Assembly (NCBI RefSeq): GCF_020745735.1
Contig: NC_083409.1
Coordinates: 10,576,978 to 10,640,977 of the forward strand
Reading direction: 5' to 3'
Length of the DNA stretch: 64,000 bases
From: Hemiscyllium ocellatum
Taxonomy: Eukaryota
Shown here: positions 1 to 64,000 of the stretch, piece by piece
Layout of the letters: each line of letters starts with the position of its first letter
How positions within the stretch are numbered: the stretch's first letter is position 1
Notes under the pieces: generated by a model
Database searches by the model: none
Told to the model about the DNA's origin: nothing
The model's input: only the letters and a program-made list of their open reading frames with translations
Translations under genes and position numbers: made by a program

Positions 1-198
1 GTTCTGAAACCAAATGTTTCAATTAGATTCTGTGTAGACAGTTGGAAAGTGAATGTAGTCACAAAGATGGATTTGTACCCTATTCCCAGGTCAGGAGATT
101 GCATTGATAGGGTAGGTAGTGTGTCATTCTTATCCAAAATTGATTTGTTAAAAGTACCACTGACAACACGTGCAAAGGAAATTTCTGCATTTGCTGCA
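1..198 (+). mobile_element. Gypsy/Ty3 LTR-retrotransposon reverse transcriptase remnant
   Basis: Frame from base 1 reads VLKPNVSIRFCVDSWKVNVVTKMDLYPIPRSGDCIDRVGSVSFLSKIDLLK-VPLTTRAKEISAF, matching the Gypsy RT N-terminal motifs RFCVDYR.LN / YPIPRI.D / SKIDL; the GYWQ motif is deleted. Confidence 0.75.
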
Positions 199-329
199 TT
201 CTGAATCTTTGTATACAATGGAAAACTCAAATATATTCTAAACATTTTGGGATGACAGGGTATAGACTGATAGCAGCACTGAAGAAAACTAGTTTTATTA
301 GGGAGATGGTTTTGAAAATTTATGGATTA

Positions 330-2810
330 AATTCTGATAAATCCACAGGATCCAATAGTCTAAACCTCAGATTACTTCAGGAAATGCCCAGAATGTTTGG
401 AAACATTGATGTTCAATATTCTATACATTCTGGAATAATTCCCACTGACTGGAGAGTTGCTAATGTAACATCACTATTTAAAATGGGAGAGAGAGAGAAA
501 CTGGACAACTTAGACCAATCAGCCTGAAAATACTCGAGTCTATTATGAAAGATTTAATCACTGAAAGACAGTGACAGGATTAGACAGAGTCAGCATGGTT
601 TGTGGAAAGGGAAATCATGCTTAACAAATTGACTGGAATTGCTTGAGTATGTAAAGAGCAAATTTGACAAGAAGGAGGCAATTGACATGGTATATTTGGA
701 ACTTTTACAAGGTTTTTAATAAGTCCCACAGAAGAGAGCATAAAAATTAAGATTCATGGGACTGGGAGCAGTGTACTGACATGAATAGAGAACTGGTTGG
801 CAGGCAGGAAACAAAGATTAAAAATAAACTGGATTTTTTCTGAAATGTACCACAGGCCTGGATCCAGCTATTCACAATATTTGTTCATGGTTTAGATGAG
901 GGAACTTCAGAGTAATATCTCCAGGTTTACAGATGATACAAAGCTGAGTGGGAAGGGCAGCTGTGAGGAGGATGCAGAGATACCTCAGTGTGCTATGGAG
1001 ATGTTGAGTGATGGCAGATGAAATACAATGAAGTTAAATATGAGGTTACCCAGTTTAGTACCAAAAAGTGGAAGCAGATTATTATCTGAATGGTGATAGA
1101 TTGGGAATGGGGGAGATGCAATAAGGCCTGGGTGTCTGTGTATACCAGTCCTGAAAGTCAGCGTGAAGGTGCAGCAGGCAGTGCAGAAGGTAACTGATAA
1201 GTTACCTTCATAGTGAGAGGATTTGAGTACAGGAACAGGGATATCTTGCTGTAATTGTACGGAGCCTTAGCGAGACCACACCTGGTATATTCAAACCAAA
1301 ACTGGTTCAGTGACAGGGGACAGTGGGTGGAGGCAGAAAGTTGTTTATGTGACTGGGTCCAGTGTGCAGTGGGACACCACAGGGTTCAGTGCTGGGTCCC
1401 TTATTGTTCAGGATGTATTGAAACAATGAAGATGAGAATGTGAGAGGTGAGAGGTGGGGTGAGTGGATGATGACTGAATTTGTAATGACATGAGGTTTGG
1501 CAGATGGTTGACAGTGAGGAAGAAGGTCTTAGGTTGCAGGAGGATCTAACTGGATTGGTCAGATGGGCAGGTCAGAGTCAGATAGAACTTACCCCTGATA
1601 AATGTGAGGTGATGAACTTTGGAAGATGGAACAGATGAGGAAAATGTTTATGAAGTCAGATGTGATACTTGCCTTTATCACTTCAGGTATAGATTAGAAG
1701 ACCAGGGATGAGATGTTGGAGAATACAGAACTTTGGTTAGACCACAGCTGGAGTACTGTGTGCAGTTCTGGTCACCATGTGATCGGAAGGATGGGATTGT
1801 ACTGGAGGGAGTGCAGAGAGTAGTCACCAGGGTGTTGCTTGGGATGAAACATTTCACCGATGAAGGGAGGTTGGATAAACTCGGGTTGTTTTCTTTGAAG
1901 CAGAGAAGTTTGAAGGGGGACCTGATAGAGGTGTAAAAGGGTATGAGGGGAATGAGCAGAATGAAGAGAAAGTAGCTGTTCCCCTTACATGGAGTTGGCA
2001 CACATTCACTGTGAAAGACAGGAGTTTTAGAGGGGATTTGAGGAGCAGGTTTTTACTCAGAGGGTGGTGGGGGTCTGGTTTGCATTGCCTGGGATGGTAG
2101 TTGAGGTGGAAAATCTCACCATCTTTAAAATATACTTGGATGAACTCTTGAAATATCGTAACATTTAAAGCTATGGGTCTTGTGTTGGAAAGTTGGATGA
2201 ATGCAGGCTTAGTGTAGTTTGGCTGGTACAGGTTCAATGGGCCAAAGGGCCTATTCGAAACTGTGTGATTTTATGATTGTATTGTGTGCAGTTTTGGTCT
2301 CCTTATGTGAGGAAGGATGTTCTGGCTGTGGAGGGAGGGCAGTGCAGGTTTACCAGGCTGATTCCTGGGATGACAGCACTTAGATCTGATGAGAAACTGG
2401 ATCATTTAGGATTATATTCACTAGAGGTGAGAAGATTGAGGGGAGTCACATTGAAAACTCTAAAATCCCTAACAGGACAAGGCAGGATGTTCCTGATGAC
2501 TGGGGAGTCCAGAATCAAGGATTACAATTTAAGGATACGGGAAAGGCCATTTAGAGCTGAGATGGAGAGAAAGTTTTTTCATTCAGTGAGTGGGAAGCCT
2601 GCGGAAGTTTCTGTCACTGAAAGCAGTTGAACACAAATCAATAAATGTTTTCCAGAAAAAGCTATGCATAGTTCTTCGGAAGAAAGGGATCAAAGGTTAC
2701 GGGGAGAAAGCAGGAACATACGACTGAGTTGGATGATCAGCCATGATCATATTGAAAATTGGAACAGGCTCGAAGGGCTGAATGGCCTACTCGTGTTTTT
2801 AGTTTCACTG
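330..2810 (+). mobile_element. Stacked degenerate CR1 (HER1-like) LINE ORF2 fragments
   Basis: Broken frames with CR1 motifs (DWRVANVTSLFK, VRPQLEYCVQFWSP, RFTRLIPGM); many stops and indels. Confidence 0.8.
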
Positions 2811-3109
2811 TTTGAGAGACTGTTCATCAATGTGGAAACATAATGAGTTAGAGAAAAGCATTTGCCTTTGGTCAGGAATTAATTTGGAGAAAGGAGACAG
2901 AATGGAGGGATAACGTATGTGTCCTCCAATGAGCAAGATGTGAATAGTGGTGTCCCCAGGGATCTGTGCTGGGACCTCAGCTTCACACAATATTTCTCAA
3001 TGACTTGGATGAAGAAACAGAGAGTCATCTATCCAAGATTGCTGACCACACTGAGTGAGGCAGTTAGGAGGAGGTGACAGAGATGGGGAGGGTGGAAGGA
3101 CAAGGAGGG

Positions 3110-3325
3110 ACTTCAGAACAAGGATGAGAATTTGAAAATCGAGGTGTTGTTGGACCAGTAGCCAATGTTGCTCAGTGAGGACGGTGGAGGATGGGGATGG
3201 GACTTGGTGCAAGTTCGGATACGGGCAGCAGAGTTTGGGATGAGCTGAAGGTTACAGAGGGCAGTGGCTGAGATGTGGCCCAGGACAATATTAGAATGGT
3301 CATGTTTGGAGTCCCAAAGCAACGG
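3110..3325 (-). mobile_element. L2-clade LINE ORF2 C-terminal fragment
   Basis: Minus frames give LQLIPNSAARIRT and VLTEQHWLLVQQHLDFQIL, resembling the L2 C-terminal LQ.IQNAAAR....LHWLPV..RI.FKIL motif. Confidence 0.6.
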
Positions 3326-3439
3326 CTGAGGTTTTCAGTGAGTGATCTCTGTGATTGGAAGGGTTTGTGGGGGCTCAGATCAGCCTCAAAGATGAGGCCA
3401 GAATTGGGAGGAATCTGATACTAAATAAAAGCTGAAAAA

Positions 3440-4600
3440 GCTGTGTTTGTTGTAAATGAGGAACAAAAACTGAAATTGCTGGAAAGGCTCAGCAGGTCTG
3501 GCACCATCTGTGGAGAGAAAGCAGACCAGTTCCATCATAGAACACACCAGATGGCTTCTTTCTTTAGAGAACGCAATTTCCCTTCCCACGTGGTTAAAGA
3601 TGCCCTCCAACGCAATTCGTCCACATCCCGCACCTCCACCCTCAGACCCAACCCCTCCAACTGTAACAAGGACAGAACGCCCCTGGTGCTCACCTTCCAC
3701 CCTACAAGCCTTTGCATAAACCAAATCATCCGCCGACATCTCTGCCACCTCCAAAAGGACCCCACCACCGGGGATATATTTCCCTCCCCACCACTTTCCG
3801 CCTTCCGCAAAGACCATTCCCTCCGTGACTACCTGGTCAGGTCCACGCCTTCCTACAACCCACCCTCCCTCCTGGCACTTTCCCCTGCCACTGCAGGAAC
3901 TGTAAAACCTGTGCCCACACCTCCTCACTCACGTCTATCCAAGGACCTAAAGGAGAATTCCACATCCATCAAAGTTTTACCTGCACATCCACCAATATCA
4001 TTTATTGTATCGGTTGCTACCGATGCGGTCTCCTCTACATTGGGGAGACTGGGCGCCTCCTAGCAGAGCACTTTAGGGAACATCTCTGGGATACCCGCAC
4101 CAATCAACCACACCACCCCATGGCCTAACATTTCAACTCCCCCTCCCACTCTGCTGAGGACATGGAGGTCCTGGGCCTCCTTCACCGCCACTCCCTCACC
4201 ACCAGACGCCTGGAGGAAGAACGCCTCATCTTACACCTCGGAACACTTCAACCCCAGGGCATCAATGTGGACTTCAGCAGTTTCCTCATTTTCCCTTCCC
4301 CCACCTCATCCTAGTCCCCAACTTCCAGCTGTCCCCATGACTTGTCCGGACTTACCCTACCTGCCTGTCTCCTTTTTCACCTATCCACTCCACCCTCTCC
4401 TCCCTGACCTATCACCTTCATCCCCTCCCACACTCACCCATTGTACTCTATGCTACTTTCTCCCCACCCCCACCCTCCTCTAGCTTATCTCTCCACGCTT
4501 CAGGCTCACTGCCTTTATTCCTTATTAAGGGGTCTTAACGTCGATTTCGCTGCACTTTGGAAGCTGCCTGGACTGCTGTGCTCTTCCAGCACCACTAATC
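3440..4600 (+). mobile_element. 5'-truncated Penelope-like element (RT C-terminus/GIY-YIG part) with an inverted pLTR piece at its 5' end and a pLTR at its 3' end
   Basis: 3525-4270 is homologous to the better-preserved copy at 31958-33440 (HRTHQMASFF, RTPLVLTFHP, FPSPPLSAFRKDHSLRD); 3445-3524 is the reverse complement of a pLTR tail like that at 4680-4725. Confidence 0.8.
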
Positions 4601-5829
4601 CAGTTAACATTTTGGGACAAGTGAACCTTCTTCAGAACTGTTCTGAGCAAAGGTCACACCACCCGACATGTTAACGTTGATTTCTTTCCCCAGATGCCGC
4701 CAGACCTGCTGAGGTATTCTGTTTTTGTGAAGAGTCTGGTTGAGCAGCAGACAGTGCTCAGGGAGAGGGATGGAGGTTGTACCGGGACCTGAAGAGGATG
4801 GCTTTGATCTTCCCAATGTGTTTCCCAGTGAGCCTGGCTCCTCAGTCCTGACTGCTCTTAGCTGCTGTGATTGTCACTGATTGGACACTTATTATTAGAG
4901 ATTCTGACCACAGCAGAAAGCCCCAGTATAAAAAATAACTGCAAAGGCTGTCAGAGCATAAGGTTGAAACTTCACCGAGAGAGGAAGTGAAAGAAGGAGC
5001 TCGGAGCAGCTGGATGTTTGTTATTGTGATGGGGGAAAACTGTGAACGGTCTGCACTCCCTGGAATCTGACAGCACATAAGAACATTAAAACCAGGAGCA
5101 GGAGCAAGCTCTCTGGCCCCTGGGGCTGCTCTGCCATTCTGTAAGATCATGACTGATCTTTTCATGGCCTCAGCTCCCCCTACCCACCTTTTCACCAAAA
5201 CCCTTGATTCATTTTCTGTTCAAAAAATTACCTGTCTTAGCTTTAAAAACATTTACTGAGGAAACCTCAACCACTTCGCTGGGGAGGGAATTCCATAGAT
5301 TCACCACCCTCTGGGTGAAGAAGTTCCTTCTCAATTCAGTCCTAAATCTGCTCCCCCTAGCACACGAGGAGACCATTCAGCCCATCATGTCTGTGAGTGA
5401 TCCAATTAATCCCACTGCCCCTCCCTCTCCCATAACCCAGTAAATCTTTCCTTTTCAGCTCGATCTCTAGTTGCCTCTTGTAGAGAAGCAGAGCCTGTCC
5501 CTAACCTGGGCTCCAAATTGGCATCTCATCCATTCACCGTGAGACAAACTGCCTGGGCTGGGAAATGGATCAGGACCCTGAACATTCTCTCTCCCCTCCT
5601 GAGGGACACTTGATGATGAGGGATAGTTCCAAGGAGCCCTACAGTACACACTTCCCCATTCTGAGTGTAAAAGGCTGGAGCATGCCAGCAGGATATTCAA
5701 CTGCAGGAGCTATCATCTGTTTGATCAATTCTGACTACCCCCATTCTCCATAACCCTTCTAATCATTATTGATGGACAATCTCCTCCTTGGTGTGAGACA
5801 GGGAAGGGACTAGTCTGTTGCAGACAATT

Positions 5830-7660
5830 TGAAATTTACACAGCAAAGGTTGAAGAAGATCCAAAGGGACATTACAAATACATTAAGGACAAAAGGGTAA
5901 CTAGGGAGAGATTAGGGCCGCTCAAAGATCAGCTCGGTGGCCTTTGTTTGGAGCCGCAGGAGATGGGGGAGATACTGAACTAGTATTTTGTGGAAAAGGA
6001 AATGGGTGATATAGAATGGAGGGAAATAGATAGTGACGCCTTAAAAAATGGCCATATATCAGGGGAGGAAGTGCTGGATGTCTTGAAACGCATAAAAATG
6101 GATAAATCCTCAGGATCTGATCAGGTGTCCTGTAGAACTCTGTGGGAAGCTTGGGAAGTGATTGCTGGGCCTCTTGCTGAGATATTTGTATCATCAATAG
6201 TCACAGGTGAGGTGCTGGAAGTCTGGAAGTTGGCTAATGTGGTGCCACTGTTTAAGAAAGTTGGTAAGGACAGGCCAGGGAACTATAGACGAGTGAGCCT
6301 GACGTCTTGGTGAGCAAGTTGTTGTAGGGAATTCTGAGGGACTGGATGTACATGTATTTGGAAAGGCAAGGACTGATTAGGGATAGTCAACATGGCTTTC
6401 TGCCTGGAAAATCATGTCTCACAAACTTGATTGAGTCTTTTGAAGAAATAACAAAGAGGATTGATGAGGGCAGAATGGTAGACGGGATCTATACGGACTT
6501 CAGTAAGGCGTTCAACAAGATTCCCCATGGGAGACTGGTTAGCAAGGTAAGATCTCACCGAATACAGGGAGAACTGGCCATTTGAATACAGAAATGGCTT
6601 AAAAGTAGAAGACAGAGGGTGGTGTTGGAGAGTTGTTTTGCAGATTGGAGGCCTGTGACCAGTGGAGTGCCACAAAGATCATTGCTACTTTTCATCATTT
6701 ATATAAATGATTTGGATGTGTGCTAAAGAGGTAGAGTTAGTAAGTTTGCAAATGACACCAAAATTGGAGGTGTAGTGGACATCGAAGAAGGTTACCTCAG
6801 ATTACAATGGGATCTTGATCAGATGAGCCAATGGGCTGAGGAGTGGCAGATGGAGTTTGATTTAGATTAATGCTCCATTTTGGGAAAGCAAAACTTAGCA
6901 GGACTTATACACTTAATGGTATGGGTGTTTTGCTGAACAAAGAGACCTTGGAGTGCAGGTTCATAGCTCCTTGAAAGTAGAATCGCAGGTAGATAGGATA
7001 GTGAAGAAGGTGTTTGGTATGCTTTCCTTTATTGTTCAGAGTATTGAGAGCAGGGGTTGGGAGGTCATGTTGTGGCCTAACAGGACATTGCTTAGACCAA
7101 GTTTGGAATATTCTGTGCAATTCTGGTCTCCTTCCTTTCAGAAGGATGTTGTAAAACTTGAAAAGGTTCAGAAAAGATTTAAAAGGATGTTGCCAGGGTT
7201 TGAGGATTTGAGCTATAGGAAGAGGTTGAATGGGCTAGGGCTGTTTCCCTTGGAACGTTGTAGGCTGAGGAATGGCCTTTTGGGGGCTTACAAAATCATG
7301 AGGGGCATAAATAAGGTAGATAGACAAAGTTTTTTCCCGGGGGTAGGGGAGTCCAGAACTTGAGAGGTTACGTTTAGGGTGAGAGGGGAAAGATATAGAA
7401 GAGTATTGAGGGGCAACGTTTTCATGCATCAGGTGGTACGTCTATGGAATGGGCTGTCAGAGGAAGTGGTGGAGGCTGGTACAATTACAACATTTAAAAG
7501 ACATCTGGATGGGCATATGAATAGGAAGGGTTTGGACGGATATGGGCCGGGTGCTGGCAGGTGGGACTAGATTACGTTGGGATATCTGGTCGGCATGGAT
7601 GTGTTGGACCAAAGGGTCTGTTTCCGTGTTGTATATCTCTCTGACTCTATGACTCTAAGC
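5830..7660 (+). mobile_element. CR1 (HER1-like) LINE, 3' 1.8 kb of ORF2 plus 3' tail
   Basis: ORF pieces 5990-6313, 6346-6585, 6953-7363 and 7379-7570 carry RT motifs (GNYRRVSLTS, SQHGF, TDFSKAFNKIPH, KFANDTK); ends in a GACTCT(AT) tail. Confidence 0.88.
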
Positions 7661-7804
7661 TGGGAGAGTTTAGATATGGGATGAGCAGGAATAAAGGTTT
7701 CTGTGGTCATGGGGCTGATGTCGTGCATAGACGATCAATCTTGTGGAGATTGAAATAGAAGACCTCGTGATGGAGAGGATGTGGGGTTTGAAGTTCCAAT
7801 ATGG

Positions 7805-7985
7805 AGGGCCAGTGAGAAAGAGGCCCGTGCTCACTGCTGTCCATTAGACATCCCAGTGGGATGGAGGCCCATGGTTACTGATCTCTGTTGGATGGCCCAG
7901 TGGGAATGAGGTCCAGGTTTATTGGCGTCTTTTGGAGAGTCCAGATGGAAGGAGGCCCATGTTTACTGATCTCTGTTGGAGGTTC
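7805..7985. repeat. Degenerate minisatellite, about 43-bp unit (CCCAGTGGGATGGAGGCCCATGGTTACTGATCTCTGTTGGA), about 4 copies
   Basis: GAGGCCCATGGTTACTGATCTCTGTTGGA recurs nearly verbatim near 7864 and 7951; looser copies occur near 7805 and 7895. Confidence 0.65.
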
Positions 7986-8014
7986 CAATTGAGTTCCATG
8001 GAATTGGAATGTTG

Positions 8015-9000
8015 GCATTTCTTACAGCTATTAGAATCTTGGTATTTATTATAAAAGGACTGGATTACAGAATTAAGGAAATATTGTTACAATTCTGTGA
8101 GGCATTGGTGAGACCACATCTGAAGTATTGTGTCCAGTTTTGGTCTCCTTATTTGATGAAGGATATGGTGGCACTGGATGCAGTTCAGAGGATATTCACC
8201 AGACTGATTCCCGGGATGAAAGGGCTGTCGTATGAGGAATAGTTGAATAGCTTGGGCTTATACTCACTGGAATTCAGTCGCATGACAGGGGATCTGAGCG
8301 AGGAAAATAAGATGCTAAAGGGGACTGATAAGTCAGACATGGAACAGATGTCCCTCCTGTGGGACAGTCTCGAACAATAGGTCATAGATATAGAATGGGT
8401 GAGGTAGGTTCAAAACTGTGATGTGGATAAACTACAATGGCATGGTGGTGCAGTGTTAGCACTACTGCCTCACAGTTCAGGGAGCTGCGTTTGATCCCAC
8501 CCTTGGGCAGCTGTGTGGAGTTTGTAGATTCTCCCCCTATCTGTGGGGGTTTTATCTGGGTGCTGCTCCCACAGTTGAAAGATGTATGTACTTGGAGGAT
8601 TGGCTATGCTAAATTTCCCATTGTGTTCAGGGATGTGTAGGTTAGGTTCATTAGTCATGGGAAATGTAGGGTTACAGGGAAAGGGTAAGGGGATGGGTCT
8701 GGGTGGAATGCTCTTTGAAGGGCCGCTATGGACCTGTTGGGCCAAATGACCTGTCTCTATACTGAAGGGATTCTATTCTATTGTAAGGCGTTCTCTCAGA
8801 GGGTTGAGAATCTGTGGAAGTCACTGCCCCCAGAGCACAGTGGAGGCAAAGTCAATCAACAGATTCAATAAAGAAGCAGATATCTTTCTGATGAAAAGCA
8901 GGATAGAGGGCAATAGGGAGCAGTCTGGAAAGTGGAGAGGAGGATAAGGTCAGGCAAGATCAGGGCTCGAAGGACTGAATTATCTCTTCCTGGTCCTCAT
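8015..9000 (+). mobile_element. CR1 3' fragment interrupted by an HE1 SINE
   Basis: VRPHLKYCVQFWSP...RLIPGMKG; the HE1 copy occupies 8439-8780. Confidence 0.7.
8439..8780 (+). mobile_element. HE1-type V-SINE (older copy)
   Basis: tRNA-like head, V-core, CR1-like 3' tail. Confidence 0.7.
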
Positions 9001-9019
9001 TCCAAAGTTGGAGGGAAGG

Positions 9020-9790
9020 AAGCTGAGAGTGTGAGAGATAGATGGAGGTAAGGGTAATGGAGATCGGTCGGAGAGGAGGGTGGAGAGGATAGGTGGGAAG
9101 GAAGATTGACAGATGGGACAGGTCATGTGGGGACAGATGGGACAGTGCCGAGTTGAAAGATTGAAACTAGGATAAGATGGGGAGAGGGGAAACGTGGAAC
9201 CTGGTAAAATTCACATTGATGCCGTGGGGTTGGAGGGTCCTGAGGCAGAAGATGAGGTGTTCTTCCTCCAGGTGTCGGGTGGCTAGGAAGTGGTGATGTA
9301 GGAGGCCCATGACCTACATGTCCTTGGCAGAGTAGGAGGCAGAGTTGAAGTGTTTGGCCAGGGGGCGGTGAGGTTGGTTGGTGCGAGTGTCCGGAGAAGT
9401 TCTCTGAAGCATTCTGCTCGAAGACATCCTGTCTCCTCAATTAGAAGAGACCGCATTGGGAGCAACGGATACAGTAAATGACACATGTGGAAGTGCAGGT
9501 GGAACTTTGATGGATGTGGAAGGCTCCTTTGGAGTTTTGGACAGAGATAAGGGGGGTGTTGTGGGCTCAGGTTTCTTTGGTGGCAGGGGAAGGTGCCGAG
9601 TGGGGACGGTGGATTGGTGGTGGACCTGATGAGTGAGTCACAGAAGGAATGGTCTTTATGGAAAGCAGATAGGGATGGGAAGGGAAATATATCTCTGTTG
9701 CTGGCATCTGTTTATAGGTGGCAGAAATAACGGAGGATGATGCAATGTATACGAAGGTCAGTGGGGTGGAAGGTGAGGACCAGGAGGGTT
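9020..9790 (-). mobile_element. Penelope-like element fragment
   Basis: Reverse complement of the C-rich PLE body/3' region seen at 32550-33300. Confidence 0.75.
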
Positions 9791-10194
9791 CTTACCTTGA
9801 CAGTAAAACTGGAGCTTGACCATGGAAGGGGAAGGAGAGGAGAAGGTATTGGAACATGTTATGAATGGACAGGATGGGTCAGTGGGTCAGAACCTGTCCT
9901 GTCCCTCCAATTCACACTCATGGCCTGAGGATCTCCTCTCTCTGCTGAGCCTTCATGGAATGAGGTTTGCGTCTGAACCAGTCCCCAGTGAGAATAAGCC
10001 AACAGCACAAAACTGCCCTTCATTTGGCAAGAATATGTCTGTCTTCCTGAGAGATACCAAAGCCTGGTCAATGTGGGAAATGGGACCTTCCTCCAGGAGA
10101 AGACATGCTTCTGGGGTCAAGGGTTAACACCTATTGGTGGTTCAAAGCAGAGGGAGATTTACCCTGTATTTAACTGTTACCACCTGGGATGTTG

Positions 10195-10510
10195 TGGGAA
10201 AGAAAGAGAGAGGGAGATAGAGTAAGACAGAGAGAGAAAGAGAGAGAGGGAGAGGGCCATTTGGAGAGAGAGAGTGAGAGAGAGAGAGGGAGAGAGAGAA
10301 GGACAGGGTGTGAATGAGATAGAGGTAGAGTGAGCCTGAGGAAATGTAAGATGAGCAAAAGTAGAGAGGGAGAGGGACAGAGAGTTAGAGGGAGGTAGAG
10401 ATGGTGGGGTTGAATAATAGAAACAGAGAGAAAGAGAGAGAGAGAGAATGAGATAGAGTATGAAACAGTGTGACTGAGGGAGAGGAGAGAGAGAGAGAGA
10501 AAGATGCAAA
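10195..10510. repeat. Degenerate (GA)n polypurine tract
   Basis: About 315 nt of nearly pure AG sequence on the + strand. Confidence 0.85.
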
Positions 10511-10842
10511 GTAGGTGTGAGACTAGGAGTAAAGAGAATCTAGTGAAAGAGACATTATGAGAAGAATATGACTGTACTCGAGAGGATGCAGAGATTTCCC
10601 AGGATGCTGCCTGGCCTGGAGGGTCTGAGCTGTGAGGAAGGATTGGAAAGGCTGTGTTTGTTTATCTTGGAGCAGTGAAGGTTGAAAGGGGACCTAATAA
10701 AGAGCTATAAGATTATGAGGGGCAGAGATATAGTGGACAAGAAGTCAATTTTTCCATGAGTAGAGGAATCAATACCCAGGGGCAGAGATTGAAGATATCA
10801 CAGACGTACATAGATAGAAACAGGGAGCAGGAGTAATGTTCT

Positions 10843-11665
10843 GGTTAGGGTACGGGTTAGGTTACGGGTTAGGGTTTGGGTTTGGTTAGGGTTCGGGTTA
10901 GGTTTTGGGTTAGAGTTTGGGTTAGAGTTGGGGTAGGGGTTGGGGTTGGGGTTGGGGTTGGGGTTTGGGTTTGGGTTTGGGTTGCGGTATAGGTTAGGTT
11001 TAGGGTTGGGGTTAGGGTTAGCGTTTGGGTTTGGGTTCAGGTTAGGGTTTGGGTTCGGGTTTGGGTTTGTGTTAGGGTTCGGGTTTGAGTTAGGTTTTGG
11101 GTTAGAGTTTGGGTTATGGTTGGGGTTGGGGTTGGGGTTTGGGTTTGGGTTAGGGTTAGGGTTAGGGTTACGGTTTAGGTTAGGGTATGGATTAGGGTTC
11201 GGGTTCAGGTTCGNNNNNNNNNNNNNNNNNNNNNNNNNNNNNNNNNNNNNNNNNNNNNNNNNNNNNNNNNNNNNNNNNNNNNNNNNNNNNNNNNNNNNNN
11301 NNNNNNNNNNNNNNNNNNNNNNNNNNNNNNNNNNNNNNNNNNNNNNNNNNNNNNNNNNNNNNNNNNNNNNNNNTGGGTAAGGTTTCAGGTTCAGGTTCGG
11401 GTTAGGGTTGGGTTTTGTGTTAGGGTTAGGGTTAGGGTTTGTGTTCGGGTTAGGATTAGGGTTTGGGTTTGGGTTAGGGTATGGGTTAGGGTTAGGGTTT
11501 GGAATTAGGGTTAGGGTTTGGGTTAGGGTTAGGGTTAGGGTTAGGGTTTGGGTTAGGGTACGGGTTAGGGTTCGGGTTCAGGTTCAGGTTAGGGTTGGGT
11601 TCTGGGTTATGGTTAGTGTTAGGGTTAGTGTTCGGGTTAGGATTAGGGTTTAGGTTTGGGTTTGG
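10843..11665 (+). repeat. Interstitial telomeric-type array: TTAGGG mixed with variants (TTTGGG, TTCGGG, TTGGGG, TATGGG, TACGGG, TTCAGG)
   Basis: Direct reading; the G-rich strand is + on both sides of the gap; (GGGTTA)n runs occur, e.g. near 11523-11546. Confidence 0.93.
11214..11373. other. Assembly gap (160 N) inside the telomeric array
   Basis: Run of n. Confidence 0.99.
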
Positions 11666-11785
11666 TCTTGTGAGGCTGCTCTGTCATTCAATATGATCCT
11701 GGCTGATCCTCTCCCTCAATGCCAAGGTGGGATTAGCGTTAATGACTTTTGCAAGTTGTTCAATGCTGTTCATGTCATTGAGCTT

Positions 11786-12074
11786 CTGATTGAGAGATAG
11801 AGAGACAGAAGACAGAGAGTGGGGGAGAGAGAGAGAGAGAGAGAGAGCGAGAGAACAAGTGCACATTGTGAGATTGAGTGAGAGAGGGCGAGGCATTTAG
11901 CTGCTGCCCCATGACTCAGTGTTCCAATGTTCTGGAACAACACCTGCTATAGAGATCAGTTAGAGAGTGACTGGAGGGAGAGAGACAAGGATGGAGTGAG
12001 GCAATGAGAGATTGTGGGGGCGAGTGAGGAAACAGGTAGAAAGATAAGTGATGGAGAGGAATGGATGATCAGAC

Positions 12075-12105
<31 letters not shown>

Positions 12106-12250
12106 CCAACCAATACAGAAGGAAAGGGAGATCAAAAGAAAAAGAGGGAGTAAGTCAATGAACAACAGGATTATATTCAAGAGAAAGGTGAAAAAGAGAT
12201 AGAAGGGAAAAGGGTGGGAGGAACTAGGGAAGGATGAGAGAGAGAGAGTA
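11786..12250. repeat. Degenerate (GA)n polypurine tract upstream of the V promoter
   Basis: Runs of GAGAGA at 11825-11850 and 12075-12097 in purine-rich context. Confidence 0.8.
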
Positions 12251-12254
12251 AAAA

Positions 12255-12351
12255 CAGGAAGTGTGGGGGGCTGACGTGGCTCCCTCTGCCTGATGCTATT
12301 TACATACTGAGGAACACCCAGTCAGACTCACACAGGCTGCAGCTTTATAAA
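12255..12351 (+). promoter_or_regulatory. Ig V promoter: ETS site CAGGAAGT (12255), CRE-like TGACGTGG (12272), octamer variant ATTTACAT (12298-12305), TATAAA (12346-12351)
   Basis: Motif order and spacing upstream of the leader ATG at 12412 match Ig light-chain promoters. Confidence 0.7.
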
Positions 12352-12411
12352 GCAGAGCCCAGTGAAGGGAGAGTTTATCAGGAACCAGGCACAGGGACAG
12401 GAGCACACACC

Positions 12412-12460
12412 ATGATTTCACACACCCAGCTGATCTGGCCCCTGGCATTCTGTGTCGCAG
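12412..12460 (+). pseudogene. IGKV: Ig kappa-type light-chain leader exon (MISHTQLIWPLAFCVA-G)
   Basis: ATG, hydrophobic signal peptide, phase-1 GT donor at 12461, AG acceptor at 12645-12646 in frame with V. Confidence 0.9.
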
Positions 12461-12646
12461 GTACAAATCTCTCTCCTTCCACCTTGAATCTTTAGCTGCT
12501 CTCCATTTCACTCCAATTCCACTGACTTGTGATTGAAGGGAAAATGCTGAAACCAGAGGAATGCTCAGTGTCTCCAACAATCTCTCATTTGACTGGCTCT
12601 TTCTGTGACAGTTCTGACTTCACTGTGTTCCTCTCTGACCCCTCAG

Positions 12647-12977
12647 GTATCAGTGGGGACATCATCATGACTCAGTCTCCCCCGGTGCTGTCAGTGGAAC
12701 TGGGCCAGACCGCAACCATCACCTGTAAATCCAGTCAGAGTGCCAGTGGTGATGTTGAATGGTTCCAGCAGCGGGAAGGACAGAAACCCTCTCTCCTGAT
12801 CTACAATGCTGCATCACTATTCACAGGAGTCTCAAACAGATTCACCGGGACAGAAGTGTCCAGCACACATTTCACCCTGACAATCAGCAACGTTCAGAAT
12901 GAGGATGTCGCTGATTATTACTGTCAGCAAAGTGAGAGCTTCCCTTACGTTCGGTAAAGGAACCAAACTCCGACTGA
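12647..12977 (+). pseudogene. IGKV: Pre-joined V-J exon of a kappa-type (NS4-like) light chain; junction out of frame, TAA at 12955-12957
   Basis: [31 protein letters not shown] abuts J (TTC GGT AAA GGA ACC AAA CTC CGA CTG = FGKGTKLRL) with no RSS or spacer; J frame is offset from V frame; GTAAGT donor at 12978. Confidence 0.93.
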
Positions 12978-12983
12978 GTAAGT

Positions 12984-13322
12984 AAACCCTTTCAATATCA
13001 AACTTGCTAAAACACAAATGCTGAATTGTTGAAGGTGTTAGTGGGAAGCTGCAGTGAATGAAATGGTTGATTGAGGAGCACTGTGTTTAACAGGGTGTCC
13101 AGCTGTATTTCTTTAGTTCCATTGCCCCCTTTAAGCAAGACAGAAGTCAGGAAGTTTACTCACTGTGTGGAGGAGCTCTGTCCATTTGCAGCCTGTGGTC
13201 CCATTCCTGCAGCATGGAGTGAAATCAGTGAGTAGCCTCCTGCCAGTCTCAGTGTGACGGACACGGGGCAGAGTTTGATGTGAGCTCTGGCTCCCTGTCC
13301 CAGTCTCTGATCTCACTGACCT

Positions 13323-13354
<32 letters not shown>

Positions 13355-13420
13355 CAGTGAGACACCGAGCTCCCACCTCCACCAGCTTTAACTCTACTCA
13401 ATCACACAATCACAAAACTG
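12984..13420 (+). promoter_or_regulatory. J-proximal non-repetitive intron block conserved with the inverted paralog 63100-63540 (candidate intronic enhancer)
   Basis: Colinear reverse-complement match; shared E-box CAGCTG (13100/63394) and RUNX TGTGGTC (13194/63295). Confidence 0.5.
13323..13352 (+). repeat. (CAG)10 microsatellite; the paralog has (CTG)5 at 63156-63170
   Basis: Direct count. Confidence 0.9.
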
Positions 13421-13429
13421 TTACAGTGC

Positions 13430-16400
13430 AAAAGGAGACCATTCTGCCCATCCCATCTGTACTGGCTCTCTGAATGAGCAATTGACTGAGTGTCATTCTC
13501 CTGCCTTCTCCCTGTCACCCTGCACATTGTTCCTTTTCAAATAACAGTCTCATTCCCTTCAGAATGTTTCAATTGAAGCTGCCTCCACCACACTCTCAGG
13601 CAGTGCATTCCACACCTTAACCACTTGCTTCATGAAAATGTTTTTCCTTCTCTCACTTCTGCTTCTTCTATCAATTACTTTCAATCTGTGGCTCTCGCTC
13701 TCAATCCTTTAATGAGAGGGAACATTTTCTCCCTGTTTACTCTGTCCAGACCCCTCCTGATGTTGAATTCCTCAAACAAATCTCCTCTCAGCCTTCTCTT
13801 CTCCAAGGAAGACAGTCTGAACTTCTCCAATATATTTTCATAACTGACGTTCCTCATCCCTGAGCCTTCCATGGGAATTTTCTGTCATGCCATCTGCAAA
13901 ATATTCATATCCTTTGTGAAATATATACCTTTTCTATTCCCCATAGTCCCATTTGCCTGCATTTGGCTCATTTCCTATCCCTTTTCTCTTCCAATGTACC
14001 TGTTCAAATGTTTTTTAAATGTTTTAATCATACTCGCCTCTCCGACTTTCTCTGGCAGTTCATTCAATACCACTGTCTGCCAGAAAGAGGGATACCTCAG
14101 GTCCCTTTTGAATCTTTCCTCTTTCACTTTAAACCGCTGCCCGCTAGGTTTGTACTAACCTACCGTGAGGAAAAGACCTTAGCTAGTCACCTTATCTATG
14201 CCCATTATGATTTTATAAATCTCTAAAATGTCACCCTGAAGCTTCTGAGCTTCCAAAGAAAGTAGCCCTGCTTAACCAGTCTCTCCTTATAACTCAAACC
14301 CTCCAGTCTCGGTGACATCCTTGTCATCCTTTTTACACTCTTTCCAGTTGAATGCTATCCTTCCAATAGCAGGTGGATTGGAAACATGGCCAGACCAACA
14401 TCTTGGGAAGCTGTAATGTCCCAACTCCCATACCCGATGAAGGCAAGTGTACCAAATGCTTTCTTCACCACCCTGTCTACACGTGACACCAGTTTCAATC
14501 CTCTATGTGCGTCCACCCCTTGGTCTCCCTGTTTGACAACACTCCCCATGGCCCCACAATTAACTGTGTTAGCCCTGGCCTGTACCAAAATGCAACACCT
14601 TGCTATTATCTCAATGCATAATGTAAATGTACTCTCAAATAGCCTTCTTCACTGACCATGAAACCGCCAATTTTGGTGTCATCTTCAAACTCACAAACTA
14701 TACTTCCTATATTCTCATTCAATTTGTTTCTATAAATGACGAACAATGATGAACCCGGAAGCAATCCTTTCGCTTGTCACAGGCTTCCAGTCTGAACAGC
14801 AACCCTCTACCACCACACTCTGTCTCCAACCATCAAGCCAATTTTGTATTAATTAACTTGCTCTTCCTGGATCACATTTGATCTAACCTTACTAACCAGA
14901 TGTCCATGCAGGAAATTATCAAAGGCCTTGCTAAAGTCCATGTAGACAATGTCTACCACTCTGCCCTCAGCTATCTTATTGGTCATGTCCTCAAAAAAAT
15001 TTGTAAGACACATTTTCCCACTGACAAAGCCATGTGGACTATCCCTAATCAATCCTTGTCTTTCCAAATGCATTTAGATCCTGTCTATCAAATTCCCCTC
15101 CAACAATTTACCACGATCAGACTCACTGGTCTATAATTCCCTGTGTATTCCTTGCAGATCTCATTAAATAACAGCTCAACATTAGACACACCCCCGTCTT
15201 CCAGCACATCACCCGTGGCTGTTGATGATACAAACATCTCCACAAGGGGCATCACTGTCTCTTCCCAAGCTTCCCACAAAGTATTGGGATGGAGCTGATC
15301 AGGTCCTGGGAATTTATCTATCTTTATGAGTTTAAAGAGCAGATTACCGCACGTCTTCTTCTGTAATATGGGCTCTTCTCAAGACATCAACATTTATTTC
15401 CCAAATTTCCTTCACTTCCATGTCCTTCTCAACTGTAAATACTGAAGCAAAATATTATATTTGTAACTCATTCATACTCTGTTTTAAAATAAAATGTGAA
15501 AAATTCTAAGAGTGAAACATTGGGGGTGATCCATGGGATACGATCCATGATCATGACTTTATGCTGGATTGTCCGTTGTCCTTTTCCATTGTTCCCCTAA
15601 ACTTTATGATACAATGATCACTCTTCCCTAAATGTCCTCTCACTGACACTTGATCTACTTGGATTTCCTCATTCCCAAGATCTAGTTGCTGTCTCAGTTG
15701 ATATTCTGACAATTAAAATCCTGTAATGTTTGCACCTCTCTGTAAATTCCTTGCAGGTTTGCTCCCCTACATCCTTCCCACTAGTCAGTGACCTACAGAC
15801 TGCACTGAACAACCTGATTGCACCTTTTTGTTCCTTATCTTGAACCAAATCGATTCTGTCCTTGACCCCTTTGAGACACCTTCTTTCTCCAGCTCTGCAC
15901 CGATCTCCTTAATCAATCCCACACCTCTCACCCTTTCCCCCCTTTCCTATCTTTCCTGAACACTTTGTATCCAGGAATATTTAACACCCAGTCCTGTCTT
16001 CATTTGAACCTCATCTGTTAGAGCAACAACATCAGATTTCCACTTGGTAATCTGTGTCTGTAATTCCCCAGTCTTATTCCCCACACTCTGTGCAGTCCCA
16101 TACATGCACAGCCAGCCAGATTTAGAATTTATTGCTGGCTCTCTCTCACTCTGACCCTGCCTAGGAAGTTACTACTCCTTACTCTGATGCGAACAATTTT
16201 TTCCAGGGTTCTGTGTTCCTTGGTGTTCCTTCCTGATATTACCCTCCTGGTTCCCACGGCCCTTCAATATTAATTTAAACCCTCTCCAACAGCACCAGCA
16301 AATCACCCCACGAGGAGCTCAATTCCTGCTATGTTCAGGAGCAACCCATCCAGTCTATAGAGGTTGCATCTCCCACCAGGTCATTCCCAAAGACCCAAGA

Positions 16401-19400
16401 ATCTAAAGCCCTCCCTCCTGGACCACATTTCCAGCCCACATCCACCTGTCTTATCTTCCTGTTCCTATCCTCACTTGCATTGGTCATGGGAGTAATCCAA
16501 AGATTCCTATTTTTGAGTTCCTGTTGCGAATTGCCTCCCAAGCTCCCTAAATTCTGACTGCAGGAGCACATCCTTTTTCTCCCTCTGTCACTGGGACCGA
16601 TGTGGACCATGACTGCTGCCTGTTCCCCCTCTCCCCTCAGGGTGCTCTGCAGCCACTCAGTGACATCCTTGACCCTGGCACCAGGGAGACAACACACCAT
16701 CCTGGATTCCCATCTGCAGCTGCAGAAAATCTTATCGATTGCCCTCACTCTCGAATCTCCTCTCACTATCGCTCTTCCAGTTCCTTGTGCCCCCCTGTAC
16801 AGCTTCCCCCCATCTTGGTGCATTGGCTGCATTCCCCAGATGAACCATCATTCTCATCGGGATTCTGAACTGAATTTTTGTTGGAGAGCGGGATGCACTC
16901 AGGGTATTCCTGTACTAGCTGCCTGGTCCTTTTGGACTGTCTGCTGCTTCCCCATTCCCTCTCTCCCTGCGTACTCTGAAGCTGCAGAGTGACCACATCT
17001 AGAAACGTGCTCTCCACGGAGCTCTCAGCCTCACGGACGCTCCACACTGACACCAGCTGCTGCTCAAGCTCCGAAGCCCAGAGCTCCAACTGCTGTCACT
17101 GACCACACTTCCTGCTCACATTGTATTCCAGGAGCAGCTCGGAAGCATTCTGAAGTTCCCACAAGGAACAAGATGCATACTGTCTCCACTCTTTGGTTAT
17201 CTCTTGGCAAAGTTCTAATGACAAACAGCTCCAGCAGGGCTCACAATCCAGAGCTTTCAGTTTTCTGGGGTTTTGCAGAGTCTCTTCAAAAGATATCAGA
17301 ATTAGGCCATTCGCCCCATCAAGTCTGCTGTGCTGTTTGGTCATGTGTTTCTCAAGACTATTCTCCTGCCTTCTTCCCATTATGCTTGTTCGCCTTTCCA
17401 ATCAGGAATCTATCAATGTCTGTCCTAAATACACTCAATGACTTCATCTCCACTGCAATGAGTTCCACAGATTAACCACCCTCTGGCAGAAGAAATTCCT
17501 TCGCATCTCAGTCCTAATGAGTTATCCCTAAATTCTGTGGCTGTACCCTCTGGTCCTTGTTTCACTTACTGGTGGAAACATCTTCTCCACGTCCCTATCC
17601 AGGCCTCTCAGTGTTGTGTAAGTGTATATGTGATCCTCCCATGTCCTTCTGAACTCCATCAAGTACACATCCAGAGTTCTCAACCGCTCCTCATCAGACC
17701 AGGCTGTCACCCCCAGGGTCATTCTTATAAACCTCCTCTGGATCTCCTCTAATACAAGCACATCCCTCCTTAGATATGGGTCCCAAAACTGTTCACAATA
17801 ATCCAAATGCAGCCTGGCCAGAGTCTCATACAGCCTCAGCAGGACACACCTGCTCTTGTATTCTAACTCAGTTGAAATGAATGCTAACATTGCATTTGTC
17901 TTCCTAATTGCCAACTGAACCTACATATTAACCTTAAGAGAAACCTGAAAGAGGCCTCCTGAGCCACTTTGCGTTTCAGGATTCCAAATTTCCCCATTTA
18001 GGAAACAGTTTGAGCCTCTATTCTTCCAACCAAGCTGCATAACCTCACACATTCCCATTTTCTATTCCATCTACCACTCCTTTGCCCACTCTCTGAGCCT
18101 TTCCAAGTCCTTCTGCAGCCTCCCTACTCCTCAACGCTCCCTGTCCCTCACTTCATCTTTGTGTTATCAGCAAATTTAAGAACAATGCCCTCAGTTCCTT
18201 TTCCCTGATCGTTAATATATAATTAATTGTTACATGAATAGCTGAGGTCCCAACACTGCCCCCTGCTGAACTGCAGGAGGCACCAGCTGCCATCCTGCAA
18301 AAGATCCATTTATTCTCACTCTCTACCCATGTCAGTAGAGGACCCCAAACCCCATGGGCTCTTATGTTATTTAGCAGCCTCCTGTGTGGCAACTTGTCAA
18401 AGGCCTTCTGGAAATCCAAATAGATCATGTCCATTGGCTCTCCTTTGTCTAACTTGCTCATTAACTCCTCTTATTACATAGTATTCCAGCTTCTCCCTCT
18501 CAAACTGCAGGGTGAATTCTATCATATCATTGTCACTACCCCCTCAGGGTTCACTCACCTTCAGCTCCCCAATCAGAGCTACCTCATTACACATTAACAA
18601 ATCCAGAATTACCTGTTTCCTTGTGGCTCTACCATAAACTGCTCCAAAAAAAGCCTCTCGCAGACATTCTATGAATTCCTTTCCTTGAGATCCATTCCCA
18701 ACCTGACTTTCCCAGTCCACCTGCATATTGCAGTCCCCATGACTATGTAATAATCCCTTTCTTACATGCCTTTTCTATCTCCTGATTTATTTTCTGACCC
18801 ACATCCTGACGACTGCGCGGAGTCTGGTACATAACTCCCATCAGGGGCTTTGTTCCTTTGTGGTTTCTTAAGTTGACTCACACAGATTCTATGCATTCCC
18901 ACTCAATATTTCCTCTTGCTATCGATAAATTTCAGTTCTTCCTGACAGGATAAACTTTCTCCTCCCACACCCCACCTCCACACCCCTCACACATCTACCT
19001 ATCATTAGAAACATAGAAATATAGAAAATAGCTGCAGGAACAGGCTATTCAGCCCTTCGAGCCTGCACCACCGTTCAATATGATCATGGCTGATTATGTA
19101 ATCTCAGTTTCCCATTCCCACCTTCCCCCTATACCCATAAATCCCTTCATCCTCAAGGACCACGTCCCTCTTGATATATATCTAACAAACTGGCCCCACC
19201 AGCTTTCTGTGGTAGAGAATTCCACAGGTTCACATCATCTGAATAACTTAACCCTTAATCGTAGACAGTGACCCCTGGTTCTGAACTTTCCTAATGTTGG
19301 GAACATTCTTCCAGCATCGACCCTGTCAAATCTCATCAGGATTTTATATGTTTCCGTGAGATTCCTCTCAGTCTTCTAAATCCCAGTGAGTACAAGCCCA

Positions 19401-20700
19401 GTCGATCCAGTCTTTCCTCATATGTCAGTCCTGCCATCCCGGGAATCAGTCTGGTGAACCTTCGCTGGATTCCCTCAATAGCAAGAATGTCCTTCCTCAG
19501 ACTAGGAGACCAAAACTGCACACAATACTCAAGGTGAGGCCTCACCAAGGCCTTGTTTAATTCTACAAGACATCCTTACTCCAATACACTGTGAAGGCCA
19601 ACATGCCATTAGCTTTCCTCACTGCCTGCTGCACCTGCATGCCCCCTTTCAATGACACCCAGCTCTCACTGCACCTCACCTTTTCCTAAACGTCCACCAT
19701 TCATTCATAATCTGTTTACCACAAAAGTGGATCATCCCACATTTACCCACATTATGTTGCACTTGCCAAGTATATGTCCACTCAGCCAGCCTGTCCAAGT
19801 CACCCTGCAGCCTCTTAGCATCCTCCTCACAACATACATTGCCACCCAGCTTCATGTCATCTGCAAGTTTGTAGGGATTGCATTCAATTCCTTTGTCCAT
19901 ATCATTTATGTGTATTGTGAACAGCTGGGGTCCCAGCACTGAACCCTGTGGTACCCCACTCATCACTGCCTGCCACTCTGAAAAGGACTCATTTATTCCA
20001 ACTCTCTGCTTTCTATCTGGCAATGAGTTCTCTCTCCATGATAATACATTACATCCAATACCATGGGGCTTAATGTAACTCACTAATCTCTTGTATGGGA
20101 CCTTGTCAAAAGCCTTTTGAAAGCCCAGATACTCACTGTCCACTGAGTTCTGAAGTAGGGTCACTCAATTCGAAACACTAACTTCGATTGCTCTCCACAG
20201 ATGCTGCCAGACCTGCTGAACTTTTTCATCATTTTTGTTGTTATCCACTGATTCAGCCTTGTCTACTCTCTACTGATCACATCCTCAAAAACTTCCAGGA
20301 GATGTGTCAGCCCTAATTTCCCTTTTGTAAATCCATGCTTATTTGGACCGATCCTGTCATTGCTTTCCAAATGCTCGGTTATTGTATCTTTAATAACTGA
20401 CTCCAGCGTTTTCCTCATGTGTAATTCCTCATTTTCACTCTCGTTCCTTTTATTAAAAAGTGGGGTTATATTGGATACTGTCTAGTCCATTGGAACTCTG
20501 TCAGTGTCGACAGAATGCTGGAAAATGATCACCAATGTGTCCACTATTTCTAGACCCACTTTCTTAAGGACTCTGGGATGCAGAACATCAGGCCCTAGCA
20601 TCAGCTTCTCCAAGACCATTTCCTGACTAACAAGGATTACCTTCAGTTCCTCCTTCACACTTGACCCTCTATCCCCTTGCATTTCCTTTCAATAGGATGT
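13430..20700 (-). mobile_element. Stack of nested, decayed CR1 LINE fragments in the cluster-1 J-C intron, including an ORF1 esterase-like piece at about 16300-17200
   Basis: Minus frames: MVCCLPGARVKDVTEWLQ (CR1 ORF1 SGNH-like), DFSKAFD, SGVPQGSVLGPQLF, LADDMKLGG, VRPHLEYCVQFWSP. Confidence 0.82.
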
Positions 20701-20849
20701 GTATCCTTGGATATTTAGTTCCCAGCCCTGATCTCCTTGCAGCCACATCCCTGCGCTACAGGCTCATTTACCTTGTTTCATATACTCGATGCATCGAAGT
20801 ACAACACCTGCAGTGGTGCATTGACTGTCTCCTTCTCATAGTTATCTCC

Positions 20850-21095
20850 TTTAGAATTCATAGAATCCCTACATTGTGGAGGCAGGCCATTCAGCCCAGA
20901 CTGACCCTCCTAAAAGCATCCCACCCACCCTATAATTCCCATGGATAATCCTCCTAACCTACACATCTTTGTGACAATGGGAGGAAACCCACATAGACAC
21001 AGGGAGAATGTGTAAACCCCACACAGACAGTCAGTCGGAATTGAGTCTGTGTTTCCGGAGCTGTGAGACAGCAGTGCTAACCACTGATCCACCAT
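20850..21095 (-). mobile_element. HE1-type V-SINE (older copy)
   Basis: Reverse complement of the HE1 head and V-core. Confidence 0.7.
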
Positions 21096-21551
21096 TCCAC
21101 CCTGCGGGGCCTCAAGTTCAATTCCTCATCCTTTCTATACTCTCTATCCTAGTACTTGATCCGAATGATTTAATAAAGTGTCCTGAGGCCCTACCTTCTT
21201 GAATTAGTTTAAATTCCTTGAAGCTTGATTTACCTTGGTTTGTGTGGTACCACTTTGTCGACCATATTCCGAATGGGTCATGCATTAAGAGACAAAGCCT
21301 TTAAGCTTGTTCTATAGTGACCTTCCCTGCACTTTTAAGTTTCCTCAGTACAATATGACATTCACAACGCTCTGTCCCTTTCCTTTTATTTCCTGGTAAC
21401 AATGAATCCCATCACTAACCAACAATTCTCCCTTCTCCTTTAACTTTCATTTTTCTCATTTTCCATCCAACTGTTCCAGTTACTTTCTCTTTGAATTGTA
21501 TTCAGGCTGATATTTATTCCTGAACAAACGTCACTCAAAATGTTCCTTGGT

Positions 21552-21670
21552 TCATTGTTGCTTGTGGGATCTTGCTGTGTACAATCTGGCTTGCACATTT
21601 CCTATATTACAACAGTGACCACATTTCAAACAAGTCCCACACTGTCTGCAAATGTCTTGGGGACAGCATG
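21552..21670 (+). mobile_element. Deu-domain SINE remnant (SacSINE1/AmnSINE1-like)
   Basis: TCATTG..TGTGGGATCTTGCTGTG..CATTTCCTATATTACAACAGTGAC matches the Deu-domain core as I recall it. Confidence 0.6.
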
Positions 21671-22441
21671 GATCTTTCTTTTCTTTGGATGAACTGGGAG
21701 TCTTTCAGATGTGAAAGATGCCATTCCAATGTTGCACAGTCCTCCTCCTGAACTACAGTTCCTGCTTTGTCCCTCTCTTTTGTGAAAACAGACCGAATGT
21801 TTTCATGAGGAACCATTGCTCCATCTCCCACCCCCGCACACAAGTTCCTTTCCTGCTCTCGAATGGGCCTCACATTCCTTCATTCTCTTGTTCTTTCTGT
21901 GATTATAAAACATCACTGGGATTTCACTGACTTCATCTGGACACAATTCATCCTGTCAGCTCTTTGCTTTCCTCAGGTCCTAGTAAATTTCATCCCTGCA
22001 TTTTGTCTTTCAGCTTACTTTTACCCAATCCCTGACCTGTTTAGTAAAATGGTTTGTTCCCAAATAAAAACTTTTACACTTGTTCCGTGGTTCTCCATTT
22101 CCATCCCTACTCTCAATCTCACTGAGTTCTGATCACTGTCACTGAAATGCTCCCCCATTGATAGCCCTTTCAGCTGCTCACATACATTCCAAAAATGATG
22201 GTCCAAAACTGTCCCTTCTCTTTCACTATCACTTTCTCAGCGGCGATTAGGGATGGATAATAAATGCTGGCCCTTCCAGTGACACTCACATAACAAGAAG
22301 CAATTTTAAAAGTCCCTGTCCTTTTATGGGGCTTGTTAGGTATTGGATACAAATGTTCAAATGGATTGTTTTGCCAGTGAACCTACAGAGTTGAAATCCC
22401 TTTGAATTACAGGGATTAAAATAGTTTCTCTTGTCTTTCAG

Positions 22442-22770
22442 GCCGTGACAACTCTCAGCCCAAGCTGACCCTGCTACCTCCCTCCCCGGAGCAGGTCAAT
22501 GCCAAGGGCACTGCCACCCTGGTGTGCCTTGCCAATCACTTCTATCCCGATGAGCTGGAGGTGCAGTGGAAGAAGGACGGTGCAATCATTTCGGATGGGG
22601 TTCAGACCAGCAACTACCTGCGAGCTTCGGACAGCACCTACAGTGTCAGCAGCCTGCTGACCCTCTCTGGGTCTGACTGGGAGTCTGACGCTCGCTTCTC
22701 CTGTGCCCTCACCCACGTGACCCTCCCCTCTCCCCTCAGCAAGAGCATCAAGAGATCAGAATGTGTGTAG
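22442..22770 (+). CDS. IGKC: Ig kappa-type light-chain constant exon, intact (RDNSQPKLTLLPPSPEQVNAKGTATLVCLANHFYPDELEVQWKKDG...FSCALTHVTLPSPLSKSIKRSECV)
   Basis: Polypyrimidine tract plus AG at 22440-22441, phase 1 matching the J donor, C1-set Cys-Trp-Cys, C-terminal interchain Cys. Confidence 0.95.
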
Positions 22771-23295
22771 AGTGTTTGAGACAGTCCACAGAGGAGATAC
22801 AACTTTAAACAGAACAGGGCTGAGCTGGCAGGACAAAGGTCATTGTCAGCACTGAATTTCAATTCTCTTCCTTCTCAGGACTGGCTCAGAGACACGTCTG
22901 ACGTTCACGAGTTAAGGCACGTCTTTGGAATTATCAAAAACAAGCTTTACTCTGTATCAAACCCCATGCTGACCCTGTTCTAGGAGTGTTTGATTGGACA
23001 GTGAAGACTAGTGATGCCAAGTAAAACCTCTCAAAGATGCTGAAAACTGTCAGCTGTACAAAATAATGTGAACCTCAGAAGTCTCTGCTTCAGTAAACCA
23101 GATCTCCTTCCTGCTCAGTCGCTAGTTCCAATTTAATGTTTTGTCACTGTTTAAAGGGACAGGATTCTTATGTTATTGAGAAAAATTCCACAAGTGTTTT
23201 CCTCAAGCTCCATTGTGGCTGTGAATTTGAGCAGCTTCCTCTGTCTGGGCTGTTAATTGCTGACTGTTTTCTGTCAATGTCAATCTGGAAAAGGG

Positions 23296-23301
23296 AATAA
23301 A
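23296..23301 (+). terminator. Polyadenylation signal AATAAA of cluster 1
   Basis: About 525 nt after the stop; conserved in the paralog at 48302-48307. Confidence 0.7.
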
Positions 23302-23522
23302 GATGAAGAAGATTCAGTCTCTGTCTCTGTGTGTGCTTTGGAAATGGCCAGAGCTGAAACCTCAGGGAAAGGTGTGTGAAGTGTTAACCTCCAACTTCAA
23401 GGCCTGGAACAAGAGGGGGAGAATCGAGGGAGTAATGGGGTCCCTGGAGCAGGAGGGCAATTCTACAACTGTGTCCAGAAGGGGTTCTTTCAGAAGGAAT
23501 GCAGGGCCCCAAGGAATTTTTA

Positions 23523-23860
23523 GATTTTTTTTAGATTAGATTACTTACAGTGTGGAAACAGGCCCTTCGGCCCAACAAGTCCACACCGACCCGCCGAAGC
23601 GCAACCCACCCATACCCCTACATTTACCCTTAACTAACACTACGGGCAACTTAGCATGGCCAATTCACCTGACCTGCACATCTTTGGACTGTGGGAGGAA
23701 ACCGGAGCACCCGGAGGAAACCCACGCAGACACAAGGAGAACGTGCAAACTCCACACAGTCAGTCGCCTGAGTCGGGAACTGAACCCGGGTCTCAGGCGC
23801 TGTGAGGCAGCAGTGCTAACCACTGTGCCACCGTGCCACCCACTGCCACCGTGCCACCCA
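23523..23860 (-). mobile_element. Full-length young HE1 V-SINE with a duplicated 5' tip
   Basis: A/B boxes, V-core, HER1-like tail ending in (TCTAA)n, CpGs retained; GCCACCGTGCCACCC occurs twice at the 5' end. Confidence 0.88.
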
Positions 23861-25129
23861 CGGAATTCTTTCCCAATAAATGGAGAAAAGAAGGAAGGCA
23901 GGAAGGGACACTGGGGAACACAATAATCTGATGGAAATTCCCTCACCCATCCCTTAGGCTCAACAAGATCCTAGGCCAAGAAATTCAACTCAATTGTTTG
24001 TGAGCCAGTGCCATTGGGAACCCTGCATTTATGAATATGACCAGCAGGCTCTTGTTACTCAGAATAACAATTCTACAGGGTTTGAGAAATACATATTCCA
24101 TAAATTAGACCTGGGTTTTCTTTCCTCTTCAAATGGGATGGAATTGCCCCGTGTGTCCATGGGGTCAGATTGAGAATGTTCAATCCGGGGGCATCTGGGA
24201 GTCACGGCTGGGGAGGACCATCAATGATAAACCTTCTGCTGTCATATTCTGTAGCCCCTGGGCCATCTCAGTGAGGATCACCCAGGGCTCAGGGTGGATT
24301 CCAGAGCAGCTCATTGTCCTGACTGTTGTGTTCCTCAGTCCACACGTGGCTCCAGCAATCTCACTCCATGGTTTTAGTATCAGTGGGAACCATGGGGCTG
24401 AAATCTTATCCAAACAGAATCTCACACAGCGGGGAGGCTGCTGGGGGCTCAGAAACCCCTTGGATTCAGTCCCAGATTCCACTGTGGCTCTTTCATCAAA
24501 CACAGCATTAGCACACTGACACCACATTCAGAGGGCAATCCTGAGATGGGGCAAGTTTGGTTCTTGACTCCAATGTGAGGAAATGGGGGCTGGGTGTGAA
24601 ATGTCTAGTCTGAAACTGGTGGGGGTACTTTATAATGAAGAATAGAAACTGATGTCAGAATAAAGTCAGGTGTTGATGGGAGTGAGGAATATCTCAGTGA
24701 TCTGTCTCCAGAATCCACAGACTACACACATCCTTCTGTCAGACAGAGAATCTGCTCCTTGACATCCTATATTTCTCTATCCTTCCCAGAAAAGGTGAAA
24801 TATTCTCAGCCTCTCTGGTACAGGACATTTTAAAAAGGGCTGTGGGAAGGGAACTGTTGACTCTCAATGACAAAGCCAATGGATGGATGTGGAGCTGGCA
24901 CTGTGAAATGTTAGGGCACAGAGGATGACACCAGAAGCAATTCAATGTTGTCACTCTCTCCTTTGTAATTGCCAAACTGGTAATAATTGGTTTTCCCTCA
25001 CAACTTGCTCTCTTGTATTCGATCCACTTGCCTTTCTTGCTTTGCTTCTTTTGACTTCATTCTGTGCGTAGTTCCATCAAAGCCCAATCTCCTCACACTC
25101 ATCCTGAGCCCTGAAGAGATTAGAGACAA

Positions 25130-25530
25130 AAAAAACTGCAAATGCTGGAATCCAAGGTTGACAAGCAGGAGGCTGGGAGAACACAGCAAGTCAGGCAGCA
25201 TCAGGAGGTGGAGATGTCGATGTTTTGGGTGTAACTCTTCTTCAGGAAGTGGGATGGGTGGGTTTGGGGGAGCTGCAGTTAAAGGGAGTGGCGGGGCAGG
25301 GTGGTTAGATGGGGATAGGTGGAGACAGGTAGAGGATAGGACCTGGTTGGTCGAGGGGAGGGATGATTCTGGATTCATCTCTCCCATCGACCAATCAGGT
25401 CATACTCTCTATTTTTCTCAAACTATCCCCACCTCACCATCTTGCTCCAACCCACCCCTTTATCTGCAACTCCCCTCACACCTATCCCACCTTCCTGAAG
25501 AAGAGTTACACCTGAAATGTCAGCCCCTGA
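25130..25530. mobile_element. Inverted pair of Penelope pLTR fragments
   Basis: CCTGAAGAAGAGTTACACC occurs on - (about 25227-25245) and on + (about 25494-25512), with flanking C-rich/G-rich homology. Confidence 0.6.
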
Positions 25531-26329
25531 AGAGATTAGACGAGGTTATTTCACTGAATCAAATCATCGAGCCCATCAATCCTGAGAACAGATTCCAGCA
25601 TTGAAGTCATATTTCCTGTTTGCAAATGTAAAGTCTCTCTCAGGCTGAAAGAAGGAAGCTTTTGATTGAGAAATGGGTGAGCTTAACCCATATCCTGAAC
25701 AACAGGACAACAGAATGGAGTGATATAAATCAGAAATAGTATAAATACAGGGCAGCCTATATACAGCAGCTCGCACTGAGTGCAGCCAGCACAGAGGGGA
25801 ATGCTGGGAAGTTTGGTCAGTGTGGTAGTTTGTTGAACTCAGAGAAGGAGCCTACCTTTGCTTTTCCAACCTGATTTGGAACTGTCACTTCAGCTGATGG
25901 GAGCCTGCACACGCACTTGGTTTGAATGAAACAAAATGATAAACAAGAAAATAGGAATCTGAGATTTGTTTAGTTTGAGGGACTGTCTAAATAGACTGCT
26001 TCAGGACATGTCCATTAGGGAAGTTTAATAAATGGAAAGTACTGAAACTTCAAAACAGACTGAAGACAATTACTGCTCTAATGAAGGAATGGATATTTTT
26101 CATTTGTAAGTGAGATCAACATTTCTTTATTGCATTGAAATGATTCAGGGTAAATACATCTGCAGTGAATGTATAAAACTACAGGAGCTCCCACTCAGGG
26201 AGTTTGGAATGAAGGCTAAATTGAAAAAGCAGTGATACATCAGGGAGTGCCGGAGAGACCTGGAGGATTAGTTCCAGAAGGAAGTTATAGGCCTCAAGAC
26301 TAAACAGTTCAATTCCTCGTGTAGTCAGG

Positions 26330-26570
26330 GGCAGGAGGGTATGACACATGAGGGAAGCAGATAGGGGGTTGGAGAATACAGTGGGACAGGAAAACCCCTC
26401 ACTCTTCTAAACCCCACTGAGAACAAGGCCAGCCTTTCCAATCCTTCCTCATCACACAGCCCACTCATACCAGGGATCAATCTGGTAAAACTCCTCTGAA
26501 CCACCTCCAATGCATTTATATTCTAGCCTCAATAAGCAGACCAAAACTACACACAATACAGTATTTGAGA
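26330..26570 (-). mobile_element. CR1 3' fragment
   Basis: RSFTRLIPGMSGL..EERLERLALFS. Confidence 0.7.
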
Positions 26571-28489
26571 TGTGATCACACCAATGTCCAGGAATAACTG
26601 AAACATCACAGTCTCACTTTCTGGTCCCAAATCACACCTCCTCTTACCTTTACCAGCCTTTTTACTGTCCATCTCTACTTGTCCTGTGCTGTAGGTAGAC
26701 CCACAATGTCCTGAGGAAGGGAATTCCAGAATTCTGACCCAGTGATGATATTTCCAAGTTAAACTGGTGAATAGCTTAGAGGGAACTTGCTGGGGTGATG
26801 TTCCCATTGTATCTTCTGCTCCTGTCCATCTTGATTCAAGTAATCATGGGTTTAGAAGGTGTTGCCTCAGGACTTTTGATGAATTTATTGCCGTGCATCT
26901 TGTAAATAGAACACACAGATGTTACTGAGTGTTGGTGTGGAGGGAATGGATGTGTGTGGAAATGGTGCCAATCAAGCGGGCTAAAATTTGATCAACAAAA
27001 TTTAAATAAAATAAATAAAACAACTTAAAATGGAATAAAATAAAATGGTGCTGCTTTTTTGATAAAACATCACTGAACCTCAAAAAGGTAATTCCTCCTC
27101 TCCCCACAGAGGCTGCACCTGTTCCGTTTTTCCAACATCGCGCTTCTATTTGAGATTTGCAGTATATTGTTTTTGTATTTGTGTTGATGCCATTGGTTAT
27201 AAGAGAAGTATTGGTCAGCACACTGGGGGGGGGGGAATTTTGTCTGAGATGATCAGAAAACCCTTACATTCACATTGACCTGAGAGGGCAGTGGTTTAAC
27301 CGATCATCTTTGCCTTTGCCAGCCTCAGGATAGTGCTCCAGTGTCTGGAGTGGGGCATGAAAACCTGCAGGTTCAGGTGACCGTGTTACTGAGGCTGTTT
27401 ATTCTTTCCTGGGATGTGGGTGTCACTGGATTTGTTCTCCATCCCTAACTGCCCTGAAACTGAGTGGCTTGCTCGGCCTTTCAAATGGCAGGTAAGGGTC
27501 AGCCACATTGCTGGAGTCCTGGCAGAGTCAGACATCTACAACAGGTCTACAAGAACAAGGCCCTTCAGTCCAATGAGCCAAAGCCCCAGTCAAAACAACC
27601 ACCTCACCATTCTAATTCCATGTTCCAGCATTCGGCCTGTAGCCCTGTATACCTTGGCATCACAGTTTCACATCGAAATACGTCAATGTTATGGGAGAGT
27701 TTCTGCCCCAACCACCCTTACAGGGAGTGAGCCCCAGACTGTCACCACCCTCCGGGTCAAAATGTGTTTCCTTATGTTCCCTCTTAACATTTGGCCATTT
27801 ATCTTTAATCTGTGCCTCTCCGGTCATTGATTATAATATAACCCCATGTCACCAAGTCTCCCTTATTGACACATGAACTGTAATGCCTCAGAGAGAGTCG
27901 GGCACCGGAGGCTTAGGGTTTCTGACACTCAGCCTGTTTATGTCAGTGAGGATTCTCCCTGTTATATCCTGGTAACGATTTGAGTTTTCCGTGTGAAACC
28001 CAGTTGGAAATTTTAATAGCACTGAATTTTCCACACATTCCCACCTCTCTTGATGCTCACCTTTGTCTGGTTAATTCTTCCCATTTCCTTCTCCTCTCTG
28101 AGTTAATTCCATTTTAGTAAAATCTGTGATAATTCCATGGAGGATGTGCACGAGAAACTGCCACAGAGAATCTCCCAGCCCTTCAAGATTTGCAACAAGC
28201 CTGGACTGTGCCCTTGTGTACCTTGCCTGAAGGACTCCATGTGATCTGTCAGCCTCCATCCCAGCCTGATAACCATCTCGGACATTGGAAGGATATGCCC
28301 AAGGAGCAGGTTAACATGGTGCAAAAAGCCTTTCAGCTGAAGCTTCAGTGTTTACGCTCAGTGTGCATTATCACTTGCTAATTGCTCTCCTTTTACATGA
28401 TAATGAGGAAAGAACTCTTGTTGGTGCAGTTTTTTTTTAATCATCTCAGAATATTCAAAGCTGTGAGCATAGAGCAGTCACATTCACGG

Positions 28490-28800
28490 ACAAGATGGTG
28501 AGGTCCCACAGACAGTAAACGAATGACAAAACAAATCTGTTTTGTTGGCACTAGTTGAATATTGAGCAGGACTCCCGAGTGAATTTCTTCAGAATCGGAT
28601 CTTGTCGAGCCCCCTGAGGTGGGGGTGGGGGTGGTCGGGGTGTGGTGGTGGTGGAGCCTCAAATGATGGTGCCAGAGACTGTGCAACTTTCAGTAGTGCA
28701 CCACAGTCTCGGCCTGGATTCTGTTCTCTCATTTCTGAGGTGGCTTTCAATCCGATGACCATTTTGACGATGAGGCAGGAACATTGTCCATGGAGCCACG
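28490..28800 (-). mobile_element. Deu-domain/SacSINE-like SINE remnant
   Basis: Similarity to the Deu core and tRNA head in reverse orientation. Confidence 0.45.
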
Positions 28801-29266
28801 GTCAGTAACAATGTAAACTGTGTGGCTCTGAAAGCCTGAGTTTGCATCTCAGCTTGGAAGGATATCAGCTCATTCATCAAATCTGTTTCTGCCCCTCTGC
28901 AGGCTGACCAGGCTGCCGGTGCCTTTCCAACACTCCCACGTTTCCTCTTGTGCCACAGCTCATTCTCCTGAGGGATAGTTGTGCTCGGAGTCGAAAAGTG
29001 TGGTGCTGAAAAAGCACAGCAGGTCAGGCAGTTGTGCTCAGGCCGAGGACATGGCCTTGTCCCTCTGTCAGATCCTCTTCGAGACACTCATGGCTCACTA
29101 CCGCCCTCTGCAGGACAGTGAGGAAGGGCAACAAGGAAGGATAGAGATGGAGACGTGGAGCTTCAAATACTGATCTTTGCACTTTGGGGGCATGCTTTGA
29201 TGGCTGTTTGTTAGATCTCTGCGTATGATTTTTTTTGCTGATCCCACTGCTAATCCGAAGGACACT

Positions 29267-29324
29267 CCACCTTGCAGTCTGACAAACCAGATTCACCACC
29301 TTGCAGTCTGACAAACCAGGTTCA
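29267..29324. repeat. 29-bp tandem duplication (one mismatch)
   Basis: CCACCTTGCAGTCTGACAAACCAG(A/G)TTCA x2. Confidence 0.9.
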
Positions 29325-30499
29325 CCCATTTCAAGGCTCTGTTTCTGGGTAAGGCTCCAGTCTTTCAAAGAGATGAAATCAAGCCTCTCCAGTTTGATCA
29401 TTTGAATTATATGCCATTTATTTTGATTTCTCCTGGTATGGGGTGGGCGTTGACGTGTCGGTTATTTGTTGCCCTTCCCAAATTGTCCTGGAGATGGCGA
29501 TGGTGAACCATGTAATATCTGGGAAGCAACTGACAGGTCATTCCCACTGGAATCCACTGGAATGACTGCGGGTGTGTTCACGGGCTAATGGAAGGAGTCA
29601 TTACCCATACTCCTCAGCTGCATTGCAAGTACTCTATAGTTACTGGAAGGCAGCTGGATCACTGTGCCCGCACAATACAAAGTCAGAAGGCACACAACAA
29701 CAGGCTCTAGCTTAACAGGTTCATTTGAAATCACAAGTTTTCGAAGCACTGCTCCTTCGTCAGGTGTTCCCCAGTCCACCATCGGTACCCCCACATTACT
29801 GAACATTACAAATAACTGGGGCTCTGCGAGGATCCAACTGGCTCAATCTTAGAGAGTACAGCTCTCGAATCAGGATGCCACAATGAAAATGCCCTGCATG
29901 CTGTGATATATCAAAAAGAAATACATTGATGTGACTTTAGATTGTCTTCAGATTGTGCTTTTTTTTCATTCTGTGATACACGTAGATTCCTGAATAATGG
30001 CTCATGCCCGAAACATCGATTCTCCTGCTCCTTGGATGCTGCCTGACCTGCTGCACTTTTCCAGCAACACATTTTCAGCTCTGATCTCCAGCATCTGCAG
30101 TCTTCACTTTCTCCCCCTACACGTAGACTATGTCAGTATTGGGTATCACAAAGTATGTTTCCTCCATTAAACACTTTCCAACACACCCTCTCTATCTTGC
30201 TTTACTCCTTATTGACTCTTCTACAATTGCCCCTGTTCCCTCACTCCGTCCCAGTCCCTGAGGGATTGATGGCCGGAGTTCATGCCCCCGCACTGTGTGA
30301 AGGTTGGTGTGAAGTGAGGCCAGTGTGTTGGAGCTTGGGCTCCTGCCTCAGGCCCAGGTGTAGGGGCCTGTTCAACAATCTGCACATTGTCCTTTTCCTC
30401 TTTCTGAATGAACTGGATCAAGTTGCAGTAACGAGCTGGCGACAAGGTGTCTTGTCAAAAATGTTCCCAGCATTGGACACAGAACTAGATTAGTCACAG

Positions 30500-31937
30500 G
30501 AGTCAAAGGGTAGCAATGGAAGAACGGTTTTCAGAATGGTGGGCTGTGACTAGTGATATTCCACGGGGATCAGCGGTGGGAACTCTCCTGTTCATGATCT
30601 CCATAAATGATTTGGAGCAAAGCGTAGCTGGTCTAATTAGTAAGTTTATGGTTGATACAAATATTGGTAGAGTTGCAGATAATGAGAAGGATTGTCAGAG
30701 GATACAGCAGGATATTAGATCAGTTGGATGCATGAACAGAAAAATGGCAAATGTAGTTTAATCCAGACAAATGTGAGATGATGCATTTTGAAAGGTGATG
30801 TACAGGTGGGAATTATACAGTGAATGGCAGAATCCTTTGGGGTATTGATATGCAGAGGGATCTGGGTGTATATGTTCACAGATCACTGAAGGTGGCAGCA
30901 CAGGGAGGTAAGGCAGTAAAAAAGGCTGATGACCTGCTTGCCTTCATTGGAAGGGGCATTGAGTATAAGGATAGACAAGTTATGCTGCAGCTTTATTGAA
31001 CATTAGTTTGGCCACACTTGGAATATTGCATACAGTTCTGGTCACCACACCACCAGAAGGATGTGGATGTTTTGAAGACGATGCAGAAAATGTTCATCAG
31101 GATATTGTCTGGTATGGCGGATAGTAGTCCTGAAGAAAGGTTGGATAGACTGGGTTTGCTTTCACTGGAATGCGGAAAAATGAGGCGTGTCCTCTGCTGT
31201 TTGTAATTTTTATTCATGATTTGGAAGAGGGAGTTGAAGGGTGGGTCAGTAAATTTGCAGATGATACAAAGATTGATTAGATTAGATTACTTACAGTGTG
31301 GAAACAGGCCCTTCAGCCCAACAAGTCCACACCGACCCGCCGAAGCGCAACCCACCCATACCCCTAACCTAACACTATGGGCAATTTAGCATGGCCAATT
31401 CACCTGACCCGCACATCTTTGGACTGTGGGAGGAAACCGGAGCACCCGGAGGAAACCCACGCAGACACGGGGAGAACGTGCAAACTCCACACAGTCAGTC
31501 ACCTGAGGCGGGAATCGAACCCAGGTCCCTGGCGCTGTGAGTCAACAGTGCTAACCACTGTGCCACCGTGCTGCCTCGGAGTTGTGGAGTTGTGGATAGT
31601 GAGGAGGGCTGTTGTCAGCTGCAAAGGGACTTAGATATGATGCAGAGCTGGGCTGAGGAGTGGCAGATGGAATTCAACCCTGTCAAGGGTGAGGTTGTCC
31701 ATTTGGGAAGGACAAATAAGAATGCGGAATACAGGGTTAACAATAGGGTTCTTAGTAAGGTAGAGGAGCAGAGGGATCTTGGGGTCTATGTTCATAGCTC
31801 TTTGAAGGTTGCCACTCAGGTGGATGGAGCTTGTAAGAAGGCTTATGTTGTATTCGCATTCATTAGCAGAGGGATTGAATTCAAGAGTCGTGAGGTGATG
31901 TTGCAGCTGTACAGGACCTTGGTAAGGCACATTTGGA
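30500..31937 (+). mobile_element. CR1 RT fragments interrupted by an HE1 SINE and followed by a Penelope insertion
   Basis: SKF(A)DDTK.GG, QSWAEEWQMEFNP, LQLYRTLVR. Confidence 0.8.
31272..31575 (-). mobile_element. Young HE1 V-SINE inserted in the CR1
   Basis: Nearly identical to 23523-23860; splits the CR1 motif GATGATACAAAGATT|GG..GAGTTGTGGATAGT. Confidence 0.88.
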
Positions 31938-31957
31938 GCCTTACCAAGGAGGAAAAG

Positions 31958-33440
31958 GCCCAGCTATGCCTGCCTCTTCGTAGGATATGTGGAACAGTCC
32001 ATCTTCCGCAACTACACTGGCACCACCCCCCACCTTTTCCTCCGCTACATCGATGACTGTATCGGCGCTGCCTCATGCTCCCACGAGGAGGTTGAACAGT
32101 TCATCAACTTTACTAACACCTTCCATCCCGACCTGAAATTCACCTGGACTGTCTCAGACTCCTCCCTCCCCTTCCTAGACCTTTCCATTTCTATCTCGGG
32201 CGACCGACTCAACACAGACATCTATTATAAACCGACTGACTCCCACAGCTACCTGGACTACACCTCCTCCCACCCTGCCCCCTGTAAAAACGCCATCCCA
32301 TATTCCCAATTCCTTCGTCTCCGCCGCATCTGCTCCCAGGAGGACCAATTCCAACACCGCACAGCCCAGATGGCCTCCTTCTTCAAGGACCGCAGATTCC
32401 CCCCAGACGTGATCGACGATGCCCTCCACCGCATCTCCTCCACTTCCCGCTCCTCTGCCCTTGAGCCCCGCTCCTCCAACCGCCACCAAGACAGAACCCC
32501 ACTGGTTCTCACCTACCACCCCACCAACCTGCGCATACAACGTATTATCCGCCGCCATTTCCGCCACCTCCAAACGGACCCCACCACCAAGGATATATTT
32601 CCCTCCCCTCCCCTATCAGCGTTCCGCAAGGACCACTCCCTTCGTGACTCCCTTGTCAGATCCACACCCCCCACCAACCCAACCTCCACCCCCGGCACCT
32701 TCCCCTGCAACCGCAGGAAATGTAAAACTTGCGCCCACACCTCCACACTCACTTCCCTCCAAGGCCCCAAGGGATCCTTCCATATCCGCCACAAGTTCAC
32801 CTGTACCTCCACACACATCATCTATTGCATCCGCTGCACCCGATGTGGCCTCCTCTATATTGGTGAGACAGGCCGCTTACTTGCGGAACGCTTCAGAGAA
32901 CACCTCTGGGCCGCCCGAACCAACCAACCCAATCACCCCGTGGCTCAACACTTTAACTCCCCTCCCACTCCACCGAGGACATGCAGGTCCTTGGACTCCT
33001 CCACCGGCAGAACACAACTACACGACGGCTGGAGGAGGAGCGCCTCATCTTCCGCCTGGGAACCCTCCAGCCACAAGGTATGAATTCAGATTTCTGCAGC
33101 TTCCTCATTTCCCCTCCCCCACCTTGTCTCAGTCGGTTCCCTCAACTCAGCACCGCCCTCCTAACCTGCAATCCTCTTCCTGACCTCTCCGCCCCCACCC
33201 CACTCCGGCCTATCACCCTCACCTTGACCTCCTTCCACCTATCCCACCTCCATCGCCCCTCCCCCTAGTCCCTCCTCCCTACCTTTTATCTCAGCCTGCT
33301 TGGCTACTCTCTCTCTTATTCCTGATGAAGGGCTTATGCTCGAAACGTCGAATTCTCTATTCCTGAGATGCTGCCTGGCCTGCTGTGCTTTGACCAGCAA
33401 CACATTTGCAGCTGTGATCTCCAGCATCTGCAGACCTCAT
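31958..33440 (+). mobile_element. Penelope-like element, 5'-truncated within RT; RT (YIDD) plus Cys-rich linker plus GIY-YIG endonuclease, one frameshift near 32960, then pLTR
   Basis: ORF 31989-33083 (LRYIDDC, PFLD, YKPTDSHSYL, CNRRKCKTC, IIYCIRC..YIGET); the true C-terminus continues in the 32981-33268 frame. Confidence 0.92.
33318..33354 (+). ncRNA. Minimal type I hammerhead ribozyme motif in the PLE pLTR
   Basis: ATTC-CTGATGA-A-GGGC ttat GCTC-GAAAC-GTC-GAAT: complete core, 4-bp stems I and II, stem III replaced by the ACGT palindrome, GUC cleavage triplet. Confidence 0.75.
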
Positions 33441-35032
33441 TTTTTACCCTCACTCGTGATAATACAGTTTTCAATGTTTCTCTCCCCTTACGTGTTATGA
33501 AGAGGTTTGCAAACGTGTTATGATGAGGACAGTGCATCTTCAACACCGTATGATAGAGTGGGTGGCTGTTTGAATTCTTGTTTGTGATAATAGAGTTTTA
33601 AATGTGTCAATGTTACTTTCCCCACACTCTGAGGGGAGTCGCTGTCACTATCCCTACCCCACCCTTCACTCTCGGGGTGATACCATTTTTAGCATCCTTT
33701 CTGTCTGAGAATGTCCCTGTTCTTGTCCCCCTCTCTCAGGGATGGGGTGGGTGTTTCACATGCACCTGGTTTGTTAGTTCCATTCACTCTCTTGTGAAAT
33801 GGATAATTCCTGTTTTACTCCGGTATCAGTGAGTTAAAGCCCGGCACAGTCCACCCTTCATCTCCATCATATCTCAGGGCCTAAGGTTGGTCAGTCCTGT
33901 CTGGCTCCAGAACAATCCCACCACTTCCTGCAGTTTTCCTTCTTTCCTATCTTTACTGAACACCTTGTATCCAGGAATCCCTAGTCCCGCCCGATCTCTG
34001 TTAGAGCCACAGCATCTGATTTCCACTTGGCAATCTGTGTCTGTAACTCCCCAAAACTGTATTATTGACCCATTTCAGTCTGTTTCCCATCAGTCAGGGT
34101 CTTTCATTGGCAAAGGTTGCATTTAACGAATCTCAATGATTGTGGAGACCTGGTGAAGTTGGGAAAAATCAGAAGGAACAGTTGCACTATTTGCAACAAC
34201 CGGTACCCGGGACTCCAGGGGGCCCGTTGTGCTCGGGTCTGGGACTGGGGAGCAAGAGCATGGCCTGTAATCTCTGGTCTCTGTCCCTGATTGGTGGGTC
34301 CTCTCTGATGGAGACCATTTTCAAATCCATTGTCAAGATCGCCACCTGCTGACCTAGAGAAGCAAGAACATGCAGTGCTTGTGGGAATAATCTGAATGTG
34401 ATCAGAGGACATGGTCAAAAATCATACGACACCAGGTTATAATCCAATTGGTTTATTATAAGACACAAGCTTCGCCCCTTATTCAGGTGCTCAGGGGAGC
34501 AAACAAGGAGAATTTAATCAACAGAGAAAACAAACTCTGCTGTTCATTTCCTTCTCGGTTGACTCCGTTCTCCTAAATGACATGAACAAGAGACAAGGCA
34601 AGAATAAAGAATATAAGGACACCACCAGTGACGGCCTGAAATTCATAAGAAACCTCACCCAGCACTTCGATGTAAAGTAAGAGTATGTGAACAATACTTA
34701 GTGACAATATTTTCCTGCTTTTTCAGTTTTTAGCATCGATTCAAAGCAGAAAGAGTCTTTCTTTCTCCTTCCCTCCTTGAAACTCTAACTGAGATGATCA
34801 AACCCAGCCCAGTTCATGTGACGGGCTGAGGAATTGTCTAATGATTGAGAGAGGGGACTGGGTCAGGATTCCCTAGAATTCAGAAGGCTGGGATGAGATG
34901 TCACTGAAACATTTAAAATTCTCCAGGGCCCTGACAGGGTAGATTTTGAAAGGGTGAACCCTTACCTGGGGATTCTAAAGCAGAGTCCCAGTCTGGGAAT
35001 AAGGGGTTAGACATTTTGATCAGAGATGAGGA

Positions 35033-35315
35033 ATGGGTGGCACAGTGGCTGGCATCACTGCCTCACAGCGCCAGGGTCCTGGGTTTGATTCCACCTTCAG
35101 GCAACTGTCTGTGTTGAATTTGTATGTTCTCCCTGAGTCTGAATGGGTTTCCTCCGGGTGCCTCAGTTTCTTCTCTCAGTCCAGAGATGTGCAGGTTAGC
35201 TGGATTGGCCATCGAAGTGTAGGGTTAGGAGAGAGGGCTGGTTCTGGGTGAAATGCTGCTTGTACTTGATGGGCTGAATGGCCTTCTTCCATACCGTAGG
35301 GATTCTATGATTCTG
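35033..35315 (+). mobile_element. HE1 V-SINE
   Basis: Head, V-core and tail. Confidence 0.75.
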
Positions 35316-35479
35316 TGTTGCTGTGGGTCTGGAGTCATATGTCAGTCAGGATGGGCAAGGACAGCAATCTGATGGATATTAGTGGGCCCGATGGGGTTCT
35401 CCCCCAACAATGGTCGTCATTAGACTCTTAACTCCAGAGTCTTTTTGGATTTAAAATTCCACTCCATACATTGCCAGGA

Positions 35480-35790
35480 TTTAGATTAGATCCCCTGCAG
35501 TATGTAAACAGGCCCTTCCATTGAACAAGTCCACACCGACCCTCCGAAGAGTAACCCACCCACACTCATTCCCCATATTTACCCCTGACTATGGGCAATT
35601 TAGCGTGACCAATTCACCTAACCTGCACATCTTTGGACTGTGGGAGGAGACCGGAACACCAGGAGGAAACCCATGCAGACACAGGGAGAATGTGCAAACT
35701 CCATAAAAGGCAGTCACCTGAGGCTAAAGTCGAACCTGGGATTCTGGTGCTGTGAGGCAGCAGTGCTAACCACTGTACCACCGTGCTGCC
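35480..35790 (-). mobile_element. HE1 V-SINE
   Basis: Head, V-core and tail on the minus strand. Confidence 0.78.
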
Positions 35791-35854
35791 CCACGGTGAT
35801 CCCAGATCCCTCAGAACATTACTTGGCTCTTGTGATTAAGAATCTAGTTCAAAG

Positions 35855-36720
35855 TTTGTGAGAAGATTTGTAGCTCGGGTGCTCGTTGTTGTGGTTCTGT
35901 TCGCCGAGCTGGGAGTTTTTGTTGCAAACGTTTCGTCCCCTTTCTAGGCAACATCTTCAGTGCTTGGGAGCCTCCTGTGAAGCGCTTCTGTGCTGATTCC
36001 TCCGGCATTTATACTGGTTTGAATCTGCCGCTTCCGGTTGTCAGTTGCTGTTCGCTGCAGTGGCCGGTATATAGGGTTTAGGTCGATGTGTCTGTTGATA
36101 GAATTTATGGATGAGTGCCATGCCTCTAGGAATTCCCTGGCTGTTCTCTGTTTGGCCTGCCCTATAATAGTGGTGTTGTCCCAATCAAATTCATGTTGTT
36201 TGTCATCTGAGTGTATGGCTACTAGGGATAGCTGGTCGTGTCGTTCCGTGGCTAGTTGGTGTTCATGAATGCGGGTTGTTAGCTGTCTTCTTGTTTGTCC
36301 TTTGTAGTGTTTTGTGCAGTCCTTGCATGGGATTTTGTACACTACGTTGGTTTTGCTCATGCTGGGTATCGGGTCCTTTGTCCTGGTGAGTGTTGTCTGA
36401 GAGTGGCTGTTCGTTTGTGTGCTCTTTTGAGTCCTAGTGGTCGCAGCAGTCTGATTGTCAGTTCAGAAATGCTCCTGATGTATGGGAGTGTGGCCAGTCC
36501 TTTGGGTTGTGGCATGTCCTCATTTCATTGTCTTTCCCTTAGGCATCTGTTGATGAAATTGCGCAGGTATCTGATTTTGGTGAATACCTTGTATGGGTGT
36601 TCTTCTTCCTCTTTTTGTAGTTCTGGTGTGCTGCAGTGTGTTGTGGCCCTTTTGTATAATGTCCTGATGCAACTTCGTTTGTGTGTGTTGGGGTGGTTGC
36701 TTTCATAGTTCCTGTACTAT
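35855..36720 (-). mobile_element. Second-family Penelope-like element (Poseidon-like), 3' part with GIY-YIG domain
   Basis: NVVYKIPCKDC..HYKGQT.R.L..RIHEH, FDWDN..II, REFLEAWHS; upstream frames give RSCIRTLYKRA and TLPYIRSISE. Confidence 0.85.
35923..35963 (-). ncRNA. Hammerhead ribozyme motif overlapping the PLE stop codon
   Basis: Minus strand GCA-CTGAAGA-T-GTT...GAC-GAAAC-GTT-TGC: core, stem I GCA/TGC, ACGT palindrome, GUU triplet. Confidence 0.6.
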
Positions 36721-36799
36721 GAAAGCTGTGCCACCCCACTTGATTCTGGGCAATAAATGCTGACATAGCAAGTGACGCCCAATCCAGTAAATGAATTAA

Positions 36800-49161: not shown

Positions 49162-49729
49162 CTGAAAGATAAGAGAAACAGTTTTAATCCCTGCCATATG
49201 GAGGGATTTCAACTCTCAGAATATTCATTGATAAAATGTTTGAACATTTGTAGCCAATACCTAACAAACCCCAGAAAAGAACAGGCATTGTTTAAATTGC
49301 TTCTTGGGATGTGAGTGTCACTGATAGGATCAGCATTTATTGCCCATCCCTAATCACCCAGAGGGCAGTTTAGAGTCAACCACATTGCTGTGGGTCTGGA
49401 GTCACATTGTAAGGATGGCAGGTTCCTTCCCTAAAGGACATCAGGGAATCAGGTGGCTTCTTCCTGACAATCAACAATTGTTTCATGGTCATCATTGGAC
49501 ACTTAAATGCAGATTTTTTTATTGAATTCACATTCCACCATCTGCTGTGGCAGGATTCTAACCCTGGCCCCCAGAACATTAATCTGGATCTCTGGATGAA
49601 CAGCTCAGCGATAGTACCATTAAATCATTACCTCCTTTATTTTATTTTTAGTTAAGCGTGAAAGCAAGAAGTTTGTTTCTGAACAGGGTGTTTAGGAAAA
49701 GCACAACTGAAAGACTCCCAGTTCATCCC

Positions 49730-52700
49730 AAAAAAGATTAGTTCCTTGAAAGTGGAGTTGCAGGTAGGTAGGGGGGTGACGAAGTCATTTGGCATGCTTT
49801 CCTTTATTGGGCAATGCATTGAGTATTGGAGTTGGGAGCTGATGCACCTGTACAGGACATTAGTTTGGCCCCTTTTGGAATAATCTGTGGCATTCTGGCC
49901 TCCCTGCTGTTGGAAAAATGTTGGGAACCTTAAAATGGTTCAGAAAAGATTTCCAAGGATGTTGCCAAGTTGGAGGGTTTGAGTGATCAGGATAAGCTGA
50001 ATAGGCTGAGGCTATTTTCGCTGTATCACTGGAGGCTGAGGGGTGACCATATCGAGGTTTCTAACATAATGAGGGACATCGATCAAGTGAACAGAGAAGA
50101 TATTTTGGTCAGAGTGAAGGAGTCCAGAACTAGAGGGCATAGGTGGAAAGTATCAGGAGAATGATTTAAACAGGAACTAAGGCATAATGTTTTCCAGCAG
50201 AGAGTGGTACATTTTTGGAATGAGCTGCCAGAGGAAGTGGTGGAGGCTGGTATGATAACATTTAAAAGGCATTTGGGTGAGTATATGAATAGGAAGGGTT
50301 TAGAAGGATATGGGCCAAATACTGACAAATGGGACTAGATTAATTTAGGTTATCTGGTCGGCATGGACGAGTTACACAGAAGGATCTATTTCTGTGCTGT
50401 ACATCTCTCTGACACTATGACTCTCTATGTCTCTGTGGTTGGCATGGATGAGTCAGATCGACGAGTCTGTTTCTGTGCTGTACATCTCCATGACTCTAAT
50501 TGTGTTTCAGTTAAGCCCTCAGCACCTCAGACTCTCCAAAAGACAGTTACATTTTGCTTGAAAACCAGTCACTGTTGCAATTTCAGGAAAGGGGCAACCA
50601 ATTTCTACACAGCAAGATCCCACTGGAAGCAATGAGATCAAAGAGCATTCTTCACGATTTTGGTTCAATGATAAATATTGTCCTGAACACAACCCAAAGA
50701 GAAAGGAATTTGGTTCAGTTGAATGGAAAATGAGAAAATGGAAGGTAAAGGAGAAGGTAGGATTGCTGGTTAGTGATGGGATTGATTGTTCCAAGTAAAT
50801 AAAAGGAAGGGATAGAATTTTTGAATATCAAAGGAACCATAAAAGTGCAGGGAAAATCAATAATAAATCAAACTTAAAAATTTTGTGTCTAAATGCACGA
50901 AGCATTCCGAGTCAGGGAAACAAAGTGATGCCCCAAATCGAGGTAAATTGAGTTTCCAAGTAATTAAAACTAGTTAAAGTGGAGGAGGGCTCAGGAGAGG
51001 TCAGCAAAGATTCTAGAAGATGTAATAGGACTGAGAGCATGGAAGGGATCAGGAATCAAATGTCAAGCACAGCAGATAAGAGGAACACTGATGAGAAGGA
51101 GGGCAGTCAATGTAGTACTGAGGGTGTTGTACTTAAATACACAAGATATACACAATAAGCTTGTAGTGCAGATTGAAACTGGCAGGTACAATGTTGTGGG
51201 TATCACAGGTACATGGCTGTAAGGGGATCCGGGTTGGGAACTAAATATCCAAGGATCCATATCCTATCAAAAAGACAGGCAGAAGAGCAGAGGGACAGGA
51301 GTTGCCTTGTTAGTAAGAAATGACTTTAAATCAATAGCAAGAAAGATACAGTCAGAAGGTGTAGAATCTGTGTGGGAAGAGTTGAGGAACCCAAGAAATA
51401 AAGAATCTGATGCAAGTTCAGGTCTCCAAGCAGTAATCAGGGGGTGGGGAAGGAAATCAATCAGGAGACAGAAAATCCATTTAAAAAATGGAGAGGTGGA
51501 TTGGGTAGCACGTCTCAACAAAAAGTTTTCATGGAATGTCTATGAGATGGTTTTTGAAACAGCTTGCGGTTTGGAACAGGCAGTTCTGGATTCAGTGATG
51601 TGTAATGAGGCAAACTTGGTCAGTGAGCTGAAGGTGAAAGTATCCGTATGGATAAGTGACCATAATATGATAGAAATCCCCCTGTAGTTTGAGAGGGAGA
51701 AGCTGCAATCAGATGGAACAGTATTTCAATTGAGTAAAGGGAACGACAGAGACGTGAGGAAGGAGCTGGCCAGAGTTGATTGGAAGGGGAACCGAGCAGG
51801 TAAGATGGTGTGGCAGCAAACAACAGAGTTTCTGGGGGTAATTCAGGAAGCAGAGTAGGAATTCATCCCAAAAAAGAAGAAACACACTAAGGGGAGGACA
51901 ATGTAACCATGGCTGATGAGGGAGGTCAAGGACAGAATAAAAGCAAAAGAAAAAGCACACAATGTGGTGGAAAATAGTGGGAGGCCAGAGGATTAGGAAG
52001 TCTTTAAAACCTGTAGAGGATAACTAAAAAAAAATAATAATTAGGGTACGGAAGGTGAAATGTGGGGGAAAGTGAGCCAGTAATATAAAAGAAGATTGCA
52101 AGAGTTTCATCAGATATATAAAAAGGAAGAGAGAGGCAGAAATAGACATTGGAAAAAGAATAATAGGAAATGAAGAAAAAGCAGAGGAATTGAATCCATA
52201 CATTACATCAGTCTGCACAATGGAAAACACCAGCAGTGTCCCAGTACTTCAAGACTGTCAGGGGGCAGAGGTGAGTGCAGTGGCCATTACTCAGGAGGAG
52301 GTACTGGGGATGCTGAAATGTCTGAGTGTGGATTACTCACCCAGACTGGATGAATTACACCAGTGTGTTCTGAAGGAGATCACTGAGGAGATTGTGGAGA
52401 CATTTTTGATGATCTTTCAGGAATCAATGGAGTCAGGGTGTGGAGGTATTTTCTAAATGAGGAAAGCCTTTGGAAATCTAAAGCACAAACCTCATTCAGG
52501 ATTTTCTTAAGGTTAACAGGCAGGTACAGTCTGTGCTTGGGAAGGCAAATGAAATATTAGCATTCATTTCAATAGTGCCAGAATACAAGAGCAGAGATGT
52601 ACTGCTGAGGCTGTGTAAGGCTCTGATCAGACTGAATTTGGAATATTGTGAGCAGATTTAGGACCCATATTCTAAGAAACAATGTGCTGGCATTGGAGGG

Positions 52701-55700
52701 GTTTACAAGAATGATCCTGGGGATGGAGGGCTTGTCATATGAGGCATGGTTAAGGACTCTGGGTCTGTACTCAATGGAGTACAGAAGGATGAGGAGGGAT
52801 CTTATTAAAATTTGCAGAATACAGATAGACCTGGATAGAGTGGATGTGGAGAAGATGTTTCCAAATATAGGAGAGACGAGGTAACCAAAGCACAGCATCA
52901 GAATGAAGGGCCGACCCTTTCCAGCTGAGATGAGGAGGAATTTGTTCAGCCGGAGGGTGGTGAATCTGTGGAACTCATTGTTACAGAGGGCAGTGGAGGC
53001 CAAGTCACTGAATGTATTTAAGACAGAGATAGATAGGTTCATGATTGTTAAGGGGATGGAAAGTTCCTGTGGAGTAGGCAGGAGACTGGGGTTGAGAAGC
53101 ACATCTGCCAAGGTCAAATGGCAGAGCAGATTCAATGGGCTGAATGGCCGATTTCTGCTCCTATTTCTTAAAGTCTTCTGGAGAGTTTCTCCAAAACCCT
53201 GGAACACTGAACCCACTGGACTGTGAGCCCTGCTGGAGCTGTTTGTCATCAGAACTCTGCATAGAGATAATCCAAGAGTGGAGAGAGTGTGCATCCATGT
53301 GGGAACTTCAGAATGTTTCCCCGGTCCTGGAATACCATGAGTACAGGAAGTGTGGTCAATGACAGCAGCTGGAGCTCTGGGTTTTGGAGCTTGAGCAGCA
53401 GCTGGTGTCAGTGCGGAGCGTCCGTGAGGCTGAGAGCACCGTGGAGAAACGTTTCTAGATGTGGTCACTCTGCAGCTTCAGAGTATGCAGGGAGAGAGGG
53501 AATGGGGGAGCAGCAGACAGTCCAAAAGGACCAGGCAGCTAGTATAGGAATCCCCAGACATCCTACTCTCCAACCAGGATTCAGTTCAGAATCCTGATGA
53601 GAATGATGGTTCATCTGGGGAGTGCAGCCAGAGCCAGCTCCATGGCACCATGGGGGGCTCAGCTGTACAGGGGGCACAAGGAAGACTGGAAAAGTTTTAG
53701 TGAGAGGAGATTGGAGACTGAGGCATCGATAGGTGTTTCTGCAGCTGCAGATGGGAATCCAGGATGGTGTGTTGTCTCCCTGGTGCCAGGATATCACTGA
53801 GCGGCTGCAGAACACCCTCAGGGGAGAGGGGGAACAGACAGCAGTCGTGGTCCACATCAGTCCCAGTGACAGAGGGAGGAAAGGGATGTGGTCCTGCAGT
53901 CAGAAGTTTTGGAGCTTCCTACTTTTAAGTAATGTGGAGCTACCTACTTTTGAGTTCCTGCTGCTAATTAGTAGCAGGAACTCAAAAGTAGGAATCTCCA
54001 GATTACTCCCAGTGCCCCACGCAAGTGAAGAAGGGCTCAGGCCCGAAACGTCGACTCTCCTGCTCCTTGGATGCTGCCTGACCTGCTGCGCTTTTCAAGC
54101 AACACATTTTCAGCACCCCACACAAGTGAGAATAGAATCAGGAGGTGAACACAGGTGACTGCTGGGCTGGAAAGAGGATCCATGATGGAGGGCTTTAGAT
54201 TTTTGTGAGGTTGTTTACTACTGTTAGAGAGGGTTTAAACTAACTTGGCAGGGCTGTGGGAGCCAGGGGCAAATATCAGGGAGGACCACCAAGGACCACA
54301 GAATCCTCAGAGCAGTCAATAAGTCACCACCCAGTGGGAAGGATGTGGAGGAATACAAATGCAAGGAATTTACAGAGACCTGCAAATATGATAGAGCTAT
54401 TATAAATGGAGGGGGGGGGTGTCTTTAATTTCTGAATATAGTTTAGGGTAGCAGCAGTGTAATGGGCAGAGAGGGACCAGAGTGGCAAGCGTGTGTTTAG
54501 GTGAATTTTCAGGTGGCATTGGTGGCTTAGTGGTGGCTCGGGGGCGTCAGCATGGTGGCTCACAGATTAGCACTGCAGCCTCATAGTACCAGGGTCCCAG
54601 GTTCGATTCCAGCCTTGGGTGACTGTCTGTGTGGAGTTTGCACATTCTCCCTGCGTCTGCGTGTTTTTCCTCTGGGTGCTCTGGTTTCCTTCCACAGTCC
54701 AAAGATGTGCAGGTCAGGTGAATTTGCCATGCTAAATTGTTCAAAGTGTTGGATGCATTACTGAGAGGGAAGTCGGTCTGGGTGGGTTACTCTTCGGAGG
54801 ATCATTATGGACTTGTTGGGCCAAAGGGCCTGTTTCCACGCTTTGGAGAATCTAATCTAATCAGTGGCAGTGAAGAAGGTTGTCTAAGAATACAATGGAA
54901 TCTTGACCAACGGGGCCAGTGGGCTGAGGAATGGCAGATGGAGTTTAATTCAGATAAATGTGAGTGCTGTATTTTGGTAAGACACAAGAGATGGGTGAGA
55001 TCCTGAACAAATATTTTAGGTCAGTATATATTGTGGGGAAAGCTAAGGAATTCGGAAAAATAGTGATGTCTTGAAAAGAGACCACATATAAATGAGGAGA
55101 CGCAAACAATCTTAAATCACATAAAGGTAGATAAACCCTAGGACCTGATCAGGTGTACCCCAGAACATTGTGGCAAACTGGGGAAGAGATTTTTGGGATC
55201 CTTGCTGAGATATATGTATCATCGGCAACCATGGATAAGGTGCTGGAGAAACAGAGAGGTTGGCTAAGATTATGCCATTATTTCAGAATGGCTGTCAGTA
55301 AAAGCGAGGGAACTATAGACCAGTGAGCCTGATGTCAGTGCTGGGTAAGATGTTGGAGTGGATTCTGTGGGACAGGATTTACATCGTTTGGATAATCAGT
55401 GTGGCATTGTGCATAGGAAATCACGTCTCATGAATTTGATTCAGGAGATGACAAAAAGGATTGATGAAGACAGAACACTAGACCTTGTCAGTATGGACTT
55501 CAGAGTAAAGTGTTTGACAAGGTTCCACACCATAGACTGGTTGTGAGGTTAGACCACATGGGATCCAGGGGGAGCGAGCCATTGAAGTCAAAAAAATTGG
55601 CTTGCAGATAGGAGACAGAGAGTGGTGGAAAAAGGTTGCTTTTCAGACTGGAGATCTGTGAATAGCTGTGTGCCCGCAAGGATTGGTGCTGAGTCCACAA

Positions 55701-56990
55701 ATGCTTTTCATGATTTAAAGAAATGATTTGGATGTGAATATAGGAGTTATGGTAAGTTTGTAAATGACACCAAAATTGGTGGGACAGTGGATGGTGAAGA
55801 AGGTTATCTCAGGGTACAGCGGGACCTTGATCAGATGGGACAATGGGCAGAAGGTTGGCAAATGGAGTTCAGTTTAGATAAATGTGAGATGTTGCATTTT
55901 GGAAAGGCAAACCAGGGCAGGAGTTATACAGTTAATGGGAGGGCCCTGTGGAGTGTTGCTGAATAACACACCTAGGGGTGAAGATGCAGGTACATTATTC
56001 CTTGAAAGTGGGGTCACAGGTAGACAGGGTGATGAAGAAGGTGTTTGGTTTGCTTGCTTTTGTTCATCACTGCATTGAGTACAGGAGTTAGAACATCATG
56101 TTGCAGCAGGAGATTGGTGAGGCCACTTTGGGAATGATGTGAACAATCCTATCATCCTGAGATAGGAAGGATGTTGTTAAACTTAAAAAGTGGCAGAAAA
56201 GATTTACAAGGATGTGGCCAGGATTTGGAGGGTTTGAGCTATCGGGAAAGGCTGAAGAAACTAGGGCTATATTCCCTGCAGCATCTAAGGCCAAGGGGTG
56301 ACCTTATCGATGTTTATAAAACTATGAGGGGCATGAACTGAGTGTATATCCAAGGTCTTTTCCGTGGGAAAGGGATTCCAAAACAAGAGGACATAAGTTT
56401 AAGGTGAGACGCAAAAGATTCAAAAGGGACCTGAGGGGTAACTTGTCACACAGAGGGTGGTGCGTGTCTGGATTGAGCTGCCAGAGAAAGTGTTGGAGGC
56501 AGATACAGTTACAGCATTTAAAACACATTGGTATGGGTACATGGATAGGTTGGGTTTTGAGAGATGTAAGCTAAATGCTGGCAAATGGGCTGAGGTCAGT
56601 TTAGGATATTTGGTTAGCATGGACAAGTTGGACTGAAAGGTCTGTTTCCACGCTGTATGACTCCATGGCTATGAGCGGCTGGAAAAGCTGAGACTTCTTC
56701 CCCTGAAGCGGAAGGTTCTGAGGAGTGACCTTGTAGAGGTTTGGAAAATCATGAGGGATATAGATAATGTGAAGAATTCTGGAAGGAGGCGAATGTTTTG
56801 TAGCAATGACAAAAATTGTTCCCAAAGATCATTCCAGGGATGAGGAACATCAGTTATGAAGTTTGATTGGAGAATTTGGGACTGTCTTCTTTGGAGAAGG
56901 CTTAGAGGAGATTTGTTCAAGGAATTCAAAATCAGGAAGGGCCTGGACAGAGTAAATAGGGAAAAAATGTTCCCAATTAAGAAAGAATTC
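49730..56990 (+). mobile_element. Stack of CR1 LINE fragments (with Deu-SINE at about 50520-50635 and ORF1 esterase-like piece at about 53200-54000) in the cluster-2 J-C intron
   Basis: CR1 motifs throughout; order mirrors the cluster-1 intron in reverse complement. Confidence 0.8.
54550..54862 (+). mobile_element. HE1 V-SINE
   Basis: Head GGTTCGATTCC, V-core, (TCTAA)n tail. Confidence 0.82.
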
Positions 56991-57164
56991 AGGGGGGATC
57001 CAAGATGGCGGCGACCCAGCAAGACTGAGTCCACAGTGCTCTACACAAAACTTGGGAAAAGTGGGCTATCCACCCCCACCACACTCACTAAACCATTTAT
57101 AATAGTTGTTAACCTTAAATAGTTACCTATTAGTACATTTAAATAGTCTAATACTAGCTGGAAA

Positions 57165-58028
57165 ATGAGTAAAGGGAAGGGACCAGGCGGCTCTAAGAAA
57201 GCAGGGACCCCTCCCCCACCCTCTCCCTCTTCAGCTGCAACAAAGGTGTCTTCAGCCACTTCAGGAGATTTACCAATGAAGATGAGCTTTGAGGAGATGT
57301 TTGCCAGGTGGGAGGCGAAGATTGATGCTTTTATCGATGAGTCTCGGCAGAGCAGAGAAGCACTATCAGCCGAGCTGCAGAAGCAGGGCAGAGACATTCA
57401 GGAATTGGAGTGCCGAGTCAGAGAGGTGGAGTCGAAGGCCGCAGCCTCAGAGACTGCGATAAAATCAACAGCCGACCACATCCGTTTTCTCGAGAATCGA
57501 GTCCAGAACCTAGAAAACCACATTGATGATCTCGAAAATCGATGTCGTAGAAAAAATATTCGGTTGTTGGGCCTGCCCGAGCAGGAAGAGGGAGGTCAGC
57601 TGACAGCATTCTTAGAGCATTGGCTGCCACAGCTTTTAAATCTGCCTGCTGGATCAGGCCAGGTAAGGGTAGAATGGGCCTACCGGGTCACAGTACGTGG
57701 GCCCGGCTCAACCCAGCGCCCACGCCCGGTCCTGTTCCAGCTGCAGAGCTATAGGGAGAGGCAGATGCTCCTGGAAGCCTCAAGAAATCTGGGAAAAGAT
57801 CCCCAAGCTATGACCCACAAAGGATCCAGGATCATGCTGTTCCAGGACTTCTCCCCAGCTTTGGTCCGAAAGAGGAAGGCATTCGATGAGGCGAAGAAGC
57901 GTTTAAGAAACTTAAATATTCAGTACTCCTTACGATATCCAGCGACGCTACGCCTTAGCCACGAAGGATCCATATATAACTTCGGATCACCGGAGAAGGC
58001 TAAGGAATTCTTGGACTCTCTTAAATAA
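57165..58028 (+). CDS. L1 ORF1p (coiled coil, RRM, CTD), intact, 287 aa
   Basis: Heptad region, RRKNIRLLGLPE, RPRPVL, IMLFQDFS, YSLRYPATL. Confidence 0.9.
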   Translation: MSKGKGPGGSKKAGTPPPPSPSSAATKVSSATSGDLPMKMSFEEMFARWEAKIDAFIDESRQSREALSAELQKQGRDIQELECRVREVESKAAASETAIKSTADHIRFLENRVQNLENHIDDLENRCRRKNIRLLGLPEQEEGGQLTAFLEHWLPQLLNLPAGSGQVRVEWAYRVTVRGPGSTQRPRPVLFQLQSYRERQMLLEASRNLGKDPQAMTHKGSRIMLFQDFSPALVRKRKAFDEAKKRLRNLNIQYSLRYPATLRLSHEGSIYNFGSPEKAKEFLDSLK

Positions 58029-58656
58029 ACTGTAAGAGATTGTGGACGCTGGTCTGCCTTTCCCATTATTTTGGTTTACATCCCTTCATCTTTTCTTATC
58101 TTTCCCCCTATGTGTGTATGTATATATATATATATATATGTTGGGGCGTTTGGTTAATGTTGATGGGGAGAGGTGGTTACCTTATTCTATTTTACTTCTG
58201 TTTTTAGGAGCGGGGTTGTTTTTCTTTCCCCTGTTATTTTGTGGTATTATATTTAAGTATTACATGTTGAGATTGTAATCTTATAGTTATATATGGTATT
58301 AATATTCCCAAATATATTTAGATGTGGGTGTGGGTGGGGGTGGGGTGTTCACTGTTAACTCTAGCTTTATATTATATTTGAATTCTCCTCATTTTATTGA
58401 GGAACACCTGGGTCAAGGGTGGGGCACTGGTTGGAAGAGGGTAAGATGGACTGTGGGAGAGGAAGTGACGCTCCCTGGGAACAAGGGAGAAAATCTCCAA
58501 TTCGGAATGTTTTATATTTTTTATACTTAGAAAGAGTTTTTTGTTATATTGTTTTGAGTGTATCAGAGAGTCTTTACTTTTGTAAATCTTGTATGCTCCA
58601 TGCTCGGGATGTTCTAGATAGGATTTCCCCTCCCGAGGGGTCTCGGATCTGTCCAG

Positions 58657-61600
58657 ATGATTATGGCTGAACAGTCGGTTAAGTGGTGCACCTGGAATGT
58701 CAGGGGGAGTAATTCGCCAGTTAAAAGGAAGAAAATATTATCAAATCTTAAGAAGGAGAGAGTTGATATAGCTCTCCTACAGGAGACACACCTGTCGGAT
58801 AAAGAACACTTAAAATTACGACAGGGCGGATTTGATCAGGCCTTTTTTTCCTCTTTTAATTCAAAAAGCAGGGGAGTCGTTATCCTTGTCCGGAAGAACT
58901 TCCCTTTGAAAATTCTAAATCAGATAAAAGACGAATCTGGACGATATATTTTGATTAAAGCCCTCATAAATGGAGAGGAATATGGGATCTTAAATGTGTA
59001 CTGCCCCCCGGCACACCCCTTTAAATTCATAACGGAAGCTTTTTCAAAACTGATGGCCTTTGGTGCCCGTCATACAATTATAGGGGGAGACTTTAATTGT
59101 ATTATTGATCCGGAAATAGACAGGATTCCCAAGAGTGCCGCTGGAGTATCTCCCAGATCTAGACAACTGGCGGACCTGAATAAAGAATTAGGATTGGTAG
59201 ATGTATGGAGATGTCTCCATCCACAGGGTAGAGATTTTTCTTTCTACTCTAATCCACATAAATGTCACACAAGAATTGATATGTTTTTTGCCCCATCGAT
59301 TTTTCTAAACTCTATAGCAACCTGTAAAATAGGTACTATAGCAATCTCTGACCATGCCGCTGTATACATGGAAACTAAGGTAAAGAACAATGGGACATTT
59401 GCTCGGCATTGGCGTATGGACCCCTTCCTGATAAAGGATAGCAAATTTTTAAAGTACTTCTCCCAAGAACTTAAAACTTTTTTAGAAATTAATACTGGTA
59501 CGGCTAGCAATCCGTCAATGATGTGGGAGACCATCAAAGCCTATGCACGAGGTTTGATCATCTCCTATTCAGCGACCCAGAGGAAAATGAAGGGAGAGCA
59601 ACAGCGTCTGCTCGAAGCTCGCCTAAAAGCAGCCGAAACAGCATACGCTGATAGACCTTCTATCACAAAATTGCAGAGGATTACAGCTCTTAGGACAGCT
59701 TTAAACACCGCGCTTACTCAAACGGCTAAAAGGGAAATATTATTTGCGAAACAAAGATTATATGAATATGGCGACAAACCGGGTAGATACTTAGCATTTC
59801 TTGCAAAGAAAAAGGAAGCCCCTCAAACTATTCCGACCATCAAGGAAAGTACAGGTACCCTGACTCATGATCATAAAAAGATCAATGCGACCTTTAAAGA
59901 ATTTTATTCTGAACTATATAGATCGCAGGATTGTGAAGATAGGATTAGGAGGATGCAGTCATTTTTTTAAAATTTGACCTTCCCGGGCCTGACTCCGGAA
60001 CAGGTGTCGGCCCTAAATACCCCTTTAACAGTCCAAGAAATACTTGAGGCAATTAGGCAACTTCAGAGCGGAAAAGCACCGGGCCCGGATGGTTTTCAAG
60101 CTGAATTCTATAAAGAATTTACAGGAATATTGGTTGACCCACTTATGGATATGTATAATTTTGCGCATAGTCAGGTCTGTCTCCCGCCCACGCTGAAAGA
60201 AGCAAATATTTCTCTTATCCTCAAAAAAGGAAAAGACCCAGAAGATTGTGCATCTTACAGACCAATATCCTTACTAAATGTAGACTTTAAAATTCTCTCA
60301 AAAATGTTAGCACTAAGACTAGAAAGGGTACTGCCATATATTATAAAGGAGGACCAGACGGGATTTATTAAGGGCCGCAGATCATCCAATAATATCAGAA
60401 GGGTCTTGAATATGATCCAAGCCTGTCATCAGGGAAAGATACCAGGAGTAGTAATTTCATTGGATGCGGAAAAGGCATTTGATAGGGTTGAATGGTCATA
60501 TTTATTTTACACATTGGAAAGGTTTGGCGTTGGACAGGTGTTTACCAAATGGGTTTCAACATTGTATAATGACCCCAAAGCAGCTGTTATTACTAATGGG
60601 TTAAGATCGGATGGCTTCAGTGTGGGTAGGGGCTGCCGTCAAGGATGTCCTCTCTCACCATTGTTGTTTACACTGATAATCGAACCATTAGCAGAAGCCA
60701 TCCGGACTGATCCTAATATAACGGCCCCGAGGATTGGTACAGGTAAACACAAAATTATCCTCTATGCAGATGACGTTCTCTTATTCCTCAGTAATCCTTT
60801 AATGTCAGTGCCTCGTCTAATTCAAGTTATTAATACATTTAGTGCATTCTCAGGCTATAAAATTAATTTTTCAAAATCGGAAGCCATGCCAATGGGTGGT
60901 CTGGCTATGATACCCCACTTAATGGACGGATCCCCTTTTCCCTTCCGTTGGTCCCTGGAGGGCTTCTTATATTTAGGTATTTTTATCACGCCAGTATTTG
61001 ATCAGCTGTATAGGGCTAATTTTGTACAATTAATGGAAAGGATAAGGCAGGCATGGAGCGATGGAGAGACCTTCCGATTTCCTGGCTAGGGAGAATAGCA
61101 TTAATTAAAATGAATGTTCTGCCCCGTCTCTTATATCCTATGAGAATGCTCCCGCTGATGCTGCCAAGGCTAGCCCTACGTAAATTATATGGCTGGTTGG
61201 GCTCCTTTATTTGGAACCATAGACGGCCCCTTATTAAGCTGAAGAAGCTACAGCTTCCACAGGCAAGGGGAGGACTGGACTTCCCAGACTTTAGGAAATA
61301 TCAGTTAAGCTCCCTACTAAGTTACATAGCTGATTGGGTTTCATCTGATCCACAATCAATTTGGCTGGATATCGAAGCCTCCCAAGTAAAATACCCACTT
61401 ATTAACCTTTTATTTTCAGATAAGAGGAAAATCATTACAGACCACTGTAAAAATCCCATAATATTAAACACAATTAAGGCCTGGAATATAATGCGGCAAA
61501 ATGAGGGTAACTCACATAAAACATCCCCCCATGCACCAATAGTAGGCGCATGGGGATTCCAACCGGGGATTACAGATGCCACCTTTAAACTCTGGAGATC

Positions 61601-62594
61601 CAGGGGCATCTCATGCTTAGGGGACCTATTTAAAGATGGGATCCTGATGTCCTTTGAGCAGCTGCGTCTGAAATTCGGAATACCTAATGGGGATCTCTTT
61701 CGATACTTCCAAGTTCGAGATTATATACAGAGGAAGACTACATTAATAGATAGTCTTTATAAATCAGACAGAGAACGTAATGTCTTACGACCAGCAGGGG
61801 CATCCTCCGTTAGTACTATATACCATTTGCTACATGATGGAGTCTCAGGAGACATGGATGACCTGCTTAAAACATGGGAGCAGGACTTGGGGCTAGAAAT
61901 CTCTGAGGATATGTGGAATGACATTTGGGAAAATGCTAGAAGAATTGCTATCTGTAACAGAACTCAGGCTATCCAACTAAAGATACTTCATAGGGCCCAT
62001 ATAGCTCCGGCTCGACTGGCAAAATTTAAGGCAGGAGCATCTCCAATGTGTCCTAAATGCAAAATAGAGGTGGGTACTCTTGTACATTGTCTGTGGACTT
62101 GTCAGAAAATCCGCAGATACTGGACTAAAGTGGCAAATACCCTGACAGAAATTTTAGGAACGGAAATTAGGGTGGACCCTGTATCTCTCCTTTTGGGCTT
62201 TTCGAACCTCTCATCTCTGGATATGCATGGGAAGAGACTATTTTCTATTCTCTCTTTCTGTGCAAGGAAAAATATTTTGGTGAACTGGGTGGCTGAGGGC
62301 CCCCCTGGACTTTCAAACTGGCACAGATTAATTATGGAATATATCCCCCTTGACTTCCTCACAAATATGGTGCACCGAAAGACTGAATTATTTTATAAAA
62401 TATGGCAGCCCTTTTTGAATTATATAAATGCAGATATTTCGGCTATCCTAACAAGGGCTTTTATTTGTGAAGATTTCAGACCGGGCTGCTCCGGGGCCCC
62501 TTGGGAGAGGAATCCTGCGCGAATACGGGTTTTATTATATTTGATGTTTATACATTCCGAGCATGTAAGAGACTTAGGTATACACTCTGGTTAG
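58657..62594 (+). pseudogene. L1 ORF2 (APE endonuclease, RT, CCHC) with one in-frame stop (59968-59970) and one frameshift (about 61050)
   Basis: WNVRG, LQETH, GGDFN, SDH; YRPISLLN, LDAEKAFD, GCRQGCPLSP, YADD; CPKC-x8-H-x4-C. Confidence 0.92.
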
Positions 62595-63099
62595 TTATAG
62601 GTTAGATTAGTAGAAAGTTGAGTTTTTTTTTCTTTTTTCGTTTCTTTTTTTTCTTTTTTTGTTTTCTTTCTTTCTTTTTTCTTTGTTAAATTATGACTAT
62701 TGTATATATGATTTAATTGTACATCAATGTTTGTATTTGAGAGTTTTGTTTATTTTTGTAAATTTGCAAAAATGTTAAATTTCAATAAAAATATCTACAA
62801 AAAAAAAAGAAAGAATTCAGACCAAGAGACCACAGATTGAAAGCAATTGGGAAAAGTAACAAAAGTGAGATGGGGAACAACATTTTTAGCCAGTGAGTGG
62901 TTAAGGTGTGGAATGCACTGCCTGAGAGTGTGGTGGAGGCAGCTTCAATTAAAACATTCTGAAGGGAATGAGAATGTTAGTTGAAAAGGAACAAAGTGCA
63001 GGGTGAGAGGGAGAAGGCAGGAGAATGACATTCAGTGAATTGCTCATTCAGAGGGGATGGGTGGAATGGCCTCCTTCTGCACTGTAACAATTCTGTGAT

Positions 63100-63540
63100 T
63101 GTGTGATTGAGCAGAGTAAAAGCTGGGGGAGGTGGGAGCTCGGTGTCTCACTGTGCTGCTGCTGCTGCTGTTGAGGTCAGTGAAATCAGAGACTGGGACA
63201 GGGAGCCAGAGCTCACATCAAAATCTGCCCATGTCCGTCACACTGAGACTGGCAGGAGGCTAGTCACTGATTTCACTCCATGCTGCAGGAATGGGACCAC
63301 AGGCTGAAAATGGACAGAGCTCCTCCACACAGTGAGTAAAACTGACTGACTTCTGTCTTGCTGCTTAAGCGGGGCAATGGAACTAAAGAGATACAGCTGG
63401 ACACCCTGTTCGACACAGTGCTCCTCAATCAACCATTTCATTCACTGCAGCTCCCCACTAACACCTTCAACAATTCAGCATTTGTGATTTAGAAAGTGTA
63501 TTTCAGTATTGACAGGGTTAATAACGGACAATTGGGGTTT
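63100..63540 (-). promoter_or_regulatory. Paralog of the J-proximal conserved intron block
   Basis: Reverse complement of 12984-13420. Confidence 0.5.
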
Positions 63541-63546
63541 ACTTGC

Positions 63547-63581
63547 TCTGTCTGAGTTTAGTTCCTTAACCGAACGTGTAA
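63547..63581 (-). pseudogene. IGKJ: Unrearranged kappa J segment, Y-T-F-G-stop-G-T-K-L-R-Q, with a GC splice donor
   Basis: Minus strand T TAC ACG TTC GGT TAA GGA ACT AAA CTC AGA CAG A|GCAAGT. Confidence 0.9.
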
Positions 63582-63620
63582 CACAGTGAGAGCTCCCAGT
63601 GCAGAGGCTGTACAAAAACC
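63582..63620 (-). promoter_or_regulatory. Perfect 23-bp-spacer recombination signal sequence of J
   Basis: CACAGTG (63582-63588), 23 nt, ACAAAAACC (63612-63620) on +, facing J as in kappa loci. Confidence 0.96.
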
Positions 63621-64000
63621 TCTGCTCTCTGCTTCCCCCTGTCACTCTCAACCTCTCCCTGTCTCTCTCTGTCTCTGTCTATTCTTGGTCAATCTCATTC
63701 ACTCCCTACCCCTCTCTGTCTCTTCCTCATTCATGTGTCTTTCTCTCTCTGTCTCCCTGGGTTGTCTCCAGCTACTCTCAGGGGTTTATGAAATTTAGTT
63801 TTCATTGTTAAATCTTGCAGCTGTTCTTCACATGCGGTCATGGAGTGTAAGAGGGAAACTTGAGGCCTTCAGTGAGCGGTGGACACCACAGGGACTGGAG
63901 TGTGTCATGGACAGCGACAACCCCAGCATGGGGTAATTTGTTCAATTTACTTTATATATAACTGTGGACGTGTCAGTGCAGGAGGTGGGACTGTCTGTCC

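Follow-up and report, generated by a model that had tools for sequence, protein, structure and literature searches.

The window analyzed here is a 64-kb stretch of DNA (C9:10576978-10640977). It contains a kappa-like immunoglobulin (Ig) light-chain gene on the + strand. The leader exon is at 12412..12460. It starts with the ATG, is followed by a GT donor, and is open in all sampled paralogues. A germline-joined V-J exon follows at 12647..12977. The V is intact and encodes a V-set domain (Pfam, 9e-18); among solved structures, antibody light chains are its best relatives. No recombination signal sequence (RSS) separates it from J, to which it is fused, and a splice donor is present after J. V and J do not share one reading frame: the shifted J (FGKGTKLRL) puts a stop just after CDR3. 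A putative V promoter is at 12298..12351 on the + strand. It contains an octamer-like motif, ATTTACAT, at 12298-12305 and a TATA-like motif, TTTATAAA, at 12344-12351. All sampled clusters share the region 12236-12646, with 92-97% conservation.

A degenerate interstitial telomeric array was found upstream of this gene at 10838..11660, with its G strand on the + strand. It is ~823 bp long and contains ~137 hexamers, 160 masked letters included. The array is ~750 bp upstream of the ATG, and the octamer-like motif is ~640 bp downstream of its end. It lies 10.6 Mb inside a 116-Mb contig. An earlier note on this DNA had reported a telomeric array inside a CR1 tail at this place. Both the array and its position inside a CR1-like tail are real.

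Telomeric array

Tandem Repeats Finder retrieved two arrays with a GGTTAG consensus. The first, at 10843-11205, contained 60.7 copies with 77% matches (score 309). The second, at 11394-11662, contained 44.7 copies with 78% matches (score 282). In a unit census, TTAGGG made up about a third of the visible units. The other units were mainly the third-position variants TTTGGG, TTGGGG, and TTCGGG, plus TTCAGG, and they frequently occurred in short runs. Runs of three to four perfect repeats persist. All perfect TTAGGG runs of the 64-kb window are confined to the array, and clustered CCCTAA was found neither in the window nor in the paralogues. The array therefore has one orientation, as the earlier note had claimed.

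The masked stretch within the array covers 11214..11373 and consists of 160 N. It is a mask of true length and not an assembly gap, since the assembly copy of the window coordinates (L001) contains no N. Window 10600-11213 maps to positions 435-1048 of paralogue L002 with 100% identity, and window 11374-11900 maps to L002 1209-1735 with 99.8% identity. Exactly 160 nt lie between the mapped parts in L002, and L003 and L006 gave the identical figure. The CR1 halves are 835 nt apart in the window and 835-841 nt apart in L002, L003, and L006. Because three collinear paralogues have 160 nt at the equivalent place, both sides of the N stretch are part of one continuous array, which bears out the view that they belong to one locus.

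Public runs were compared over 10400-12400. Their contigs end at the repeat and so cover the junctions rather than the array or the mask. For the source organism, contigs confirm both array junctions (X5 records 27 and 28; X1 record 6, from a different sample).

Window 10600-11900 is 99.8-100% identical to L002:435-1735, array included. L002 is 5.8 Mb away in the opposite orientation. Either a segmental duplication took place very recently, or the assembly contains this segment in duplicate.

CR1-like tail on both sides of the array

The left flank at 10560..10805 (+ strand) is a piece of the 3' region of an older LINE, belongs to the duplicated cluster unit, and is conserved beside the site in filled and empty paralogues (with and without telomeric repeats). 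Public contig depth was very high at 10534-10667, which marks a genomic repeat.

The end of the CR1-like LINE 3' tail is at 10806..10837 on the - strand. In reverse complement, it contains the 8-nt tail repeats, GGAGCAGGAGTA, and a decayed GG. Empty-site paralogues go on from here with GGCCATTCGGCCC. The rest of the tail is at 11661..11723, also on the - strand, and runs from the decayed ATTCGGCCCTTT through GAGGCTGCTCTGTCATTCAATATGATC. In alignment A1, 10806-10835 and 11672-11723 are consecutive parts of one reverse-complemented tail. Uninterrupted copies of this tail were found in the window at ~19010, 42690, 5095, and 2756 (-). Both flanks also aligned to 16 random genomic copies from five chromosomes. 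The earlier note had described the flanks as consecutive parts of a CR1 tail, and this description holds in the formal alignment and against the genomic copies. All 16 genomic copies end in a few 8-nt units of the ATAGACAA or ACATAGAA type. The sequence just past these units is unique, so they mark the end of the element. Across 3.98 Gb, there are 745 occurrences of the intact 22-mer that spans the insertion point and 0 of the reversed control.

A reverse transcriptase (RT) match (RVT_1, 1.5e-10) was found at 19676-20164(-), 0.6-1.1 kb from the tail at ~19010. This is a sister copy and not a fragment of the Ig locus. The ORFs beside the tail at 42690 had no Pfam match, and RT was found only at the ~19010 copy. 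The 8-nt repeat tail without poly(A) and the non-LTR RT fit a CR1-type LINE, and we use the term CR1-like for it.

CR1 homology ends at ~11723 in the window's clade. Loose ends of public contigs at 11722/11724 run on as CR1 body, and in empty-site clusters the CR1 body extends for at least 300 nt beyond the point equivalent to 11723. In the filled clade, this body is replaced 63 bp downstream of the array by an AG-rich segment of ~510 nt that is unrelated to CR1. In the window, this spacer is at 11724..12235 (no strand assigned). It has no homology in L049-L068, except in L053, which bears telomeric repeats.

About a dozen bases had been thought to be missing between the flanks. They are present in mutated form, as graded intermediates exist on both sides in the paralogue series. 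Window 10836-10844 corresponds to the decayed GG plus the first telomeric repeat, and window 11661-11671 (TTTGGTCTTGT) corresponds to a decayed CR1 stretch, ATT(C)GGCCCTGT. The apparent left filler of the window, ATGTTCTGG, is explained by the steps GTAGGGTTAGG (L013), GTAGTGTTAGGG (L024, L032, and L053), and GTAATGTTCTGG (the window's clade). The right filler is explained by ATTGGCCCTGT, TTTGGCCCTGT (L053), TTTGGTGCTGT (L008), and TTTGGTCTTGT (window). According to this series, the original insertion lost CC only.

Filled and empty paralogous clusters

A genome search with the right flank and promoter (11666-12420) retrieved ~40 paralogous places, and 31 were fetched. All 31 contain telomeric hexamers at the identical point of the CR1 tail, with very different lengths. 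Array length was measured as the distance between GGAGTA and TGAGG. This distance was 25-49 nt (two to six repeats) in 22 clusters and 168 nt in L024. It was 241-402 nt in L007-L009, whose right flank is 91-92% identical to the window, and 792-991 nt in L002-L006, whose right flank is 98-99.5% identical. The least decayed filled form, found in the L013 group, reads GGAGTAGG, GTTAGG, TTTAGGG, four TTAGGG, and ATTGGCCCTGTGAG. The short, least decayed copies contain no extra sequence between the repeats and CR1. Array orientation tracks the cluster and not the chromosome; L002 and L005-L007 are inverted.

A further 20 clusters were fetched across the identity range of a protein search with the V exon. 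In 18 of them, the same left flank is present and the tail lies uninterrupted at the same distance from the V gene. It reads ...GGAGCAGCAGTA and then GGCCATTCGGCCCTTTGAG or GGCCATTCGGCCCTTTGAGTCTGCTCTGTCATTCAG... Of the remaining two, L053 contains a 93-bp array and L057 lacks the site. The comparison with empty sites that the earlier note had proposed thus covered 51 paralogous clusters. With the window, there are 52 clusters: 33 filled, 18 empty, and 1 without the site. Flank markers suggest ~110 empty-type units and roughly 35-40 filled units in total.

The filled sites differ from the empty sites by repeats placed between GTAGG and ATT(C)GGCCC, with CC alone gone. The insertion is precise against all 18 empty sites, which are paralogues rather than orthologues. 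The 3.98-Gb genome contains the junction 17-mer GCAGGAGTAGGGTTAGG at 15 places, each of them an Ig cluster, so the repeats are not a property of a CR1 subfamily.

Two other organism labels also have contigs that run across the decayed left junction and into the array, with 91-93% identity. X10 record 16 spans 10750-10856 with 8 differences, and X16 record 19 spans 10660-10851 with 17 differences and 2 gaps. The filled, decayed junction is therefore not private to this assembly.

A joint in organisms C and D that skips 849 was considered as an orthologous empty site. It was rejected; one of its sides is only 22-24 nt, and it is most likely a generic CR1 copy.

Origin of the insertion in one clade

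A maximum-likelihood tree of the 52 clusters was built from the left flank, CR1 piece, promoter, leader, intron, and V exon. The insertion and its edges were excluded. The tree splits the 33 filled clusters from the 19 others at one branch, with SH-aLRT support of 100 on both sides, and the insertion trait changes once. The data fit a single telomeric insertion, as the filled clusters form one clade with this support; it dates to the common ancestor of roughly one-quarter of the clusters, in a family that numbers at least 150. The two clades may appear more sharply separated than they are if gene conversion has taken place between clusters. The original event may be more complex than a simple insertion, because the filled clade also differs by the replacement of the CR1 body from 11724. 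This replacement may be part of the same repair event.

Array growth and turnover

The long arrays form one nested clade within the filled clade (support 94-100). The 241-402 bp arrays are on early branches of this long-array clade, and the 792-991 bp arrays form a well-supported inner clade. Short arrays occur in both other lineages of the basal polytomy of the filled clade, so short is the parsimonious ancestral state. This argument is one of parsimony across a basal polytomy, and some short arrays could be contractions. The arrays of L024 and L053 are separate, smaller expansions.

Length changes occurred in blocks. L004 contains 156 bp (26 hexamers) more inside its array than its near-identical sister L003 (flank distance below 0.001). 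We note that this block, in L004 (G000:C10:55803-59567), is a recent block-wise length change. The window array contains traces of a block period of ~186 bp. Its top off-diagonal self-alignments, in the visible part, are at shifts of 185-187 and 372, with 86-90% identity compared with 80-84% elsewhere. When the window's right part is shifted by 186, it matches L002 over 289 nt with 89.6% identity. In gapless autocorrelation, the array gave the 6-nt period only, with no clean higher-order peak. This is because indels break the register, and the blocks are visible in local alignments alone.

The array of L005 is 87% identical to that of L002, with 93 gap columns, and their flanks are ~98.5% identical. 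The lower identity of the arrays indicates that they turn over faster than the flanks. Alignments of the L008 or L024 array to L002 are ambiguous (~83% everywhere) and give no block-by-block ancestry.

V-J joining in the neighboring genes

A protein search with the V exon retrieved at least 150 related V exons, from C9 5.7-24.3 Mb and from small contigs. The small contigs are C10-C13, C291, C375, C388, C456, C628, C694, C741, and C1873. The V exons are spaced ~30-50 kb apart, in either orientation. Germline joining was found in 9 of the 52 sampled clusters, with at least six different joints.

The earlier note had suggested that the array may be linked to the germline V-J joining next to it, and it had proposed a comparison of joined and split clusters. 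This comparison, on the 52 clusters, does not support the link. Three of the nine long-array clusters are joined (window, L002, and L006). Joined genes also occur in 3 of the 24 clusters with arrays of 25-168 bp (L012, L032, and L053) and in 3 of the 19 empty or site-less clusters (L049, L051, and L068). Joining is independent of the array, as it occurs beside long, short, and absent arrays alike.

The window, L002, and L006 share an identical out-of-frame joint, CCCTTACGTTCGG (12922-12983). These three form a terminal subclade (support 97-99), and the same array is also present in L003 and L004, their split sisters. The shared joint, the terminal position, and the split sisters with the array place one joining event after the expansion of the array. 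The joint of the three is one germline joining event followed by duplication of the pseudogene. L002 (C9, 16.37 Mb) and L006 (16.43 Mb) are both inverted, and the V of L006 has an extra frameshift.

The V exons of the split long-array clusters are open and keep the canonical Cys/Trp/YYC. No sign of inactivation was found in them.

Proposed origin and alternatives

We favor a short interstitial telomeric sequence (ITS) that originated in a single break repair, spread passively by cluster duplication, and later grew in the window's lineage. We give this reading a probability of about 0.8. A CR1-like LINE would have suffered a double-strand break in its 3' tail, at a point ~0.6 kb upstream of a kappa-like V gene promoter. 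The break would have been repaired with a few TTAGGG repeats and the loss of 2 nt (CC). The anatomy of the junction points to telomerase priming on the 3' end ...GTAGG as the most likely source of the repeats. At the left junction, TAGG, four bases in telomeric register, precedes GTTAGG. These in-register bases are suggestive only, since four bases in a single event could be chance.

The scar would then have been copied passively with each duplication of this Ig cluster, to reach ~35-40 of at least 150 clusters, and it would have stayed at two to six repeats in most filled clusters. In the window's lineage, it probably became an unstable minisatellite. The likely direction of change is from ~25-50 bp through 240-400 bp to 790-990 bp. 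Growth may have occurred by slippage or unequal exchange of blocks of ~156-186 bp, with variant hexamers accumulating. The V-J joining of the neighboring gene is a later and unrelated event. The array is most likely neutral.

This reading is in line with what is known of ITSs. They insert at breaks, where the loss ranges from 0 to a few nt and bases of the 3' end are in register (PMC7215372; related, PMC8537989). At ITS loci, the change that most often accompanies insertion is a deletion, 17% of loci show no modification, and microhomology in register is not random (PMC7215372). ITS amplification has been attributed to unequal crossing-over or slippage (PMC6410037). The earlier note had also read the array as a healed break that was later expanded and degenerated. 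Insertion at a break in the CR1 tail, expansion, and degeneration stand and are reflected in the graded lengths. The placement of the event beside this particular joined gene does not stand, because it happened in the ancestor of the clade, long before the window's V-J joint.

The repeats could instead have originated in place by a route that does not involve telomerase, with mutation of the tail motifs GTAGGC and TTCGGC and their expansion by polymerase slippage into TTAGGG-like hexamers, as in a microsatellite. In favor of this, TAGG and TTCGG are found in the CR1 tail at the insertion point, the array often has the variant TTCGGG, and it expands in slippage-like steps. However, no two-unit proto-repeat was found in the 18 empty paralogues or the 16 generic copies, and the least decayed filled sites hold perfect TTAGGG runs. 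Nor is the tail prone to this change: the intact 22-mer is found 745 times, and the 15 junction 17-mers are all at Ig clusters. The literature also sets the origin of ITSs apart from microsatellite growth (PMC7215372). We consider an origin in place unlikely. The same holds, somewhat more strongly, for a long array that is kept for a function in the locus. For example, TRF1/TRF2 might bind to such an array, with effects on transcription, RAG access, or the choice of Ig cluster. ITSs of ~800 bp bind TRF1/TRF2 in other systems (PMC6410037), and the array ends ~640 bp upstream of an octamer-like motif. It has kept runs of three to four perfect repeats and has been kept in nine clusters, and two other organism labels have at least its left junction. 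The V exons next to long arrays are still open. Against this, length and sequence turnover exceed those of the flanks, about three-quarters of the family are without the array, and most filled clusters have two to six repeats. Retention in recent duplicates is expected of neutral DNA. More specifically, expanded arrays may act as cis-regulators that recruit TRF1/TRF2 and set a light-chain subfamily apart in the timing or probability of its activation. Tethering to the lamina or looping to telomeres would perhaps also be conceivable. If so, the arrays would be one factor in how cartilaginous fish choose among more than 100 clusters (cluster exclusion). We regard this as a speculative and improbable extension.

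The array and V-J joining could be causally tied, for instance by way of a common break or of RAG activity in germ cells. In favor of this are only their proximity in the window and the three joined genes among nine long-array clusters. Such a tie is very improbable given the one identical joint of the terminal trio, the array in split L003 and L004, and the joined genes beside short arrays and empty sites. The N stretch inside a telomeric array could also suggest a relic of chromosome fusion, a true chromosome end, or a misjoin. Fusion ITSs have a head-to-head (TTAGGG)n-(CCCTAA)n structure, which is absent from the window and its paralogues. The array has a single orientation that follows the cluster, also in the inverted L002 and L005-L007. 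The same CR1 element flanks both sides, and the locus is 10.6 Mb inside a 116-Mb contig. The assembly is without N here, and three paralogues are collinear with exactly 160 nt. A relic, end, or misjoin can practically be dismissed. The earlier note had likewise set the array apart from head-to-head fusion relics, and the single orientation, the empty sites, and the graded series of arrays in the paralogues agree with it.

Comparison with known systems

Short break-repair ITSs are known from primates, rodents, and horse (PMC7215372, PMC8537989). The shark insertion shares with them an internal site, one orientation, a precise insertion, a deletion of a few nt, in-register bases on the 3' side of the break, and few initial repeats. 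It differs in that the empty sites are paralogues within one genome and not orthologues. It also differs in that the scar was multiplied ~35-40 times by gene-cluster duplication and that one lineage reached 0.8-1 kb with block structure. Short ITSs have a limited number of hexamers. The 22 clusters with two to six repeats fall in this class, and the window copy, with ~137 hexamers in 823 bp, exceeds it. ITSs of the TERC-ITS subclass have a flank retrotranscribed from telomerase RNA; no TERC-derived flank was seen in the short, least decayed shark copies.

Amplified or degenerate ITS blocks of heterochromatic and subtelomeric regions (PMC6410037) resemble the shark array in their variant hexamers and in growth by unequal crossing-over or slippage. 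Heterochromatic ITSs form pericentromeric blocks of many kb to Mb, whereas the long arrays here are 0.24-1 kb and lie within Ig gene clusters. The window array is only ~0.8 kb and is traceable to a short ITS. Its gene cluster is 10.6 Mb away from the end of the contig; it is not subtelomeric and probably not pericentromeric.

The locus is a tidy case of a known kind and not evidence of a new mechanism. As the scar was copied along with the gene cluster, its stages can be ordered, and the locus provides a time series of an ITS within one genome: empty, two to six repeats, ~100-170 bp, 240-400 bp, and 0.8-1 kb. It documents the block-wise growth of a short break-repair ITS into a degenerate array of kilobase scale. 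The insertion is a clean shared marker for subdividing a very large Ig light-chain family that is hard to assemble. The comparison also disposes of a connection between telomeric repeats and germline V-J joining that is tempting but false.

The nurse-shark NS4 clusters (type III, kappa-like; PMC2193156) are the closest described gene organization. They also contain many highly similar V-J-C units, a minority of which are germline joined, and some joined genes are pseudogenes. The family here differs in its size, with at least 150 V exons. The NS4 paper does not mention telomeric repeats (PMC2193156), and our literature search found no published reports of telomeric repeats upstream of cartilaginous-fish Ig genes. 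Among the split clusters sampled here, L061, L062, L066, and L067 contain variant RSS heptamers (TACAGTG and CACGGTG) beside a normal nonamer.

Follow-up and report, generated by a model that had tools for sequence, protein, structure and literature searches.

In the nurse shark, about 10% of the roughly 50 NS4 genes are joined in the germline (Lee, Fitch, Flajnik and Hsu, J Exp Med 2000; PMC2193156). These joined genes have several independent origins from split genes, through RAG-like joining in germ cells, and their joints display trimming, N additions that are few or absent and little trace of TdT activity (PMC2193156). Two of the six joined NS4 genes that were described, R6 and R19, are pseudogenes, the frame of R19 being restored if one CDR3 nucleotide is omitted (PMC2193156). 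The in-frame R4, R7 and R18, for their part, are joined NS4 genes expressed in the neonatal spleen and epigonal organ. Finally, the leader intron of the nurse-shark NS4 genes has a length of 186 bp (Lee et al. 2000; PMC2193156), which is also that of the gene described here.

The window, i.e. the whole 64-kb stretch of Hemiscyllium ocellatum DNA that was analysed, contains two shark kappa (NS4/type III) light-chain clusters placed tail to tail. In cluster 1, the leader, the VJ and the single C exon all lie on one strand, and the V domain and the FGXG motif of J are contiguous in a single exon, with neither RSS nor spacer. The features of this joined gene, together with the J of cluster 2, are the following:

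12297-12304, plus strand: octamer-like promoter element ATTTACAT, a variant conserved in two split homologues of Chiloscyllium punctatum
12344-12351, plus strand: TATA-like box TTTATAAA, invariant in a three-way alignment, of putative function
12412-12460, plus strand: leader exon (MISHTQLIWPLAFCVA plus 1 nt), with the ATG at 12412
12461-12646, plus strand: leader intron, 186 bp, GT..AG
12647-12977, plus strand: fused VJ exon (V and J in one exon)
12647-12946, plus strand: V-derived part, comprising the leader end and FR1 to CDR3, up to …TTC CCT T (Pfam V-set, E 4.7e-18)
12944-12946, plus strand: CTT of the junction, a 3-nt overlap that the V end (CCTTGG) and the J start (GCTTACG) could each supply
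12947-12977, plus strand: J-derived part, ACG TTC GGT AAA GGA ACC AAA CTC CGA CTG A
12955-12957, plus strand: premature TAA stop in the V reading frame
12977/12978, plus strand: J splice donor, A followed by GTAAGT
12978-22441, plus strand: J-C intron of ~9.5 kb, donor GTAAGT, acceptor TTTCAG, with repeat-derived stretches
22442-22770, plus strand: kappa C exon, intact, TAG stop included (Pfam C1-set, E 1.3e-22)
63547-63620, minus strand: split J and 23-RSS of cluster 2 (heptamer 63582-63588, spacer 63589-63611, nonamer 63612-63620)

The kappa identity of the joined gene is established by its V-set and C1-set domains, as well as by relatives that carry a 12-RSS on the V side and a 23-RSS on the J side. 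The protein search returned 13 candidates which, with the exception of a weak mammalian match, all belong to Chiloscyllium or Scyliorhinus, the best of them being C. punctatum kappa V genes with up to 89% amino-acid identity. More precisely, the V is 73-89% identical at the amino-acid level to the Chiloscyllium V genes and 80% identical to one from Scyliorhinus, and none of these 13 candidates carries the junction of the joined gene. Five C. punctatum clusters, L001, L002, L004, L005 and L006, are split: CACAGTG, a 12-nt spacer and ACAAAAACC come after the V end, the J is preceded by GGTTTTTGT, a 23-nt spacer and CACTGTG, and about 450-690 bp separate these two signals. The V-J gap of the split relatives was also put at about 670 bp, the two RSS not included. 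The V of the joined gene is 93% identical to the split V of L001, with homology stopping at 12946, while its J matches those of L001, L002 and L004, flank included, at 91% identity. Further downstream, the J-C intron is homologous to the introns of the C. punctatum clusters, its first 2.9 kb being 91% identical to that of L002, and leads to a C exon located 9.5 kb away. With ~89% identity upstream, 89-93% over V and ~91% over the J flank for L001, L002 and L004, no clear ortholog or split ancestor emerges from this comparison.

Two observations can be added with regard to these relatives. The split kappa cluster L004:3217-3915 (C. punctatum BEZZ01008857.1), whose J begins with GCTTACG, provides the best match to the window in the sequence lying just past the J donor (GTAAGTAAACCCTTT), but its overall flank identity of ~91% does not mark it as the ortholog. 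Besides, the leader intron (12461-12646) is nearly invariant compared to L001 and L002, with a cross-species conservation above that of the V-exon CDRs, which suggests either constraint on the intron or homogenisation within the gene family.

The fusion, the frame and the stop can be observed directly in the window. From 12922 onward, the sequence reads TGT CAG CAA AGT GAG AGC TTC CCT TAC GTT CGG TAA, and the J motif TTC GGT AAA GGA ACC AAA CTC CGA CTG A begins at 12950. Since (12950-12922) mod 3 = 1, the J frame is shifted by +1 relative to that of V, and the V frame therefore terminates at the TAA located at 12955-12957; in its own frame, the J-derived part (12947-12977) encodes FGKGTKLRL. 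The first-pass annotation had described a V abutting J without RSS and a join 2 nt short of the canonical frame. The sequence of 12647-12977 bears out the former, and the latter is accurate as well, the join being equally 1 nt long given the frame offset of 1. No heptamer or nonamer was found between the V and the J of the joined gene, the nearest CACTGTG/CACAGTG matches being situated at 12621 in the leader intron and at 13079, 13161 and 13353 in the J-C intron. These four sites were considered as cryptic RSS for a secondary rearrangement but, being intronic, were taken as chance matches.

An open VJ reading frame extending through the J donor, as needed by a functional joined chain, is absent due to the TAA at 12955-12957, and the joined gene can encode no light chain. 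Its other parts are intact, in agreement with what had been claimed of the leader, the splice sites and the C exon: the ATG at 12412, the GT..AG leader intron, the GTAAGT donor and the C1-set exon are all observed, leaving the junction frame as the sole defect. The octamer ATTTACAT was also examined as a potential lesion, in view of its difference from the canonical ATTTGCAT, and was rejected on the grounds that two split C. punctatum genes share it exactly. Judged from these sequences, the variant is the normal form for this kappa family and would not constitute a defect.

Where do the bases of the junction come from? The split V ends and J starts of the relatives, which are directly observable, are informative in this respect. 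Ahead of the heptamer, the split V genes end in …TGG CCT TGG (L001), …TGG TCT TGG (L002), …TGG CCT TGA (L004) and …TCC CCT TGA (L006), and contigs of run X10, from another species, continue after 12940 with GGCCTTGG-CACAGTG. These ends indicate that the …TTC CCT T of the window is V-encoded up to 12946, two bases having been trimmed. In the same line, BLAST places the end of V homology at 12946 and the beginning of J homology at 12947. In the window's own species, the end of exactly this V was not observed in a split gene. On the J side, the starts are variable, with GGACACG, GCTTACG, GTACACG and GTTCACG in C. punctatum and TTACACG in cluster 2 of the window. A split germline J that starts with G-CTTACGTTCGG, and is hence devoid of ACAC, is found in L004 of C. 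punctatum, where CACTGTG is directly followed by GCTTACGTTCGGTAAAGG (LTFGKG). The window's own species is represented by runs X1 and X2, the latter from a different sample and study, and in each of them two contigs match the window from 12944 and read …CACTGTGG (also given as …CACTGGGAGCTCTCACTGTGG) ahead of this position. The place of such loose ends was calibrated on those of the splice junctions (12463, 12644 and 12978), as the first or last fitted letter. Since a germline J of the GCTTACG type exists, nothing is missing from the J of the joined gene.

Combining the V (…TTCCCTTGG) with such a J (GCTTACG…) yields TTCC-CTT-ACGTTCGG, with a CTT overlap, every base being templated and none added. 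In fact, each of the observed J types (GGACACG, GCTTACG, GTACACG, GTTCACG and TTACACG) gives the observed junction upon simple trimming and without any untemplated base; an ACACG-type J shortened by four bases leads to an identical product, and the join is out of frame in every case. The junction can thus be derived by trimming of split V and J coding ends, which is the signature of RAG-type joining. Of the origins that had been envisaged by the first-pass annotation, loss of AC by slippage in ACAC is not needed, as the GCTTACG-type J natively lacks ACAC, and the germline V ends of C. punctatum (CCTTGG, TCTTGG and CCTTGA) explain the CCTT bases. An originally non-productive join is the option favoured by the V ends and J starts of the relatives. 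Trimming of the J by 4 nt, which had been proposed along with it, works with an ACACG-type J, whereas a GCTTACG-type J joined through the CTT overlap is more likely. The reading of the join as 2 nt short arose because the junction had been compared with a J of a different (YT) type.

This comparator, the J of cluster 2 (63547-63581, minus strand), was correctly described as beginning with TTACACGTTCGG, and stands directly after CACTGTG, a 23-nt spacer and GGTTTTTGT. The first-pass annotation had left out that a TAA interrupts its FGXG motif (YTFG-stop-G) and that GC takes the place of GT at its splice donor: this J is dead, even though its 23-RSS is perfect and looks live. Other particularities of cluster 2 can be mentioned at that stage. 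Compared to that of cluster 1, its C exon (~48836-49161, minus strand) displays a 1-nt deletion (CCTCCC to CC-CCC) and, ~175 nt past it, a 1-nt insertion (CC-TGC to CCTTGC), a -1/+1 frameshift pair that leaves the frame open but recodes ~58 residues. The C exons of the two clusters are otherwise ~95% identical, their introns being merely 65-87% identical. Homology between these introns is broken by a LINE-type retroelement (57165-62594, plus strand) situated in the J-C intron of cluster 2 and antisense to that cluster, with a 287-aa ORF1-like frame and an ORF2 region that is split into frames of 437, 371 and 513 aa and shows reverse-transcriptase motifs in its later pieces. On the side of cluster 1, positions 11214-11660 hold a 160-base run of N and then ~290 bp of degenerate TTAGGG-like telomeric repeats, an array that stops ~640 bp before the octamer-like element of the cluster 1 promoter.

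In the light of the junction, it is probable that cluster 1 is a germline-joined kappa (NS4/type III) cluster that has been non-productive from the moment of V-J joining. The starting point would have been an ordinary split cluster, from which RAG-type cleavage in a germ-line cell of an ancestor would have excised the V-J spacer of ~0.65 kb together with both recombination signals. Trimming of the V end (…AGC TTC CCT TGG/A) and of a J that most likely began with G-CTT-ACG-TTC would have been followed by ligation without added bases, probably at the CTT common to both ends, so as to give …TTC CCT TAC GTT CGG TAA. J would thereby have come to lie one base out of register, with a stop 11 codons past the CDR3 cysteine. 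We infer RAG as the agent, the germ-cell timing and the joining at the overlap from the form of the junction, and we likewise infer the fate of the transcript from the position of the stop. Given that the promoter elements, the splice sites and the C exon look intact, transcription in B cells would be possible. Such a transcript would carry a premature stop in its second-to-last exon and should undergo nonsense-mediated decay, the pathway by which an mRNA with a stop well upstream of the last exon junction is degraded. In run X14, from another species and probably of RNA, contigs of related kappa genes that extend from leader to V use the same 186-nt GT..AG intron, and J-to-C splicing occurs at the same phase (loose end 12978); this run reveals spliced kappa transcripts generally, and nothing specific to the junction of the joined gene.

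The alternative that survives best, although it seems unlikely, is that of an in-frame joined light chain that was once functional and was later killed by a small indel at the junction, either through loss of AC from TTC CCT TAC ACG TTC (with a YT-type J) or through gain of a C in TTC CTT ACG TTC (with an LT-type J). The ACACG type is indeed the commonest J among the relatives (5 of the 7 seen), the neighbouring J starts with TTACACG, and restoring AC yields a canonical 9-residue kappa CDR3 ending in P-Y-T. Besides, the nurse shark has in-frame joined NS4 genes that are expressed in neonates. This scenario nevertheless needs an extra event, while the split V ends and J starts of the germline, among which a native CTTACG J, suffice to account for the junction, and no inserted or deleted letters at 12940-12960 were reported in four runs from three species, a missing row being no proof in itself. 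The fact that all else in the joined gene is intact could hint at recent function. However, an intact leader and V frame was rejected as a sign of it, since a simulation of neutral change gave odds of 77%, 66% and 51% that leader and V contain no stop at 2%, 3% and 5% divergence, respectively, so that, at low divergence, chance would be expected to leave the frame open. It is unlikely that this gene used to encode, or still encodes in part of the individuals, an in-frame invariant kappa (CDR3 QQSESFPYT or QQSESFLT). If this were true, the assembled copy would be a recently inactivated allele, i.e. a germline-joined receptor caught during its loss.

The preferred reading of an inherited, originally non-productive join presupposes that the fusion is real and present in the germline. 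Record 31 of run X2, a contig of 143 nt, matches 12917-13059 with 0 gaps and 3 mismatches and bridges the junction. In view of the 3 mismatches, this contig may represent an allele or a near-identical joined paralogue. Its depth is 27, compared to 39-52 in the unique flanking unitigs, and in run X1, unitigs with perfect matches in V (12784-12898) and in the unique flanks all have a depth of 9-13. On this sequence evidence, the depths likely reflect inherited DNA and not a rare B-cell clone. An assembly error hiding a functional gene, as had also been suggested, is unlikely, given that the junction is crossed, with 0 gaps, by the contig of a second sample. It is highly improbable that the join or its frame is not of germline origin, be it through misassembly or a wrong consensus at the CCC run, where a one-base error would bring the frame back, or through capture of a somatic B-cell rearrangement: run X1 has no junction-spanning contig explicitly listed, but the contig of X2 comes from another sample and another study and has a depth comparable to that of the unique flanks, the junction is free of indel rows, modern assemblies are not prone to errors in runs of three bases, and somatic joins, confined to a tiny fraction of cells, would not make the consensus.

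By itself, the joined gene is of little weight, germline-joined shark kappa genes, including dead ones, having been known since 2000; it is a real and ordinary example of this class. Its value is corrective, in that the description of a join lacking 2 nt came from a different type of J. In addition, a templated junction without TdT-type additions is in keeping with the literature, in which joins made in germ cells are considered to be devoid of N regions, and a dead join constitutes a record of germ-line RAG activity that is free of selection. A genome-wide census of in-frame versus out-of-frame joined clusters in this assembly could serve to test selective retention, the chance expectation for in-frame joins being about one third.

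Three known systems can finally be compared with this locus, which supports the first-pass proposal of a RAG-joined germline Ig gene of cartilaginous fish, matching the nurse-shark NS4 cases (PMC2193156). Non-productive somatic VJ joins of B cells, above all the TdT-poor ones with short overlaps, share with it trimmed ends, the lack of N bases, a possible CTT overlap and an out-of-frame J, but the join of the window likely resides in the inherited genome, at germline-like depth, and not in a single lymphocyte clone. R4, R7 and R18 belong to the same family, with the same proposed RAG-type joining in germ cells and few or no added bases; they are in frame and expressed, whereas the gene of the window encodes no light chain. 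The closest counterpart is R19, which the joined gene resembles in every tested respect: both pertain to the NS4 kappa family, with the same cluster layout, a 186-bp leader intron, an RSS-free fusion, a junction explained by trimming without N addition and a CDR3 that is one nucleotide over frame, this likeness not implying orthology. R19 has further stop codons elsewhere, whereas the gene of the window is cleaner, the frame of its junction being the only lesion.
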